Part shown: in pieces, positions 1 through 55,280 of the stretch
How positions within the stretch are numbered: position 1 is the first letter of the stretch
How the letters are laid out: every line of letters begins with the position of its first letter
NCBI GenBank assembly: GCA_038214755.1
Contig: JBBQRQ010000025.1
Coordinates: 1 to 55,280, forward strand
Reading direction: 5' to 3'
Origin: Verrucomicrobiota bacterium
Lineage (GTDB): Bacteria > Verrucomicrobiota > Verrucomicrobiia > Limisphaerales > CANJXF01
Length of the DNA stretch: 55,280 bases
Position numbers and translations under genes: made by a program
The notes under the pieces: model-generated
Seen by the model: only the letters and a program-made list of their open reading frames with translations
What the model was told of the DNA's origin: nothing
Databases searched by the model: none

Positions 1-140
1 GCAGATCGCACGGCAGGAACATCGGTGTTTGGCGGTCGAGATTGACGAATCGTGCAGGCATATTTTACTGATGCTCGCACGCCTCCTCGCATTCAAAAAT
101 TTTTAAAAAAATCTTTCGGCTAAGTCCGACAGGCTGCTAG
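1..140 (-). mobile_element. Left end of an IS1182-family element running off the window; transposase N-terminus at 61..1
   Basis: The minus strand from ATG at 61 reads MPARFVNLDRQTPMFLPCDL, typical of an IS1182/DUF772 transposase start. The terminal sequence CTAGCAGCCTGTCGGACTTAG (140..120) resembles IS1182-family ends with a CTAG site. Confidence 0.75.
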
Positions 141-178
141 CTTTGGTTGTCCTGAGTATGTAACCGTTCCATTCCGGC

Positions 179-208
179 GGGCGGCTCGGAAACGAGCCGC
201 CCATTTTT
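179..208 (+). terminator. Intrinsic terminator-like hairpin
   Basis: GGGCGGCTCG-GAAA-CGAGCCGCCC perfect 10-bp stem followed by ATTTTT. Confidence 0.6.
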
Positions 209-407
209 CTTTTTATAATTGGGGTAGAAAGACAAAACGAACCATGCGGCCTGTTGGTGGTGTCGTTGCGATCAAGAACAACGCGGATAACGGCGAGTAC
301 GAATGTCCGCGCGGATCGGTAACGAGTTGCCCTTTTTATTTGGGTTTCGTAGAGCGCTTTTAAATAGATGGCTGCGGTTGTAACTGAGGCGAGCCAGTGC
401 GCGTTTT

Positions 408-587
408 TCAGAAGTCGGCCTTGCTCACCATGTCGAGCGGCACGCGGTCGGCATCGCGAGCGGGCAGGTTTTCCATCCCTATCGGAAAGAACCCTTCGTG
501 CAGACGCCCTCGATGACCTTCTGGCGATGCTCGGCAAGTCGAGCGAGGCGCTGCTCATCATCGCATCTTTTGGCCCGACTTATTCAT
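408..587 (-). pseudogene. Frameshifted N-terminal remnant of a DUF4062-domain protein
   Basis: Stitching frames gives MMSSASLDLP / EHRQKVIEG / LHEGFFPIGMENLPARDADRVPLDMVSKAD, matching the DUF4062 pattern (ISST..DL..HR..V...C....P..ME). Confidence 0.6.
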
Positions 588-647
588 GTGCGTCGGCTAA
601 CTTTAGGCAACTGCCAATCAAAATACTCTATTGACGGACAAGGATGT

Positions 648-1976
648 CTAGTTTTTCCCCGCCAATTCCAAAACCGAGGCGCACATGGCGGTGATGGCGG
701 TTTTAATCGTCGGATCGACCACCGGCGCGAAGAAGGGCGAATGCAATGACGGCAAGGGCTTTCCCGTTTTCTTGCTTGCGGCCACAAGTTCCGGCTTCAC
801 CGCGCCGACCCAAAAGATGCACGCGGGAATTTTCTCCGGTGTGCGGCTGTATTCGCTGAAATCTTCGCCGCCCATTGTCGGTTTGGCTTTGATGACGTTC
901 GTTGCGCCCAGCCAATTTTCCCATGCGCCCGCGAGACGTTGCGTGAGTTTCGGTTCGTTGTAGGTGGACGGAGTGTAATCTTCGCTGAATTTTATTTCGG
1001 GCAGGCGATCTTCGGGAATGCCCGCGCTCAACGCCTGGCCGCGCACAATTCTTTTCACGGCGGTGATGGTTTGCTGGCGGACTTCATCGGTGTAGGAGCG
1101 CAAGGTGAGTTGCAGTTTCACTTCGTCGGGAATGATGTTGTGCTTGGTGCCGCCTTGAATGGAGCCGACCGTTACCACCGCCGGTTCGCCCGGCTGAATC
1201 TCGCGACCGACGATGGTCTGGAGCGCGAGAACAATTTGCGCGGCGAGAACAATTGGGTCTTTGGTGGTATGCGGATACGCGCCGTGGCCGCCGACGCCGC
1301 GCACGGTGATGTCCACGGAATCGACGTTCGCCAGCGCAAAACCTTCGACGTAGCCCACCGTGCCCGCTGGCAACTCGGCGCTGTCATGGAGCGCGAGGCA
1401 AAAATCCGGTTTCGGGAAGCGCGTGAATAATCCATCGGCGAGCATCATCTTCGCGCCGCCGACACGTTCCTCGGCGGGCTGACTGATGAAAACAATCGTT
1501 CCGCTCCATTGCTCCTTGAGTTGCGTGAGAACGCGCGCAGTCCCGATGAGCGAAGTCATGTGAACGTCGTGTCCGCAGGCGTGCATGACGGGAACCTCTT
1601 TTCCCCAATCATCTTTGGTCATGGTGGTGCTGGCGTAGGGCAAGCCGGTTTGTTCCTTCACCGGCAATCCGTCGAGATCGCACCGCACGAGAATGGTTGG
1701 CCCGTTCCCGTTTTTGAAAACGCCGACCACGCCAAAGCCGCCAACGTTGGTGGTGACGGAAATTCCTTCGATACGCCGCAATTCCTCCGCGACACGCTGC
1801 GACGTTTTTTCCTCGTGCAGGGAAAGCTCCGGGTTTGCGTGCAGATGTTTGTAGAGTTCAAAGAGGTTTGGATATTCGTTTTCGACGCTTGCGCGAACCA
1901 GGGGAAAGGCGGTCGGTTCTTTTCCAAACGCGACACTTGCGAACAACAACGGGAAGAGAAGCACGATGTGTTTCAT
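648..1976 (-). CDS. Secreted M20D-family amidohydrolase (hippurate hydrolase-like)
   Basis: Signal peptide; motifs HANPELS, RCDLDGLP, MHACGHDVH, QPAEE, GGHGAYPH, GGEDFS, LHSP. Confidence 0.93.
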   Translation of the reverse strand: MKHIVLLFPLLFASVAFGKEPTAFPLVRASVENEYPNLFELYKHLHANPELSLHEEKTSQRVAEELRRIEGISVTTNVGGFGVVGVFKNGNGPTILVRCDLDGLPVKEQTGLPYASTTMTKDDWGKEVPVMHACGHDVHMTSLIGTARVLTQLKEQWSGTIVFISQPAEERVGGAKMMLADGLFTRFPKPDFCLALHDSAELPAGTVGYVEGFALANVDSVDITVRGVGGHGAYPHTTKDPIVLAAQIVLALQTIVGREIQPGEPAVVTVGSIQGGTKHNIIPDEVKLQLTLRSYTDEVRQQTITAVKRIVRGQALSAGIPEDRLPEIKFSEDYTPSTYNEPKLTQRLAGAWENWLGATNVIKAKPTMGGEDFSEYSRTPEKIPACIFWVGAVKPELVAASKKTGKPLPSLHSPFFAPVVDPTIKTAITAMCASVLELAGKN

Positions 1977-1982
1977 GGAAGA

Positions 1983-2010
1983 ACTTTAGGGAAAGGAACG
2001 AAAGAATCAA
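1983..2010 (-). promoter_or_regulatory. Putative sigma70 promoter, probably leaderless, for the amidohydrolase
   Basis: TTGATT-16 nt-TAAAGT, 6 nt before ATG, with no Shine-Dalgarno sequence. Confidence 0.45.
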
Positions 2011-2113
2011 AAGTTTTGGGATAATGTCTGAACCCCTTTGCCCACTGAGCCATTTCCCGATCCGCAGGAGCCAGTCTGTTTAAAAAGTTTTTCAAATAGC
2101 TGTTGCCGAAATG

Positions 2114-2489
2114 GGGCGCATCTTGACACAACCACCAGAGTAGTGGGGCAGACATCCTGTCTGCCATCGGAGCTTCCAGCCCCAGGACTCGCGGGCAAGT
2201 TGCCCGCTTAGCCCGAACTCCGGAGTTGGAATGGGTAGCACGGGCGACGCCGCCTGTGCCGTCCGGCCACTGGCCGGACGGAATGGGGAGGACCTGGCAT
2301 TGGAAACAGAGGCACAGAAAAGTTCGTGCGCTTCCCCCCGTTCCGAGCGGCGAGTCGCCGCTCGGCACAGGCGGGTCGCCTGTGCTACCCGGCGGCTTCG
2401 CCGCCGCTATTTCGGAATTCGGGCTTAGACAGGCTGGTAGCCTGCCCCATTCCATCTGATTGGATTAGTGGTGCTGTCAAGATACGCCC
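2114..2489. repeat. Four-layer nested inverted-repeat (MITE/REP) composite
   Basis: IR pairs: 2114-2134/2469-2489 (GGGCGCATCTTGAC..); 2144-2165/2428-2450 (TGGGGCAG..); 2211-2226/2409-2424 (GCCCGAA.., flanked by TTA on both sides); 2233../..2390 (GGGTAGCAC.. REP doublet). Confidence 0.85.
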
Positions 2490-2750
2490 TGCCGAAGGCG
2501 TGAGATGTTTTCTTCGATGCGTTCGATGTAGAAATTTTTTCCGTCGGGGTACGGCTCGTTCAAAAAGCGGTGGAGCCTGAAATCCTTTTCGATTTTGAGC
2601 GTCACATAATTCTCCCACAACGCCGGAGTTTGTCGGAGCAAATCCTCCGCGTTGTCGAACATTTTTCCAACGCGATTTTGCCAGAGCTATCCCGAAATGC
2701 CTCGGCGAATTCCGCATAATGTATCGGGAGTTTCTCGATGTAATCTTTCG
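2477..2750 (-). pseudogene. 3' remnant of an HD-like phosphohydrolase gene, frameshifted
   Basis: Reads KDYIEKLPIHYAEFAEAF.., then in another frame FDNAEDLLRQTPALWENYV..HRFLNEPYPDGKNFYIERIEENI; the 5' part is absent. Confidence 0.5.
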
Positions 2751-2774
2751 CGAAGGCCGCTACGATGCGCGGCG

Positions 2775-4049
2775 ATGTCTGACGCCCATTTTATGCGCCT
2801 CGCTCTCCGCCTCGCCCGGCGCGGCTACGGCGCGACTTCGCCGAATCCGATGGTTGGCGCGGTTTTGGTGAAGGGCGGCAAAGTCCTCGGGCGTGGCTGG
2901 CATCGACAAGCCGGTCTGCCCCACGCGGAAATTGAAGCGATTCGCGATGCTCAATCTAAAAAACAAAATCTCAAAGGCGCGACGCTTTACGTGACGCTCG
3001 AACCTTGTTGCACGCGCGGTCGCACGCCGCCTTGCACGGAAGCAATCCTCGCGGCGGGAATTAAACGCGTCGTTGTCGCCGCGACGGATCCGAATCCAGA
3101 ACATGCCGGCAAAGGCTTCGCGATTTTGAAACGCGCCGGCATCGAAGTCATCACATTGGATGACAAGGAAGGTAGGGCGCGCCCCTCCGTGCGCGCCGTT
3201 TCGGATGTTGCTCACGAGCGGCGCGCACGGAGTGACGCGCCTTACCGAAAACTGGCCGAAGAAGCGACGCGGCTCAACGAAACTTTTAATCACTGGATCG
3301 TTCACCGCACGCCGTTCATGACCGTGAAAGCCGCGATGACCTTGGATGGAAAAATCGCGACGGCCACAGGTGAATCAAAATGGATTACCGGCGAAAAGTC
3401 GCGCGCGGCTGGGATGAAATTACGTCGAGGCGCGGATGCAATTCTCGTAGGGGTGAACACGGTGATGGCGGATGATCCGAGTCTGACCGTTCGTTCAGTT
3501 CAAGGTTCAAAGTTTAAAATTCAAAGTTCAAAAATGCTGCGGCGAATTATTCTCGATCCAATGGGGCGGACACCGCTGTCAGCAATAATTCTCAACGATG
3601 AATTCGCGGCGTGGACAATGATTGTGGTGAGCGAACACGCGCCAAAAAAACAAATCGATGAACTTAGAGAAAAAGTTAAGACCATCGTAGCGCCTCAGAC
3701 GAAATCGGCCATTGCCAATAGCCAATCGCCGCTGCGAGATCGCCAATCCAAAATCGTGAATCTAAAATCGCAAATCGACCTGTGTTGGCTGCTGAAAAAA
3801 CTCGGCGGCGAAAACATAACGAGCTTGCTGGTCGAAGGCGGCGGCGAAACCAATGCGCAATTTCTGGAACAGAAGCTCGTGCAACGCATCGCGTTTTTTT
3901 ATGCGCCGAAAATTCTTGGCGGACGCGATGCGCCCAAGAGCGTTGCGGGAAAAGGAATCGAGCGTCTGGAAGAAAAAATTTCTTTGCGCGAGGTCGAGTG
4001 GAAAAAGATCGGTGAAGATTTGTTTTTGACCGCGCGCGTTGCCTCGTGA
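2775..4049 (+). CDS. ribD: Bifunctional riboflavin deaminase/reductase with three in-frame repeat-derived insertions
   Basis: PNPMVGAV, HAE, LYVTLEPCC..PPC, KAAMTLDGKIAT, SKWITG, LLVEGG; start taken at MSDAHFM (2775). Confidence 0.97.
   Translation: MSDAHFMRLALRLARRGYGATSPNPMVGAVLVKGGKVLGRGWHRQAGLPHAEIEAIRDAQSKKQNLKGATLYVTLEPCCTRGRTPPCTEAILAAGIKRVVVAATDPNPEHAGKGFAILKRAGIEVITLDDKEGRARPSVRAVSDVAHERRARSDAPYRKLAEEATRLNETFNHWIVHRTPFMTVKAAMTLDGKIATATGESKWITGEKSRAAGMKLRRGADAILVGVNTVMADDPSLTVRSVQGSKFKIQSSKMLRRIILDPMGRTPLSAIILNDEFAAWTMIVVSEHAPKKQIDELREKVKTIVAPQTKSAIANSQSPLRDRQSKIVNLKSQIDLCWLLKKLGGENITSLLVEGGGETNAQFLEQKLVQRIAFFYAPKILGGRDAPKSVAGKGIERLEEKISLREVEWKKIGEDLFLTARVAS
3171..3246. repeat. GTAG-type REP doublet inside the ribD CDS
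   Basis: GGTAGGGCGCGCCCCTCCGTGCGCGCCG ... CGGCGCGCACGGAGTGACGCGCCTTACC near-perfect inverted repeat. Confidence 0.88.
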
Positions 4050-4069
4050 GGCGCGCGAATTGATTTTTT

Positions 4070-4134
4070 GTAGGAGACGACGTGAGGAGTCTCTGATCTT
4101 GGCAGGAAATGAGACTCCTCACGTCGTCTCCTAC
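4070..4134. repeat. GTAG REP doublet between ribD and ribE
   Basis: Perfect 24-bp IR GTAGGAGACGACGTGAGGAGTCTC / GAGACTCCTCACGTCGTCTCCTAC; a related single copy lies at about 18203-18225. Confidence 0.9.
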
Positions 4135-4194
4135 AAGTTCAAATTGGAAAACGCGGCTCGACGTAATTTGGTCTCAGTCTTAATTTCCCCCAAA

Positions 4195-4800
4195 ATGTTC
4201 ACCGGAATCATTGAAGAAGTTGGCGTCGTTGAAAAGATTGAGCGTTCGACGAAGGCGATTCATCTGACGTTGCAAATTAAAATTTGCGGAAGTGATTGGC
4301 GCGTCGGCGACAGTCTTGCGGTCAACGGTTGCTGCCTGACCGTTGTGAAAATTCTCTCGCGCGCAGGGAAAAAATCGGTGCGCCTTGATCTGCTGGAAGA
4401 AACCTGGCAGCGAACCAATCTTCAATTCACCAAAGCCGGCTCGCTCGTAAATCTCGAACGCCCGCTTCGCGCCGATGGCCGATTCGGCGGACATTTCGTG
4501 ACGGGACACATTGATGGACTTGGAAAAATTTCACGTTGGGAAAAGCGTGGAACGGATTTTTTTCTCGAAGTCGTCGCGCCAAAAGAACTCATGCGCTACG
4601 TGATTTCCAAAGGTTCCCTCGCCCTTGATGGAATCAGTTTGACGGTCGCGGAAGTTCGCCAAAAAAGTTTTGCGGTTTGGATCATTCCGCACACTTACGA
4701 AGTCACGGCCTTGCGCGAAAGAAAAGTGGGCGACCCGGTAAATCTCGAAGGCGATTTGCTCGGCAAATATGTCGAACGATTTATTTCTTTGGCGTCTTGA
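4195..4800 (+). CDS. ribE: Riboflavin synthase (alpha chain)
   Basis: N-terminal MFTGIIEE, GDSLAVNGCCLTV, VNLER, GGHFVTGHID, KGSLALDGISLTV. Confidence 0.97.
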   Translation: MFTGIIEEVGVVEKIERSTKAIHLTLQIKICGSDWRVGDSLAVNGCCLTVVKILSRAGKKSVRLDLLEETWQRTNLQFTKAGSLVNLERPLRADGRFGGHFVTGHIDGLGKISRWEKRGTDFFLEVVAPKELMRYVISKGSLALDGISLTVAEVRQKSFAVWIIPHTYEVTALRERKVGDPVNLEGDLLGKYVERFISLAS

Positions 4801-5029
4801 ATTGCGGATCAGAAGATTCGCCGTGCGGCTCAATGACTCTCACACGCGACGCCGGAATGGTTAGCTCCCGGCCATCGGCCAGTTTGAAATGATATTGTTC
4901 GGTTTTTTTATCCAGGACTGGTCGGGTCACTCCGGTGATTCTATTTCCGTTGGAGAGCGTGAGATCGTAGCTCGACCGGCATCCTGCCAGGGCGACCGTA
5001 ACCAAAAGGAGAGCGACTTTGTTTTTCAT
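4781..5029 (-). CDS. YgdI/YgdR-family (DUF903-like) small lipoprotein
   Basis: Lipobox LAGC; Y.LTL.NG..I....P.LD.....Y.F pattern. Confidence 0.75.
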   Translation of the reverse strand: MKNKVALLLVTVALAGCRSSYDLTLSNGNRITGVTRPVLDKKTEQYHFKLADGRELTIPASRVRVIEPHGESSDPQFKTPKK

Positions 5030-5203
5030 AATCTTTTAAAAGCTGAATTTCTGATTTTTTTTTACAACAACTTGAACCTGAAATTTGAGTGGCTACCCAA
5101 CGACCGAGGTCGAAGGGATCTGTTTTTTTTTGTCCGCGCTTCGATGTTGACGGCGCGTGATTGTTACCGCAAACAAAAGATTTTTGAGACGCGCCCCTCG
5201 CAT

Positions 5204-5380
5204 TGAACCCGAATTCCGAAGCAGAACGCGGGAACTGGAACGGAGCGCGGCCTTCAGGCCGCTTCATCGTCGGACGCCGGTGGGTGTTGCGAGCGTACAA
5301 AAACATTCGCACGTTGAAGCGGCGTGAACGCCGCGCTCCCGCACAACTTTACCCACATGCTACTTCGGAGTTCGCATTGA
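5204..5380. repeat. MITE-like shell with TGA flanks enclosing a GGAG REP doublet
   Basis: Ends ACCCGAATTCCGAAG / CTTCGGAGTTCGCAT, related to the 2211-2424 shell; inner IR 5242-5266/5315-5339. Confidence 0.8.
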
Positions 5381-5404
5381 ATGCGGTGTCGTGACATTGG
5401 AGGG

Positions 5405-7027
5405 TCACGGCTGGCGGACCACGCGATAGTAACGTTGAGCGCCGCCGACGGCCAAAGGACTATCGACACTCGCGGTAACGCCCGTTGCCGTGAAGCAGGC
5501 GATATTCGTGGCGGAGGCCCATGAGAGCGTTAGGTCCGGTTTCGCCTGCACGCAGTAGTTGACGCCGGGTGTGGCATTCCACGTTATGCGCACGACCGAA
5601 CCCACCTGCGCCACGTTCGCCGTGATGGGCAGTTCGGCGCGCACGAAATAAATATCCTGTTCGCCATTGAAAGTGGCCGCGTACGCGATACAAGCGCCTT
5701 CGTTGAGAGAGACCATGGTGGTGTAGTCGCCGAGCTTGCTCTGCTGCGGAAAGCCCACCAGATGATTGAACGGAGGACTCAACTGCCGATTAGTGGCCCA
5801 CGTGAGACCGCCATCGTCCGACCATGAATAATAGAGTTCGGAAAGGCTGTTATTCGAACTGTGGCGCGTATCATTCCAGCAAACATCGATTCGCCCGTTG
5901 GGCGCGACGGATAAAGTTCCGAACCAATGACACGCGTTCTGAGTGGGAGAATCGTCATTGATCCGTCTGGGCGCGCTCCAGGTCTCTCCTCGATCAGTAC
6001 TGCGGCTGAACATGACATTGGCCAGATTGCCAGGTTCGTTGCTGACGGTGCAAAGGGTATAGACATTGCCGCGGGTGGCACGGGTGGAACGATCGACCGC
6101 GACCCACGCCTGGCCAAGCAAGCCGCCGGGATTGACATTGGTCAACCCGAACATCAACTGACCGCCGAGATCGACGATTACTGTCAAATCGAAGCTTGGA
6201 ATCACGGACGGGTTTTGAGCGTTGGTGGAACGGTTGATGGCGAACGGCTCAACATCGATAGCGGTGCCGAAAGTATAGACCTCGCCGTTCGGTCCAATAT
6301 CGAGCGTGCCGAAATAAGGCAAGTGCGGAATTGAGATCGCGTCCAGCCAGGTCTGGCCGCCATCGGTGGAGCGGGAGAAGATTTTGTTCGTATCGTTCGC
6401 GTAGTTATAAAACGGACTCCAAACCTGGTAAATGTTGCCGCGACCTGGGCCGGTGGTGGTGTCGATGGCCATCCATTCCTTGTCGCCACCGAGGGCCATG
6501 CCGAGCGTTTGCCACGTGACTCCGCCATTGGTCGAGCGGAAAAGATCGCACGCGAAATTGGTGGTGTTGGTAATTCCCAAATAATAAAACCAGCCGTTCG
6601 CATCCGCCGCCAGCACGGGATCGCTGCGAAAAATTCCGGCATCGATCTTCCCGGGGAATGTCCAGTTCAATCCGCCATTGGTCGTGTAAGCCCAGCCCGA
6701 CTGGCGGAAATTACTCGAGACGGAATCGAACTGCCGCCACCCCACCGCCATCCGGTTGGGGTTAGTGGGATCGACGCAGATCGAGGGCTCATTGGCGGCA
6801 TCCCCCGGAATGTTCTGGCCCGCGCTGTCGATATTCACCTGGCGGCTGATTCCGTAAGAGGTGGAAACGGTGGTCGCCTGAAGGCTCCATACTGGGCCGC
6901 ACGCCAACGCGAACGCGAGGAGCAACCTTGAGAGTGAAAGCGGGAGTGGCTTCCGCGGAAAAGAGCCGACGAGAGTTAGAGGAGTTTTTATGAGCGAATT
7001 AAACCTGAGTTTAAAAATTTTTTCCAT
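5405..7027 (-). CDS. Secreted BNR/Asp-box sialidase-like beta-propeller protein (start uncertain)
   Basis: Repeated Asp-boxes (STNGGVTW, STDGGQTW, STDRGETW, SDDGGLTW), DKEWMAID, GDY motif, hydrophobic signal segment. Confidence 0.85.
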   Translation of the reverse strand: MEKIFKLRFNSLIKTPLTLVGSFPRKPLPLSLSRLLLAFALACGPVWSLQATTVSTSYGISRQVNIDSAGQNIPGDAANEPSICVDPTNPNRMAVGWRQFDSVSSNFRQSGWAYTTNGGLNWTFPGKIDAGIFRSDPVLAADANGWFYYLGITNTTNFACDLFRSTNGGVTWQTLGMALGGDKEWMAIDTTTGPGRGNIYQVWSPFYNYANDTNKIFSRSTDGGQTWLDAISIPHLPYFGTLDIGPNGEVYTFGTAIDVEPFAINRSTNAQNPSVIPSFDLTVIVDLGGQLMFGLTNVNPGGLLGQAWVAVDRSTRATRGNVYTLCTVSNEPGNLANVMFSRSTDRGETWSAPRRINDDSPTQNACHWFGTLSVAPNGRIDVCWNDTRHSSNNSLSELYYSWSDDGGLTWATNRQLSPPFNHLVGFPQQSKLGDYTTMVSLNEGACIAYAATFNGEQDIYFVRAELPITANVAQVGSVVRITWNATPGVNYCVQAKPDLTLSWASATNIACFTATGVTASVDSPLAVGGAQRYYRVVRQP

Positions 7028-7931
7028 GACTTTTATTCGACGTTTCAGCGGCGGCCAACAATTCAGGAAAGATATTTCCTTTTTCTGGAACCAGTGTGAT
7101 GCGCGCTTCGCCAGAAATAATTTTTTGCGTTTCCAGAATTTCAAACAGAGCGGACGCAACTTCCGCATCCTGCGAAACAACTTCCAACGCGGCGCCAACG
7201 ATCTGGGGACGAATCGCCGCCGCTTTGGCAAATTCCTTCGCAGCCTGCCGTTCCGCCGTGCTGGTGATGATGCTCACCTGATTTGCGCCATCCTGTTTGA
7301 TGGCCGAAGTAACTTGACGCAGTCGATTCACCACTTTGCTTTCAATTTGTTTGATCATGCCCGCGTCGCGAAAATGAACTTTGCGAATGTAAACGGAGCC
7401 AAGCTTGTAACCCCACTCGTGCGATTTGGGCGAAACCTCCGCGCGCACGGTGTTGCTCATCGGATGACGATTCACCAGCATTTCGCCGAGTGGCAAATTG
7501 CTGAGGCAGCGAACCGTCGAGTTGCTCACGTTCGCCGCTAGCGAGCCGCGCGGGTCGGTATTCTTAAACAGATAAGAAATTGGATCGCTAATGAACATCT
7601 CATACCAGATGCCAATGCCCATCGGCGCGCCTTCCTCGGAGTTGACCGGTTGGCTGCGCAAATATTCCTGGTCCAATCGCATGTCGAGAACGTGGCGTTG
7701 TCCCATGAATGGGATGATGAAAGTTTTCCAACCCATTTTCGGAAAAAGAAAGTGAAGCCCCGGCTCGTCGATGGTGGCGATGACTTTGCCGAACAACATA
7801 TAAACATAACAGCGCTGTTCTTGCGCGATGACATATAAACCGAGTCCGCGCGCCAATCCGAGAATCGTTGGGATAAGGATGAAACAACCGACGAACGTTG
7901 CGACTGCCGCAATAAATACGGTGGAAATCAT
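7011..7931 (-). CDS. SPFH/Band 7 domain membrane protein
   Basis: N-terminal TM helix, EPGLHF motif, C-terminal alanine-rich coiled segment; overlaps the upstream SPFH gene (ATGA). Confidence 0.85.
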   Translation of the reverse strand: MISTVFIAAVATFVGCFILIPTILGLARGLGLYVIAQEQRCYVYMLFGKVIATIDEPGLHFLFPKMGWKTFIIPFMGQRHVLDMRLDQEYLRSQPVNSEEGAPMGIGIWYEMFISDPISYLFKNTDPRGSLAANVSNSTVRCLSNLPLGEMLVNRHPMSNTVRAEVSPKSHEWGYKLGSVYIRKVHFRDAGMIKQIESKVVNRLRQVTSAIKQDGANQVSIITSTAERQAAKEFAKAAAIRPQIVGAALEVVSQDAEVASALFEILETQKIISGEARITLVPEKGNIFPELLAAAETSNKSHGKNF

Positions 7932-8917
7932 TTCCGTGCCTCCAGAAAAACTTGTTGCGCCTGCTCGAACAACGTCAGGCGGACATTTCGCACGTAAGCA
8001 GCCAAAGCGCTTGGTCCACTTTTCTTCAGCGCATTTAACTGCGCGGCAAGACGGGTTAATGGTTCCACTTCCGCCTGTGCTTTGAGCGTTTCAATTTCGA
8101 CCGCGCGTCTCGACTGAACAATTTTTTGATCGGCGCCGGCCTGCGCCAGACTGATGTCGGACGAAACCTGGTTGTAAGCCGTGTTGATGGCGGCGAGCGC
8201 CGATTCCACTTCGGGCGGCGGATCGATTCCGGTGATGAGCGAAGCGTCGAGCATCATGCCGTAGCGCGCAGGGGAAGAGCGGCATTCGGAATCCATGTGC
8301 TCATTCAGGTCGCGTAAGTTTTTTCGAATGTCATTAATCGAAATGCCAATGACCGCAGCGGAGTCGGGCGTCGGTTCTTTCCCGTCACTTCCTCTGGGCG
8401 GCACTTCAAAATTAGCAATGCGTTCTCGCAACACCGAAACAAAATACGCCATGACGTGAACGATCGGTTTTTTCACGCCAAATAAATACGCATAGAGATT
8501 GCGCTCAGAAACGCGGTAACGAATTTGCCCGGTCAAACCGGTATTCAACTGATCCTTCGTCACCGCTTCGAGAATGGTTCCGCCGTAATTGGCCGACGCA
8601 TCCTCAGGATCGCGCGCCATGTTCATTGTCTCGGTCGCGATGGAAACTTTATGAACGCGTTCCCACGGCCATTTAAAATACGGCCCGCCCGGCATGATCA
8701 CGCGAACTTGCGGATAACTGTAACGAGTCTTTTCGTCCTCGTTCAGCGCTTCCGAAACAGGATCGTCAAGCGTGGTGAGATTGGAAACCCGTTGCGCGCG
8801 CCCAAAGCTCGTCTTCACGGCGCGCTCGTTCTGATTCACCGTGTAAAACCCCGCCGCGAGATAACGAACCAAAAACCAGGCAACGAATCCGATGAAACAG
8901 CCAATCAAAATAGGCAT
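7928..8917 (-). CDS. SPFH/Band 7 domain membrane protein
   Basis: TM helix, YTVNQNERAVKTSFG, PGGPYFKWPW, TKDQL, IDPPPEV, AQAE-type tail. Confidence 0.88.
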   Translation of the reverse strand: MPILIGCFIGFVAWFLVRYLAAGFYTVNQNERAVKTSFGRAQRVSNLTTLDDPVSEALNEDEKTRYSYPQVRVIMPGGPYFKWPWERVHKVSIATETMNMARDPEDASANYGGTILEAVTKDQLNTGLTGQIRYRVSERNLYAYLFGVKKPIVHVMAYFVSVLRERIANFEVPPRGSDGKEPTPDSAAVIGISINDIRKNLRDLNEHMDSECRSSPARYGMMLDASLITGIDPPPEVESALAAINTAYNQVSSDISLAQAGADQKIVQSRRAVEIETLKAQAEVEPLTRLAAQLNALKKSGPSALAAYVRNVRLTLFEQAQQVFLEARK

Positions 8918-9033
8918 AGAAGAAATGTTTGCTCGTTGCTAACGCGAAGTGTGATTGTTGCCAAGAGGAATCGCGCGACGAAGTCACGCTGGAGGATTGG
9001 AAGGAGTGATACTTCGAGAAGACTGGGAACTCC

Positions 9034-9273
9034 TCAATCTTGGCGCGGCGGTTTGTCATTGAGGGCCATCGCTGATTCGTCGGCGCGCTGGCGTTCCCTT
9101 TCGGCCACCAGTCGGCGCAATTCTTCGGCATTGTGAACGACCGGGCCGGGGTGGGGATGTTCGGCCGCCCACTTGCGCGTGTTTTCACAGAGGCGATGGA
9201 CATCGTAGCCTGCTTCCCGCGCCAACTCATCTTTGACCCGCCAAACTTCTTCAAGAATCGGATTCGGTTTCAT
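9034..9273 (-). CDS. Small protein, probable antitoxin partner of the PIN gene
   Basis: NPILEEVWRVKDELAREAGYDV pattern; overlaps the 3' end of the PIN gene. Confidence 0.65.
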   Translation of the reverse strand: MKPNPILEEVWRVKDELAREAGYDVHRLCENTRKWAAEHPHPGPVVHNAEELRRLVAERERQRADESAMALNDKPPRQD

Positions 9274-9757
9274 ACGTGGAGTCTCCCATTAATTCCAAAG
9301 GTGTGCAAACCGTCGGCAATTCCCAGCCAAATCGTTTGGCTTCCCGTTCTAGTCGCCGGAGAATTTGCGCGTTGGCCAGATGCCGGCAGTTCCAAGTCAG
9401 CAGATAATCTGCGCGCACCATGGATGCGACCGCCAGATGGATTGCATCCGAACGCGCCGCCGCAGGTAGCGCTCCGGTTCGCAGAAACTCCGCCGCCAGC
9501 TTCTCAACTTCTGGCGTGATTGGCAGGCTTGGCAATTCAGCAAGCGCGGCCCGTCGCCGTCGAGCTTGCTCGGCATCGCCTCGTGCCGCCTCCGCTCGCG
9601 TCTCGTCCGACGTGATGCACGCGAAGCAATCCCGGCGCAGTTGCCACCAATCCCGCGTTGCTTGCTGTTGCCCAGCGATGAGCACGTCCCGGCTCGGAGT
9701 CGCCACCAGAAGGCTCACTACGCTCGTCTCAATGTAAACTGTTTCCATGCTGAACAC
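9251..9757 (-). CDS. PIN-domain (VapC-like) toxin
   Basis: VYIETSVVS, DAIHLA, DYLLTWNCRHLANA, P.VCTP.EL; start may be the ATG at 9748. Confidence 0.88.
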   Translation of the reverse strand: MFSMETVYIETSVVSLLVATPSRDVLIAGQQQATRDWWQLRRDCFACITSDETRAEAARGDAEQARRRRAALAELPSLPITPEVEKLAAEFLRTGALPAAARSDAIHLAVASMVRADYLLTWNCRHLANAQILRRLEREAKRFGWELPTVCTPLELMGDSTYETESDS

Positions 9758-9797
9758 GCCGACGTTATTTCAAGTGCCATCCAGCGTCGAGAGCCAA

Positions 9798-10220
9798 TCA
9801 TGGTTGGATACTAACGCGGTAACGAATTTGCCCGGTCAAACCGGTATTCAACTGGTCCTTCGTTACGGCTTCGAGAATGGTCCCGCCGTAATTCGCCGCT
9901 GCATCCTCCGGGTCGCGCGCCATGTTCATTGTTTCCGTGGCGATGGAAACTTTGTGAACGCGTTCCCACGGCCATTTGAAATACGGCCCGCCGGGCATAA
10001 TCACGCGGACTTGCGGATAGGCGTAACGAGTTTTCTCATCCGCGTTGAGCGCTTCGGAAACAGGATCATCGAGGGTCGTGAGATTTGAAATTCTCTGAGC
10101 GCGGCCAAAGATCGTTTTCACCGCGCGTTCGTTCTGGTTGACCGTGTAAAATCCCGCCGCGAGGTAACGCACCAAAAACCAGGCGACGAATCCGATGAAA
10201 CAGCCGATCAAAATAGGCAT
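9798..10220 (-). pseudogene. Truncated diverged duplicate of the first 137 codons of the SPFH gene 7928..8917
   Basis: Colinear at offset 1303 nt (9813-10220 vs 8510-8917); 5 amino-acid differences; ends after RYRVS. Confidence 0.92.
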
Positions 10221-10416
10221 AGGAGATATTTGTTAGCCCGTTGCTAGCGCGACGCCTGACAGTTGCCAAGTGGAATCGCGTGGCCGCCTTTTCGAGAGGG
10301 AAGAAATGTAGCCGCCGACGTTTGAAGGCGGATTTGCCGCCAGACGCAAAATCTTCGACCGCAGATTGACGCTGATAAACGCTAATTTCGGATAACGCCA
10401 AAGCGTGGAGAATATC

Positions 10417-10445
10417 TTGGCGACCAAGTTTCAAATGGATAGCTT
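10417..10445 (+). promoter_or_regulatory. Putative leaderless sigma70 promoter for the DUF262 gene
   Basis: TTGGCG-17 nt-TAGCTT, 7 nt upstream of ATG 10453. Confidence 0.45.
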
Positions 10446-10452
10446 TCCTAAC

Positions 10453-12147
10453 ATGGCTAAGGCTGAAGCGTCCGTAAACGAACTTGTTGAGATGATCGAG
10501 CGCGGCGAATTACGGCTGCCCGAAATGCAGCGGCGCTTTGTCTGGAAATCCACGCGCGTCCGCGATCTTCTTGATTCCCTTTATCGTGGTTACCCGTCGG
10601 GAGCAATTCTGCTTTGGGAAACGGACGAAGAAGTAGCGCAACAAGAATTCGCTGTTTCGCAGAGCAAAAATCCCTACAAAAGCAATCGCCTGCTTCTCGA
10701 CGGTCAGCAGCGCCTTACTTCCCTTTCCGCAGTGATTCGCGGCGAGCTAGTCAAGGTCCGGGGTCGCGCGCGCCCCATGGATCTGCTTTTCAATCTGGAC
10801 CACCCCGACAAGCTCACACTTGTTGCAGAGGTTGAAGAGGAGTCCGATGACGACCAAGATTTGTTTGAAGACGAAAATGAAGCCTCAGAAGACGAGCTTC
10901 AACGCCGATTTGACCAGATGACGTTTGTGGTTTCCACGAAGAAGCTGGAACAACTACCGCACTGGGTGAAGGTGTCCGATGTGTTCAAGACTGACTCTGA
11001 CGCACCATTCCTTGAGAAGGCCGGGGTCACTGGTTTCAAAGATGCGCGCTACCAGAAATACTCGGAACGACTCGCCAAGTTACGCGGTATCAAGAAATAC
11101 ATTTACCGCATGGATATACTTGAGCGCTCGTTGCGCTACGAGGAAGTCACCGAAATCTTCGTCCGTGTCAATTCGCTCGGCACGAAACTCCGCAGTTCCG
11201 ATCTAGCTTTGGCTCAAATCACAGCCAAGTGGCGCAATTCGTTGAAAATCTTCCAAGAGTTTGACGGGAAGTGCGCGGCGGCTGGTTTCGACTTTGACTT
11301 GGGTTTGCATCTCAAGAACCTGATCGCATTCGCCACCGGCCAGTCGCGCTTTCTGACGGTGGGAAGTCTTTCGGTGAACAGACTCCAAGCAGCATGGAAG
11401 GACTCATGCGAGGGCATGGAGTTCGCCCTCAATTTTCTCAAGAGCAATTGTGGCATCGAGAGTCCCGCACTGCTCTCCTCGCCGTTTGTTCTCATCACAC
11501 TCGCCAATTTTGGCAAGAAACTGAATTACCAGCTCACGCCGACACAGGCTGACCGTCTGCGATTCTGGGTGCTCGTCGCCAATGCAAAAGGTCGCTACTC
11601 CCGTGGGTCGTCCGAAACCATCCTTGACCAAGACCTCGTGACCGTGACGCGTGGAGGAGGCCCGGACGAACTGGTTGATCGAGTGCGGCTTCAAGTTGGC
11701 CGACTCGACATCGCGCCCGAAGAATTAGAAGGCCGCAATCAGCGTAGCGCTCTTTTCAAAACGATGTTCCTCGCGTTCCGGCAAGCGGGTGCAAAAGATT
11801 GGCGTTCGCACTTGGCAATCGCACTCGATCACTCCGGGCGACAACACCGCCTCCAGTTTCACCACATCTTCCCGAAAGCAACATTGAAGCACCGCGTCAC
11901 TGATCGCGAAGCCGACGACATTGCCAATCTTGCGTTCATCGGCGGAACAACGAACCGGAAGATCAGCGACAAGCCGCCAGTCGAATATCTTCCGCCGTTG
12001 ATCACTGAGTTAGGCGAACCAGCGTTTGCCGCGCAAGCAATCCCGACCAACCGCGCACTTTTGGAGTTGGACAGCTACAAGGCATTTTTGACTGAACGGC
12101 GAAAACGCATCGCACAAATGCTGAATTCATTTCTTGGTGTCAGCTAG
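10453..12147 (+). CDS. DUF262 + C-terminal HNH-like (DUF1524) protein, GmrSD-like modification-dependent nuclease
   Basis: LPEMQRRFVW, LLLDGQQRLTS, IFVRVNSLG; C-terminal HHIFP..DIANL..TNRKISDK. Confidence 0.88.
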   Translation: MAKAEASVNELVEMIERGELRLPEMQRRFVWKSTRVRDLLDSLYRGYPSGAILLWETDEEVAQQEFAVSQSKNPYKSNRLLLDGQQRLTSLSAVIRGELVKVRGRARPMDLLFNLDHPDKLTLVAEVEEESDDDQDLFEDENEASEDELQRRFDQMTFVVSTKKLEQLPHWVKVSDVFKTDSDAPFLEKAGVTGFKDARYQKYSERLAKLRGIKKYIYRMDILERSLRYEEVTEIFVRVNSLGTKLRSSDLALAQITAKWRNSLKIFQEFDGKCAAAGFDFDLGLHLKNLIAFATGQSRFLTVGSLSVNRLQAAWKDSCEGMEFALNFLKSNCGIESPALLSSPFVLITLANFGKKLNYQLTPTQADRLRFWVLVANAKGRYSRGSSETILDQDLVTVTRGGGPDELVDRVRLQVGRLDIAPEELEGRNQRSALFKTMFLAFRQAGAKDWRSHLAIALDHSGRQHRLQFHHIFPKATLKHRVTDREADDIANLAFIGGTTNRKISDKPPVEYLPPLITELGEPAFAAQAIPTNRALLELDSYKAFLTERRKRIAQMLNSFLGVS

Positions 12148-12198
12148 TGAGCGGTCAATGAAAGTCATCCCATGAGTAAGCTCAGACAGCCGGTTTTT

Positions 12199-12305
12199 AA
12201 TTCCATCGAATTCGATGGGTTTAGCAATTGTGGCGGATTCGCCACAATTAAAAGTCGGGCATGCGAACCAACCCTGAATTTAATCCCGTCGAATTCGACG
12301 GGAAT
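12199..12305. repeat. Array of three variant 24-bp palindromes homologous to a palindrome inside the KilA-N gene
   Basis: AATTCCATCGAATTCGATGGGTTT (12199), AATTGTGGCGGATTCGCCACAATT (12226), AATCCCGTCGAATTCGACGGGAAT (12282) versus AAACCTCTCGAATTCGAGAGGTTT (12535). Confidence 0.85.
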
Positions 12306-12327
12306 AAGAAACCAACGCGACTGAAAT

Positions 12328-13170
12328 ATGAGCCAGCCCAAGAAATCCATCATCGAAGTTCAGGGCACGGCCATCGCCGTCCTGAATCAGAACGATCAGG
12401 ATTACATCTCGCTGACGGACGTCGCCCGGTATCGGGATTCGCAAGAGCCGTTTGCCATCATCAACAACTGGATGCGCAGTCGCAGCACGATTGAATTCCT
12501 TGGGCTTTGGGAAAGACTTGGCAATCCGAATTTCAAACCTCTCGAATTCGAGAGGTTTAGAAATGAGGCTGGCAGCAACTACTTCGTCCTCTCGCCTCAA
12601 CGATGGATTGAAGCCACTCAAGCCATTGGCATCACCTCAAAATCAGGCCGTTATGGCGGCACTTACGCCCACCGGGATATTGCCTTTGAGTTCGCCTCCT
12701 GGATTTCTTCCGAATTCAAGCTCTACCTCATCCGGGAATTCCAACGGCTCAAGGATGACGAAAGCCGCCGACTCTCGCTCGCGTGGAATCTCAACCGCAC
12801 GCTCTCGAAGCTGAATTATCGCATCCATACCGACGCGGTTAAGGCACACCTCATCCCCGCGATGGTTACGCCCGCGCAGGCGGCCATCACTTACGCGACC
12901 GAAGCGGATTTGCTCAATGTCGCGCTCTTTGGCCAGACCGCCCGGCATTGGCGCGACGCCAATCCCAAGCTGGAGGGCAACGTCCGCGATTACGCGAGCG
13001 TCGAGCAACTGCTGGTCCTCGCGAACATGGAAGGCATGAACGCCGAGTTCATTCACATGGGATTGCCGCAAGGCGAACGTCTCAAACGGCTCAATCAAAT
13101 CGCCATTCGCCAGATGCAGGTTCTGACTTCCTCGAATCTGAAAGCGCTGCCCGGCACGAAAGAAAAATAA
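12328..13170 (+). CDS. KilA-N domain DNA-binding protein
   Basis: DYISLTD.AR, NWMR.RSTIEFLGLWE, SPQRWIE, GRYGGTYAHRDIAFEFASW. Confidence 0.92.
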   Translation: MSQPKKSIIEVQGTAIAVLNQNDQDYISLTDVARYRDSQEPFAIINNWMRSRSTIEFLGLWERLGNPNFKPLEFERFRNEAGSNYFVLSPQRWIEATQAIGITSKSGRYGGTYAHRDIAFEFASWISSEFKLYLIREFQRLKDDESRRLSLAWNLNRTLSKLNYRIHTDAVKAHLIPAMVTPAQAAITYATEADLLNVALFGQTARHWRDANPKLEGNVRDYASVEQLLVLANMEGMNAEFIHMGLPQGERLKRLNQIAIRQMQVLTSSNLKALPGTKEK

Positions 13171-13278
13171 ATCTCGGATGTCGTTTGGGGCTCAAGCCTT
13201 CACGTAAAGCTCACGTCTTCGGTTATTTTCATCGAGCAGAAATGTAGGTCGTTTCGGGTCAATCCAACGTTTCCAAAA

Positions 13279-15549
13279 TCAGCGTCGGTTTTTTCGCCTG
13301 TTCGCTGGCGCGCCGCGTTTCGGTGAAGAAAACTTTTTGTGACTCGATGGAATCACGTTGCGGGAACTGACCATCATCCGGCTACGTTCACCGCCTGATC
13401 GAGAAGATTGGTTAAAGCGATTGGGCGGCAGACTCGGAGAACTTACTTTTGCCAATTGAAAATCAATCTGCTTCTTGAACGTGTCCACTATGTAAACCTG
13501 CACGGTAACTTTGTCGCCGAGCTTGATGATACGTCGCGTGCGCCGACCAATGAGATGATTGCGCGCCGGATCGAAAATAAAGAAATCATCTTGTATCGAA
13601 GAAAGGTGAACCAGGCCGCTTAGCCCGAGACCCGGCACATCAACAAAAAATCCCATGTTGCGCACGTCGGTGACGAGCGCGGGATAACTTTGCAATTCGC
13701 CGGACTTCAATTGCGCCTTCAGAAACGCGAAGAGTTTTACATCTTTGCTGTCGCGCTCGGCGTCGGCGGAATTGCGTTCAGTGTCAGAAATGTGGTCGGC
13801 GGTTTCTTTTAGTTTCATGATCGGCGCGTGAATGTTCTCGAATAAAACGCGATGCACAATCAAGTCTGCGTAACGACGAATCGGCGAAGTGAAATGCGTG
13901 TATTTGGTTTTCGCCAAACCGTAATGCCCGAGCGGTTCGACGGCGTAACGAGCGCGCATGAGCGAACGGAGAAAACCAATCTTCAACGCCTGGCCAATCG
14001 GTAACGTGTTCAACTTCGCCAAAAGTTTTTGGACTTCGGGACGATGGTTCAAGTTGCCGATTTGAATGCCATGCTCGCGAACATCTTCGCGATATTCGTT
14101 CAATCGCCGTTCCGCCGGCGGTTCGTGAACCCGATAAACAGCGGGCTTGTGCAAACTCATCAGGCGCGTCGCGACGGCTTCGTTGGCGAGCAGCATGTAT
14201 TCCTCGATCAACTGATGGGAAACATCGTTCTCAATCCGTTCGATGCGCAACACGCGTCCTTGTTCGTCCAAACGGATTTTGTTTTCTGGAAAATCCAAGT
14301 CGAGCGAACCAGCTTTGAAACGGGCGCGTCGAATTTTTTGCGCCATCTCGTGCGCGCCATGGAGCATTCGGTCAATGGGATCGTTGGAAGGTGATTTCTT
14401 TTGCAGGCTCGCCAAAACTTCTTTGTAAGTGAAACGGCGCTTGGAGCGGATGACCGCCGGATAAAATTTCGTTTGCAGAACTTTGCCGTCGTCGGACAAA
14501 AGGAACTCGACGCATTTTGTCAGGCGAGCCACGTCGGGCTTGAGCGAGCAAAGTTCGTTGCTCAACGCTTCGGGCAACATCGGTATGACGCGATCCACGA
14601 GGTAAGTGGAGTTGCCGCGTTTGCGCGCTTCGACATCCAGTGCGCTCTCCGGTTTCACGTAGTGCGAAACATCCGCGATGTGAACCCATAATTTCCATTG
14701 CTCCGCGCCGCTGCGTTGCAAACAAATCGCGTCGTCGAAATCTTTCGCGTCATCGGGATCAATCGTCACGACAAGATGCGCGCGGCAATCGACGCGCCCT
14801 TGAAATTCCTGTGACGTTGGCTCCTTCGATTTCGCGATGGCATTCGCTTCGTTCAAAACCGGTTTCGGAAAATGGAGAGGCAATTCGTATTGGCGCAACA
14901 CCGAAAGCATGTCCACGCCTTCTTCGTCCGGGGCGCCGAGCACTTCGATGATTTCTCCCTCGGGGTTGGTGTGGCGCGATTCCCAACTCAGTAGTTCAAC
15001 CACAACTTTGTCGCCGATGTTTGCCGGTCTGCCGACGTCACGCGGTTCGGGAACGTAAACATCGTGCGGTATGCGCGGGTCGTCGGGAATAACGTAGAGA
15101 AATTGTTTGCCGCGTTGCAAAGTGCCGACGATTTGCGCGCGCTTGCGTTCCAAAACGCGAATGACCGCGCCGGTGATTTCGCCTTCTTTTTGCGGGCGTG
15201 GGCCTTTGCCTTTGGTGTCGCGACGGATGAGAACGCGGTCACCGTGAAGGGCGGTGGAAGTTTCATTTTGAGGAATGACAATTTCCTGCACGCCCGTTTC
15301 GTCCGGACGGAGAAAACCTTTTCCGGCTCGATTAATTTGAATCACGCCCGGAACGAGGTCGGCTTCGCGTGCTGCGATATAACGGTTGCCTTTAGTGCGA
15401 ACGATCTGACCGGATTTTTCGAGCGCGGCCAATACTTGTTGCAGTTCCTGCTGCTGGTTGGGTCGCAAGCATAAATGCCGAAGCAATTCTGGAACGTTCG
15501 ATGGCGGATAGTTTCTTCCAGCAAGCAATTTTAAAATTTTTTCTTCCAT
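13279..15549 (-). CDS. rnr: Ribonuclease R
   Basis: Cold-shock domains, RNB motif TIDPDDAKDFDDA, HIADVSHYV, YTHFTSPIRRYADL, C-terminal S1 domain and basic tail. Confidence 0.97.
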   Translation of the reverse strand: MEEKILKLLAGRNYPPSNVPELLRHLCLRPNQQQELQQVLAALEKSGQIVRTKGNRYIAAREADLVPGVIQINRAGKGFLRPDETGVQEIVIPQNETSTALHGDRVLIRRDTKGKGPRPQKEGEITGAVIRVLERKRAQIVGTLQRGKQFLYVIPDDPRIPHDVYVPEPRDVGRPANIGDKVVVELLSWESRHTNPEGEIIEVLGAPDEEGVDMLSVLRQYELPLHFPKPVLNEANAIAKSKEPTSQEFQGRVDCRAHLVVTIDPDDAKDFDDAICLQRSGAEQWKLWVHIADVSHYVKPESALDVEARKRGNSTYLVDRVIPMLPEALSNELCSLKPDVARLTKCVEFLLSDDGKVLQTKFYPAVIRSKRRFTYKEVLASLQKKSPSNDPIDRMLHGAHEMAQKIRRARFKAGSLDLDFPENKIRLDEQGRVLRIERIENDVSHQLIEEYMLLANEAVATRLMSLHKPAVYRVHEPPAERRLNEYREDVREHGIQIGNLNHRPEVQKLLAKLNTLPIGQALKIGFLRSLMRARYAVEPLGHYGLAKTKYTHFTSPIRRYADLIVHRVLFENIHAPIMKLKETADHISDTERNSADAERDSKDVKLFAFLKAQLKSGELQSYPALVTDVRNMGFFVDVPGLGLSGLVHLSSIQDDFFIFDPARNHLIGRRTRRIIKLGDKVTVQVYIVDTFKKQIDFQLAKVSSPSLPPNRFNQSSRSGGERSRMMVSSRNVIPSSHKKFSSPKRGAPANRRKNRR

Positions 15550-15659
15550 AACAACCCAAACTAAATCGGAATGACGCAGCGAATACTCGACAAAGGTTTA
15601 ACGCAAAGACCCAAAGAGGCGAAGCCGCAAAGTCTTTGAAATTAATCTTGATGCCTCCC

Positions 15660-16085
15660 CTACTCCCCAACCTCCAACACGTCGCGGACGAACGACTCGG
15701 GTGTAATCGGCTGCGGTTTGTGGCCTGCATCGCGCAGGACGGCAAAGTGCCCATCCTCCGTAATCAGAAAATCCGCTTCGGCGGCAATGGCGCAATCGGC
15801 AAATTTATCGTCGTCCGGATCAGTGGTGATAAGCCGCCAGTGAAAGCGTGGTTCGACGTGGAGGATGGTTTCGTAAAGTTGTGCCGTCAGGTCAAAAATC
15901 TGCGCCACTCGTTCCCAGTTGACTCGGCGTGCGTAGCGGACAATGACTTCCTCATATTCGAGCCAGATGGCGGTGGAAATCGCCACATTCAACTGTCCCT
16001 CTGTAATCGCCCCTTTTAACCTCTTGTGCTGCGAACGCACCCCGAACATTTGCACGACGGCATTCGTATCGAGGACAACGGTCAT
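15660..16085 (-). CDS. PIN-family toxin
   Basis: VVLDTN, EYEEV, DPDDDKFADCA, LITEDGHF. Confidence 0.9.
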   Translation of the reverse strand: MTVVLDTNAVVQMFGVRSQHKRLKGAITEGQLNVAISTAIWLEYEEVIVRYARRVNWERVAQIFDLTAQLYETILHVEPRFHWRLITTDPDDDKFADCAIAAEADFLITEDGHFAVLRDAGHKPQPITPESFVRDVLEVGE

Positions 16086-16318
16086 GCAGCCGACCGCGCT
16101 CGAATCGCGGCCCGCGCTTCCTGAATGATTTGCGGCAGATGAGCCAACCGTCCTTGTTCCCGCAGCGTGTCGAATTCGGCATCCACCTCCGCCACGACTT
16201 GATCGAGTTCGAGGCGAAGCGCCACGCGATGCAAAATGGCGAGAGCTTCACCGTCGAGTTGATCTACTTTCGCATGTAGCGCTGGGCGGAGTTCCGAGGG
16301 TTCCAATGTCGTCGGCAT
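16082..16318 (-). CDS. Probable antitoxin coupled to the PIN toxin
   Basis: 78-aa ORF (MPTTLEP..) overlapping the PIN start by ATGA. Confidence 0.65.
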   Translation of the reverse strand: MPTTLEPSELRPALHAKVDQLDGEALAILHRVALRLELDQVVAEVDAEFDTLREQGRLAHLPQIIQEARAAIRARSAA

Positions 16319-16372
16319 GAACGCACTGTGCCATAGATCGCTCATGCCGCCAAGCCGCAAACATCTGAGGAA

Positions 16373-17434
16373 TTAAAACTGAGAACGCAAGATTTCCGCC
16401 GCGGCCACTTCATTCCGAATTTTTTGATATGCCTCATCCATGCTGACGACTGCGCCGGAGCCGGGGGCGAAACCGCAGTCGGGATTCAACGTTATTCGTT
16501 CCGGCGCGAGAAATTGGCAGGCTTGTTTCACGCGGCTGACGATTGTTTCCGCGGAATCAATCTGGCCGGGTGCGACGCTGACGCAGCCCAAACCAATTTC
16601 AAAATCTTCGCGAAGTTTTTTGAAAACCGCCATATCGCCAGCGCCGGGCGCGGTGAATTCCATGGTGAGATGATGAACTTTTAAATTGTTCAACTGTTTG
16701 AGAATGGGATCGTAGCCGCCTTGAAATTGCGCTTCGCCCCTAACTCTCGCTCCAGCGCGACGGCAAAGATGGACGGCGAGTTTTATGCCGCTGATCCCGC
16801 TAACAAGTTGATTGACCATATCGACGGAAAAATCTGCCGCGGCGTCAGCGTTTGGATATTGTGACCGGACTTGCGGATCGACGAAAAGACAAAGATGCGG
16901 ATCATCAATTTGCGCGATGTCGGCTCCCGCTTCTTTGATCAATTCCAGTTCGCGGCGAAGAATTGGAACGCAATCGCGGACAAAATCATCGCGGTTCGGA
17001 TAAGCCTTCCGGGATTTCTCGGCGTGCCACATCCGTTCACCCAGCAAAGCAGGAGACGGCAAAGTCGCTTTGATTTTTCGATTCGTAATTTTTTTGAGGA
17101 AGGTGATTTCCTTCGCGATGAAGCCGGGGGTTTTTGCAGCGAGTTTATCGACGACGATGGTCCAGGGGCGATTGTCGCCGGGGTTGTAGCCGAGTTCAAA
17201 GCCGTGTGCGAGTTCGGCAATGACGCCGATGTAGGATTTGCGCCGCCATTCGCCGTCGGTGAGAACATCGAGTCCGGCGTGTTCCTGCAAGGCGACGATG
17301 TAACGAACTGCGGCGTCCATTTCGTGTTCGTAACGCTCGGGCGAGAGTGGCGGTTTGTCGTTGATGAGGTCTTGAACAAAATTCGAGCGCGGCATGGAGC
17401 CAACGACGGAAGTGGGAAATAAAATCTTGCTCAC
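16373..17434 (-). CDS. Cobalamin-independent methionine synthase II family (single-barrel MetE-like) protein
   Basis: VGSMPR, TDGEWRR, QIDDP, zinc-ligand motifs HLC, MEF, NPDCG. Confidence 0.88.
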   Translation of the reverse strand: MSKILFPTSVVGSMPRSNFVQDLINDKPPLSPERYEHEMDAAVRYIVALQEHAGLDVLTDGEWRRKSYIGVIAELAHGFELGYNPGDNRPWTIVVDKLAAKTPGFIAKEITFLKKITNRKIKATLPSPALLGERMWHAEKSRKAYPNRDDFVRDCVPILRRELELIKEAGADIAQIDDPHLCLFVDPQVRSQYPNADAAADFSVDMVNQLVSGISGIKLAVHLCRRAGARVRGEAQFQGGYDPILKQLNNLKVHHLTMEFTAPGAGDMAVFKKLREDFEIGLGCVSVAPGQIDSAETIVSRVKQACQFLAPERITLNPDCGFAPGSGAVVSMDEAYQKIRNEVAAAEILRSQF

Positions 17435-17463
17435 CGTCGTAACGAATCAGCTACACTCGGTTT

Positions 17464-17697
17464 ATGCAAGCGACCATTGAAATTGACGCTCAATTACTTC
17501 ATGAAGCGGAAGCGGCGGCGCGGCGCAAAGGTCAGGGGCTTTCGGTCCTTGTCGAACAAGCGTTGAGAGATTCGCTTCGGACATCCCAGGAAGCGGTGCC
17601 CATCGAACTTTATGGTGAACCATTGACGGAGGAGGATATTGCTGAAAGCGCTCGTGTCGCTTTTAGCCTGTTGGACGCGGAGGAAAAAAGTGCCTGA
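17464..17697 (+). CDS. Ribbon-helix-helix-type antitoxin
   Basis: TIEID..LL.EA...A...G..LS.LVE.ALR; overlaps the downstream toxin. Confidence 0.75.
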   Translation: MQATIEIDAQLLHEAEAAARRKGQGLSVLVEQALRDSLRTSQEAVPIELYGEPLTEEDIAESARVAFSLLDAEEKSA

Positions 17698-18010
17698 ACG
17701 GGGTGAGGTTTGGCTGGTGGATTTGGGAATGGTCGAGAAAGTCCGGCCTGCTTTAATTCTAAGCGGTCCTTGCGGCCCCAATGACCGGGACATCCTATCG
17801 GTCATACCTCACACAACAACGCTTCGCGGTTCACAATATGAGATCGTCATTCCACTTCCATTTCTCAAGCCGGGAGGCTTCCTTGTGCAAAGTCCGGCAA
17901 CGGTGCCAAGTCGGCGCGCGGAAAAATTCCTTGGACGAATGACGGAAGCGCAAATTTGCCAGATTGAAGTTGGTTTGCTCCAATGGCTGAAAATTCGGCG
18001 AGACAGATAA
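17690..18010 (+). CDS. PemK/MazF-family toxin
   Basis: RGEVWLVDLG..EKVRPALILS, VIPHTT; GTG start at 17690. Confidence 0.9.
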   Translation: MPERGEVWLVDLGMVEKVRPALILSGPCGPNDRDILSVIPHTTTLRGSQYEIVIPLPFLKPGGFLVQSPATVPSRRAEKFLGRMTEAQICQIEVGLLQWLKIRRDR

Positions 18011-18228
18011 TCTTCGGGAGAAGAACAATTTCGATCTCGAAATCCAAGCGATGACCGATATCGCGCGGATGTTTTTTTTGGCTCATCGTCCTCCTGCTGA
18101 GGAGACGCATCGATGAAACGGGGTTTGAGAAAATTGTGAACTGCTTTTTGATCCGGAACATCGTAGAAGGCACTTGAGGAGACTCATTTTATTTTTTAGT
18201 TAGAGACTCCTCACGTCGCTCCTACGGT

Positions 18229-18984
18229 TTAAGCGGGTTTCCAAAATTTCTGCGCCAACTCGAAATCCTGTTGTGTATCGACTTCCATGTAATTTCCCGG
18301 GGTGTCAGCGTGCGCCATTTTTTCTCCGGCTTCAATCATGTGTTGAAGCAGGTGGATGAAATAAGCCTTTTCAAAAACAGCGGCCTCGCGAAAGGGTTTT
18401 CCCGCGAAACGTTCGCGCGCCTGATGAAAATGTTTTTTCAAGGCCGCCGCTCCGGCTTTAGAAAATTTCACCAGACCGGTGAATTCGCCGTGCGCTTCCG
18501 CTGGCTCGATTCCCCGATGCACGCGAGTCACGTGTCCGTTCAACACTGTGACTTTTTCAGCGTCGTCGGGCGGATGATTCGTGCGATGGACGTAACGTTC
18601 AAGCCAGCGCGTATCGACGGAGAGCGCGATGTCCGCCTCGCTCGCTAAAAGTTTTTTCACGACGTCCGCGGTGAAAAGAATGTCCGAGTAACCGCAAATA
18701 AACGGCTCATCCATCAAGTCCTCGGCATACATGAGCGAGGCGAGGATGTTGTTATTTTCCCAATCGACGTTGTGCCGAAAAGTGAAGTGCGGATAATCCC
18801 GCTGGACTTTGTCGATTTGATAGCCGCCGATGAAACAAATGTCTTTGATGCCGCTGGCCGCGAATGCCTCCACTCCCCAATCGAGCATTCGTTTGCCTTG
18901 GATTTCGGCGAAACATTTCGGGGTGTCCGTGGTGGTGGGCATCAAACGACGTCCACGCCCTGCGGCAATGATAATGGCTCTCAT
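18229..18984 (-). CDS. Phosphocholine cytidylyltransferase-like NTP transferase
   Basis: AIIIAAGRGRRL..PKC, NNILASL, YSDILF, EVDTQQD. Confidence 0.85.
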   Translation of the reverse strand: MRAIIIAAGRGRRLMPTTTDTPKCFAEIQGKRMLDWGVEAFAASGIKDICFIGGYQIDKVQRDYPHFTFRHNVDWENNNILASLMYAEDLMDEPFICGYSDILFTADVVKKLLASEADIALSVDTRWLERYVHRTNHPPDDAEKVTVLNGHVTRVHRGIEPAEAHGEFTGLVKFSKAGAAALKKHFHQARERFAGKPFREAAVFEKAYFIHLLQHMIEAGEKMAHADTPGNYMEVDTQQDFELAQKFWKPA

Positions 18985-19100
18985 CGGATGATAAAGATGA
19001 ACACAGAGGGTGCGGTGAAGAAAAGTTTTTTGTGCGGAAAAAGGTTTCAATTCATTTACAGAAGCAAACGAATTTCAGTGAAAGGAAATGCTCTCCGTCT

Positions 19101-19426
19101 CCACGAACCCGCCCGTAGCCGCCGACGTGAGGAGGCGGAAACTTGCGGGCCAGCCCAAATCCGCCTCCTCACGTCGGCGGCTACGGTTCATGGGTTCAAT
19201 GCGCGAAATTATCAGTGAAGAGAAACGCTCGCCCTCTCCCCAGGCCTCTCCCCCGAGGAGAGGGGGTTTCGTTCGCCGCGTCTCGGTGTATTGATGCGCA
19301 GGGTTCTCGTCCGCTTCTTCTGCGGATAACCAAAGGCGGGAGGGAGACAACAGACTCACGAACGTCCGCGATATGCGCTTCGCTATTCCCTCTCCTCAGG
19401 GGAAGATGGTTAGGGTGAGGGCGAGC
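19101..19426. repeat. REP doublet inside a CCA(C/T)GAACC shell, followed by a CCCTCTCC-type IR pair
   Basis: GTAGCCGCCGACGTGAGGAGGCGGA / TCCGCCTCCTCACGTCGGCGGCTAC (19115-19184); shell 19101-19109/19185-19193; second IR 19227-19426. Confidence 0.82.
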
Positions 19427-19543
19427 AATCTTCTGACTGAATCGGTCCGGTTCGTCGAGGGTGAAGGCCCGCACAAATAAAAACCTCGGCTCAAATCCGG
19501 CGGGGTCGAGAGATTGGCCGCCTTCCTGCTGAACTTTTTTTCC

Positions 19544-19795
19544 ATGAAAACCAAAGAAAAATATTATCGCTGCGCCGGTTATTATTCCCTGCCATTTTCC
19601 GCGGTGCCCCTGGCGACCGTTATGCTGCTGGAGTGTCTCGGCAAATCTCTCCCTTTTTTCTTTGGGTCGGTGGGATTTTGGTTTGCCATTTCAGGCGTGT
19701 TTAAAGGCGGGCTGGGCGCCAGATTATGCGCGCTGGTTTCGCTTCTGATGTTCGCGCATCTTGTCCTGATCGTGGTTTACAACCGGCTGTATTAG
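19544..19795 (+). CDS. Small multi-TM membrane protein (paralog of 21491..21745)
   Basis: MKTKEKYYRCAGYYSLPF..ISGVFKGG.GAR.CALVSLL; supported by the paralog in the window. Confidence 0.7.
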   Translation: MKTKEKYYRCAGYYSLPFSAVPLATVMLLECLGKSLPFFFGSVGFWFAISGVFKGGLGARLCALVSLLMFAHLVLIVVYNRLY

Positions 19796-19916
19796 TTCAG
19801 CGGGTTCCCAGCAGGTTCCCTTTGCGATGCTCCAATTTCTGGATTTATTCTTCCAAACGACGGACAACATCGGCTCCGAATCAATTCCTGGTTGAGACGC
19901 CTGATCAATCGCGACA

Positions 19917-21305
19917 TTATTTTTCTTCGATGCAATAAAGACTCCGATGCCCTCGCACAAAAATCTCCCGGTCCACCAACGCCGGCGTTGCATCCGTTTT
20001 GTCGTCGAGTTTGTTGGCCGCTAAGATTTCCAGCCTGGTTCCTTGCTTCAAAACCAGACAAGTGCCTTCGCGCCCGAGCACATACATCCGATCTTTCGCG
20101 GCGACGGGCGAAGCGTAGATGCCATAAATTCCTTCCAACCGTTCGGCCTCGAAATGCGCACGACCCGTCTTGGCGTCGAGGCAGGAAAGTTTCGCGTCGT
20201 TGTTTGCCACCACATAAAGGAGTCCATCCACGAGCAACGGCGAGGGAACGTAGGGCGTGTTCTTTTTGTAGTTCCAACGAATGGCGTCAGTGCCCGTAAG
20301 ATCGCCGGTGCGGCCAAGTTGAATGGCCTGAAGCGCGCTCCCGCGAAAACCGCTCGTCACGTAAACGGTGTCCGCATCGGCCACGGGCGTCGGGATGGCA
20401 TTCGCGGTCTGGCCGGAGCAAGACCAAATTTCCTTTCCGTTAGCGAGGTCGTAACTGCGCACTTTGCCGGTCGCGTTGACGACCACTTGCGCTTTACCCG
20501 CGTGCTCGACGATCAATGGCGTTGACCATCCGGTTCCTTCGTTACGCGGCGTGCGCCAAAGTTCTTTGCCGGTGTGTTTGTCGAGCGCCAAGATAAAATC
20601 GTCGCCTTCGTGATCCCAATTGATCACGACCGTATTTCCGTAGAGCGCGGGCGATGCGCCTTCGCCAAAACTCATCTTCGTTTGCATGTGGCCGAAATCT
20701 TTTTGCCATTTCAGATTGCCGTCGAAGTCGTAGCAGTGGAGACCGCGTGAACCGAAATAAGCAATCAACCGTTCGCCATCCGTCACCGGTGAGGCTGAAG
20801 CAAATCCGTGATCGCGGTGATGGCCTTCATGCGGAACTTCCTCACGCGCGATTTTCTGCCAAAGCGTTTTGCCGGTGGCGCGGTCAAGGCAGAGGACAAC
20901 AAACTGATATTTCTCGGAGGGAGTCTCGGGACGAAAGCCGCCGGGTGGACCTCCTCGGCGCGGGCGCCCTTCCGGCGGGCTAGGTTTCTCAGCGGCGACG
21001 ACAAGTGGCGCCTCGGGCTTTTTCGCGTCAGCGTTGGGCGCGAGAGAAATAGCGGTGAGAAGGAAAACCCGCTTGCCCCAAATAATCGGCGTCGAGGTGC
21101 CGAAACCCGGCGTCTGGATTTTCCACTTCACATTTTTTGTTTCGCTCCAGGCCATTGGCGGATCGGCTTCCGGCGCAACACCTGTAGCCATCGGCCCGCG
21201 CCATTGCGGCCAAAATTCTTTCGCATGGGGAGCTAGCTCCGCGCCGCGCGAAGTTGGCGCGAGGAACAGAGAGGCCATTCCGATAAAAAGAAAAATCGAT
21301 TTCAT
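19917..21305 (-). CDS. Secreted PQQ-binding-like/BamB-type beta-propeller protein
   Basis: Signal peptide, WPQWRGP, repeated LDxxTGKxxW blades, PYVPSP, YASPV. Confidence 0.9.
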   Translation of the reverse strand: MKSIFLFIGMASLFLAPTSRGAELAPHAKEFWPQWRGPMATGVAPEADPPMAWSETKNVKWKIQTPGFGTSTPIIWGKRVFLLTAISLAPNADAKKPEAPLVVAAEKPSPPEGRPRRGGPPGGFRPETPSEKYQFVVLCLDRATGKTLWQKIAREEVPHEGHHRDHGFASASPVTDGERLIAYFGSRGLHCYDFDGNLKWQKDFGHMQTKMSFGEGASPALYGNTVVINWDHEGDDFILALDKHTGKELWRTPRNEGTGWSTPLIVEHAGKAQVVVNATGKVRSYDLANGKEIWSCSGQTANAIPTPVADADTVYVTSGFRGSALQAIQLGRTGDLTGTDAIRWNYKKNTPYVPSPLLVDGLLYVVANNDAKLSCLDAKTGRAHFEAERLEGIYGIYASPVAAKDRMYVLGREGTCLVLKQGTRLEILAANKLDDKTDATPALVDREIFVRGHRSLYCIEEK

Positions 21306-21490
21306 AAAAAATTAAAAAGTCCGCTTGTGCGCCAGGTTATGGCAGGGGGCGGCGTTGCCCAAGAAGATTCCCCTCGCTTCAGTGACCGATTTAGACGCAG
21401 CGCTGTCGCAATTTTGGACTGGCGGCGAGTGTCCGGATCGCAAGTCTGCTGGATTTTTATTGGCCTTCTTCGTGCTAAGAATTTTTCACC

Positions 21491-21745
21491 ATGAAAACCA
21501 AGGAAAAATTCTACGCATGTGCGGGTTATTATTCGTTGCCATTTTCTTTTGTTCCACTTGTCACCGTGACGTTTCTTCATTGCTTCGGCTGCATCGTGCC
21601 TTTGATTTGCGGAGCGATGGGTTTGTGGTTCACCATTTCGGGAATTTTTAAGGGCGGATGGGGCGCGAGATTTTGCGCGTTAGTTTCTTTACTCATTTTC
21701 CTGCATCTCGGCCTGTCGGAATTCGCCTACAACGCCAGTTTTTAA
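21491..21745 (+). CDS. Small multi-TM membrane protein (paralog of 19544..19795)
   Basis: MKTKEKFYACAGYYSLPF..ISGIFKGGWGARFCALVSLL. Confidence 0.7.
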   Translation: MKTKEKFYACAGYYSLPFSFVPLVTVTFLHCFGCIVPLICGAMGLWFTISGIFKGGWGARFCALVSLLIFLHLGLSEFAYNASF

Positions 21746-21770
21746 TTCCGAGAACCAAAAGCTGAATCCG

Positions 21771-22171
21771 ACAGAAGGAAACCAAGAGAACGAAGCAAAG
21801 GATTTCCGACTGTTACCCTACCGTCGATTGGCGCAGCGCCGGAATCACTGCCTCCAACTTCCGGCGCGCATCTCACTTCCTTGCAACTTTCTTTCGTCTC
21901 GGAGGGACGTTTGAGAATAGCCCGGCGTTTCAATGCCGGGTTGGCGTTATACATTGGGAAAGTCCCGAAGGGACGGCGGAGAGGCGGAGCTCACTCCCTG
22001 GTAATCGTTTTTCCGCCCTCCCTTGGGGACTCGTTCTGTTTCCACCACGACCCGGCGTTGAAACGCCGGGCTATTTTCGATTGTCCCTCCCGGACAACCG
22101 CACTGGCGAACATCTTGCAAAAACTGGGATGCGCCCCGCCCTCTGCCTTCGTTTTCTTTGTGGGCTTCTGT
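21771..22171. repeat. Three-layer nested inverted-repeat composite
   Basis: Outer ACAGAAG..AACGAAG / CTTCGTT..CTTCTGT; middle GCGCATC..TTGCAA (21864-21886 / 22115-22136); inner 21896-22095 (AATAGCCCGGCGTTTCAA / TTGAAACGCCGGGCTATT). Confidence 0.8.
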
Positions 22172-22213
22172 GAAATGAATTTAGGATTTCAGATTTAATT
22201 CGCAGCGAGCGGA

Positions 22214-24160
22214 TCACGCACTTTCCAGAACCGCAAGCCTGGTGGAATTTTCTTCCCATTGGCGAGTCAAGCCGGCGAGATTTTGCTGCGTCTCAGTTAG
22301 CTCACGATTGATTTGCATCGCGCGACCGGGAGTTTGGTAAGTTTCCGGCTTCTCCAATTCGGCGGTCAATTCGATCTGCCGCTTTTCCATTTGCTGGATT
22401 TCTTTTTCCAAAGACCGCACGGCTTGTTGCTGGTCGCGGTTTCCGCTGGAGCGCGCTTGTCTCTCCTGCGCCTCGCGCCGCTTCTGATCCTTGCGACTTT
22501 CCCCAGGGCGCGCCTTGCTTTGCGTTTTAATTTCTTCTTTGGCTCCGGCCGTCAATGCTTCGCGAGCTGAACCCGCTTTTGTTTTATCCAAATAATATTG
22601 GTAATCACCGGCGTAAGGCGTGAGTTGTCCCGCATTGACATGCAGAACGCGGTTGGCCAGTTCGCGAATAAAATAAACGTCGTGACTGATAAAAATAAGC
22701 GTCCCTTCAAATTGCGTCAGAGCAAAAATCAACGCGTCGATGCTCGACATGTCCAGGTGGGTCGTCGGTTCGTCCATGAGCAAAAGGTTCGGCGGATTGA
22801 TCAAAAGTTTCACCAGCGCGAGACGACTTTTTTCGCCGCCACTCAAGACGCTGACCTTTTTAAAAACGTCATCTCCACTGAACAGAAAACAGCCGAGCAA
22901 GGTGCGCACGAATTGTTCGGTGACGCGCTGTTCGGTATCCATCGCTTCCTCGAAAACCGTGCGGCTCGAATCGAGCATGTCCACGCGGTATTGCGAGTAA
23001 TAGCCGGGAACGACATTGTGGCCGGGCTCGCGCGTGCCGTTTTGTGGGATGACAACGCCGGCCAAAATTTTTAACAACGTTGATTTGCCCGCGCCGTTTG
23101 GGCCGACGAGGACGATGCGTTGCCCGCGTTCCGCTTCAAAATTCATTCCGCGATAAACCACGTTCGCGCCGTACGCCTGATGAATATCTTTCAAGCGAAT
23201 CGCGCGTTGTCCGCTGCGCTTCGGTTGCGGAAAAGAGAAGCTGACTTTTTTGTCGGCGCTGGTGGGCGCTTCGATTTTGTCCATGCGCTCGACTTGCTTC
23301 AATTTGCTTTGCGCTTGCGCGGCCTTGGAAGCTTTCGCGCGAAACCGATTCACGAAATCCATCAAGTGCTCGATTTCCTTCTGCTGATTGTTGTAGGCGG
23401 CAAGATGTTGTTCCTCTTTCGCGACGCGTTGGACAAGAAATTCATCATAGTTGCCGCGATAGCGAACGAGTTTGCTCTGGCGAATTTCCACGATGCTGCC
23501 GACGAGTTTGTTCAGAAATTCGCGGTCATGCGAAATGACAACAATCGCGCCGGGATAATGAATCAAATAGTCCTGAAACCAGAGAAGCGTTTCGAGATCG
23601 AGATGGTTCGTCGGCTCATCGAGCATCAATAGATCCGGCTCTTGCACCAGCAATCGCGCCAGATGTCCGCGCATGACCCAACCGCCGCTCAGTTCACGCG
23701 CGGGACGATCAAAATCTTTTTCGCGAAAGCCGAGGCCGACCAGAATTTGTTTCGCTTTGGCTTCGAGTTGATAGCCGCCGAGTTCGTGAAATCGATTGTG
23801 AACATCGTCATGAATTTCTTCGGGATGCGATGCTTCGACCGGATGATTCGCGTCCCACGCGATGATGATGCGACGAAGTTTCGTGTATTCCGGCGTGATG
23901 GAGGTGGCAAGTTCGATGGTGGTTTCGTCGCCGACGGGCGCGCTTTCCTGTGGCAAATAACCGAGCGTCACGCCGCGTTCGAGAGTGATTTTCCCATCAT
24001 CGTAACCCTCATTGCCGAGGATCATGGAAAAAAGCGTCGTCTTGCCCGCGCCATTGGGACCAACCAACCCTATGCGATCTTCGCGATTAATTTGCAGTGA
24101 CACGTCGGAAAACAAGGAGCGTCCGCCGTACGCTTTGCTGAGGCCTGAAATAGTTAACAT
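22214..24160 (-). CDS. ABC-F family ATPase (YheS/Uup-like)
   Basis: Two NBDs (GPNGAGKT/S, LSGGW/LSGGE, DEPTNHLD/DEPTTHLD), no TM segments, C-terminal coiled coil. Confidence 0.95.
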   Translation of the reverse strand: MLTISGLSKAYGGRSLFSDVSLQINREDRIGLVGPNGAGKTTLFSMILGNEGYDDGKITLERGVTLGYLPQESAPVGDETTIELATSITPEYTKLRRIIIAWDANHPVEASHPEEIHDDVHNRFHELGGYQLEAKAKQILVGLGFREKDFDRPARELSGGWVMRGHLARLLVQEPDLLMLDEPTNHLDLETLLWFQDYLIHYPGAIVVISHDREFLNKLVGSIVEIRQSKLVRYRGNYDEFLVQRVAKEEQHLAAYNNQQKEIEHLMDFVNRFRAKASKAAQAQSKLKQVERMDKIEAPTSADKKVSFSFPQPKRSGQRAIRLKDIHQAYGANVVYRGMNFEAERGQRIVLVGPNGAGKSTLLKILAGVVIPQNGTREPGHNVVPGYYSQYRVDMLDSSRTVFEEAMDTEQRVTEQFVRTLLGCFLFSGDDVFKKVSVLSGGEKSRLALVKLLINPPNLLLMDEPTTHLDMSSIDALIFALTQFEGTLIFISHDVYFIRELANRVLHVNAGQLTPYAGDYQYYLDKTKAGSAREALTAGAKEEIKTQSKARPGESRKDQKRREAQERQARSSGNRDQQQAVRSLEKEIQQMEKRQIELTAELEKPETYQTPGRAMQINRELTETQQNLAGLTRQWEENSTRLAVLESA

Positions 24161-24373
24161 GGATTAAAAAATAAAAAGATTATTGCTGACGTTACGGGTA
24201 AAAATCGCGAAGCCGAAATTCAAGCCACGGAGAGAACCGGCATGAAATCATCCCATCGCGCGACGAAGCCGCTGCGTTCAGCGCAAGCTCCGATCGCCCG
24301 TGTGATTTGTTTCATCGGAACCACTTTGCCCTTCCGCTGAGGTTTTAGCAAGCTTACCACAAAGTGGATTTCA

Positions 24374-24630
24374 TCACGGCAAACGCCACCCGCCGCGGCC
24401 GACGTGAATCAGCAAACCAAGTTCGCGCCAGACTTGTACTGCTGGCAAATCTTGTCTTTCACATGACGATTGCCGGGATGCAGCTTTTCAAAGTGCGGCA
24501 CGAGCGCGTAAATATCATTATCGTGAACTGCGATTGGTTCAGCGAACGAATCGCCGTCCGCATACCGAGTGTGCAGCCCTGTTGCGAAACGGAAATTTCC
24601 TTCAGCGGTTTCACGCGCTTTACCCTCAGC
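24374..24630 (-). pseudogene. C-terminal winged-helix remnant of a DpnI-like (Dam-replacing family) endonuclease
   Basis: Frames stitch to KPLKEISVSQQG.TL...AIRSLNQSQFT / NDIYALVPHFEKLHPGNRHVKDKICQQ / QVWRELGLLIHVGRGGWRLP*, matching P.N.H.KDKIRQQLQ.LRD.G. Confidence 0.7.
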
Positions 24631-24636
24631 GGGTAT

Positions 24637-24950
24637 TTACTTTTCGATAGCACGGATAAATAGAACCGGCGCCTTTGACCAAAGTCCCTCAACTATGGAC
24701 GCGTAAGAGCGGATTCGAAGGGTGTTAGTTGATACCGCGAACCATGGGGACACTGCTGCCAGATTTGTCGCGTAATCGATTTCGTAATTTGTGTTTGCCT
24801 TGCCATAGAGCGTGAACACCCGCTGCCTATTGGTCGTCAACCCCGCTTCCAGCAGCGGTTGGTTTGCGATAACTACAGCATGTCCACCGGAGGGAATACT
24901 GCCAGGCACTGAGCACCCTGGTTCGTAACGACCAGGTTATCAGCCCCGAG
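24637..24950 (-). pseudogene. C-terminal fragment of a large secreted protein
   Basis: ..LYGKANTNYEIDYATNL...PW...VLFIRAIEK*; the 5' part is replaced by IS sequence. Confidence 0.5.
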
Positions 24951-24956
24951 AAACCG

Positions 24957-25228
24957 TCGGCGTATAAATCCAACTGCTGTTCCTTGATCCGGTTTTCCAT
25001 GTTGCCGCGGCCGCAGTAATCTTTTTCGTAAAGTTCCCGCGCATCGAACTCCAGCGGATTTTCGTTGGTGATGATGAAGCGCGGATTGGCTTCTCCTTGC
25101 GTCCATTCGGCTTTGCCAATGACCCAGCGCGGCGCGGGCCATTTCCCGGCCTGATAGGTCATCTCGACGAAGACCCGCGCCGGTTTTCCGCCGTCGGCTT
25201 CGGAGAGTTTCGTGGACACTAATGCCAC
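24957..25228 (-). mobile_element. IS1380-family transposase internal fragment
   Basis: R.V.KAE...GEANPRFIITN, LYE..YC.RGNMENRIKEQQLDLYAD. Confidence 0.85.
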
Positions 25229-25468
25229 GAACTATCGAACTCGGTACTATCGTCCCGTCACGCCCGCGCCGCCTGCAATAACAGCAGGATTTTGAATGAA
25301 CTTTCTTCCGCGACCAGGGAAAGGTGATTCAGGTCAAGCGTGTGTTTTCTTCGAGGACGATTTGGTTTTGGGCGGCGGTTGGATTGCGCGATAGGAGCGC
25401 GGACGTTCTCGTCGGCGCTTCGAAAACCAATCTCGACGCGCGCGCGAGAACGTCCGTGTTGCTCGGAA

Positions 25469-25717
25469 TTATTTTTTCCGGCTCGATGATCTTTTCGCGC
25501 CGCCTTTTTTCCCGCCTTTTTTGCTGGAGGAAGTATTGGATTTTTTTCCGCGGCCCGAGCCGCTTTTCTTTCCGCCCTTATCTTCTTTATTCACCGTCGC
25601 CCAAGCGCGGCTTTCCGCTTCCTTTTTGCTGACACCTTTTTTTTCGTAACCTTCCTCGATGTGTTCGGCTTTGCGTTTTTGTTTGTCGGTGTAACTCGAT
25701 TTATCTCCTTGTGGCAT
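25469..25717 (-). CDS. Small basic conserved protein (often annotated 'plasmid stabilization protein')
   Basis: MPQGDKSSYTDKQKRKAEHIEEGY..AWATVNK..GGKKSGSGRGK. Confidence 0.8.
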   Translation of the reverse strand: MPQGDKSSYTDKQKRKAEHIEEGYEKKGVSKKEAESRAWATVNKEDKGGKKSGSGRGKKSNTSSSKKGGKKGGAKRSSSRKK

Positions 25718-25841
25718 AATTTTCCTTTCCTTAGCCGACATCAAATTAAATGGGCGTGAGTTGCGTCAACGGAGTGAATCTGGAAAAACTGTTCGGGGAA
25801 AAACTTGTTATCCGGAAGTTTTTTTTTGGCGCGATTAGAAC

Positions 25842-25912
25842 TTGCATGGTCGAAACTCGCCGCTAAAATTTTGTTCGCACCAAACCACCGTCGGAGGTGG
25901 TTTTATTTTTTT
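25842..25912 (+). promoter_or_regulatory. Putative prs operon promoter and leader hairpin
   Basis: TTGCAT-16 nt-TAAAAT (25842-25869), then AAACCACC-GTCGGA-GGTGGTTT plus a T-rich tract before the GTG start. Confidence 0.5.
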
Positions 25913-25924
25913 AGAAATTCAACT

Positions 25925-26869
25925 GTGAAAATTTTTGCCGGCACTTCAAATCCTGTTTTGTCCAAAGCAATTGTCGCCTCCATCGGACTCGAACTCGGTC
26001 AATGCACCGTCAGCGCTTTTCCAGACGGAGAAACTTTTGTCAAGATCGAGGAAAACGTTCGCGGTGAAGACGTCTTCGTGGTGCAATCCACTTGCCCGCC
26101 AACCAATCACAACCTGATGGAAATGTTCATCATGATGGATGCGCTTCGTCGGGCCAGCGCCTCCAGGATTACGGCTGTTTTACCTTTTTATGGATATGCC
26201 CGGCAGGACCGCAAGGACCAACCCCGCGTGCCGATCACCGCCAAGCTGGTCGCCAATCTTTTAATCGCCGCGGGGGCAAACCGCATTCTCACGATGGATT
26301 TGCACGCGCAACAAATCCAAGGCTTCTTCGATATTCCCGTCGATCATCTTTACGCCGCCCCGGTGATGTACGAATATTTAAAAAAGAAAAAACTGGAAAA
26401 CCTCGTCGTGGTCAGCCCCGACATCGGCGGATTGAAAATGGCGCACGCCTACTCGCAAGTTTTGGAAGTCGGGTTGGCCATCGTGGCGAAGCGGCGGAAG
26501 AGCGCGACGGAAATTGAATCGATGACCGTGATCGGGGAAATTCGCGGGAAGAACGTGCTGATGGTGGATGATTTGACGGAGACGGCGGGAACTTTAACCA
26601 CGGCGGCGGCGTTGCTGAAAAAGAAAGGCGCCAAGAAAATTATTGCCTGCGTTTCGCACGCCATTTTGAATGATTTAGGAATCGAACGCCTGCGAAAATC
26701 AAATATTGACGAACTAATAACGACTGATACCGTCCTCCGCCCTGCGATTGACGGAGTGAATATTACCACCCTGTCAGTGGCCGGATTGTTGGGCGAAGCG
26801 ATCAAACGGATCCATTGTAATTCCTCGATTACTTCGCTTTTTGAATTTAAAGGCGGACGCACCAGTTAG
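25925..26869 (+). CDS. prs: Ribose-phosphate pyrophosphokinase
   Basis: FPDGET, YGYARQDRK, DLHAQQIQGFF, VSPDIGG, VDDLTETAGTL; GTG start. Confidence 0.97.
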   Translation: MKIFAGTSNPVLSKAIVASIGLELGQCTVSAFPDGETFVKIEENVRGEDVFVVQSTCPPTNHNLMEMFIMMDALRRASASRITAVLPFYGYARQDRKDQPRVPITAKLVANLLIAAGANRILTMDLHAQQIQGFFDIPVDHLYAAPVMYEYLKKKKLENLVVVSPDIGGLKMAHAYSQVLEVGLAIVAKRRKSATEIESMTVIGEIRGKNVLMVDDLTETAGTLTTAAALLKKKGAKKIIACVSHAILNDLGIERLRKSNIDELITTDTVLRPAIDGVNITTLSVAGLLGEAIKRIHCNSSITSLFEFKGGRTS

Positions 26870-26891
26870 GTCGGCAGCCCCATTACCAAAA

Positions 26892-27683
26892 ATGAAATCT
26901 GTATTATTGACTGCATTTCCACGGACGCAAACCCGTCGCGGAGAAGTGAAAAAATTGCGCACTACCGGCCGCGTTCCAGCCGTCGTTTATGGCGGAAAAA
27001 CCACGCCGCAAAATCTTGAACTTGATTTGGAAGAACTCGACACGCTCATTCATCATTCCGCTTCGGAAAACGTCCTCGTCGATCTCACCGTCGGCGAAAA
27101 CTCCAAGCGACTCGCGCTGATTCAGGAGGTGCAACATCATCCCTTGAGCGGAAAAGTTCTGCACGTCGATCTGCATGAAGTCGCTGCCGACGAAAAAGTC
27201 ACCATCATGGTTCCGGTGGAAAGCACCGGCGAACCGGTCGGAGTCAAAACCGGCGGGGGCGTGCTCGAACATGTCCTCTTTAAAATTAAAGTTCGCGCCT
27301 TGCCAAAATTTTTACCGGAGGTCATCACCGTCGATGTCAGCCCGCTGGAAATCGGACAATCCATTCACATCGGCGATCTTAAAGCTCCCGAAGGCGTCGA
27401 GATTCTGGGCGACAAACATATTTCCGTCATCGCCGTCGCCGCTCCGCTGACTGAGGCGCAGGCGGCCGCTGCGGAAGCCGCCGTCGCTAGCGGTGCGGGC
27501 GAAGTCGAGATGACCAAGGAGAAAAAAGAAGAAGGGGCGGAAGGCGCGGCTCCTGCCAAAGCCGGAGAAAAAGGCGCGGAGAAGGGCGCTGCCAAAGGCG
27601 CGGAGAAAGGCGCTGCCCCAAAAGCTGCGGAAAAAGGCGCGCCCAAAACGGAAGAAAAGAAACCAGCCGAAAAGAAAAAATAA
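26892..27683 (+). CDS. rplY: 50S ribosomal protein L25/Ctc with low-complexity AEKG tail
   Basis: LR..GRVPAVVYG, QHHPLSG.VLHVD, GVKTGGGVL. Confidence 0.95.
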   Translation: MKSVLLTAFPRTQTRRGEVKKLRTTGRVPAVVYGGKTTPQNLELDLEELDTLIHHSASENVLVDLTVGENSKRLALIQEVQHHPLSGKVLHVDLHEVAADEKVTIMVPVESTGEPVGVKTGGGVLEHVLFKIKVRALPKFLPEVITVDVSPLEIGQSIHIGDLKAPEGVEILGDKHISVIAVAAPLTEAQAAAAEAAVASGAGEVEMTKEKKEEGAEGAAPAKAGEKGAEKGAAKGAEKGAAPKAAEKGAPKTEEKKPAEKKK

Positions 27684-27697
27684 ACGTCGCGCCGGAC

Positions 27698-27742
27698 GTA
27701 GCGCAGGCTTCCAGCCTGCAAGTTCCGAGGCTTCCAGCCTCG
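27698..27742. repeat. GTAG-type REP between rplY and pth
   Basis: GTAGCGCAGGCTTCCAGCCTGC followed by CGAGGCTTCCAGCCTCG. Confidence 0.7.
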
Positions 27743-27788
27743 AAGGGGCGAAGCGAGAAAACTTCGCCAATCACGGGCAACGAGTCGC

Positions 27789-28391
27789 ATGGAAAATTTA
27801 TTTCTCGTTGTCGGCCTGGGAAACCCAGGCAAGGAATACGCGAAAACGCGACACAACGCCGGATTTTTGTTGGTCGAAAAATTGGCGGAAGATTGGAGCG
27901 TAGAGTGGACTGCGGAAAAAAAGTTCAATTCGCGGCTGGCCAGGACCGAACGCGAGGGGAACAGGTTTGTTTTGTGCGAACCGCAAACGTTTATGAACGC
28001 GAGCGGCGCGGCCGTCAAAAGTTTGACCGATTATTTTCGATTGCCGCCGGAAAAAATTTTGTTGGTTGTCGATGATGCGGATTTGCCGTTTGGCGAAATC
28101 CGGCTGCGCGGAAGCGGCAGCAGCGGCGGCCATCACGGATTGGAATCGGTCGAGGAACATCTCGGCACGCGAAATTTTGCGAGATTGCGGATCGGCATCG
28201 GACGCAAAGACAACGTTCGGCAAATAACCAATTATGTTCTGGGGCAATTTGAGAAAAGCGAAACGGTGTTGCTGAAAAAAGTTTTGGCGCGCGCCGCCGC
28301 TCAGGTGGAATGCTGGGCGAGCGAGGGAATCGGCAAGGCGATGAGTCAATTGAACGGCGCAGTTAACAAAGAAGAAAAGGAAACTGAATAG
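27789..28391 (+). CDS. pth: Peptidyl-tRNA hydrolase
   Basis: VGLGNPG..Y..TRHNAGF, PQTFMNASG, GGHHGL, RLRIGIG. Confidence 0.97.
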   Translation: MENLFLVVGLGNPGKEYAKTRHNAGFLLVEKLAEDWSVEWTAEKKFNSRLARTEREGNRFVLCEPQTFMNASGAAVKSLTDYFRLPPEKILLVVDDADLPFGEIRLRGSGSSGGHHGLESVEEHLGTRNFARLRIGIGRKDNVRQITNYVLGQFEKSETVLLKKVLARAAAQVECWASEGIGKAMSQLNGAVNKEEKETE

Positions 28392-28705
28392 TGAAACGAT
28401 ACGAAGGTTTATTTATTTTAAACACGGCGGCAAAAGAAGAAGGCGTCAAAGACATCATCGACAAAATTTCCGCCGAAATCACCTCGGCCGGCGGCAAAGT
28501 TGAAACTGTGCAAAAGATGGACAAAAAATCTTTCACGCGTGTCGCCGACCGAAAACACACCGCGGGTTTTTACGTCAACGTGATTTTCGAGACGGACCCC
28601 GAATCACTCGCGCCGATGCGCACCCGCCTGAATGCCAGCGACGATATTTTCCGCGTTATCATCACCCACGCTCCCGCGCCGAAAGAAGAAGTCGCGGAAA
28701 AATAA
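28391..28705 (+). CDS. rpsF: 30S ribosomal protein S6
   Basis: MKRYEGLFIL, GFYVNV.F; position before ssb. Confidence 0.93.
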   Translation: MKRYEGLFILNTAAKEEGVKDIIDKISAEITSAGGKVETVQKMDKKSFTRVADRKHTAGFYVNVIFETDPESLAPMRTRLNASDDIFRVIITHAPAPKEEVAEK

Positions 28706-28715
28706 TTTTGGAATT

Positions 28716-29171
28716 ATGGCCAGCTTCAACAAAGTCATTCTCGTCGGAAATCTGACGCGCGATCCTGAATTGCGCTATACGGCCAAGGGCACGGCGATTG
28801 CCAAGATCGGTTTGGCCGTCAGTCACAAGTGGAAGAACGAAGCGGGCGAACTCAAGGAAGATGTGCTGTTTATCGACGTCGATTGCTTTGGTCGCACCGG
28901 GGAAAATGTTGGGCAATATATGCGAAAAGGAAGCGCCATTTTAATTGAAGGCCGGCTCAAACTCGATACTTGGGACGACAAACAAACCAATCAAAAGCGA
29001 AGCAAAATCGGAGTCACTGCTGAGACGGTTCAATTTCTCGGTTCTCCGCGTGGCAGCACGGACGGTGCCCCTGCCGCCGAACGCAGCGCTCGCCCTGCCG
29101 CTGCCAAGCCACCCGACGCCGCATCTGACCCGGACCTTCCGCCCGAAGAACCCGACGATGTTCCATTTTAA
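28716..29171 (+). CDS. ssb: Single-stranded DNA-binding protein
   Basis: NKVILVGNLTRDPELRY, IEGRL, C-terminal DDVPF. Confidence 0.97.
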   Translation: MASFNKVILVGNLTRDPELRYTAKGTAIAKIGLAVSHKWKNEAGELKEDVLFIDVDCFGRTGENVGQYMRKGSAILIEGRLKLDTWDDKQTNQKRSKIGVTAETVQFLGSPRGSTDGAPAAERSARPAAAKPPDAASDPDLPPEEPDDVPF

Positions 29172-29229
29172 TTTTCTCGAAAATCTTCTTCATCCGATTC
29201 TCGACTCTCAATTCTCAATTATTTTTTCT

Positions 29230-29859
29230 ATGCCAAAAACCGAAATCATTCTCACTCACAACATCGTTGGTCTGGGCGGCGAATCCGACCAGGTCAAAGT
29301 CGCCGCGGGTTACGCGCGCAATTATCTTTTTCCGCAAGGGCTGGCCATACCGTTAACTGGCGCCAACAAACGACGGCTCGAATCGCTCAAGCAACGCCGC
29401 GCTGAACGCGAAGCGTATGATCTCAACACCATGACCGATCTGGCCAAAGGGATTTCCAAATTGATCTGTGTGGTGTTGGTCAAGACGGGGGAAGATGGCA
29501 AAATGTTTGGCACCGTCACGGCGGGCATGATCGCCGATCAACTCAAGACGCAATTCGACATTGTTCTCGATAAAAAGAAAATTCATCTCGACCATCCCAT
29601 CAAGACTTTGGGCGAACACGAAGTTGAATTGCGTTTGCACGCCGATGTCAAAAGCAGTTTGAAAGTTCGCGTCGAAAGCAGCACCCCGCCGGTGGAAAAA
29701 GCCGCCGCTGCACCGGCCAAGGAAGCCCCGCGCACTCATACCCGCGCCAAACGCGGTGAGCAACAGGTTCATACCAGTGAAAGACCCGCTCGTCCCGCCC
29801 GCAAACCGCGCGATGCCAGCGCGGAAAAAAAATCCCGCTCGGCCGAGTTGGAAAAATAA
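29230..29859 (+). CDS. rplI: 50S ribosomal protein L9 with C-terminal extension
   Basis: V.V..GYARNYLFP, GKMFGTVT, PIKTLGEH. Confidence 0.96.
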   Translation: MPKTEIILTHNIVGLGGESDQVKVAAGYARNYLFPQGLAIPLTGANKRRLESLKQRRAEREAYDLNTMTDLAKGISKLICVVLVKTGEDGKMFGTVTAGMIADQLKTQFDIVLDKKKIHLDHPIKTLGEHEVELRLHADVKSSLKVRVESSTPPVEKAAAAPAKEAPRTHTRAKRGEQQVHTSERPARPARKPRDASAEKKSRSAELEK

Positions 29860-30067
29860 ATCTGACGTTGGCCCCAGTGAACTCCCGAGTGGGGTGATGA
29901 AACGCTCGCGATTTATTGCAACACGGTAGAGCGAGATTTCGTCGAGCTACGATTTATTTCTGTTGCCTGTGATTTAAAATGAGGCTCGATAAAGTCTGGT
30001 CCAACTAAAAAACTTTTTCTCGTTAAGAAGTGGCAGCGAAATCGAGAGAAACGAGATCTCAGGAAAT

Positions 30068-30105
30068 AAAAAAACGGCCGCGTGACCTAAGCCAATCGGC
30101 CGTTT
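30068..30105 (-). terminator. Terminator-like hairpin downstream of the Cys-rich protein gene
   Basis: AAACGGCCG/CGGCCGTTT stem with a T-tract on the minus strand. Confidence 0.5.
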
Positions 30106-30121
30106 GGAGAAAACAAAAGAA

Positions 30122-30361
30122 TTACTTGGATTCTTTGGATTCTTCGCTCTTGGGCGATTTCTTAGGATTGCATTTTTCGCAGGTCTTGCCGTCTTTCTTG
30201 GCTTCGACACAGCACTTGTGTGAGCAGTCCTTGCCGGCCGCCTTTGCTTTTTCGCAACAGGTCTTCTTTTCTGTGACTTCCTTGTCATCCGCTCGGAGGG
30301 TCGAACCAGCGACCAGACTGAACGCACAAACCGCGACTGTGAACAACTTAATGAGTTTCAT
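30122..30361 (-). CDS. Small secreted Cys/Lys-rich protein
   Basis: Signal peptide, then CCEKAKAAGKDCSH-KCCVEAKKDGKTCEKC. Confidence 0.75.
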   Translation of the reverse strand: MKLIKLFTVAVCAFSLVAGSTLRADDKEVTEKKTCCEKAKAAGKDCSHKCCVEAKKDGKTCEKCNPKKSPKSEESKESK

Positions 30362-30636
30362 ATGGAACCTTTTTTCATTCCTGCACCCACTTTTCCCAAT
30401 GGCGACTCAGCCCGGGACCGGATAACAGGTTTGAGACAGAAAACTCATACAACAAGTCCACTGGGTTGTCTAGGGATTTGGGGCGATCCTGAAAAGTAAG
30501 AATTTGGACGGCTAATAATTGGAGCGGCGCGTTTATGACCGCCGCAAATATCCGCTGCGGTCACAGATGCGGCGCGACAAGTCGCCTTAGAGTTTCCATT
30601 GACCGTTGAAGGCCGCCGTCTTTAATTGCACTTTCG

Positions 30637-32055
30637 ATGATCGAAGTTCCATCAGATCTCCAGCAAATTCTCTCCTCCACTCCGGAACTGCGCGCAGCCT
30701 ATCTGGTTGGCGGCTGCGTGCGGGACGCTTGGCTGGGCCTGTCCTGCAAAGATTTCGACGTGGAAGTTTTCGGAGTCAATTATGAACAATTGGTCAGCGT
30801 GCTTTCCCGCTGGGGCAAGACGGATTTGGTCGGACGCTCGTTTGGCGTGGTAAAATTAACCACCGTTTGTGGCCATACTTTTGATTTTACCATCCCTCGA
30901 CGCGACTCGAAAATCGCCGCCGGCCACAAAGGTTTTCAGGTGGAATTCGATCCCGCCATCACTCCGAAAGAAGCGGCATCCCGGCGCGATTTCACGATCA
31001 ATTCTCTCATGTTCGATCCGCGCGCCAAACAGTTGCTCGATTTTTTTGGCGGCGTTTCTGATCTGGAAAAGAAGATTCTGCGCCATACCAGTCCGTCTTT
31101 CGTGGAAGACCCTTTACGCGTTTTGCGTGGAATGCAATTGGCCGCGCGTTTTGATTTCCGCGCCGCGCCGGAAACTATCGAGCTATCCCGAAAAATAAAA
31201 TTGAGTCATGCCGAACTCGCTGGCGAACGCGTGCGCGAAGAATGGTTCAAATGGGCGGAAAAAAGTGCAATGCCTTCTCGCGGATTGAAATTCCTCGTCG
31301 AGACAGAATGGGTGGAAAACTTTCCCGAAATCCAATCGCTCATCGGCACACCGCAGGAACCGGAGTGGCACCCCGAAGGCGACGTCTTCATCCACACCTG
31401 CCATTGCTGCGACGCGATGGTGCAGCTTCCCGAATGGAAAAATGCCGACACGGAATCGCGCATCGTTTATTCGCTGGCGATCCTGGCGCATGATTTTGGA
31501 AAACCCACAACGACGCATCGCACTCTGAAAGATGGCGTCGAACGAATCGTTTCGCCCGGCCATGATGAAGTCGGGGTGCCGCTCACAGAAAATTTTCTTG
31601 CGCGTATCGCCGCGCCGCTCGCCATTCGTCAGCGCGTGGTTCCCCTCGTGCAAAATCATCTCGCGCATTTTCAAACGCTGACCGACCGGGCCGTGCGACG
31701 CCTTGCCAAACGCCTCGAGCCGGAAAATATTTTTGGCCTCGGCGTCGTGATGACGGCCGATCAAATGGGGCGACCGCCGCGCCCTGCCACTGTTTCCGAA
31801 AATGTGCAGCGACTTTTGGCCCGCGCGCATGAATTGGAAATCCAAATCAAACCGCCTCAGCCCATTTTGCTCGGAAGACACCTGCTCGACCTTGGAATGC
31901 CCGGCGGAAAAGAAATGGGAAAAGTTCTGCGCGCCGCTTTCGAGGCGCAGCTTGAAGGAAACTTCTTCGACCTGCCGCAAGCGTTGCGTTGGTTGCGGGA
32001 ACAAAAAGAAATTGAGTTGCCCGGCGCCGTCAGAGAGAAACTTCAGGAGAAATAA
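30637..32055 (+). CDS. cca: CCA-adding tRNA nucleotidyltransferase with HD domain
   Basis: YLVGGCVRD, DFDVE, RRDFTINS, EDPLRVLR, HPEGDV..H, HDFGK. Confidence 0.92.
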   Translation: MIEVPSDLQQILSSTPELRAAYLVGGCVRDAWLGLSCKDFDVEVFGVNYEQLVSVLSRWGKTDLVGRSFGVVKLTTVCGHTFDFTIPRRDSKIAAGHKGFQVEFDPAITPKEAASRRDFTINSLMFDPRAKQLLDFFGGVSDLEKKILRHTSPSFVEDPLRVLRGMQLAARFDFRAAPETIELSRKIKLSHAELAGERVREEWFKWAEKSAMPSRGLKFLVETEWVENFPEIQSLIGTPQEPEWHPEGDVFIHTCHCCDAMVQLPEWKNADTESRIVYSLAILAHDFGKPTTTHRTLKDGVERIVSPGHDEVGVPLTENFLARIAAPLAIRQRVVPLVQNHLAHFQTLTDRAVRRLAKRLEPENIFGLGVVMTADQMGRPPRPATVSENVQRLLARAHELEIQIKPPQPILLGRHLLDLGMPGGKEMGKVLRAAFEAQLEGNFFDLPQALRWLREQKEIELPGAVREKLQEK

Positions 32056-32057
32056 TT

Positions 32058-33074
32058 ATGCAAAAATTTTTACGATCTGTTTTAGGCAAAGTGCGTTTTG
32101 GAAATTTATTCCGCCCAACGACGACAGGAAACCGACGGTTGCCGACCGTCCCCCAATCCCAAAGGGATTGCATCATTCAGCCCAAGGTTGCGAGGCGCGA
32201 GCTACCCTGGGTGCGATACAAAAAAAGAGGTTCAACCCCAACGGGGTTGGATCAACCGCGAACCAATCACAGATGCTACAACCCCTTTGGGGTTGTTGAT
32301 TTTGTTGTCGGTTCACCCAAGGTAGCTCGTTCCTCGCAACCCTGGGCTAATAGATGGAATCCCGTTGGGATTCAGCGGAAGTGTTTCCAGAAAATATTTC
32401 TCTTGGGCGCGACGATGTTGCTTTGCGTTTCCTTCGCCGGACAAATCTTGGCCACCGAGTCCGCCGACACCAACCGCTGGGAAAATGAGATTCAACAGTT
32501 TGAAGCAGCCGACAAAACCAATCCGCCGCCGCAGAAAGCGATCTTGTTCATCGGCAGTTCGAGCATTCGACTTTGGAAAACTTTGGCGAAGGATTTTCCA
32601 GAATACAAAGTCATCAATCGCGGATTCGGTGGTTCGTATTTGAGTGACTCCGTTTATTTCTTCGACCGTATCGTCAAGCCTTACCAGCCGAAAATGATTG
32701 TGATGTATGCGGGCGGCAACGACATCAATGCCGGCAAAACGCCCGAAGAAGTTTTCGGTGCGTTCACCAATTTCGTCGCGAAGACGCGCAAAGTTTTGCC
32801 GCGAACCCGCATCGCTTACCTTTCCATCGCGCCCAATCCCGCGCGCTGGTCGCAAGTGGAACAAGTCAAAGCGGCAAACCAATTGATCGAAAATTACACG
32901 AAGAAAAATTCCAGGCTCGCGTTCATCAATGTTTTTCCCGCGATGCTCGGCGAGGATGGAAAACCGAAACCGGATATTTTTCTCAGCGATAATTTGCACA
33001 TGAATCCAAAAGGCTACGCGATCTGGGTTTCGATGGTGCGGTCGTCTCTTAAAGAGCACGACCGACGTAAATAA
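32058..33074 (+). CDS. SGNH/GDSL-family hydrolase; the N-terminus contains a repeat element (true start uncertain)
   Basis: FIGSSSIRLW, INRGFGGS, YAGGND, DNLHMN. Confidence 0.88.
   Translation: MQKFLRSVLGKVRFGNLFRPTTTGNRRLPTVPQSQRDCIIQPKVARRELPWVRYKKRGSTPTGLDQPRTNHRCYNPFGVVDFVVGSPKVARSSQPWANRWNPVGIQRKCFQKIFLLGATMLLCVSFAGQILATESADTNRWENEIQQFEAADKTNPPPQKAILFIGSSSIRLWKTLAKDFPEYKVINRGFGGSYLSDSVYFFDRIVKPYQPKMIVMYAGGNDINAGKTPEEVFGAFTNFVAKTRKVLPRTRIAYLSIAPNPARWSQVEQVKAANQLIENYTKKNSRLAFINVFPAMLGEDGKPKPDIFLSDNLHMNPKGYAIWVSMVRSSLKEHDRRK
32155..32372. repeat. Long CCCnnnGGG-type inverted-repeat element
   Basis: AATCCCAAAGGGATT..CCCAAGGTTGCGAGG..GAGCTACCCTGGGT (32155-32212) pairs with 32315-32372; inner CAACCCC..GGGGTTG hairpins. 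Confidence 0.82.
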
Positions 33075-33501
33075 TCGCGCCATCCTCAAGACGAAAATCG
33101 TTCTCCGGTGTGTGCGTGTCCGGATACCAAGCGCGTTCGCGCCTTTTAAACCCGTAAACTTCCTGCCGCAGCCGCAGGGCATAAATTTTTCCACGTTGCG
33201 ACACCTGAATTTTTTTCGGAAACGCAAACGGTGTAAATTCGCCAGCGACTTTTACTGCTTCCAATAGAGTTGTGCCTTGGGGAAGTTGATAAGTATCAGG
33301 GTGAACAACTTCCCCGCCTATCTTTACTGTTATCAACGTATGTGACGAAATTTCGTTTGTGTTTCGGATGTCCACATTTTTCGAACTTCCGTTGAATCTG
33401 GGAATCTTAAGAGTGACGGGCCGGTGTCTGGATTTGTCCGTTTTGCAGGCCGTAATTCCTGTGATCACAGCAAATAAAAAGATGAAGTGTTTGGTCCTCA
33501 C
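33049..33501 (-). CDS. SLBB-domain lipoprotein
   Basis: Lipobox ITAC; V.IGGEV.HP.TY.LP.GTTLLEAV..AG.FT.FA. Confidence 0.75.
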   Translation of the reverse strand: MRTKHFIFLFAVITGITACKTDKSRHRPVTLKIPRFNGSSKNVDIRNTNEISSHTLITVKIGGEVVHPDTYQLPQGTTLLEAVKVAGEFTPFAFPKKIQVSQRGKIYALRLRQEVYGFKRRERAWYPDTHTPENDFRLEDGAIIYVGRAL

Positions 33502-33581
33502 AATTTGATTTGTTCAGGTTCCTCATCCAAACTTGTTTTCATTCTGCCTGCGGAATAGCGTTTCGCCGTTCGCGAAAAATC

Positions 33582-35657
33582 ATGACCAACTTTCTTCACG
33601 CTTTGGGAAAATTTTGGCTGGTGCATATCGCGCTTTTGTTTTCAGCGATGGCAGTTCTCGCTACGCCCGCCCTCGTCCCCCTCCCGCAGCAGATGCAGTT
33701 GCAGACGGGCACGTTCACCCTCTGCCCGGAGCAAGTGATTCCCGGCGCGCCAGCTCCAGCCACGATGAAAATTCTGGTGGACGACGTGTCGCGGGAAACG
33801 GGTGAATATCTGGCCTTGCAGCTTTTCAAATCTACGGGCTACCGCTTTCAAATCGCAACGGACCCGGGAATCACGCCAGTCGCGCAAACGATTTTGCTCA
33901 CCACGAATAGCGCGCTGGCGAGTCTCGGAGCGGAAGGCTACGAGTTGACCGTCACGACAAACTCCGTCGTCATCCGCGCGCCAGCCTCGGCGGGAATTTT
34001 TTACGGCGCGCAATCGCTTTTGCAATTATTGCCGCCGGAAATTTTGTCGCCGCGACCGGTGAGCGGCGTCCCGTGGACGATTCCCTGCGTTTACATTCAG
34101 GACGCGCCGCGCTTTCCGTGGCGCGGATGGATGCTCGACAGCGTGCGCCACTTTTTCAACAAGGACGAAGTCAAGCAACTGCTCGACACGATGGCGCTGA
34201 ACAAGCTGAACATGTTTCACTGGCACTTGGACGATGATTCAGGCTGGCGCATCGAGATTTTGAAATGGCCGTTGTTGACGCAGGTCGGCGCGTGGCGCAC
34301 GAACATTCTTTTTGGACTCAATCCTCGTTCGACCACCGCGTTCGACGACATGGGACGTTACGGCGGTTTTTACACGCAGGCGGAAATTCGCGAGATCGTG
34401 GCCTACGCGGCGCAACGGCACATCACCATCGTTCCTGAGATCGAGATGCCGGGTCATTCCACGGCGGCGTTGGCGGCTTATCCGCAATTCTCATGCAATG
34501 GCGGTCGTGGCGATTGCCCAACTTGTTTGAACGGCCCTTACAGTCTGAACGTCACCAGTTATTCGGGCGGTGTCTTCTGCGCGGCGCGACCGGAGACGCG
34601 CGAATTTCTGCACGACATTTTGACCGAGGTCATGGGACTTTTTCGGGGGCCATACATTCACATCGGCGGCGACGAAGTGAATTTTGGCAATTGGCAAAAA
34701 CATTCTTTGGATCAGCAGTTGACGAACAGTCTGGGAATTACGTCGATGCAAAAATATCAAAGTTATTTCACGCAACAGATCGCCGATTGGATCAAAAGCC
34801 AGGGGCGCACGATGATCGGCTGGAGCGAAATCATGAACGGCGGCCTGGTCACCAACGCGGCGTTGATGGATTGGAAAGTCGGGACCAGCGCGCGGGCCAC
34901 GTTCACGGCAACGAACCAACAATTCGTGGTGATGACGCCCACCACGTATTGTTACATCAATGAATGGGAGACCGGCGGCGCGACTGGCAGCGGCGTGATT
35001 TGGTCGAATGAACCGCCGGGCCAATCCGGTTTCGTGCCATTGAGCACGACTTATAGTTTGGAACCGGTGCCGGCAAATTTGCCGGCGGCATTTACAAATT
35101 ATATTCTCGGCGCGCAGGGCAACTCGTGGTCGGAATACATTCCATCGCTGTTAAACATGGAGTTCAAAATGTTTCCGCGATTGTGCGCTCTGGCGGAAGT
35201 GGGCTGGACCGCGGCTGCTCTGAAAAATTACACGGACTTCACCAATCGCCTCGTCGTTCACAAGCAACGGCTCACCCAGTTGGGAGTGAATTACAATCGC
35301 AGCGCCGTCCCGCCACAAATTGGTTCGTGGACGTCAGCGCAAATCTCACCGAGCTACTCGACGCTGGCTTGGGACATCACCTCGAGCGTGACCAATGCGG
35401 GAGAAATTGATGTGAGCTTTTGTTGGAAGACCGGAACCAACGGACTGGACATAGCATGGGCGGCGCTGCTGGAAAACGGCGTGGAAATTGATCGCGACAC
35501 GCACGCGGGATTTACTTTTACCACACCGATCAAACCGGCTTACGTCCTGCGCCTGCCCGCGCGTCGCCGTGGCGCAACCTACACCCTGCAAGCCTCGGTC
35601 GCTGGACGTGGCGGCACAAACTCCAACGGCATCGTGTATCGCCCGAATTGGGATTGA
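33582..35657 (+). CDS. GH20 beta-N-acetylhexosaminidase, secreted
   Basis: DAPRFPWRG.MLD..RHF, KLN.FHWHL.DD.GWR, PEIEMPGH, catalytic HIGGDE. Confidence 0.95.
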   Translation: MTNFLHALGKFWLVHIALLFSAMAVLATPALVPLPQQMQLQTGTFTLCPEQVIPGAPAPATMKILVDDVSRETGEYLALQLFKSTGYRFQIATDPGITPVAQTILLTTNSALASLGAEGYELTVTTNSVVIRAPASAGIFYGAQSLLQLLPPEILSPRPVSGVPWTIPCVYIQDAPRFPWRGWMLDSVRHFFNKDEVKQLLDTMALNKLNMFHWHLDDDSGWRIEILKWPLLTQVGAWRTNILFGLNPRSTTAFDDMGRYGGFYTQAEIREIVAYAAQRHITIVPEIEMPGHSTAALAAYPQFSCNGGRGDCPTCLNGPYSLNVTSYSGGVFCAARPETREFLHDILTEVMGLFRGPYIHIGGDEVNFGNWQKHSLDQQLTNSLGITSMQKYQSYFTQQIADWIKSQGRTMIGWSEIMNGGLVTNAALMDWKVGTSARATFTATNQQFVVMTPTTYCYINEWETGGATGSGVIWSNEPPGQSGFVPLSTTYSLEPVPANLPAAFTNYILGAQGNSWSEYIPSLLNMEFKMFPRLCALAEVGWTAAALKNYTDFTNRLVVHKQRLTQLGVNYNRSAVPPQIGSWTSAQISPSYSTLAWDITSSVTNAGEIDVSFCWKTGTNGLDIAWAALLENGVEIDRDTHAGFTFTTPIKPAYVLRLPARRRGATYTLQASVAGRGGTNSNGIVYRPNWD

Positions 35658-35662
35658 AGCGC

Positions 35663-38218
35663 ATGAACAAAAAATTTTCTATATCGCTATCCACATCGTC
35701 GGAGCGCGGACAGCCTTGTCCGCGAGTCGCCATCAGCGCGCAAGGAACACGCGGACAAGACTGTCCGCGCTCCGGCCGACATAGTGCGATGCCCGGTCTT
35801 TGCCGCGAAATTTTCCTCGCGTGCAGCATCTTTCTCGCGGGCGTCACGACCGCGCGTTCACAACCACTTTCCATCAACACCCTCGCCGGCCACGTCGTTC
35901 CCGGAAGCGCGGAAGGCGTGGGCAGCAGCGCGGGATTCAATCATCCGAACGGCGTCGCGGCGGATAGCGCGGGCAATGTTTATGTGGCCGACACCGAGAA
36001 TAGCGCCATCCGAAAAATTACACCGAACGAAGTCGTGAGCACATTCGCGGGATTCGCCGGAAATTTTGGCAGCGTGAATGGCAGCGGGACGAACGCGCAG
36101 TTTTTCGGGCCGCAAGGAATCGCCATTTCCAGCGGCGGAAATATTTATGTGGCGGACACGGCGAACCAAATGATTCGAAAAATCACACCCGCCGGAGTCG
36201 TGAGCGCGTTCGCTGGTTCGGCTGGATATGCGAACAGCTTCGATGGCGCGGGAACCAACGCGCAGTTTTTTCAACCGGAAGGCATCGCGGTGGATAGCGC
36301 CGGAAATGTTTTTGTCGCCGACACCTGGAATCACACCATTCGCAAAATTACCTCGGCGGGCGCGGTCAGCACGTGGGCGGGATTGGCCGGAAATTTCGGG
36401 AGCGCCGACGGCACGAACAGCAAAGCGCGCTTCAATTGGCCGACTGGAATTGCGGTGGACAGCGCGAGCAATCTTTTCGTGACGGATTTTCTCAACCACA
36501 CGATTCGCAAGATCACACCCGGCGGCGCGGTCAGCACGATTGCCGGATTGGCCGGCGTCTGGGGCAGCGAGGATGGGACGAACAGCGAGGCGCGATTTTT
36601 TCAGCCGCAAGGAATTGTGGCCGACAGCGCGGGAAATCTTTTTGTCGTGGATTCCGGCAATCAAACCATTCGGAAAATTTTTGCCAACGGAACGAACTGG
36701 ATCGTGACCACTGTCGCCGGGTTTCCGGGAAACGCGGGCTACGCCGATGGCGTAGGCGAAGCCACGCAATTTTATTTTCCCGCCGGCATTGCGAAGGATG
36801 GAGCAGGTCATCTCTACGTGGCCGATTTCGGGAACAACACCATTCGCACCGACCGCGCTGTGCCGCCGACCATCACGCGACAGCCGCTCGGACAGACTTT
36901 GGTAGAAGGTGAAAACGGGACGTTCACCGTCGCGGCCAGCAGCAGTTCGCCGATCACTTATCAATGGCAGTTTAATCAAACGGAGATTCCCGGCGCGACT
37001 GACAGCAGCTTCACTTCGAGCAATGTGACGGTGGCGAATGCTGGACAATATTCGGTGGTGTTGGGCAACCAGATTGGTTCGGTGACCAGCGCGCCGGCGG
37101 TGTTGGTGGTGAATTATTTCCTGCGCTCAACCGCAAATCCATCGAACGGTGGAACCATTCTCGTTTCTCCCCAGCAGGTGGGTTACGCCTTTGGAGATAC
37201 CGTCTCTCTCACCGCCACGGCGAGCCCCGGTTTTTCTTTTGTCGGTTGGTCGGGCGATGTGGTGACGGCCAGCAATCAAATTGTTGTCACCGTGACGAAA
37301 AGCAAAACGTTCGTGGCGAATTTTTTCAGCACGGCGGACATCATTTTAGATAACCCGGACGCGCTCTATTCCGGCGTCTGGACCATCGCGACGAGCGCCC
37401 CAGATAAGTACGGCAGCTATTACGAGTACGCCGCCACTGTCTCCGGCTCCAGTGGCATGGCCGATGCGATTTACACTCCGAATATATTTTTAGCCGGCAA
37501 CTACGATGTCTCCATCTGGTATCCGCAAGGAACCAATCGTTCCGTTCGCGCGCCGTTGCTGATTGCTTTCAATGGAGCGAGCGTCGTGACGAATGTTGAC
37601 CAGACGATCGGCGGTGGGAGTTGGCGTCTAATCGCTTCGCGAAAAGAGTTCGTGCCAGGGACCAATGGCTTCGTGGAAATAAAAAATAACACCGGCGAAA
37701 TCAATAGAATTGTCCTGGCCGACGCCGTGCGCTTTACCTACAACTCCGGTCCGATCATTTACAGCCAGCCGCAAAATCAAAAAGCGAGACTCCATTCAAG
37801 CGCCACTTTCAACGTCCTCGCCGCAGCCACCGGCCAACTCACTTATCAATGGCAGTTCAACGAGGGCAATATCCCCGGAGCGACCAATAGTTTTTATACG
37901 CGAACCAATATTCAGCCGAGCGATGCCGGGGGTTACACGGTGGTGCTCTCAAATCACGTCGGCATCGTTATCAGCGACATCGCCGCTTTGACTCTTTTGC
38001 CGACCACGCGATTGACTTCATTTTCCTTTCTGCCCGATGGCCGATTTCATTTCACGATGAACGGCGAGAGTGATTTGAACTACGCCATTGAAGCCTCGAC
38101 CAATCTCATCAATTGGGACGTGGTGACAAATCTTTCCAGCCCCGATGGGACGTTGGAATTTATTGATTCCGCGCCGCGGTTGGAAAAACGTTTTTACCGC
38201 GCCAGAGGCTCGCCTTAA
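35663..38218 (+). CDS. Secreted NHL-repeat protein with Ig-like, B-repeat-like and golvesin/CBM-like domains
   Basis: Six F..P.GIAVD..GN.FV.D..N.TIRKI repeats; two Ig domains (YQWQFN..IPGAT..Y.VV); ADAVRF; alternative start at 35789. Confidence 0.88.
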   Translation: MNKKFSISLSTSSERGQPCPRVAISAQGTRGQDCPRSGRHSAMPGLCREIFLACSIFLAGVTTARSQPLSINTLAGHVVPGSAEGVGSSAGFNHPNGVAADSAGNVYVADTENSAIRKITPNEVVSTFAGFAGNFGSVNGSGTNAQFFGPQGIAISSGGNIYVADTANQMIRKITPAGVVSAFAGSAGYANSFDGAGTNAQFFQPEGIAVDSAGNVFVADTWNHTIRKITSAGAVSTWAGLAGNFGSADGTNSKARFNWPTGIAVDSASNLFVTDFLNHTIRKITPGGAVSTIAGLAGVWGSEDGTNSEARFFQPQGIVADSAGNLFVVDSGNQTIRKIFANGTNWIVTTVAGFPGNAGYADGVGEATQFYFPAGIAKDGAGHLYVADFGNNTIRTDRAVPPTITRQPLGQTLVEGENGTFTVAASSSSPITYQWQFNQTEIPGATDSSFTSSNVTVANAGQYSVVLGNQIGSVTSAPAVLVVNYFLRSTANPSNGGTILVSPQQVGYAFGDTVSLTATASPGFSFVGWSGDVVTASNQIVVTVTKSKTFVANFFSTADIILDNPDALYSGVWTIATSAPDKYGSYYEYAATVSGSSGMADAIYTPNIFLAGNYDVSIWYPQGTNRSVRAPLLIAFNGASVVTNVDQTIGGGSWRLIASRKEFVPGTNGFVEIKNNTGEINRIVLADAVRFTYNSGPIIYSQPQNQKARLHSSATFNVLAAATGQLTYQWQFNEGNIPGATNSFYTRTNIQPSDAGGYTVVLSNHVGIVISDIAALTLLPTTRLTSFSFLPDGRFHFTMNGESDLNYAIEASTNLINWDVVTNLSSPDGTLEFIDSAPRLEKRFYRARGSP
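35700..35774. repeat. GGAG REP doublet in the 5' end of the NHL gene
   Basis: CGGAGCGCGGACAGCCTTGTCCGCG / CGCGGACAAGACTGTCCGCGCTCCG. Confidence 0.85.
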
Positions 38219-38220
38219 AA

Positions 38221-38313
38221 GTAGGGCAGCGCGTCTCGCCTGCCCGGGCCATGGGGGAAAAACTCGAAGCTGATTTCCCCTTTTACCCCGGCAGGCGAGA
38301 CGCGCTGCCCTAT
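38221..38313. repeat. GTAG REP doublet immediately after the stop codon
   Basis: GTAGGGCAGCGCGTCTCGCCTGCC / GGCAGGCGAGACGCGCTGCCCTAT. Confidence 0.88.
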
Positions 38314-38408
38314 TTTTCCATGCCGCATTTCGCTCCGAAAATTTTCGCAGCAAAATAAAATCTTTATGGATGGCGTTGCGTGACAGCGCAGCGAAATCGC
38401 AACTACGC

Positions 38409-38678
38409 CGGAGCGCCGGTTTGCAACCGGCTTAACAATCTGAACGATTCAGTTGAGGCAACGACATCCAAAAACTGGCGCGCGGAATTTATTCCGCTTC
38501 GACTTGAGCACGACTGACAATCACCGCGCACCAACTGATGTGTCAGCCGGAAGCGGACTAAAGTCCGCGCTCCTTTGCGCCCTCAGCCTCATCGCCGCTC
38601 CAAGCACGTAGCGAACTGAATCGTTCAGGCTTGGCCTGGGCGCATGGACTCAAAAGCCGGTGGCAAACCGGCACTCCG
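38409..38678. repeat. Three-layer nested inverted-repeat composite
   Basis: Outer REP 38409-38433/38654-38678; middle CTGAACGATTCAGTT / AACTGAATCGTTCAG; inner REP 38477-38500/38550-38573. Confidence 0.85.
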
Positions 38679-38701
38679 TTACGGGAAAAATTTTGTTCCG
38701 C

Positions 38702-39727
38702 TCACTTGCTCTCGACAGTTGCCTCGGCCATCCACCGGCGCGCGCGCGGAACAAAAAGCGCGGGCACGGTGCGCGACTGATGCGCAATCTCCAGCGTGAG
38801 TTCAACGCGCCACGCCGGTTCGGCAATCAGCATCAACGCTTCCAGATGAGCGTGAGCGCGAATCTCGTGGCGGGCCACCTGGTCGGCGCGGCGGCGCGCG
38901 TGCTCCACTTTAGCCGCGGCCACGCGCTCGGCGGTTTTCAACTTCGCGCTTTCATTTCCAGTGCGAGCGGCGCGAGCGGCCAGCTCCTGTTCGTAATGCT
39001 CGAAATAATCGTCCACTCGATTTAGTTCGCGTCCCAGATGTTGCGACTGCCGATTGGTGATGACGGCGAGATCACTCGCCAGGTCGGTTTCGAATGCAGC
39101 GCGGAGAAATTCCCGCCAGCTCGCCGGGTCGGGTGTCGGCCAGGAAATATCATTCCCGCTGTCATGCGCAACGGACGCGAGATCGAAAGATTGCGCGAGC
39201 AAATTATCCGGCGCGCCATCCGGCAATGAAAGCGCGATGCGCCGCAGCGACCAATGTTGGTCAATCGCCTGAATCTCCGAGCGCAACAAACCCAGCAGCG
39301 AATAATGGTTATCCGCGAGGAAGGGCGACGCGAGTTGCCAGCGATGAGTTTCCGGGAATTGCGCGCGCCAAAGTTTTTCCGCCACGTCCGCCGCAGGCGG
39401 GCGCGCGCCACTCGGCCCGTTTAATATTACGCGTTCCAACGCGAGGGATGCGGGTCGCAGCGATTCGGCCAGACGGAAGGTGAGCGGGCAACCGGGAAAA
39501 ACTTCCTTCGCCGCATCGCGGGGCGAGGTGTCCTCTGCCGGCGGGAACCACAATTCAACTTCATGCAACTCGCCGGTGTCATTCCACAGTCGGGCGCTTC
39601 GGCCCTCGGCCACCACCTCCAGGCGGTCGTGCCACGTGCGTTCGCATAATCCGCCGAGCGAGGTGAGGGCTTCTTCGTAAAAATCCGCCGCCGCGCCGGG
39701 CGAAGGAGTGAGGCGCTCGATTTTCAT
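38702..39727 (-). CDS. Hypothetical protein, possibly a YqhG-like partner of the SNF2 helicase
   Basis: 341-aa ORF coupled to the upstream genes; C-terminal helical ELNRVDDYF segment. Confidence 0.7.
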   Translation of the reverse strand: MKIERLTPSPGAAADFYEEALTSLGGLCERTWHDRLEVVAEGRSARLWNDTGELHEVELWFPPAEDTSPRDAAKEVFPGCPLTFRLAESLRPASLALERVILNGPSGARPPAADVAEKLWRAQFPETHRWQLASPFLADNHYSLLGLLRSEIQAIDQHWSLRRIALSLPDGAPDNLLAQSFDLASVAHDSGNDISWPTPDPASWREFLRAAFETDLASDLAVITNRQSQHLGRELNRVDDYFEHYEQELAARAARTGNESAKLKTAERVAAAKVEHARRRADQVARHEIRAHAHLEALMLIAEPAWRVELTLEIAHQSRTVPALFVPRARRWMAEATVESK

Positions 39728-40119
39728 TTGAGGAATTGGTCAATGAATTTTAGGTAGCCTTGTCGGCCCGCGATGCCGGTGTGGCGCTCGACGGACTTGG
39801 CGAGTTCCTGGAGACAGGTGATCAACTTTTCAACTGGAATGGGCGTCACCGGAATCTCCGGCTCCGACGGCGGACCGGGGTCCTGCCCGAGCCGGAATTC
39901 GCACATCCGTTTCAAAGCCGCAAAGGCGGTGGCGTCCAGTCCCGTCAGCGCCGGTGGCTTGGGCGGATGCCCACGCTGTGTGGCACGGTAATATTGGCGC
40001 GCCGCTTCGTAGGCGCGTTGGGCGGTGTAGTCGGTCATGTCGGGGTGCGCCCGCCAAACTTCAACGATGGCGAATTCCAGGTTTTGCAGAACGTCGAGGT
40101 TTTCCTTTTTCCATTTCAT
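39724..40119 (-). CDS. Hypothetical protein
   Basis: 131-aa ORF overlapping both neighbours by ATGA; DVLQNLEFAI..SVERH...GRQGYL.FI. Confidence 0.75.
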   Translation of the reverse strand: MKWKKENLDVLQNLEFAIVEVWRAHPDMTDYTAQRAYEAARQYYRATQRGHPPKPPALTGLDATAFAALKRMCEFRLGQDPGPPSEPEIPVTPIPVEKLITCLQELAKSVERHTGIAGRQGYLKFIDQFLK

Positions 40120-43082
40120 AATGATTCGTAGTCCCGGGCAAAAAGGGTTTCATCGAGTTGCTTGATCTCGGCGTAAGCGTTGCGCGCCGCGGCGAGTTCT
40201 TCGCCCAGACTGGCAAACGCCTCGGCCACGCGCCCTTCGCTGTCGCGCCAGCGGCGAAGCACTTCGTCGGCAAATTCGTCGCTGCCGAATTTCTCGCCCA
40301 ACACCAGGCCCGTCTCGCCGACAACCAGTTCAAACAAATTCAATTTCTCCTGCAATACTTCGAGCAGATGTTCCTGAAGCGTTCCCGCCTGAACAAAATT
40401 GTAAATGCGCACGGGATGTTGCTGGCCGAGCCGGTGCAATCGCCCGATGCGTTGCTCGATCTCCATCGGGTTCCACGGCAGATCGAAATTCGCGAGGCGA
40501 TGACAGAACTGAAGGTTGCGCCCCTCCGAGCCGCTGCGGGTGAGCAACAACGCGCCGCCGCGTTTGTGAAATTGCTCCGTGATCGGCTGCCGCTCGGGCG
40601 GAGGAGTCGCGCCATTGATGACGAACGTCTCGGCGCCGACGCCGCGCAAATATTCCGCCAGCGCCGCCTGCGTTTCCAGGAATTGCGTGAAGACCACCGC
40701 TCCACCCTCGCCTTTGGTGAGCGGCGCAAGTAATTCGCATTTCCGTTTCCAACTCGCTTCCAATGGCGATTGCTCCCGCCAAATCCGCGCGGCGCTGCGA
40801 TCCGGAAATTTTTCCAACGCGGCGCGCCACGCCGCTGGACTGCTGCCCGCCGTTTGCAATAACAGTCGTCCCCACAAACTCGACTGGCTCGCGCTCAGTT
40901 CCGCGAGTCGCGCGCGAAATTCCTTTTCCCACTGTTGCCAAAACGCGCGCTCAACTTCGTCCGGCTCGAACAAGACCGTTTCCGCGCGGCGCGGCGGCAG
41001 TTTCAATCCGGCGTTGGCGCGCGTGTTGCGAATCATCACCTGGCCCAGCAGCCGGCGAAGTTCCTCCGGCTCGCGCGGTTGACGCGGGCGTTTTGGGTCC
41101 ACGAATCGCGCGCGAAATTCCTTCGGCGAGGGCAACTGGCCGGGCTGGAGAAGCGTGACGAGGTTGTAAAGTTCTTCGAGCGAATTCTGCACGGGTGTCG
41201 CCGTCAGCAGCAGGAGAAATTGGCGCGGCAAGGCGTTGACTGCCTGCCAGGCTTGCGACTCGCGATTTCGCAAGTAGTGCGCTTCGTCCACGATCAACAA
41301 ATCCCAGTGGGTCTGCCGCGCGATTTCCAGGTGCGCGGGCTGCTTGAGCGTGTGCAGGCTGGCGATGAGACCGGGATTGTCGCTCCAGAATTTTCGCGGG
41401 TCGCTCCGTGCCGCTTCGTCATTTGTCGTGACGGCGGCAAGACCAAATTTGTCGCTCAACTCTTCCGCCCATTGATCGACCAGCGACGGCACGGTGAGCA
41501 CGAGAAATTTTTTGACCATGCCGCGCGTGAGCAATTCCTTGAGCACCAGACCGGCCTCGATGGTTTTGCCCAGGCCGACTTCATCCGAGAGCAGCGCGCG
41601 TCCGCGCAAGGGTCCGAGGACACGCAACGCGGTTTGCAATTGGTAATCGAGTTTGGCGATGCGGCAATGGGGCAGGCAAAGCAGATCATCGGACTGGTTG
41701 GACACCCACCACAATGCGGCGCGCTCGCGGAGAAAATAACTGCGCAAGTCGGTCAGCGGAAAAGTGGTTTCCTGAAAAGAGAATTCTGGAAATTCGATGC
41801 GCACCGGGACGGGCGGCAGTGGCAGGGATTTTTTCGGCGGCGCGGCGGAGTTAGAATTTGAGATTGGAAATTTGAGATGGGCTTTCGCCTGCGCGCCTTT
41901 TTTGGTTTCTTCGGCCTTGCGCTCTGTCTCGTCGCGTTGTTCGCGTCGTCGTCGTTCCTCTGCCAACCGAGCCATCGTCTCACTCCGCCGTTGCTCTTCC
42001 TCCACGCGCTTTTGTTCCTTGCGGAGCAGACGCCGTTGGTGACGCTCGAAATCCATGAGACTCAGCGGAGCCATTTCGTTTACGATTCGGCCCAGCGGAG
42101 AAAATTGAAAACGCAACGCCTCGGCCATCGCGACAAGGTTGTCTTCCACCCACGCGACAGGCGATTCACGGGGGCCGAATGGCGGCTCGTGGTGGGTGAG
42201 AGGTTTCGCGTTTCCCGGCTGCGGTTTGATCCACAGTCCGTAAAACTTTTCGCGATTGGTGGGAAAACGATGGAGCCATTTGGCCAGTTGCGCGCGAATC
42301 GCGTTACGATGGAGCGACGTGACGGAAGGTTCGCGTTTGCCGTCGGTCTCGATCTCCCAGGTGAGTTGATCGCTGCCCGACACACGCGCGCGCCCGGTCG
42401 CTACGACACTCCCATCCCGCGGGCTGCTCCATTCCAACTCCGCCACGTTTTTGACCTGATCGAACGTCACGCGCAATTGCAGCAGCGCGGAAATCGGCGC
42501 GAGAGAAGCGCCTGTTTTCAACAAATCATCGAAGCTGGGTTGGACGCCGAGGCGCGCGCCCGCGAGCAGCCGCAACGCGACTCGACCACTCCTGGCCCCA
42601 TCGCCGCCCATCGGGATTTTCGTTTCCAGAATGCGCGCAAATTCCAAAACGTCACGGCCCAGCCGTTTCCAAAAATCTTCGCCGGGCGGAATCGACAGCG
42701 GAAAAAATTCGTTGGCCCGCGCCGGGCCGAGGTTCATCTCTGTCAAAAGGCCGATGCGCGGAAGTTCATCGGCTAGCGGAAAAATTTTGCGGATTCGATT
42801 CAGCAATGCGCGAACGGAGGAGGCGTGCGCGCTGCAAAAACTGTTGCGGGGTTTGTCCTCCAAGTTGAGTTGCCAGTCGAGCGCGGCCCACGGCAAGCCC
42901 GGTTCCGACGCGAATAAACGCCCGCGCGCCACGACTCGACCTTCATCTCCCGTCCACTCGAAGCCAATCTCACCGGCAACGAGATTGAACGTGACGCGCA
43001 AGTGCAGTCGTTGGGCAGGAATTAAATTTCCATCGTTCGGGAATGTGTTGGGCAAATTAAGCTGGGCATCAGCTTTCGGCAT
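40116..43082 (-). CDS. SNF2/RapA-family helicase (YqhH-like core) with long N-terminal extension
   Basis: LSDEVGLGKTIEAG, IVDEAH, LTATPVQN, EGRNLQ, DLPWNPMEIEQRIGRLHRLGQ. Confidence 0.93.
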   Translation of the reverse strand: MPKADAQLNLPNTFPNDGNLIPAQRLHLRVTFNLVAGEIGFEWTGDEGRVVARGRLFASEPGLPWAALDWQLNLEDKPRNSFCSAHASSVRALLNRIRKIFPLADELPRIGLLTEMNLGPARANEFFPLSIPPGEDFWKRLGRDVLEFARILETKIPMGGDGARSGRVALRLLAGARLGVQPSFDDLLKTGASLAPISALLQLRVTFDQVKNVAELEWSSPRDGSVVATGRARVSGSDQLTWEIETDGKREPSVTSLHRNAIRAQLAKWLHRFPTNREKFYGLWIKPQPGNAKPLTHHEPPFGPRESPVAWVEDNLVAMAEALRFQFSPLGRIVNEMAPLSLMDFERHQRRLLRKEQKRVEEEQRRSETMARLAEERRRREQRDETERKAEETKKGAQAKAHLKFPISNSNSAAPPKKSLPLPPVPVRIEFPEFSFQETTFPLTDLRSYFLRERAALWWVSNQSDDLLCLPHCRIAKLDYQLQTALRVLGPLRGRALLSDEVGLGKTIEAGLVLKELLTRGMVKKFLVLTVPSLVDQWAEELSDKFGLAAVTTNDEAARSDPRKFWSDNPGLIASLHTLKQPAHLEIARQTHWDLLIVDEAHYLRNRESQAWQAVNALPRQFLLLLTATPVQNSLEELYNLVTLLQPGQLPSPKEFRARFVDPKRPRQPREPEELRRLLGQVMIRNTRANAGLKLPPRRAETVLFEPDEVERAFWQQWEKEFRARLAELSASQSSLWGRLLLQTAGSSPAAWRAALEKFPDRSAARIWREQSPLEASWKRKCELLAPLTKGEGGAVVFTQFLETQAALAEYLRGVGAETFVINGATPPPERQPITEQFHKRGGALLLTRSGSEGRNLQFCHRLANFDLPWNPMEIEQRIGRLHRLGQQHPVRIYNFVQAGTLQEHLLEVLQEKLNLFELVVGETGLVLGEKFGSDEFADEVLRRWRDSEGRVAEAFASLGEELAAARNAYAEIKQLDETLFARDYESL

Positions 43083-43191
43083 GACAAACAAGATGCGAAA
43101 TCGCACCGCGCCACGGCAATCTAAAACAAAGTTTGCGCCGGAAAAATCGAGCGGGCGTTCTCAATAATTTCTCTTCTTCCCGGTGCCACTA

Positions 43192-43293
43192 AAAGCGGCG
43201 GAGGGCCGCCGCAGTCCAAGACGCTCGCGCGAATTTCGATGGCGCGTGAATGGCGCGATAGCGTCTTGGAGTGCGCCAGTCCTCTGGCGCTTT
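43192..43293. repeat. GGAG-type REP doublet
   Basis: AAAGCGGCGGAGGGCCGCCGCAGTCCAAGACGCT / AGCGTCTTGGAGTGCGCCAGTCCTCTGGCGCTTT. Confidence 0.75.
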
Positions 43294-43349
43294 CGTTTTG
43301 ACCGCCCGTTTGAATCCCCCCCAATCTCCCCAACCCTCGATCCGGTGAC

Positions 43350-43592
43350 CTATCTTTCCCCGCGCCGTTTTGTTTTCCCGTTGGCAGGAAGAGTTTCCAA
43401 CTCGGTGACAAGATCGAGATCCAAAATGGAAAACGCGCCGTTGACTCTAAAGGCGACTCCTGTTGTGCCTTCCGGGTCATAAGCTAAAAACTCACTATGC
43501 GGAATGGGAAAGTTCCCTCCATCTGCCGTGTGGATGGCAAACGGCCTGAACGGGCGAGCCAGATGCACGCTTCGTAAATCCTCTATCTTCAT
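43350..43592 (-). CDS. Small hypothetical protein
   Basis: PFRPF.I..ADG..F.I.H.EF pattern; TAAATT 5 nt before ATG. Confidence 0.7.
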   Translation of the reverse strand: MKIEDLRSVHLARPFRPFAIHTADGGNFPIPHSEFLAYDPEGTTGVAFRVNGAFSILDLDLVTELETLPANGKTKRRGER

Positions 43593-43643
43593 AGTTTAAT
43601 TTATCCCAACTCCCAATGGAGGCTCAAGCAGTTTGAAACGCGA

Positions 43644-44717
43644 TCAATACACTCCCTCTACAATATTTTTTTCCATCGCGCCGAAGGGGCGGACTTCCGC
43701 CACGCCATCCCAGGCGTAGGGCGCGCGGGGTTCGCGGCGGATGGCTTCGTCGCGTTCGAGAAAACGCGGTATGAAAAATTCCTTCGTGAGTGTGGTGAGT
43801 TCGACGCGGCCCCATTCGCCATAGTTTTTTAATTGCGTGGTGTTGTTCGGATCGACGACACGCAAAACAGCGCGCGGTTGTGGCGCATAATAGGTGATGG
43901 AAAAATTGTCTTCCGGTTTCAATGGAACACTCGCGGCAAGTCCCATCAGCGTGTTGCCGTAGGTTGGATAAAAGCCGATGCGATTTTCCAAAACTTCTTC
44001 GACGATAAAGCGGACGTATTGCGGAGCCATCGTCGTTCCGCCGCAAAATACGCCGCGAATTCCCGCCTCCCATAAATTGGTTTTTTCAGAGAGCGCTTCG
44101 AGAAGTTTTGGCGTGGTAAACAACCCGCTCACTTTTCGATTTTTTAAAATGGTCACGGCTTGATCGACCACGTGCTCCATGTAAGCGCGGGCTTGGTCGA
44201 ACTGTTTATTGCTGATGAGTTTTTTCACCCAACGCGGGTCGAGATCGATGAAGTAACACGAACTGCCGCGCACGTTGGCGAGATGTTCAATGGCGAGACG
44301 CAGGCGGCGCGGTCCGGTCGGCCCCATCATCAGCCAATAATGATTGCGCGGAAAATGTTCGTCGGAAATTTTTTCGCTGAACTCGGAGTAATCCACTTTG
44401 TAATCGTTCCAACCGATGCGCTGCTTCGGCATTCCGGTCGTGCCGCCCGTTTCAAAAATGTTGAACGGCTTTCCTTTGAATTGCGCGGGAACCCAAACTT
44501 CCGGTTGAAGATCACGAAGTGATTCGTCAGGGAAGTGTGGAAACTTTTGCATGTCGGCGAACGATTGAATTTCGTTTCGCGGATCGAAATTTTTCTTCGC
44601 CCAATCAAGCCAGAACGGGCAGCCGGTTTCCGACGAGAAATGCCATTGGATGATTTCGCGAACGTGCGCGTCGAGTTTTTGTCGAGCGATTGAAATGTCG
44701 GACTCAGCAACAGGCAT
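43644..44717 (-). CDS. Short ANL-superfamily adenylating enzyme (EhpF/GriC- or PaaK-like)
   Basis: WHFS.ETGCPFW, ETGGTTGMPK (A3-like loop), YGNT, FLERD. Confidence 0.75.
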   Translation of the reverse strand: MPVAESDISIARQKLDAHVREIIQWHFSSETGCPFWLDWAKKNFDPRNEIQSFADMQKFPHFPDESLRDLQPEVWVPAQFKGKPFNIFETGGTTGMPKQRIGWNDYKVDYSEFSEKISDEHFPRNHYWLMMGPTGPRRLRLAIEHLANVRGSSCYFIDLDPRWVKKLISNKQFDQARAYMEHVVDQAVTILKNRKVSGLFTTPKLLEALSEKTNLWEAGIRGVFCGGTTMAPQYVRFIVEEVLENRIGFYPTYGNTLMGLAASVPLKPEDNFSITYYAPQPRAVLRVVDPNNTTQLKNYGEWGRVELTTLTKEFFIPRFLERDEAIRREPRAPYAWDGVAEVRPFGAMEKNIVEGVY

Positions 44718-44729
44718 AAATTTGAAAAA

Positions 44730-45119
44730 TTATTTTTTAGAGAGACCGAGACTGAGGCGGACTTCAGCGCGAATGGAGCGGCAGGCTTTCAACGCCTCCC
44801 GTGCATCCGCGCGTGTGGCAAGATGGCCGGGATACCGGAATTTTACTGCGTAATTGTTTAATAAAAGCAGCGAGGGAGTAAACGATTCCCAGAGCGGTTC
44901 TTTCTGGAGCAGCAAGGAAAGAAGCGCCGTCAAGCTATGCACCTTGGGGACGGGCAGCGTCTCCTCTTCCAACCGCGCCTTGAGATATTTTTCGACGCAT
45001 TGTTGGCAGTGAAAGCCGATGATGTTGGAGATGTCCTTTGCCCGGCTACGAATTAGAGTGCTCGCAGCTTTGAATTCGGCCTCGGCAAACCGCACCCATT
45101 CCTCGGTGTCAGCCTTCAT
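44730..45119 (-). CDS. HEPN-domain toxin (copy 2)
   Basis: FHCQQCVEKYLKA, PKVHSL, YAVKFRYPG. Confidence 0.9.
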   Translation of the reverse strand: MKADTEEWVRFAEAEFKAASTLIRSRAKDISNIIGFHCQQCVEKYLKARLEEETLPVPKVHSLTALLSLLLQKEPLWESFTPSLLLLNNYAVKFRYPGHLATRADAREALKACRSIRAEVRLSLGLSKK

Positions 45120-45528
45120 ACATTACCTTGCCGTTGGCGAGAACTTCACGGGTGAAGTAATCGGTGCGTTCGGTCCGATCCGGTTTCCAAAGAAGCAGAT
45201 CCATCGGGAATGGAGCGCCGACGCGCGTCAACATCTGGACTACTTGTTTTGTGTCGGAGCCGCGAAACGGCATGATTACAATCAGGTCAACGTCGGAATT
45301 GATCGTCGGTTGCCCGTTTGCGTAGGAGCCGAACAAAATGATTTTCTGCGGACGAAATTCCCGCGCGAGCACGCGGCAGTAACTTTCAATCTGACGGCGC
45401 GGAACTAATCCGGTTCCGTCCCAAAGTGGGCCCGGCACATCACGATGCCAGAGCTGCAAAGGCGGTTGGCTTCCATTGGCTGGTTTGGAACGAGCGCCGC
45501 GTTTTGGGTTGATGGATTTCGTCCGCAT
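45109..45528 (-). CDS. MNT nucleotidyltransferase antitoxin (copy 2)
   Basis: IILFGSYA.G....SDVDL. Confidence 0.9.
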   Translation of the reverse strand: MRTKSINPKRGARSKPANGSQPPLQLWHRDVPGPLWDGTGLVPRRQIESYCRVLAREFRPQKIILFGSYANGQPTINSDVDLIVIMPFRGSDTKQVVQMLTRVGAPFPMDLLLWKPDRTERTDYFTREVLANGKVMYEG

Positions 45529-45550
45529 TCGCAAAAGCTACAAAGCCTCG

Positions 45551-45667
45551 TCACATTTCACTCGTCAAGTCCGCGTGTTTTGGTTCCAGCAGCCAGTGCG
45601 TTCTTTCACAGGCGAGCGAGTCGAGTTTTCGTTGCGCGGATTGGAGGTCGGATTCAGGAACAGGCAT
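45551..45667 (-). pseudogene. Chimeric duplication-junction ORF (EhpF-like 5' end fused to MFS 3' end)
   Basis: MPVPESDLQSAQRKLD resembles MPVAESDISIARQKLD (44717); LEPKHADLTSEM* resembles PDPKPADLTNET* (46504). Confidence 0.8.
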
Positions 45668-45679
45668 AGAGTTGAGAAA

Positions 45680-46072
45680 TTATTTTTTGGGCAGACCGAG
45701 ACTGTGGCGGAATTCCGCGCGAATCGAACGGCAGGTTTTCAGGGCGATCCGGGCGTCTGCCCGTGTGGCGATATGGCCGGGATAACGAAACTTAACGGCG
45801 TAATGATTCATGTCGCGTAACACAGGTGCAAACGAGTCCCATAGCGGTTCAACGGGCAGCAGCCTTTGCATCAATAAAACCAGATCGTGGACGCGGGGAA
45901 TCTCCAGTCCAGCTTCAGCCATGCGCGCCTTGAGATATTTTTCCGCCGTTTGCTGGCAAAGAAAGCAAATGACATTGGCTCTGGATTGTCTGGTGCGTAA
46001 TCGAAACAGATCTGTGGCCGCCGACAAGTCCTCTTCAGCGCGAGAAATCCATTCCTCCGTTTCAGTTTTCAT
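45680..46072 (-). CDS. HEPN-domain toxin (copy 1)
   Basis: FLCQQTAEKYLKA, PRVHDL, YAVKFRYPG. Confidence 0.9.
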   Translation of the reverse strand: MKTETEEWISRAEEDLSAATDLFRLRTRQSRANVICFLCQQTAEKYLKARMAEAGLEIPRVHDLVLLMQRLLPVEPLWDSFAPVLRDMNHYAVKFRYPGHIATRADARIALKTCRSIRAEFRHSLGLPKK

Positions 46073-46481
46073 GCATCACCTTGCCGCGCGAAAGCACTTC
46101 GCGGGTAAACGAATCGTCCTTTTGCAATCTTTCTGGCGGCCACACCAGCAAGTCCATCGGGAACGGCGCTTCCACCCGCCCACGAATCTCTCCCATCTTC
46201 TTTATTTGCGACCCGCGAAAAGGCATGATCACAACCAAATCCACATCCGAACTCGTCGTCGGTTTGCCGTAAGCATACGAACCAAAGAGAATAATTTTCT
46301 CAGGACGAAATTCGCGCGCGACGACGCGACAATAGCTTTCAATCTGGCGGCGAGGCACCAGGCCGGTTCCATCCCACAATGGGCCGGGCACGTCAGGATG
46401 CCAGAGTTGCAACGGTGGCGGTGAGGCATCCGCGCGTTTGGAGGAACCGTTCCGTTTTGGTTTGTTGGATTTTGTCGGCAT
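46062..46481 (-). CDS. MNT nucleotidyltransferase antitoxin (copy 1)
   Basis: IILFGSYAYG...SSDVDL. Confidence 0.9.
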   Translation of the reverse strand: MPTKSNKPKRNGSSKRADASPPPLQLWHPDVPGPLWDGTGLVPRRQIESYCRVVAREFRPEKIILFGSYAYGKPTTSSDVDLVVIMPFRGSQIKKMGEIRGRVEAPFPMDLLVWPPERLQKDDSFTREVLSRGKVMHEN

Positions 46482-46503
46482 CGTCAGCGTTAAAAAATCC
46501 GCG

Positions 46504-48216
46504 TTACGTTTCGTTCGTCAAGTCTGCGGGCTTTGGGTCGGGCAAAAAGAAAATGAGAACGAATGCCAGCGCGAAAACAGATAACCCAACGAGTCCTGCG
46601 GCCATCGCCACTTGATCGAAGGTGATCGTGGCTTTCATTTTCGGCGCGATCAGGTTCGTGGTCAGAAAAGCGGCGGAAGTTCCGATCATGCGACCGCCGA
46701 CGTTGGTGGCGAAACTTCCGCCGGTGCCGCGCAGATGCAGCGGAAAAACTTTTGGCAAATATTCGCCGAAATAACTGAATTGCGCGACAACGAGCAAACC
46801 GCAAAAGAAAATTCCCCATTGCATCGCCGGTGTGGACGTGTGGTAGAGCATCCAATAAGTGACAGGCAACATCAGCAGGCCGGGCACGACAAAAATGCGA
46901 AGCAGCGCGCGATGTGAAATCACAACGAGCAATAAAATCGCGAGTAGAATTCGCCCAACTAAACCGCCTGTCTCCTGGAAGCCCTGCATTTTGTTGCCGA
47001 CTTCTTTGATTTTCCGGTCGAGCGGTTCTTGTTGTTCGCGATTGTCGCCGAGTTGTTTCAAAATTTTCTCGCGGACAATGATGGCTTGTTTTGCTTCCGG
47101 TTTTTCGGCGGTGAGTCGTGTCAGGTTTGTATCGAGTTGGCTGATGCGAGAGGCGAGCGACGCAAGTTGGGTTTTGGCGGCAACTTTTTCGGAATCGCTC
47201 GCGGTTGGGTCATCGATAATTTTTTTCGGCGAACGCATCGCGATGCGAGTTTTGGCTCGTTGTGCGGCGAGTTCAGCGAGTCCTGGAATTTCTTTCGTTG
47301 CTTGCTGGAACGCGGGCATCGCCGCAGTGAGTTGTTGGTTCAGATTTTTTGCCTCGTCTTGCAACGGTTTTAGCGCTCGGCGTTGTTCAGCGAGTTCAGG
47401 CAAACCCGGCGCGATGCGTAAAGGAGTTAATTGCAACGCGCCAAACGCGGCGGCGTATGCGCAGGCCGAAAGCAGCGCGGTGACGATGGTGGCGCGACGC
47501 AACGCGGGGGAAAATAATTCGCCGAAGCTTGGGCGCTTCAAAGTTCCTGCTTCGCGTTTCTCGCGCCAGATTTGTGATTCAGGAACGAACGGCAACAACA
47601 ACGCAATGGGAATTGCTGGCAGCAGTCCGGTGAAAAGTGTGTAACGCCAGGTCGCGTGGGCATTGAAAATTTCGGGCAGATGCAAAGCAGGGAGTGAGTT
47701 GGCGTGTGCCACAATCCACGCGCTCATGAGAGTGACAAGAATTCCGCCCAACGACGCGAAAGCTTGCGTGGTTCCGAGAACAATTTTTTTTCGGCGCGGG
47801 TCGGGAAATAATTCTGCGAGCCAGGTGATCGCCGCGACGAATTCAACGCAGACGCCGATGAAAGTGGTGCAACGGAAAAAAATAAACATCGGCAACGTGG
47901 TGCTGAGCGCAGCCGCCACCGGCGAAAGCGAATAAACAAAAATGCTCGCGGCCATGATGCGCTTGCGACCGAAGCGATCAATCAACCAGCCGCCGAGCAA
48001 ACCAAAAATACCTCCGCAGAGCGCGCTCATCCAAAGCATTTTTCCCATCCACTCGGTCACGAGCGAATTGTTCGGCGGCACTTGCAGCAATTCAGCAATC
48101 GCCGGAACGCCGATGAGCGGCGTCATCAAAAGTTCGTAGGTGTCGAATAAAAATCCGATGGCCGCGATAACACAGATCAGCCATTGCGTGAGCGTCAGTC
48201 GAGACGATGAAGGCAT
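46504..48216 (-). CDS. MFS transporter (aromatic acid/sugar-acid-like) with a large soluble helical insertion
   Basis: FDTYE, GWLIDRFGRKR, WR..F, PES..W, FPLHLRGTG. Confidence 0.9.
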   Translation of the reverse strand: MPSSSRLTLTQWLICVIAAIGFLFDTYELLMTPLIGVPAIAELLQVPPNNSLVTEWMGKMLWMSALCGGIFGLLGGWLIDRFGRKRIMAASIFVYSLSPVAAALSTTLPMFIFFRCTTFIGVCVEFVAAITWLAELFPDPRRKKIVLGTTQAFASLGGILVTLMSAWIVAHANSLPALHLPEIFNAHATWRYTLFTGLLPAIPIALLLPFVPESQIWREKREAGTLKRPSFGELFSPALRRATIVTALLSACAYAAAFGALQLTPLRIAPGLPELAEQRRALKPLQDEAKNLNQQLTAAMPAFQQATKEIPGLAELAAQRAKTRIAMRSPKKIIDDPTASDSEKVAAKTQLASLASRISQLDTNLTRLTAEKPEAKQAIIVREKILKQLGDNREQQEPLDRKIKEVGNKMQGFQETGGLVGRILLAILLLVVISHRALLRIFVVPGLLMLPVTYWMLYHTSTPAMQWGIFFCGLLVVAQFSYFGEYLPKVFPLHLRGTGGSFATNVGGRMIGTSAAFLTTNLIAPKMKATITFDQVAMAAGLVGLSVFALAFVLIFFLPDPKPADLTNET

Positions 48217-48237
48217 GCTTTATTTTGATGAAACGGT

Positions 48238-49827
48238 TTACGGTTTCTTCAAATCAATTTTCGGCGGTTGGTCGGTGTTGATTGGTTTCGCGGAATTGCC
48301 CAGCGCGTAAAGATGCGTGTTGCTCGCGACGTAAATCGTTCCGTTCGCGACAACCGGCGTCGAGTAAACGGGAGCGCCCATGTTGGTTTCGCTCAAAACT
48401 TTTTTCTCTTTCGTTGCGGCGAGCACGACGAAATCTCCATCCTCATCGCCCACATAAACTTTTCCATCCGCCACGAGAGTCGAACCCCACATGTGGCCTT
48501 TCATGTCATGCGTCCAATAAACTTTTCCAGTTTCAGCATCAAGGCAATGGATGAACCCGGAAAAATCGCTGACGAAAAGCAATCCGGTTTCTGGATCGAT
48601 CGAGACGGTGGAAAGGGTGCGATCAATTTTTTTGTAGTCCCAAATCACACCCGTCTTGGTGATGTCGCCGGATTTTGTTGCATCGAGGCAAAGAAGATGC
48701 CCAGAGCCTGTACCGTGTTCAGGGTCCTGGCCGGTTGCCACATAGATTCTATTTTTGTAAAACACTGGAGTCGCATTGATCTCGCTTGGTCCCTCCGCTG
48801 CCGGATATTTGATCGGCTGGCCATCTTTGGTTTTTTTGTATTCTGGCGGGTTGCAATCGGCCCACCAAAGTTTTTTCAAATAACTGGTGTCACCTTCCTT
48901 GACCGGCTTCGCGTCAAACGCGTAACAGAATCCATCGCCGCCACCGAAGAACACGAGCTGTTTGCCATTCACCTTTCCGGTGGAAGGCGAACTCCATTGG
49001 CCGTGGAAAATTCGCGGGCCGATGTGCGCGTCGTCTTCCCCGACGAGTTCGCCGGTTTTTTTATTGAGCGCAATGAAGCTCGGAGAATTGGGTGAAGGAA
49101 TATTCGAGTGCGTCCAATCCTGTCCGTTGGAAGTGCAGGCGTAAACGATGTCGTCCACGATGAGCACGGAACAGTTGGAAGCATTGTGAGGAAAAACGCC
49201 GAGTTCATCCATCATGTCGTAGCGCCAGATAATATCCGCGTCCTTTGGGCCACTTTTCACCTTTGGTTTTCCGGGGCCGACGACATATTGCGCTTCCTCT
49301 TTGAACGGGCCGTCGTTGCCATTCTTCAAACCGTCAACGTCCAGGCACACGACTTCACAACGGCTGGTCACGATGTAAACGCGATTGCCTTCAACCGTCG
49401 GCGACGAAAGCAGACCAAGAGTTTCCCAATCGTTGACTTTTCCAGATGCAAGTTTCGGCACCACGAGTTGCCATAAAAATTCCCCGGTCTTTTCATCAAA
49501 GCACATCAGAATGCTGCGGTCGCCCTGATGTTTCGGGTCGCGCGGATTGTCGTTGTTCGTTCCGATGAAAATTTTCCCCCCTGCGACGGTCGTGTTCCCA
49601 TAACTCTGCGAGCCGAGTTTCGCGGCCCACTTCACATTCTTCGTCGTGGCGAGATCAATTTCTTCGGAGCCGGATTTTGGTTTTCCCGGCTCAAAGCGGT
49701 CGGGCAGATTTTTCTCCGTTGAATACATGTTCCGATCCGGCTTGCCGCCCCATTGCGGCCAGTCGGCGGCGAAGGTTTGATTAACCAAGAGTGCCGAAAC
49801 CAAAAATATGATTTGTGATGTTTTCAT
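48238..49827 (-). CDS. Secreted PQQ-binding-like beta-propeller protein
   Basis: Signal peptide, DWPQWGG, repeated C.D..TG...W blades. Confidence 0.9.
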   Translation of the reverse strand: MKTSQIIFLVSALLVNQTFAADWPQWGGKPDRNMYSTEKNLPDRFEPGKPKSGSEEIDLATTKNVKWAAKLGSQSYGNTTVAGGKIFIGTNNDNPRDPKHQGDRSILMCFDEKTGEFLWQLVVPKLASGKVNDWETLGLLSSPTVEGNRVYIVTSRCEVVCLDVDGLKNGNDGPFKEEAQYVVGPGKPKVKSGPKDADIIWRYDMMDELGVFPHNASNCSVLIVDDIVYACTSNGQDWTHSNIPSPNSPSFIALNKKTGELVGEDDAHIGPRIFHGQWSSPSTGKVNGKQLVFFGGGDGFCYAFDAKPVKEGDTSYLKKLWWADCNPPEYKKTKDGQPIKYPAAEGPSEINATPVFYKNRIYVATGQDPEHGTGSGHLLCLDATKSGDITKTGVIWDYKKIDRTLSTVSIDPETGLLFVSDFSGFIHCLDAETGKVYWTHDMKGHMWGSTLVADGKVYVGDEDGDFVVLAATKEKKVLSETNMGAPVYSTPVVANGTIYVASNTHLYALGNSAKPINTDQPPKIDLKKP

Positions 49828-49926
49828 TTTTTCCAAATTTTATTACCACGTTCACAAAACCGATCCGCCACTCAAATCGCGTTTTGGGACCAATTCAATG
49901 AGTCCGCAGCGGCTGCGTAATCAAAA

Positions 49927-50286
49927 TCATTCGAGTGGTTCGTAGCCAACACACAACGCGACCGCAGCAGCAACCTCTTCGACCTTATCAGACGCCAGCA
50001 CTCCAAGTTTTTGTAACAGACGAATTTCAGAAACAGACTTGGTTTGGAACGCGTCTGCGCCTGAATCTTTAGTTAATCCACTTCCCATGAAATGCGGTAA
50101 ATGGACGAACCAGGGATATTGGGAATAGGCTGGCTTCCAATCCGTAATCGGAACGACCATCGACAACGGCAACCGGCCTACTTCTGGAACATTGATTACC
50201 AGAGCCGGGCGAATTTTCTGAATTTCGGCACCCACTGCCGGAAAAAATTGCACGTCCCAAATTTCTCCGCGAAACGCCTTACTCAT
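49927..50286 (-). CDS. PemK/MazF-family toxin
   Basis: RGEIW.V.F.P.VG.EIQKIRPALVI, VVPITDW, GL.KDS. Confidence 0.92.
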   Translation of the reverse strand: MSKAFRGEIWDVQFFPAVGAEIQKIRPALVINVPEVGRLPLSMVVPITDWKPAYSQYPWFVHLPHFMGSGLTKDSGADAFQTKSVSEIRLLQKLGVLASDKVEEVAAAVALCVGYEPLE

Positions 50287-50524
50287 AGTCCATTGGCGGA
50301 TCGAAATCTTCGCAAATCAGATTCGGGTCGTCCCGGTATATTTCCGCTGCTGAAGCTGCTTGTTTCGCCAAGATCTTGCCGCGTTCCGCTCTGGGCAATA
50401 GCATTAACTCACGGGCCGTCGGTGCAGCGGCGTGCTCTATGATGGCGATGTAAGCCAGAACGGACTTGGCTGCCGGTTCAGACAACGACTTAATTTTCTC
50501 AGTTGCAAGTTCGATGGCGCTCAT
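50279..50524 (-). CDS. Probable antitoxin
   Basis: 81-aa ORF overlapping mazF; own promoter-like TTGAAA-16 nt-TAGCTT 6 nt before ATG. Confidence 0.72.
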   Translation of the reverse strand: MSAIELATEKIKSLSEPAAKSVLAYIAIIEHAAAPTARELMLLPRAERGKILAKQAASAAEIYRDDPNLICEDFDPPMDYE

Positions 50525-50566
50525 GTGTTTAAGCTATAGTTTTCAGAATGGATTTCAACGCCATGA

Positions 50567-52915
50567 TCAATTCGGCGTCACCGAAATATTATCAATCAAC
50601 ACGCGTTGATCCTGCGGCGAAAAACCAAATAGTCCCGGCGAACCGTTTTGATGCGCCGTCTTGTGCGAGACTTCCAATGTCCATTTTTCCGGCTCGGTCT
50701 CGCCCTTCTTCCACGCTTTGGCGCGCACAACTCCAGTACCGTCTTTCGCCACATCCACTCGCGCTTTCAAACGATACCAAACATTTGGCGACCACTTGAA
50801 ATCCGTCGATTCGCGAAGGCGCTCGAAATTGGAACTGATCTCCATTTTCTGTTCGTTGCCTTTGAGCGTAATCAAATAGCGCTGAGCGATGAGACCGACT
50901 TCGGACATTTTCAAAACGCGTTCTCCGCGCATTTTTCCTTCGCTCATCACGTCGGCTTCGATGGTGTAATTCTTCGTGTTCGGGTCGCCCATGAAAACAG
51001 TCGCGCGCTGAAAAAATCGGTTGTCGATGGTCTTGGCAAAAACTTTGTTTCCCGGTGGCTGTCCGCCAGGACTCTCGCGAATGTCGAACTTGAAACGCGC
51101 GCCAATCCACGGCAACGGCGGATACGCAAACGGCGTCGGTTGCTCGACGTCGTTCGTGGTCGTCTCCGAAAGTTTCGCCCATTCAAAATCCTGTTTGATC
51201 GGAAGGTAAGGCAAGATGCGTCCGCGAATGTAGCCTTTCAAATTTCCAATCGTCGCCTCGAACGCGCCCGCCGACGGCGTGGAATTAGTTGCGGCTTCCA
51301 ATTCGCCATCGGGGTTGAACGTCGCGTTCATCGTCGCTTTGACTTTCGCGGTGGGCGGAATGAACGAAGCCCACTTGACCGATTTCATGTCTTTTATTTC
51401 ATCAATCGCAAATCCATTTGCGTCGAGCCTGTAGATACGAAAATTCGCAATTTGTCCCGGGCGCAGCAAAACTTCGGATGGGATGATTTGCAGTTGTGCC
51501 GCGGTGGTTGGAGCGGGCCATTTTTCAGGAGCGGGTTCAGCGGGCAATCCGCTATTGTCTCCTTTTTTTCCGAAGGCGTAAAGATGGCGCGTCGTCTGCA
51601 AATAAACTTTTCCGTTGTAAGCGGTCGGGGTTCCGAAGCAGCCCCCATCCAACGCGACGTGCGCCAGAATTTTTCCTTCGGTGTCGCTCGGCTGAATGAT
51701 GTAAAACGCGCCGGTCGTTCCGGCTTCACCGCCCTCAGATTTGCTGGCGGGATCGTCGAGCATCGGAACGTAAAGTTTTCCATCGGCAAAAATCAACGCG
51801 GCGTTGCGTTGCTCAATGCCGATTTTCAAATGCCAAAGGATTTTTCCGGTGTTCGCATCGACGGAATTCAAATCACCTTTCTCCGTGACCACATAAATTC
51901 TGTCTCCCACCAAAATCGGCGAGCTGGTCGAAGTAGAAAGATCGTTCGCCCACAGTTGCGCCGCGCTGCGTTCCACCACCACGGGCGCGCTCGCGGCATT
52001 GGTCGGCGTCACGTGCGGAATTTTCAGCGCGATCATTTGGCCGGGTTCGTAGGGCGTCCCGTAAATGGCGATGATTTTGTCGTCGTTGTGAACGAGCACC
52101 GTGGCGTTGATGCCCGCTTTGAAAACCGGAATTCTCCAAATCGGTTCGCCCGTGCGCGCGTTTACGCACACCACGCTGCCGTCGCCCGTCGCCGAATAAA
52201 AAACGCGTTTGCCATCGAGAAAACTCAAATACGGATGCGAAAACGAATTGTCTTTTGGGCGGTCGCCCGGACTCGAGGACCAAACCAGTTGGCCGGATTT
52301 TTTATCGAAGGCGTAGAAACGATCTCCCGCCGGGCCGTTTGCGCCCCAGTTCCCCGTGATGCCGCGCGTGATGACCAGATCGTTGTCGATGAGCGGCGAC
52401 GCCGTGCGGCTGTTCGGAAAGGTGAGGCGGCCAAATTCTTCCATGAGCGAATGTTGCCAGATCAAGTTTCCATCGGCGGTGAACGCGGCCAAAATTCCCT
52501 GCGTGCCTTGCATGTAAATGTTGCCGGTTTCAGGATCGACCGCCGGACTCGACGTCGCGTAACGCAAATAAATCGTGTCGCTGAGAAAGTCGTTGTAACG
52601 CTTTTCCCAAAGTTTTTTCCCAGTCTCGGCGTCGAAGCAGGCGACGCCCTCCTGCAGGTCGGCCCCATCGCCGAGATAACCCATGATATAAACTTTTCCG
52701 TTGGCGACGACGGGCGTCGATTTGCCGGGGAAATCCACGACCCACAACGGATTCTTCGGATCGATTTTGTCGGGGAGATTTTTTTCCAGCGACACTCCGT
52801 TTTGCTGCGGCCCCCGCCAATTGAGCCAGCCGCGCACGACAGGATTTGTCGCGGCGAAAAGGACCTTGATGGAAAACAGAGCAAAAAAAATGGCGAAGAA
52901 AATTTTGCGTTTCAT
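50567..52915 (-). CDS. Secreted PQQ-binding-like beta-propeller protein with C-terminal beta-sandwich domains
   Basis: Signal peptide at MKRKIFF, WLNWRGP, propeller blades, C-terminal WYRLKARV..KAW..EP..W..IDNISV. Confidence 0.9.
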   Translation of the reverse strand: MKRKIFFAIFFALFSIKVLFAATNPVVRGWLNWRGPQQNGVSLEKNLPDKIDPKNPLWVVDFPGKSTPVVANGKVYIMGYLGDGADLQEGVACFDAETGKKLWEKRYNDFLSDTIYLRYATSSPAVDPETGNIYMQGTQGILAAFTADGNLIWQHSLMEEFGRLTFPNSRTASPLIDNDLVITRGITGNWGANGPAGDRFYAFDKKSGQLVWSSSPGDRPKDNSFSHPYLSFLDGKRVFYSATGDGSVVCVNARTGEPIWRIPVFKAGINATVLVHNDDKIIAIYGTPYEPGQMIALKIPHVTPTNAASAPVVVERSAAQLWANDLSTSTSSPILVGDRIYVVTEKGDLNSVDANTGKILWHLKIGIEQRNAALIFADGKLYVPMLDDPASKSEGGEAGTTGAFYIIQPSDTEGKILAHVALDGGCFGTPTAYNGKVYLQTTRHLYAFGKKGDNSGLPAEPAPEKWPAPTTAAQLQIIPSEVLLRPGQIANFRIYRLDANGFAIDEIKDMKSVKWASFIPPTAKVKATMNATFNPDGELEAATNSTPSAGAFEATIGNLKGYIRGRILPYLPIKQDFEWAKLSETTTNDVEQPTPFAYPPLPWIGARFKFDIRESPGGQPPGNKVFAKTIDNRFFQRATVFMGDPNTKNYTIEADVMSEGKMRGERVLKMSEVGLIAQRYLITLKGNEQKMEISSNFERLRESTDFKWSPNVWYRLKARVDVAKDGTGVVRAKAWKKGETEPEKWTLEVSHKTAHQNGSPGLFGFSPQDQRVLIDNISVTPN

Positions 52916-52981
52916 GTGCGCGGGCTTTGGTTGAGCGATTGCGATTACGTTAAACAGGCTTGTGTGGTTTGCAACCAAAAG

Positions 52982-52999
52982 ATACTTACACGTAGTAAT
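52982..52999. promoter_or_regulatory. Possible MarR operator in the divergent intergenic region
   Basis: Imperfect dyad ATACTTACACGTAGTAAT. Confidence 0.3.
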
Positions 53000-53114
53000 G
53001 CCAATCTCGAGTGAGGAAAGACAAATGCCCATTGTAGAAATGCTTTGGTGGCGCGCAGTTAAAACTCCTGATTCGGCATTTTTCATTCATCATTCGAAAT
53101 TTCTAATTTGATTC

Positions 53115-53609
53115 GTGCAAAAAAAGATTTCCAAGCTGCATACCCTACCCGTCGATGCGCCGGAGCGACGGCGTTTGCCGATTCTGATGCGGCGCGCCTG
53201 GTACGGATTGAACCAGGCTTTTCGCCGGCGCATTGCCCACACCGGCGTCACGCCCGACCAATTCACGGCGATGCGCACGTTATTTGAAAACGAAGCGGCC
53301 GGATTGACCCAGAGCGAATTGACCAAGCAGATGGCGAGCGACCCCAATACGATTGCGTCACTGGTGGAACGAATGGAGAAAGGTGGATTGATCGAGCGCA
53401 ACGCGCACGAAAAAGATCGCCGTGCTTATCGGCTTCGATTGAGGACAACGGGTAAACGAAAATATGAGGAGGTGCGTGAAATTGCCGTCGCGTTTCAGAC
53501 GGAAATCTTGTCCGCGCTGCCGCAGGAAAGGCGCGAAAAATTTTTGGAAGAACTGGCGGTGGTTGGGAACGCTTGCGTATTGGCCGCAGGCAACGTGATA
53601 AAAAAGTAA
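53115..53609 (+). CDS. MarR-family transcriptional regulator
   Basis: GVTPDQF, LTQSEL, LVERME..GLIER...DRRA..L.L...G. Confidence 0.93.
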   Translation: MQKKISKLHTLPVDAPERRRLPILMRRAWYGLNQAFRRRIAHTGVTPDQFTAMRTLFENEAAGLTQSELTKQMASDPNTIASLVERMEKGGLIERNAHEKDRRAYRLRLRTTGKRKYEEVREIAVAFQTEILSALPQERREKFLEELAVVGNACVLAAGNVIKK

Positions 53610-53859
53610 CCGCCCCCTGACTCAGATAGATTTGCAGCCTGTTTCTGTATTAGGCGCTTTGGCAGAGATGAATAGTAAGCTAACTCCAATGAGAACATAA
53701 AGACTAAGGAGCAGAGACTAATCCAGCTCAGCTACTCTGGCTCGGATCAATTCCTTCACCAATTCTCGATCGATTTCCCAATCGACCGCGATCTGAAAAC
53801 AGTTCTTCCTGGCCACAAATTCCCCAATCTCAAGAAATGATAAAATTCAAAGTCCAAAC

Positions 53860-54432
53860 CTAGACCCTGAGCGAGGCACGGAACGCTCGGGCGCTATAGT
53901 AAGACTGCGCACCGTTGTGATAAATGAAGACACGGCCGAAGCGGCGATCACCAAAGAGTGCGCCGCCGAGTTTTCTAATATCTGCGGGGGTTTTCACCCA
54001 GGTCGTCGTCTTCGTATCGAACTCTCCAAGTTTCTGCAGCTCTCGATATTGTTCTTCCGTCAAAAGCTCGATGCCCATGGCCGCTGCCAGATCCATGGCG
54101 GTATTTTTCGGCTTATGTTCCTTCCTTGATTCCAGCCCTTCACGGTCGTAGCAAACACTTGCGCGGCCATTAGGACTTTCCGGTGAACAATCAAAAAAAA
54201 TGTATTCGCCCGTCTTTTTATCATGACCAACCACATCCGGTTCACCGCCCGTTCTTTCCATTTCATTCAGTGACCACAGTTTGTCGGTATTAGCTTCCAG
54301 CTTTGTTTTTACTTTGGCCCATTCAAGACTTCTATGGCGGCTCATGTTTTTCTCAAAACGGGCTTTTAACCCTCTGAGTAGTTCTTCACGTTGTTCTGGT
54401 GACAACTCCTTTTTTGTTTCAGAGCTTTTCAT
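53860..54432 (-). CDS. DUF4256-family protein
   Basis: LKARFEKNM.RH..LEW, MERTGGEPDVV, CYDRE.LESRK, YHNGAQSYY.AR.FR.SLRV. Confidence 0.85.
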   Translation of the reverse strand: MKSSETKKELSPEQREELLRGLKARFEKNMSRHRSLEWAKVKTKLEANTDKLWSLNEMERTGGEPDVVGHDKKTGEYIFFDCSPESPNGRASVCYDREGLESRKEHKPKNTAMDLAAAMGIELLTEEQYRELQKLGEFDTKTTTWVKTPADIRKLGGALFGDRRFGRVFIYHNGAQSYYSARAFRASLRV

Positions 54433-54444
54433 ATAGGTTTCCCC

Positions 54445-54732
54445 AACTGTGTAAAAAACTTTTTCAATGCTTGAGACTTATCTCTGCGGATCGTCTTCTA
54501 CAAGCATGAATCATTTGTCTGGGTTGCATTGAGAAAGCATTGCACGCGGAATCGCGCCGTTGCGGGACCAACCGCCGCATCACGCGGGAGGAGAACGAAG
54601 GGTTGATGGAAGAGATGGCGGCGCGGGTTAAGGCCAACCGGGGAACCATGAAGTTAAGGAAGGCGCTGGTCGAACATCCCTTTGGCACGATGAAGCGAGT
54701 GATGAACGCGGGTTACTTCCTGTGCAAAGGAC
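54445..54732 (+). mobile_element. IS1182-family remnant (end-like sequence plus C-terminal DDE fragment)
   Basis: ACTGTGTAAAAA end-like motif; RRITREENE..MEEM..R......MKLRKALVEHPFGTMKR. Confidence 0.75.
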
Positions 54733-54796
54733 TGTGTCGGAGAGCCGAGCCACATTGGTTGGTCGTTAACACAAACAAAGAAAGGAAAGCAGACAC

Positions 54797-55041
54797 ATGA
54801 ACGTTATCCAATATATCGGGCTGGATGTCCATAATGATTCCATCGCCATTTTCCTCGCGCCGTCGGACAGCATGCCCACAAACTGGCGCGCATCCTCTGG
54901 CACATGATCAAGTTCCATCAAGCCTACGACTCGACCGTCTGGCATAAAGCCGAAGAAAAACTGAAGAAGAAACGACGGCAACGCCTGGAAAAAAACGCCG
55001 CCGCCCTCGGCTACAAACTCATTTGCGCCCCAATGACTTAG
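54797..55041 (+). mobile_element. Internally deleted IS110-family transposase remnant
   Basis: MNVIQYIGLDVHNDSIAI (N-terminal GLDVH motif) joined out of frame to AHKLARILWHM...L.K.A.ALGY.L (C-terminus). Confidence 0.8.
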
Positions 55042-55084
55042 ACGCCTAGTTTTTTATGAGACTACGTCGTAATCATATTAAATA

Positions 55085-55279
55085 TCATCGTCGTGGCTGG
55101 CGAGTGAAGAACCAAACGCACAACGGAAGCAGCAAAGCACCCACTGCAATGCCTAACATCCCGGCGGCAACAACAGTGAACATGTCGTTGTGAGAATTCC
55201 CCATACCCTGAAGCATCAAAACGCCAAGGCACAAGTAATACCCGCTAAGGAAACCAACAAAACCCCCTGCTGGTATTGC
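55085..55279 (-). CDS. 3' end of a membrane protein (truncated by the window edge)
   Basis: Open frame with two hydrophobic segments ending ..VWFFTRQPRR*. Confidence 0.55.
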   Translation of the reverse strand, partial: AIPAGGFVGFLSGYYLCLGVLMLQGMGNSHNDMFTVVAAGMLGIAVGALLLPLCVWFFTRQPRR

Positions 55280-55280
55280 A

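Follow-up and report, generated by a model that had tools for sequence, protein, structure and literature searches.

A KilA-N gene of a Verrucomicrobiota bacterium carries, in frame within its own coding sequence, a perfect 24-bp palindrome, and comparison across the family indicates that the arms of this palindrome vary together with four residues in the helix predicted to read DNA, which is encoded a short distance upstream in the same gene. The leaders of many such genes hold further palindromes of the same build, one per class and almost never of the class found in the gene itself. We identified the arrangement in a contig stretch of 55,280 nucleotides (the window, meaning the whole stretch of DNA analysed), where the locus comprises the following features:

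10405 to 12147, + strand: GmrSD-like (HEC-05/BrxU-like) nuclease gene, upstream context only (PF03235, E 9e-29; PADLOC HEC-05, E 1.1e-47).
12172 to 12324, + strand: 50-aa leader open reading frame through units 1 and 2, ending 3 nt before the KilA-N ATG.
12199 to 12222, no strand assigned: leader unit 1, slot A, a putative non-self site of the IEFDG class (10/12 paired).
12221 to 12248, + strand: weak sigma70-like pair TTAGCA-16 nt-CACAAT (8/12) spanning units 1 and 2, a hint only.
12226 to 12249, no strand assigned: leader unit 2, slot B, a putative non-self site of the GEFA class with one core change (11/12 paired).
12282 to 12305, no strand assigned: leader unit 3, slot C, a putative non-self site of the VEFDG class (11/12 paired).
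12328 to 13170, + strand: KilA-N gene, 280 aa, PADLOC PDC-S22 (Pfam, PADLOC and structure model).
12448 to 12474, + strand: codons of helix 41-49, in which F42, A43, N46 and N47 covary with palindrome bases.
12535 to 12558, no strand assigned: in-frame perfect palindrome, residues 70-77, KPLEFERF, LEFER class, the putative own binding site.

A check of the window sequence reproduced all four 24-bp units that the initial annotation had described, with their coordinates and their translations (NSIEFDGF, NCGGFATI and NPVEFDGN in the leader, KPLEFERF in the gene). The coding copy, said there to be a perfect palindrome inside the KilA-N CDS, paired at 12 of 12 positions and was the longest perfect palindrome of the window. 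Only three centres in the window paired at 11/12 or better, every one of them within the KilA-N locus, and 20 simulations under a dinucleotide model gave a mean of 0.25 centres at 11/12 and 0 at 12/12. The left flank of unit 3 resembles the flank of the coding copy (NPEF). The leader open reading frame also exists as described and is in register with units 1 and 2 but not with unit 3; its sequence is not conserved in relatives and the frame is probably incidental. A conserved leader peptide was rejected because leader frames differ between loci, and special translational coupling because an open frame ending at the start occurs in 14 of 18 multi-unit loci and also in 30 of 48 unit-less loci. 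The promoter scan gave no + strand site, the sigma70-like pair falling under its threshold; units 1 and 2 make such a weak promoter-like pair in many leaders, not just in that of the window. There was no terminator-like + strand site between the GmrSD-like gene and the KilA-N gene, and Rfam gave no match at gathering score, its one chance-level hit (18.6 vs 33.2 bits) lying outside the units. The claimed adjacency to a GmrSD-like nuclease holds for the window, but GmrSD was absent among 49 scanned neighbour proteins of other array loci, a functional link is not supported, and the neighbour looks incidental. In five congeneric genomes the short flanks around RNase R contained no GmrSD or KilA-N similarity, and were too short for an empty site to be defined.

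We assessed the coding palindrome across the family in a set of 81 loci, made up of the window and the best 80 of 498 loci in GTDB genomes, retrieved with six search peptides of which one was biased towards the allele of the window. All 81 paired at 10/12 or better at one shared codon boundary and 66 were perfect, against at most 2 perfect per round in 2000 rounds of synonymous recoding. Mean pairing was 11.77/12 compared with 7.26 after recoding, and no other centre within the gene averaged above 5.8 pairs. Aligned in this way, as had been proposed as a check on palindromy and arm covariation, the homologues possess a symmetry beyond codon bias, which the recoding rejects as its source. The layout at codons 70-77 is a fixed frame of AA, a central CGAATTCG and TT with variable arms between, the core being intact in all 81 coding copies, and 19 peptide variants fall into six arm classes. 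Among distant plasmid and phage records, of which 8 of 44 matches were fetched, 7 had a palindrome at 10-12/12. These results indicate that having a coding palindrome is characteristic of the family and that it is the DNA sequence itself that is maintained. One Latilactobacillus homologue (L125) has lost the coding palindrome, its segment reading NTDSYTEL, and carries a VEFDG-type unit 43 bp upstream of the match, which makes it a natural test case.

The assignment of the gene product to KilA-N was confirmed (PF04383, 74.9 bits at a curated cut-off of 23.8), and the protein matched the PADLOC PDC-S22 profile over its full length (E 7.5e-134, residues 5-270). The family is very common, with at least 8000 homologues scored and a match in 21 of 101 related genomes; the viral contig scan returned no loci. 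PDC-S22 is a phage defence candidate by status only; genes of relatives are embedded in, or adjacent to, type I R-M genes (L028, L029, L038, L043, L065), and the window gene adjoins the HEC-05-like gene. In the source genome (97% complete) the search gave a single KilA-N match and no cognate protein that would read the leader sites, so that any such reader would be occasional or incoming.

In the structure model (pLDDT 95) the DNA-binding domain comprises helices 29-36, 41-49 and 52-65, the palindrome-encoded segment forms helix 71-80, and the protein also has a long helix (128-171) and a helical C-terminal domain. The model has a fold like that of the DNA-binding domain in Mbp1 (Z 7.8, rmsd 2.9, 86 aligned), a Z under 8 being middling for the tool; the top two fold matches were both Mbp1 (Z 7.8 and 7.5; Foldseek E 0.035), and a sequence search of solved structures gave nothing significant. 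The C-terminal domain had no named family in Atlas, and Foldseek matched it to no PDB entry at E 0.001, the best being DdrC (E 0.009, rmsd 17), and the unmatched domain is no evidence for a new fold. A homodimer was predicted with a score of 0.60 (best control 0.00), with runs agreeing in at least 62% of contacts and pLDDT of at least 71, through an interface of residues 53-61 and 116-145; 20 of 30 solved homodimers attained this score, as did 1 of 23 monomers. A predicted homodimer suits a symmetric site. In the available text on PCG2, an Mbp1 orthologue, helix B enters the major groove and the wing, not helix B, supplies most base contacts (PMC4333399). From the order of elements we infer that residues 41-49 are the counterpart of helix B.

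Covariation between this helix and the palindrome arms was evaluated in 146 distinct helix and segment combinations out of 217 aligned rows, with bases deduced from the encoded residues. The best-covarying column differed by arm base, position 8 pairing with F42, position 6 with A43 and N46, and position 5 with N47. Among the 146 combinations, residue 47 followed the base as N with A (111/120), D with C (8/9), H, K or R with G (6/9) and S or T with T (7/8), and residue 42 as R or K with G (31/43) and A with T (8/13). Fit was scored against the usual sets of amino acid-base chemistry. N47 fitted in 137 of 146 combinations (shuffled mean 100, max 109), F42 in 79 (mean 45, max 60) and A43 in 69 (mean 39, max 53); the fits beat all 2000 shuffles on one strand and fell below the shuffled mean on the other, with the strands chosen post hoc. 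F42 and A43 of the window gene are not classic base readers.

We also counted disjoint pairs on a tree built without the helix and the segment, using all branches of the FastTree tree. Changes in the predicted direction prevailed at 15.1:0, 17.7:0 and 9.4:0, with weaker pairings at 8.4:1.5 and 9.8:1.7, while three of four cross-controls were not significant and one was (base 6 vs residue 42, 10.6:0). Strongly supported branches alone left 2-5 independent pairs, too few for significance. Linkage contributes to this signal, helix and site being separated by ~85 bp, and the signal may alternatively reflect the helix touching the segment directly within the protein. Taken at the level of sequence, the arm bases change in step with four residues, 42, 43, 46 and 47, of the predicted reading helix. 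One reading in the initial annotation, that the palindromes are sites for a protein binding the DNA that encodes its own segment, is well supported by this covariation together with the predicted dimer, and it is likely that proteins of the family bind palindromic sites.

Leader units numbered 60 in 30 of the 81 loci (best 80 of 498 plus the window), all within 300 bp upstream of the start; upstream arrays are thus not confined to the window, and 51 of the 81 loci lacked one. The density was 60 units per 24,300 upstream bases vs 1 per 452,353 other flank bases. Arrays occurred in 18 of 37 loci titled Verrucomicrobiota and in some loci of other phyla, and a search pattern for slot B retrieved seven loci from metagenomes; in six the match immediately precedes a family gene or its remnant, and the seventh is truncated by a contig end. 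The leader of L010 contains the 5' part of an older GEFA-class gene, helix and site included, and that of L009 a decayed form of the same relic; coding-type flanks fade by ~25 bp from the units, the reading frames of the 60 units are mixed (27/20/13), and both halves match one known class in 45 of the 60, with hybrid halves in 4. These observations point to leader units beginning as remains of displaced family genes, which bears out, as to origin, the earlier idea of a record of other alleles.

Unit scaffold bases were 93-100% conserved, with a step down to 53-68% just outside the 24 bp. In nine leaders with the window's layout the units were 85, 96 and 94% identical vs 53% for a 32-bp spacer, a comparison biased in that the pattern demanded parts of each unit and four of the nine were found through unit B. 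Leader units were less symmetric than coding copies (10.8 vs 11.8 pairs), and the core was changed in 13 of 60, unit 2 of the window included. Deletion scars, put forward earlier as the case that would undo the finding, describe the units well in origin but not in their conservation. Scar origin and function are not alternatives, since conservation is much higher in the units than in the intervening DNA.

The content of the arrays was non-redundant and avoided self. No pair within an array was of the same class (0 of 44, 10.6 expected), and self half-sites in leaders numbered 3 vs 15.6 expected; the 27 units in 10 of 21 further loci, five of them pattern-found, contained no self half-site (3.3-7.7 expected). 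After 40 loci were collapsed to 31 usable combinations, the gene's own class was present in the leader of 2 of 31 vs 9.7 expected, and without the GEFA and pattern-found loci in 2 of 21 vs 7.3 expected (P 0.003), P values for self-avoidance being overstated because leaders share ancestry. In the window, a LEFER-class gene follows IEFDG, GEFA and VEFDG sites. The exceptions were L014, with a full self unit, and L012, with a near-self unit that has a core change; the L001 copy is without that change. An identical allele occurred twice in two assemblies (L003 and L006; L034 and L050) and different alleles in G052 and G062. All these bins may mix strains, and the two same-allele assemblies may argue against strict exclusion.

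Slot A is often an IEFDG/LEFER hybrid (window 12199-12222, L001, L003, L006, L026, L085, L109), is pure IEFDG at two loci where the gene is LEFER, and is without IEFDG at two loci where the gene is IEFDG. Such hybrid units could be heterodimer sites. The leader of L038 holds, 120 bp upstream of the KilA-N start and beside a GEFA unit, a palindrome of another family (ENHFSQVGKMV, 11/12), and arrays may collect sites across protein families.

The architecture is established, and by comparison of sequences it appears widespread and selected; its function we infer. On balance the evidence tips towards a self-encoded binding site within the gene combined with a selected array of non-self sites in the leader, the latter probably operators. 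A homodimer would set helix 41-49 of each subunit on one arm of a palindrome, and each allele would bind the site written in its own gene and limit its own transcription. Leaders hold remains of displaced family genes in which the palindromes alone last, a single one for each class and hardly ever that of the gene itself. These units would be kept as operators through which other family members, on mobile DNA or as paralogues, turn the gene down. Repression through the leader could act by occlusion or roadblock, a possibility that follows from the weak promoter-like pair and the missing terminator after the GmrSD-like gene. The operator model gives no account of why a self site should be harmful in the leader yet tolerated in the gene.

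If the self-encoded site is real, one stretch of DNA would be both the code for a protein part and the target of that protein, and the two would be bound to evolve together with a helix ~25 residues distant. Hundreds of natural protein-site pairs could then be read from gene sequences alone, and these would make up a recognition code, ready for use, for a DNA-binding protein that is compact and dimeric. The arrangement would also suggest a testable role for a very common, uncharacterised passenger of defence islands, and would point to competition or cross-talk among single-gene elements that are recombinase-free.

A possible but doubtful extension is a protein-read memory of self and non-self, in which the in-gene site would mark self and the leader would be a selected, inherited record of past rival alleles at the locus, used to sense or neutralise those that return. 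Such a memory would need no RNA guide, specificity being fixed by four helix residues through a reprogrammable code.

The leader units might instead be decoys, sinks of the 'orphan immunity' kind for rival family proteins and not operators, with the self site missing from the leader simply because the gene already has one. One unit of each class and self-avoidance would then follow from redundancy with no harm needed, the match to a promoter is weak, and an origin through displaced older genes mirrors the orphan immunity arrays of Vibrio as available text describes them (PMC5361080). We consider decoys unlikely, however: a single site per class makes a poor sink, the units are limited to the 300 bp upstream of the start although a decoy could sit anywhere, and any toxicity of the protein to be titrated is hypothetical.

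That the units are functionless scars is likewise improbable. Hairpins would set the ends of deletions, template switching would keep the symmetry, conversion would refresh the units and identical repeats would collapse. Besides the direct evidence of scar origin given above (coding-type flanks and the L010 and L009 relics), the 24-27 bp spacing of abutting units and the few hybrid halves fit junctions at unit borders and centres, the units form hairpins (z -3.9 to -6.0), non-redundancy and self-avoidance are also what deletion between identical repeats would yield, and template switching corrects imperfect repeats in proteobacteria according to the abstract of PMC5941160. Yet functionless scars would not be expected to hold the identity that the units keep while a spacer of equal length drops to 53%. 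Template switching restores symmetry and not identity to coding alleles, to which most units correspond in both halves, and the helix code would be left without explanation.

The allelic structure of the genes bears on the two readings that we rate lowest. A whole-protein tree without the segment still grouped by allele, and the C-terminal tree did not, with 32 class changes among 81 rows. Gene pairs 88-96% identical in the 3' half differed in allele, L001 and L012 had a leader in common and a different module, and slot A and the gene seemed reciprocal between the window or L001 on one side and L006 on the other. Each of 17 helix types in the 81-locus set went with one palindrome class, three of them with one off-class half. 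We parsed 115 of 120 close homologues, of which 108 shared the window's helix type; none of these had its leader alleles, and six carried other small variants. The earlier proposal to look for alleles with leader arms in reads of the population also turned up none: in the likely source run, positions 11900-12564 assembled without differences, in contigs only, which drop rare variants, and the runs with a small share (X2-X4) yielded relatives only. These patterns show that helix and site, the DNA-binding module, pass from gene to gene together and that the palindrome is not rewritten alone.

This exchange gives some footing to the idea that the palindromes are cis sites for mobility, hairpin-forming or dimer-bridged, which would steer insertion or module exchange and leave leader units as landing pads or by-products; the module is indeed swapped, between genes alike in their 3' halves and below a common leader, and gene contexts are very different, several lying beside a displaced DUF58 start. 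We nonetheless regard it as quite unlikely: the borders of the swaps lie outside the palindrome, given that helix and site move together, the conserved flanks are enough for ordinary homologous recombination, and leaders lack landing pads for the gene's own allele. Donor cassettes rewriting codons 70-77, another reading of the initial annotation, are highly improbable, for although the units look like codon-aligned copies with coding-type flanks and slot A appears reciprocal with the gene, helix and palindrome travel together, no homologue of the same helix type carries a leader allele, and the source-run contigs, which drop rare variants, are without variants there. Cassette-based diversification of the gene-conversion or DGR-like kind was rejected, the segment being coupled to the helix and not changing independently. 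The 13 window proteins scanned included no dedicated recombinase or reverse transcriptase. A CRISPR array was ruled out, the units differing by class and the spacers deriving from coding flanks.

The operators of Cluster A mycobacteriophages are separate from the repressor coding sequence and of self type. The leader sites of KilA-N genes are non-self, unlike these phage operators, and the same allele may occur twice in an assembly, as it did in two. The likeness to the Cluster A repressor-operator networks, in the available text of PMC6550527, lies in diverged specificities and cross-talk among related types. With the Vibrio cholerae T6SS orphan immunity arrays, again from the available text (PMC5361080), the family shares sequential displacement that leaves an array matching the alleles of other strains; those arrays keep whole immunity proteins, whereas KilA-N leaders, built by displacement (L010, L009), keep 24-bp DNA sites in mixed frames and not immunity genes, with the cognate element inside the gene. 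KilA-N/APSES proteins (Mbp1, PCG2) resemble the window protein in fold, major-groove helix and glycine-rich wing, but PCG2 reads a short fixed core mainly by its wing in the text available, while the helix of the window family varies with the site in the same gene (PMC4333399). Template-switch inverted repeats and coding palindromes likewise have arms that stay symmetric while the sequence changes, even within a CDS, and the abstracts of PMC5941160 and PMC6649704 mention neither a link to a DNA-reading helix nor arrays of other alleles. The paper on the PDC set, to which the window gene belongs by its full-length HMM match, mentions in its main text neither KilA nor palindromes, and no self site, code or leader array (bioRxiv 10.1101/2024.01.29.577857). 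By its sequence, then, the gene is a KilA-N/PDC-S22 member that appears to resemble both repressor-operator systems and orphan immunity and to belong to neither. In agreement with the initial annotation, which did not recognise a described system, we found no description of the arrangement in the literature covered, with most subscription journals outside that coverage; what appears to be new is the architecture, in which a gene contains its own putative site, linked to the helix by covariation, and also has a non-self array.

Several further observations concern the surroundings of these genes. In the window, the 5' part of an SPFH/Band 7 gene occurs twice, at 8510-8975 and 9813-10280, over 468 bp and with 87% identity. 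The duplication brackets a two-gene pair (9034-9757; no Pfam hit), which we take to be toxin-antitoxin-like, as a displaced-gene-start insertion adjoining the GmrSD-KilA-N island. Toxin-antitoxin-type pairs are also inserted between housekeeping genes at 15660-16360 (PIN) and 17464-18010 (PemK/MazF). At other loci a DUF58 gene begins 3-78 nt after the KilA-N stop (L001, L006, L011, L033, L050), and several of these have a DUF58-like start stub upstream that reads into the array, a recurrent insertion spot.

In-frame palindromes were also seen in other families. DHFVDINEMV and DHFVDITEMV are encoded at G000 C101:16394 and in the gene downstream of L061, which has a Bro-N domain and is presumably DinD; these Bro-N palindromes possibly follow the same principle in another family. 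G000 further contains two sets of scattered palindromes that have no relation to the KilA-N units, with 12 copies of a TTGCATATGCAA core (including C13:47420, C72:18029 and 18892) and 7 copies of a CTTTGCAAAG core (including C37:26894, C58:20772 and 21562, C80:20156 and 20350), all pairing at 11/12 or better and some of them paired 200-900 bp apart.
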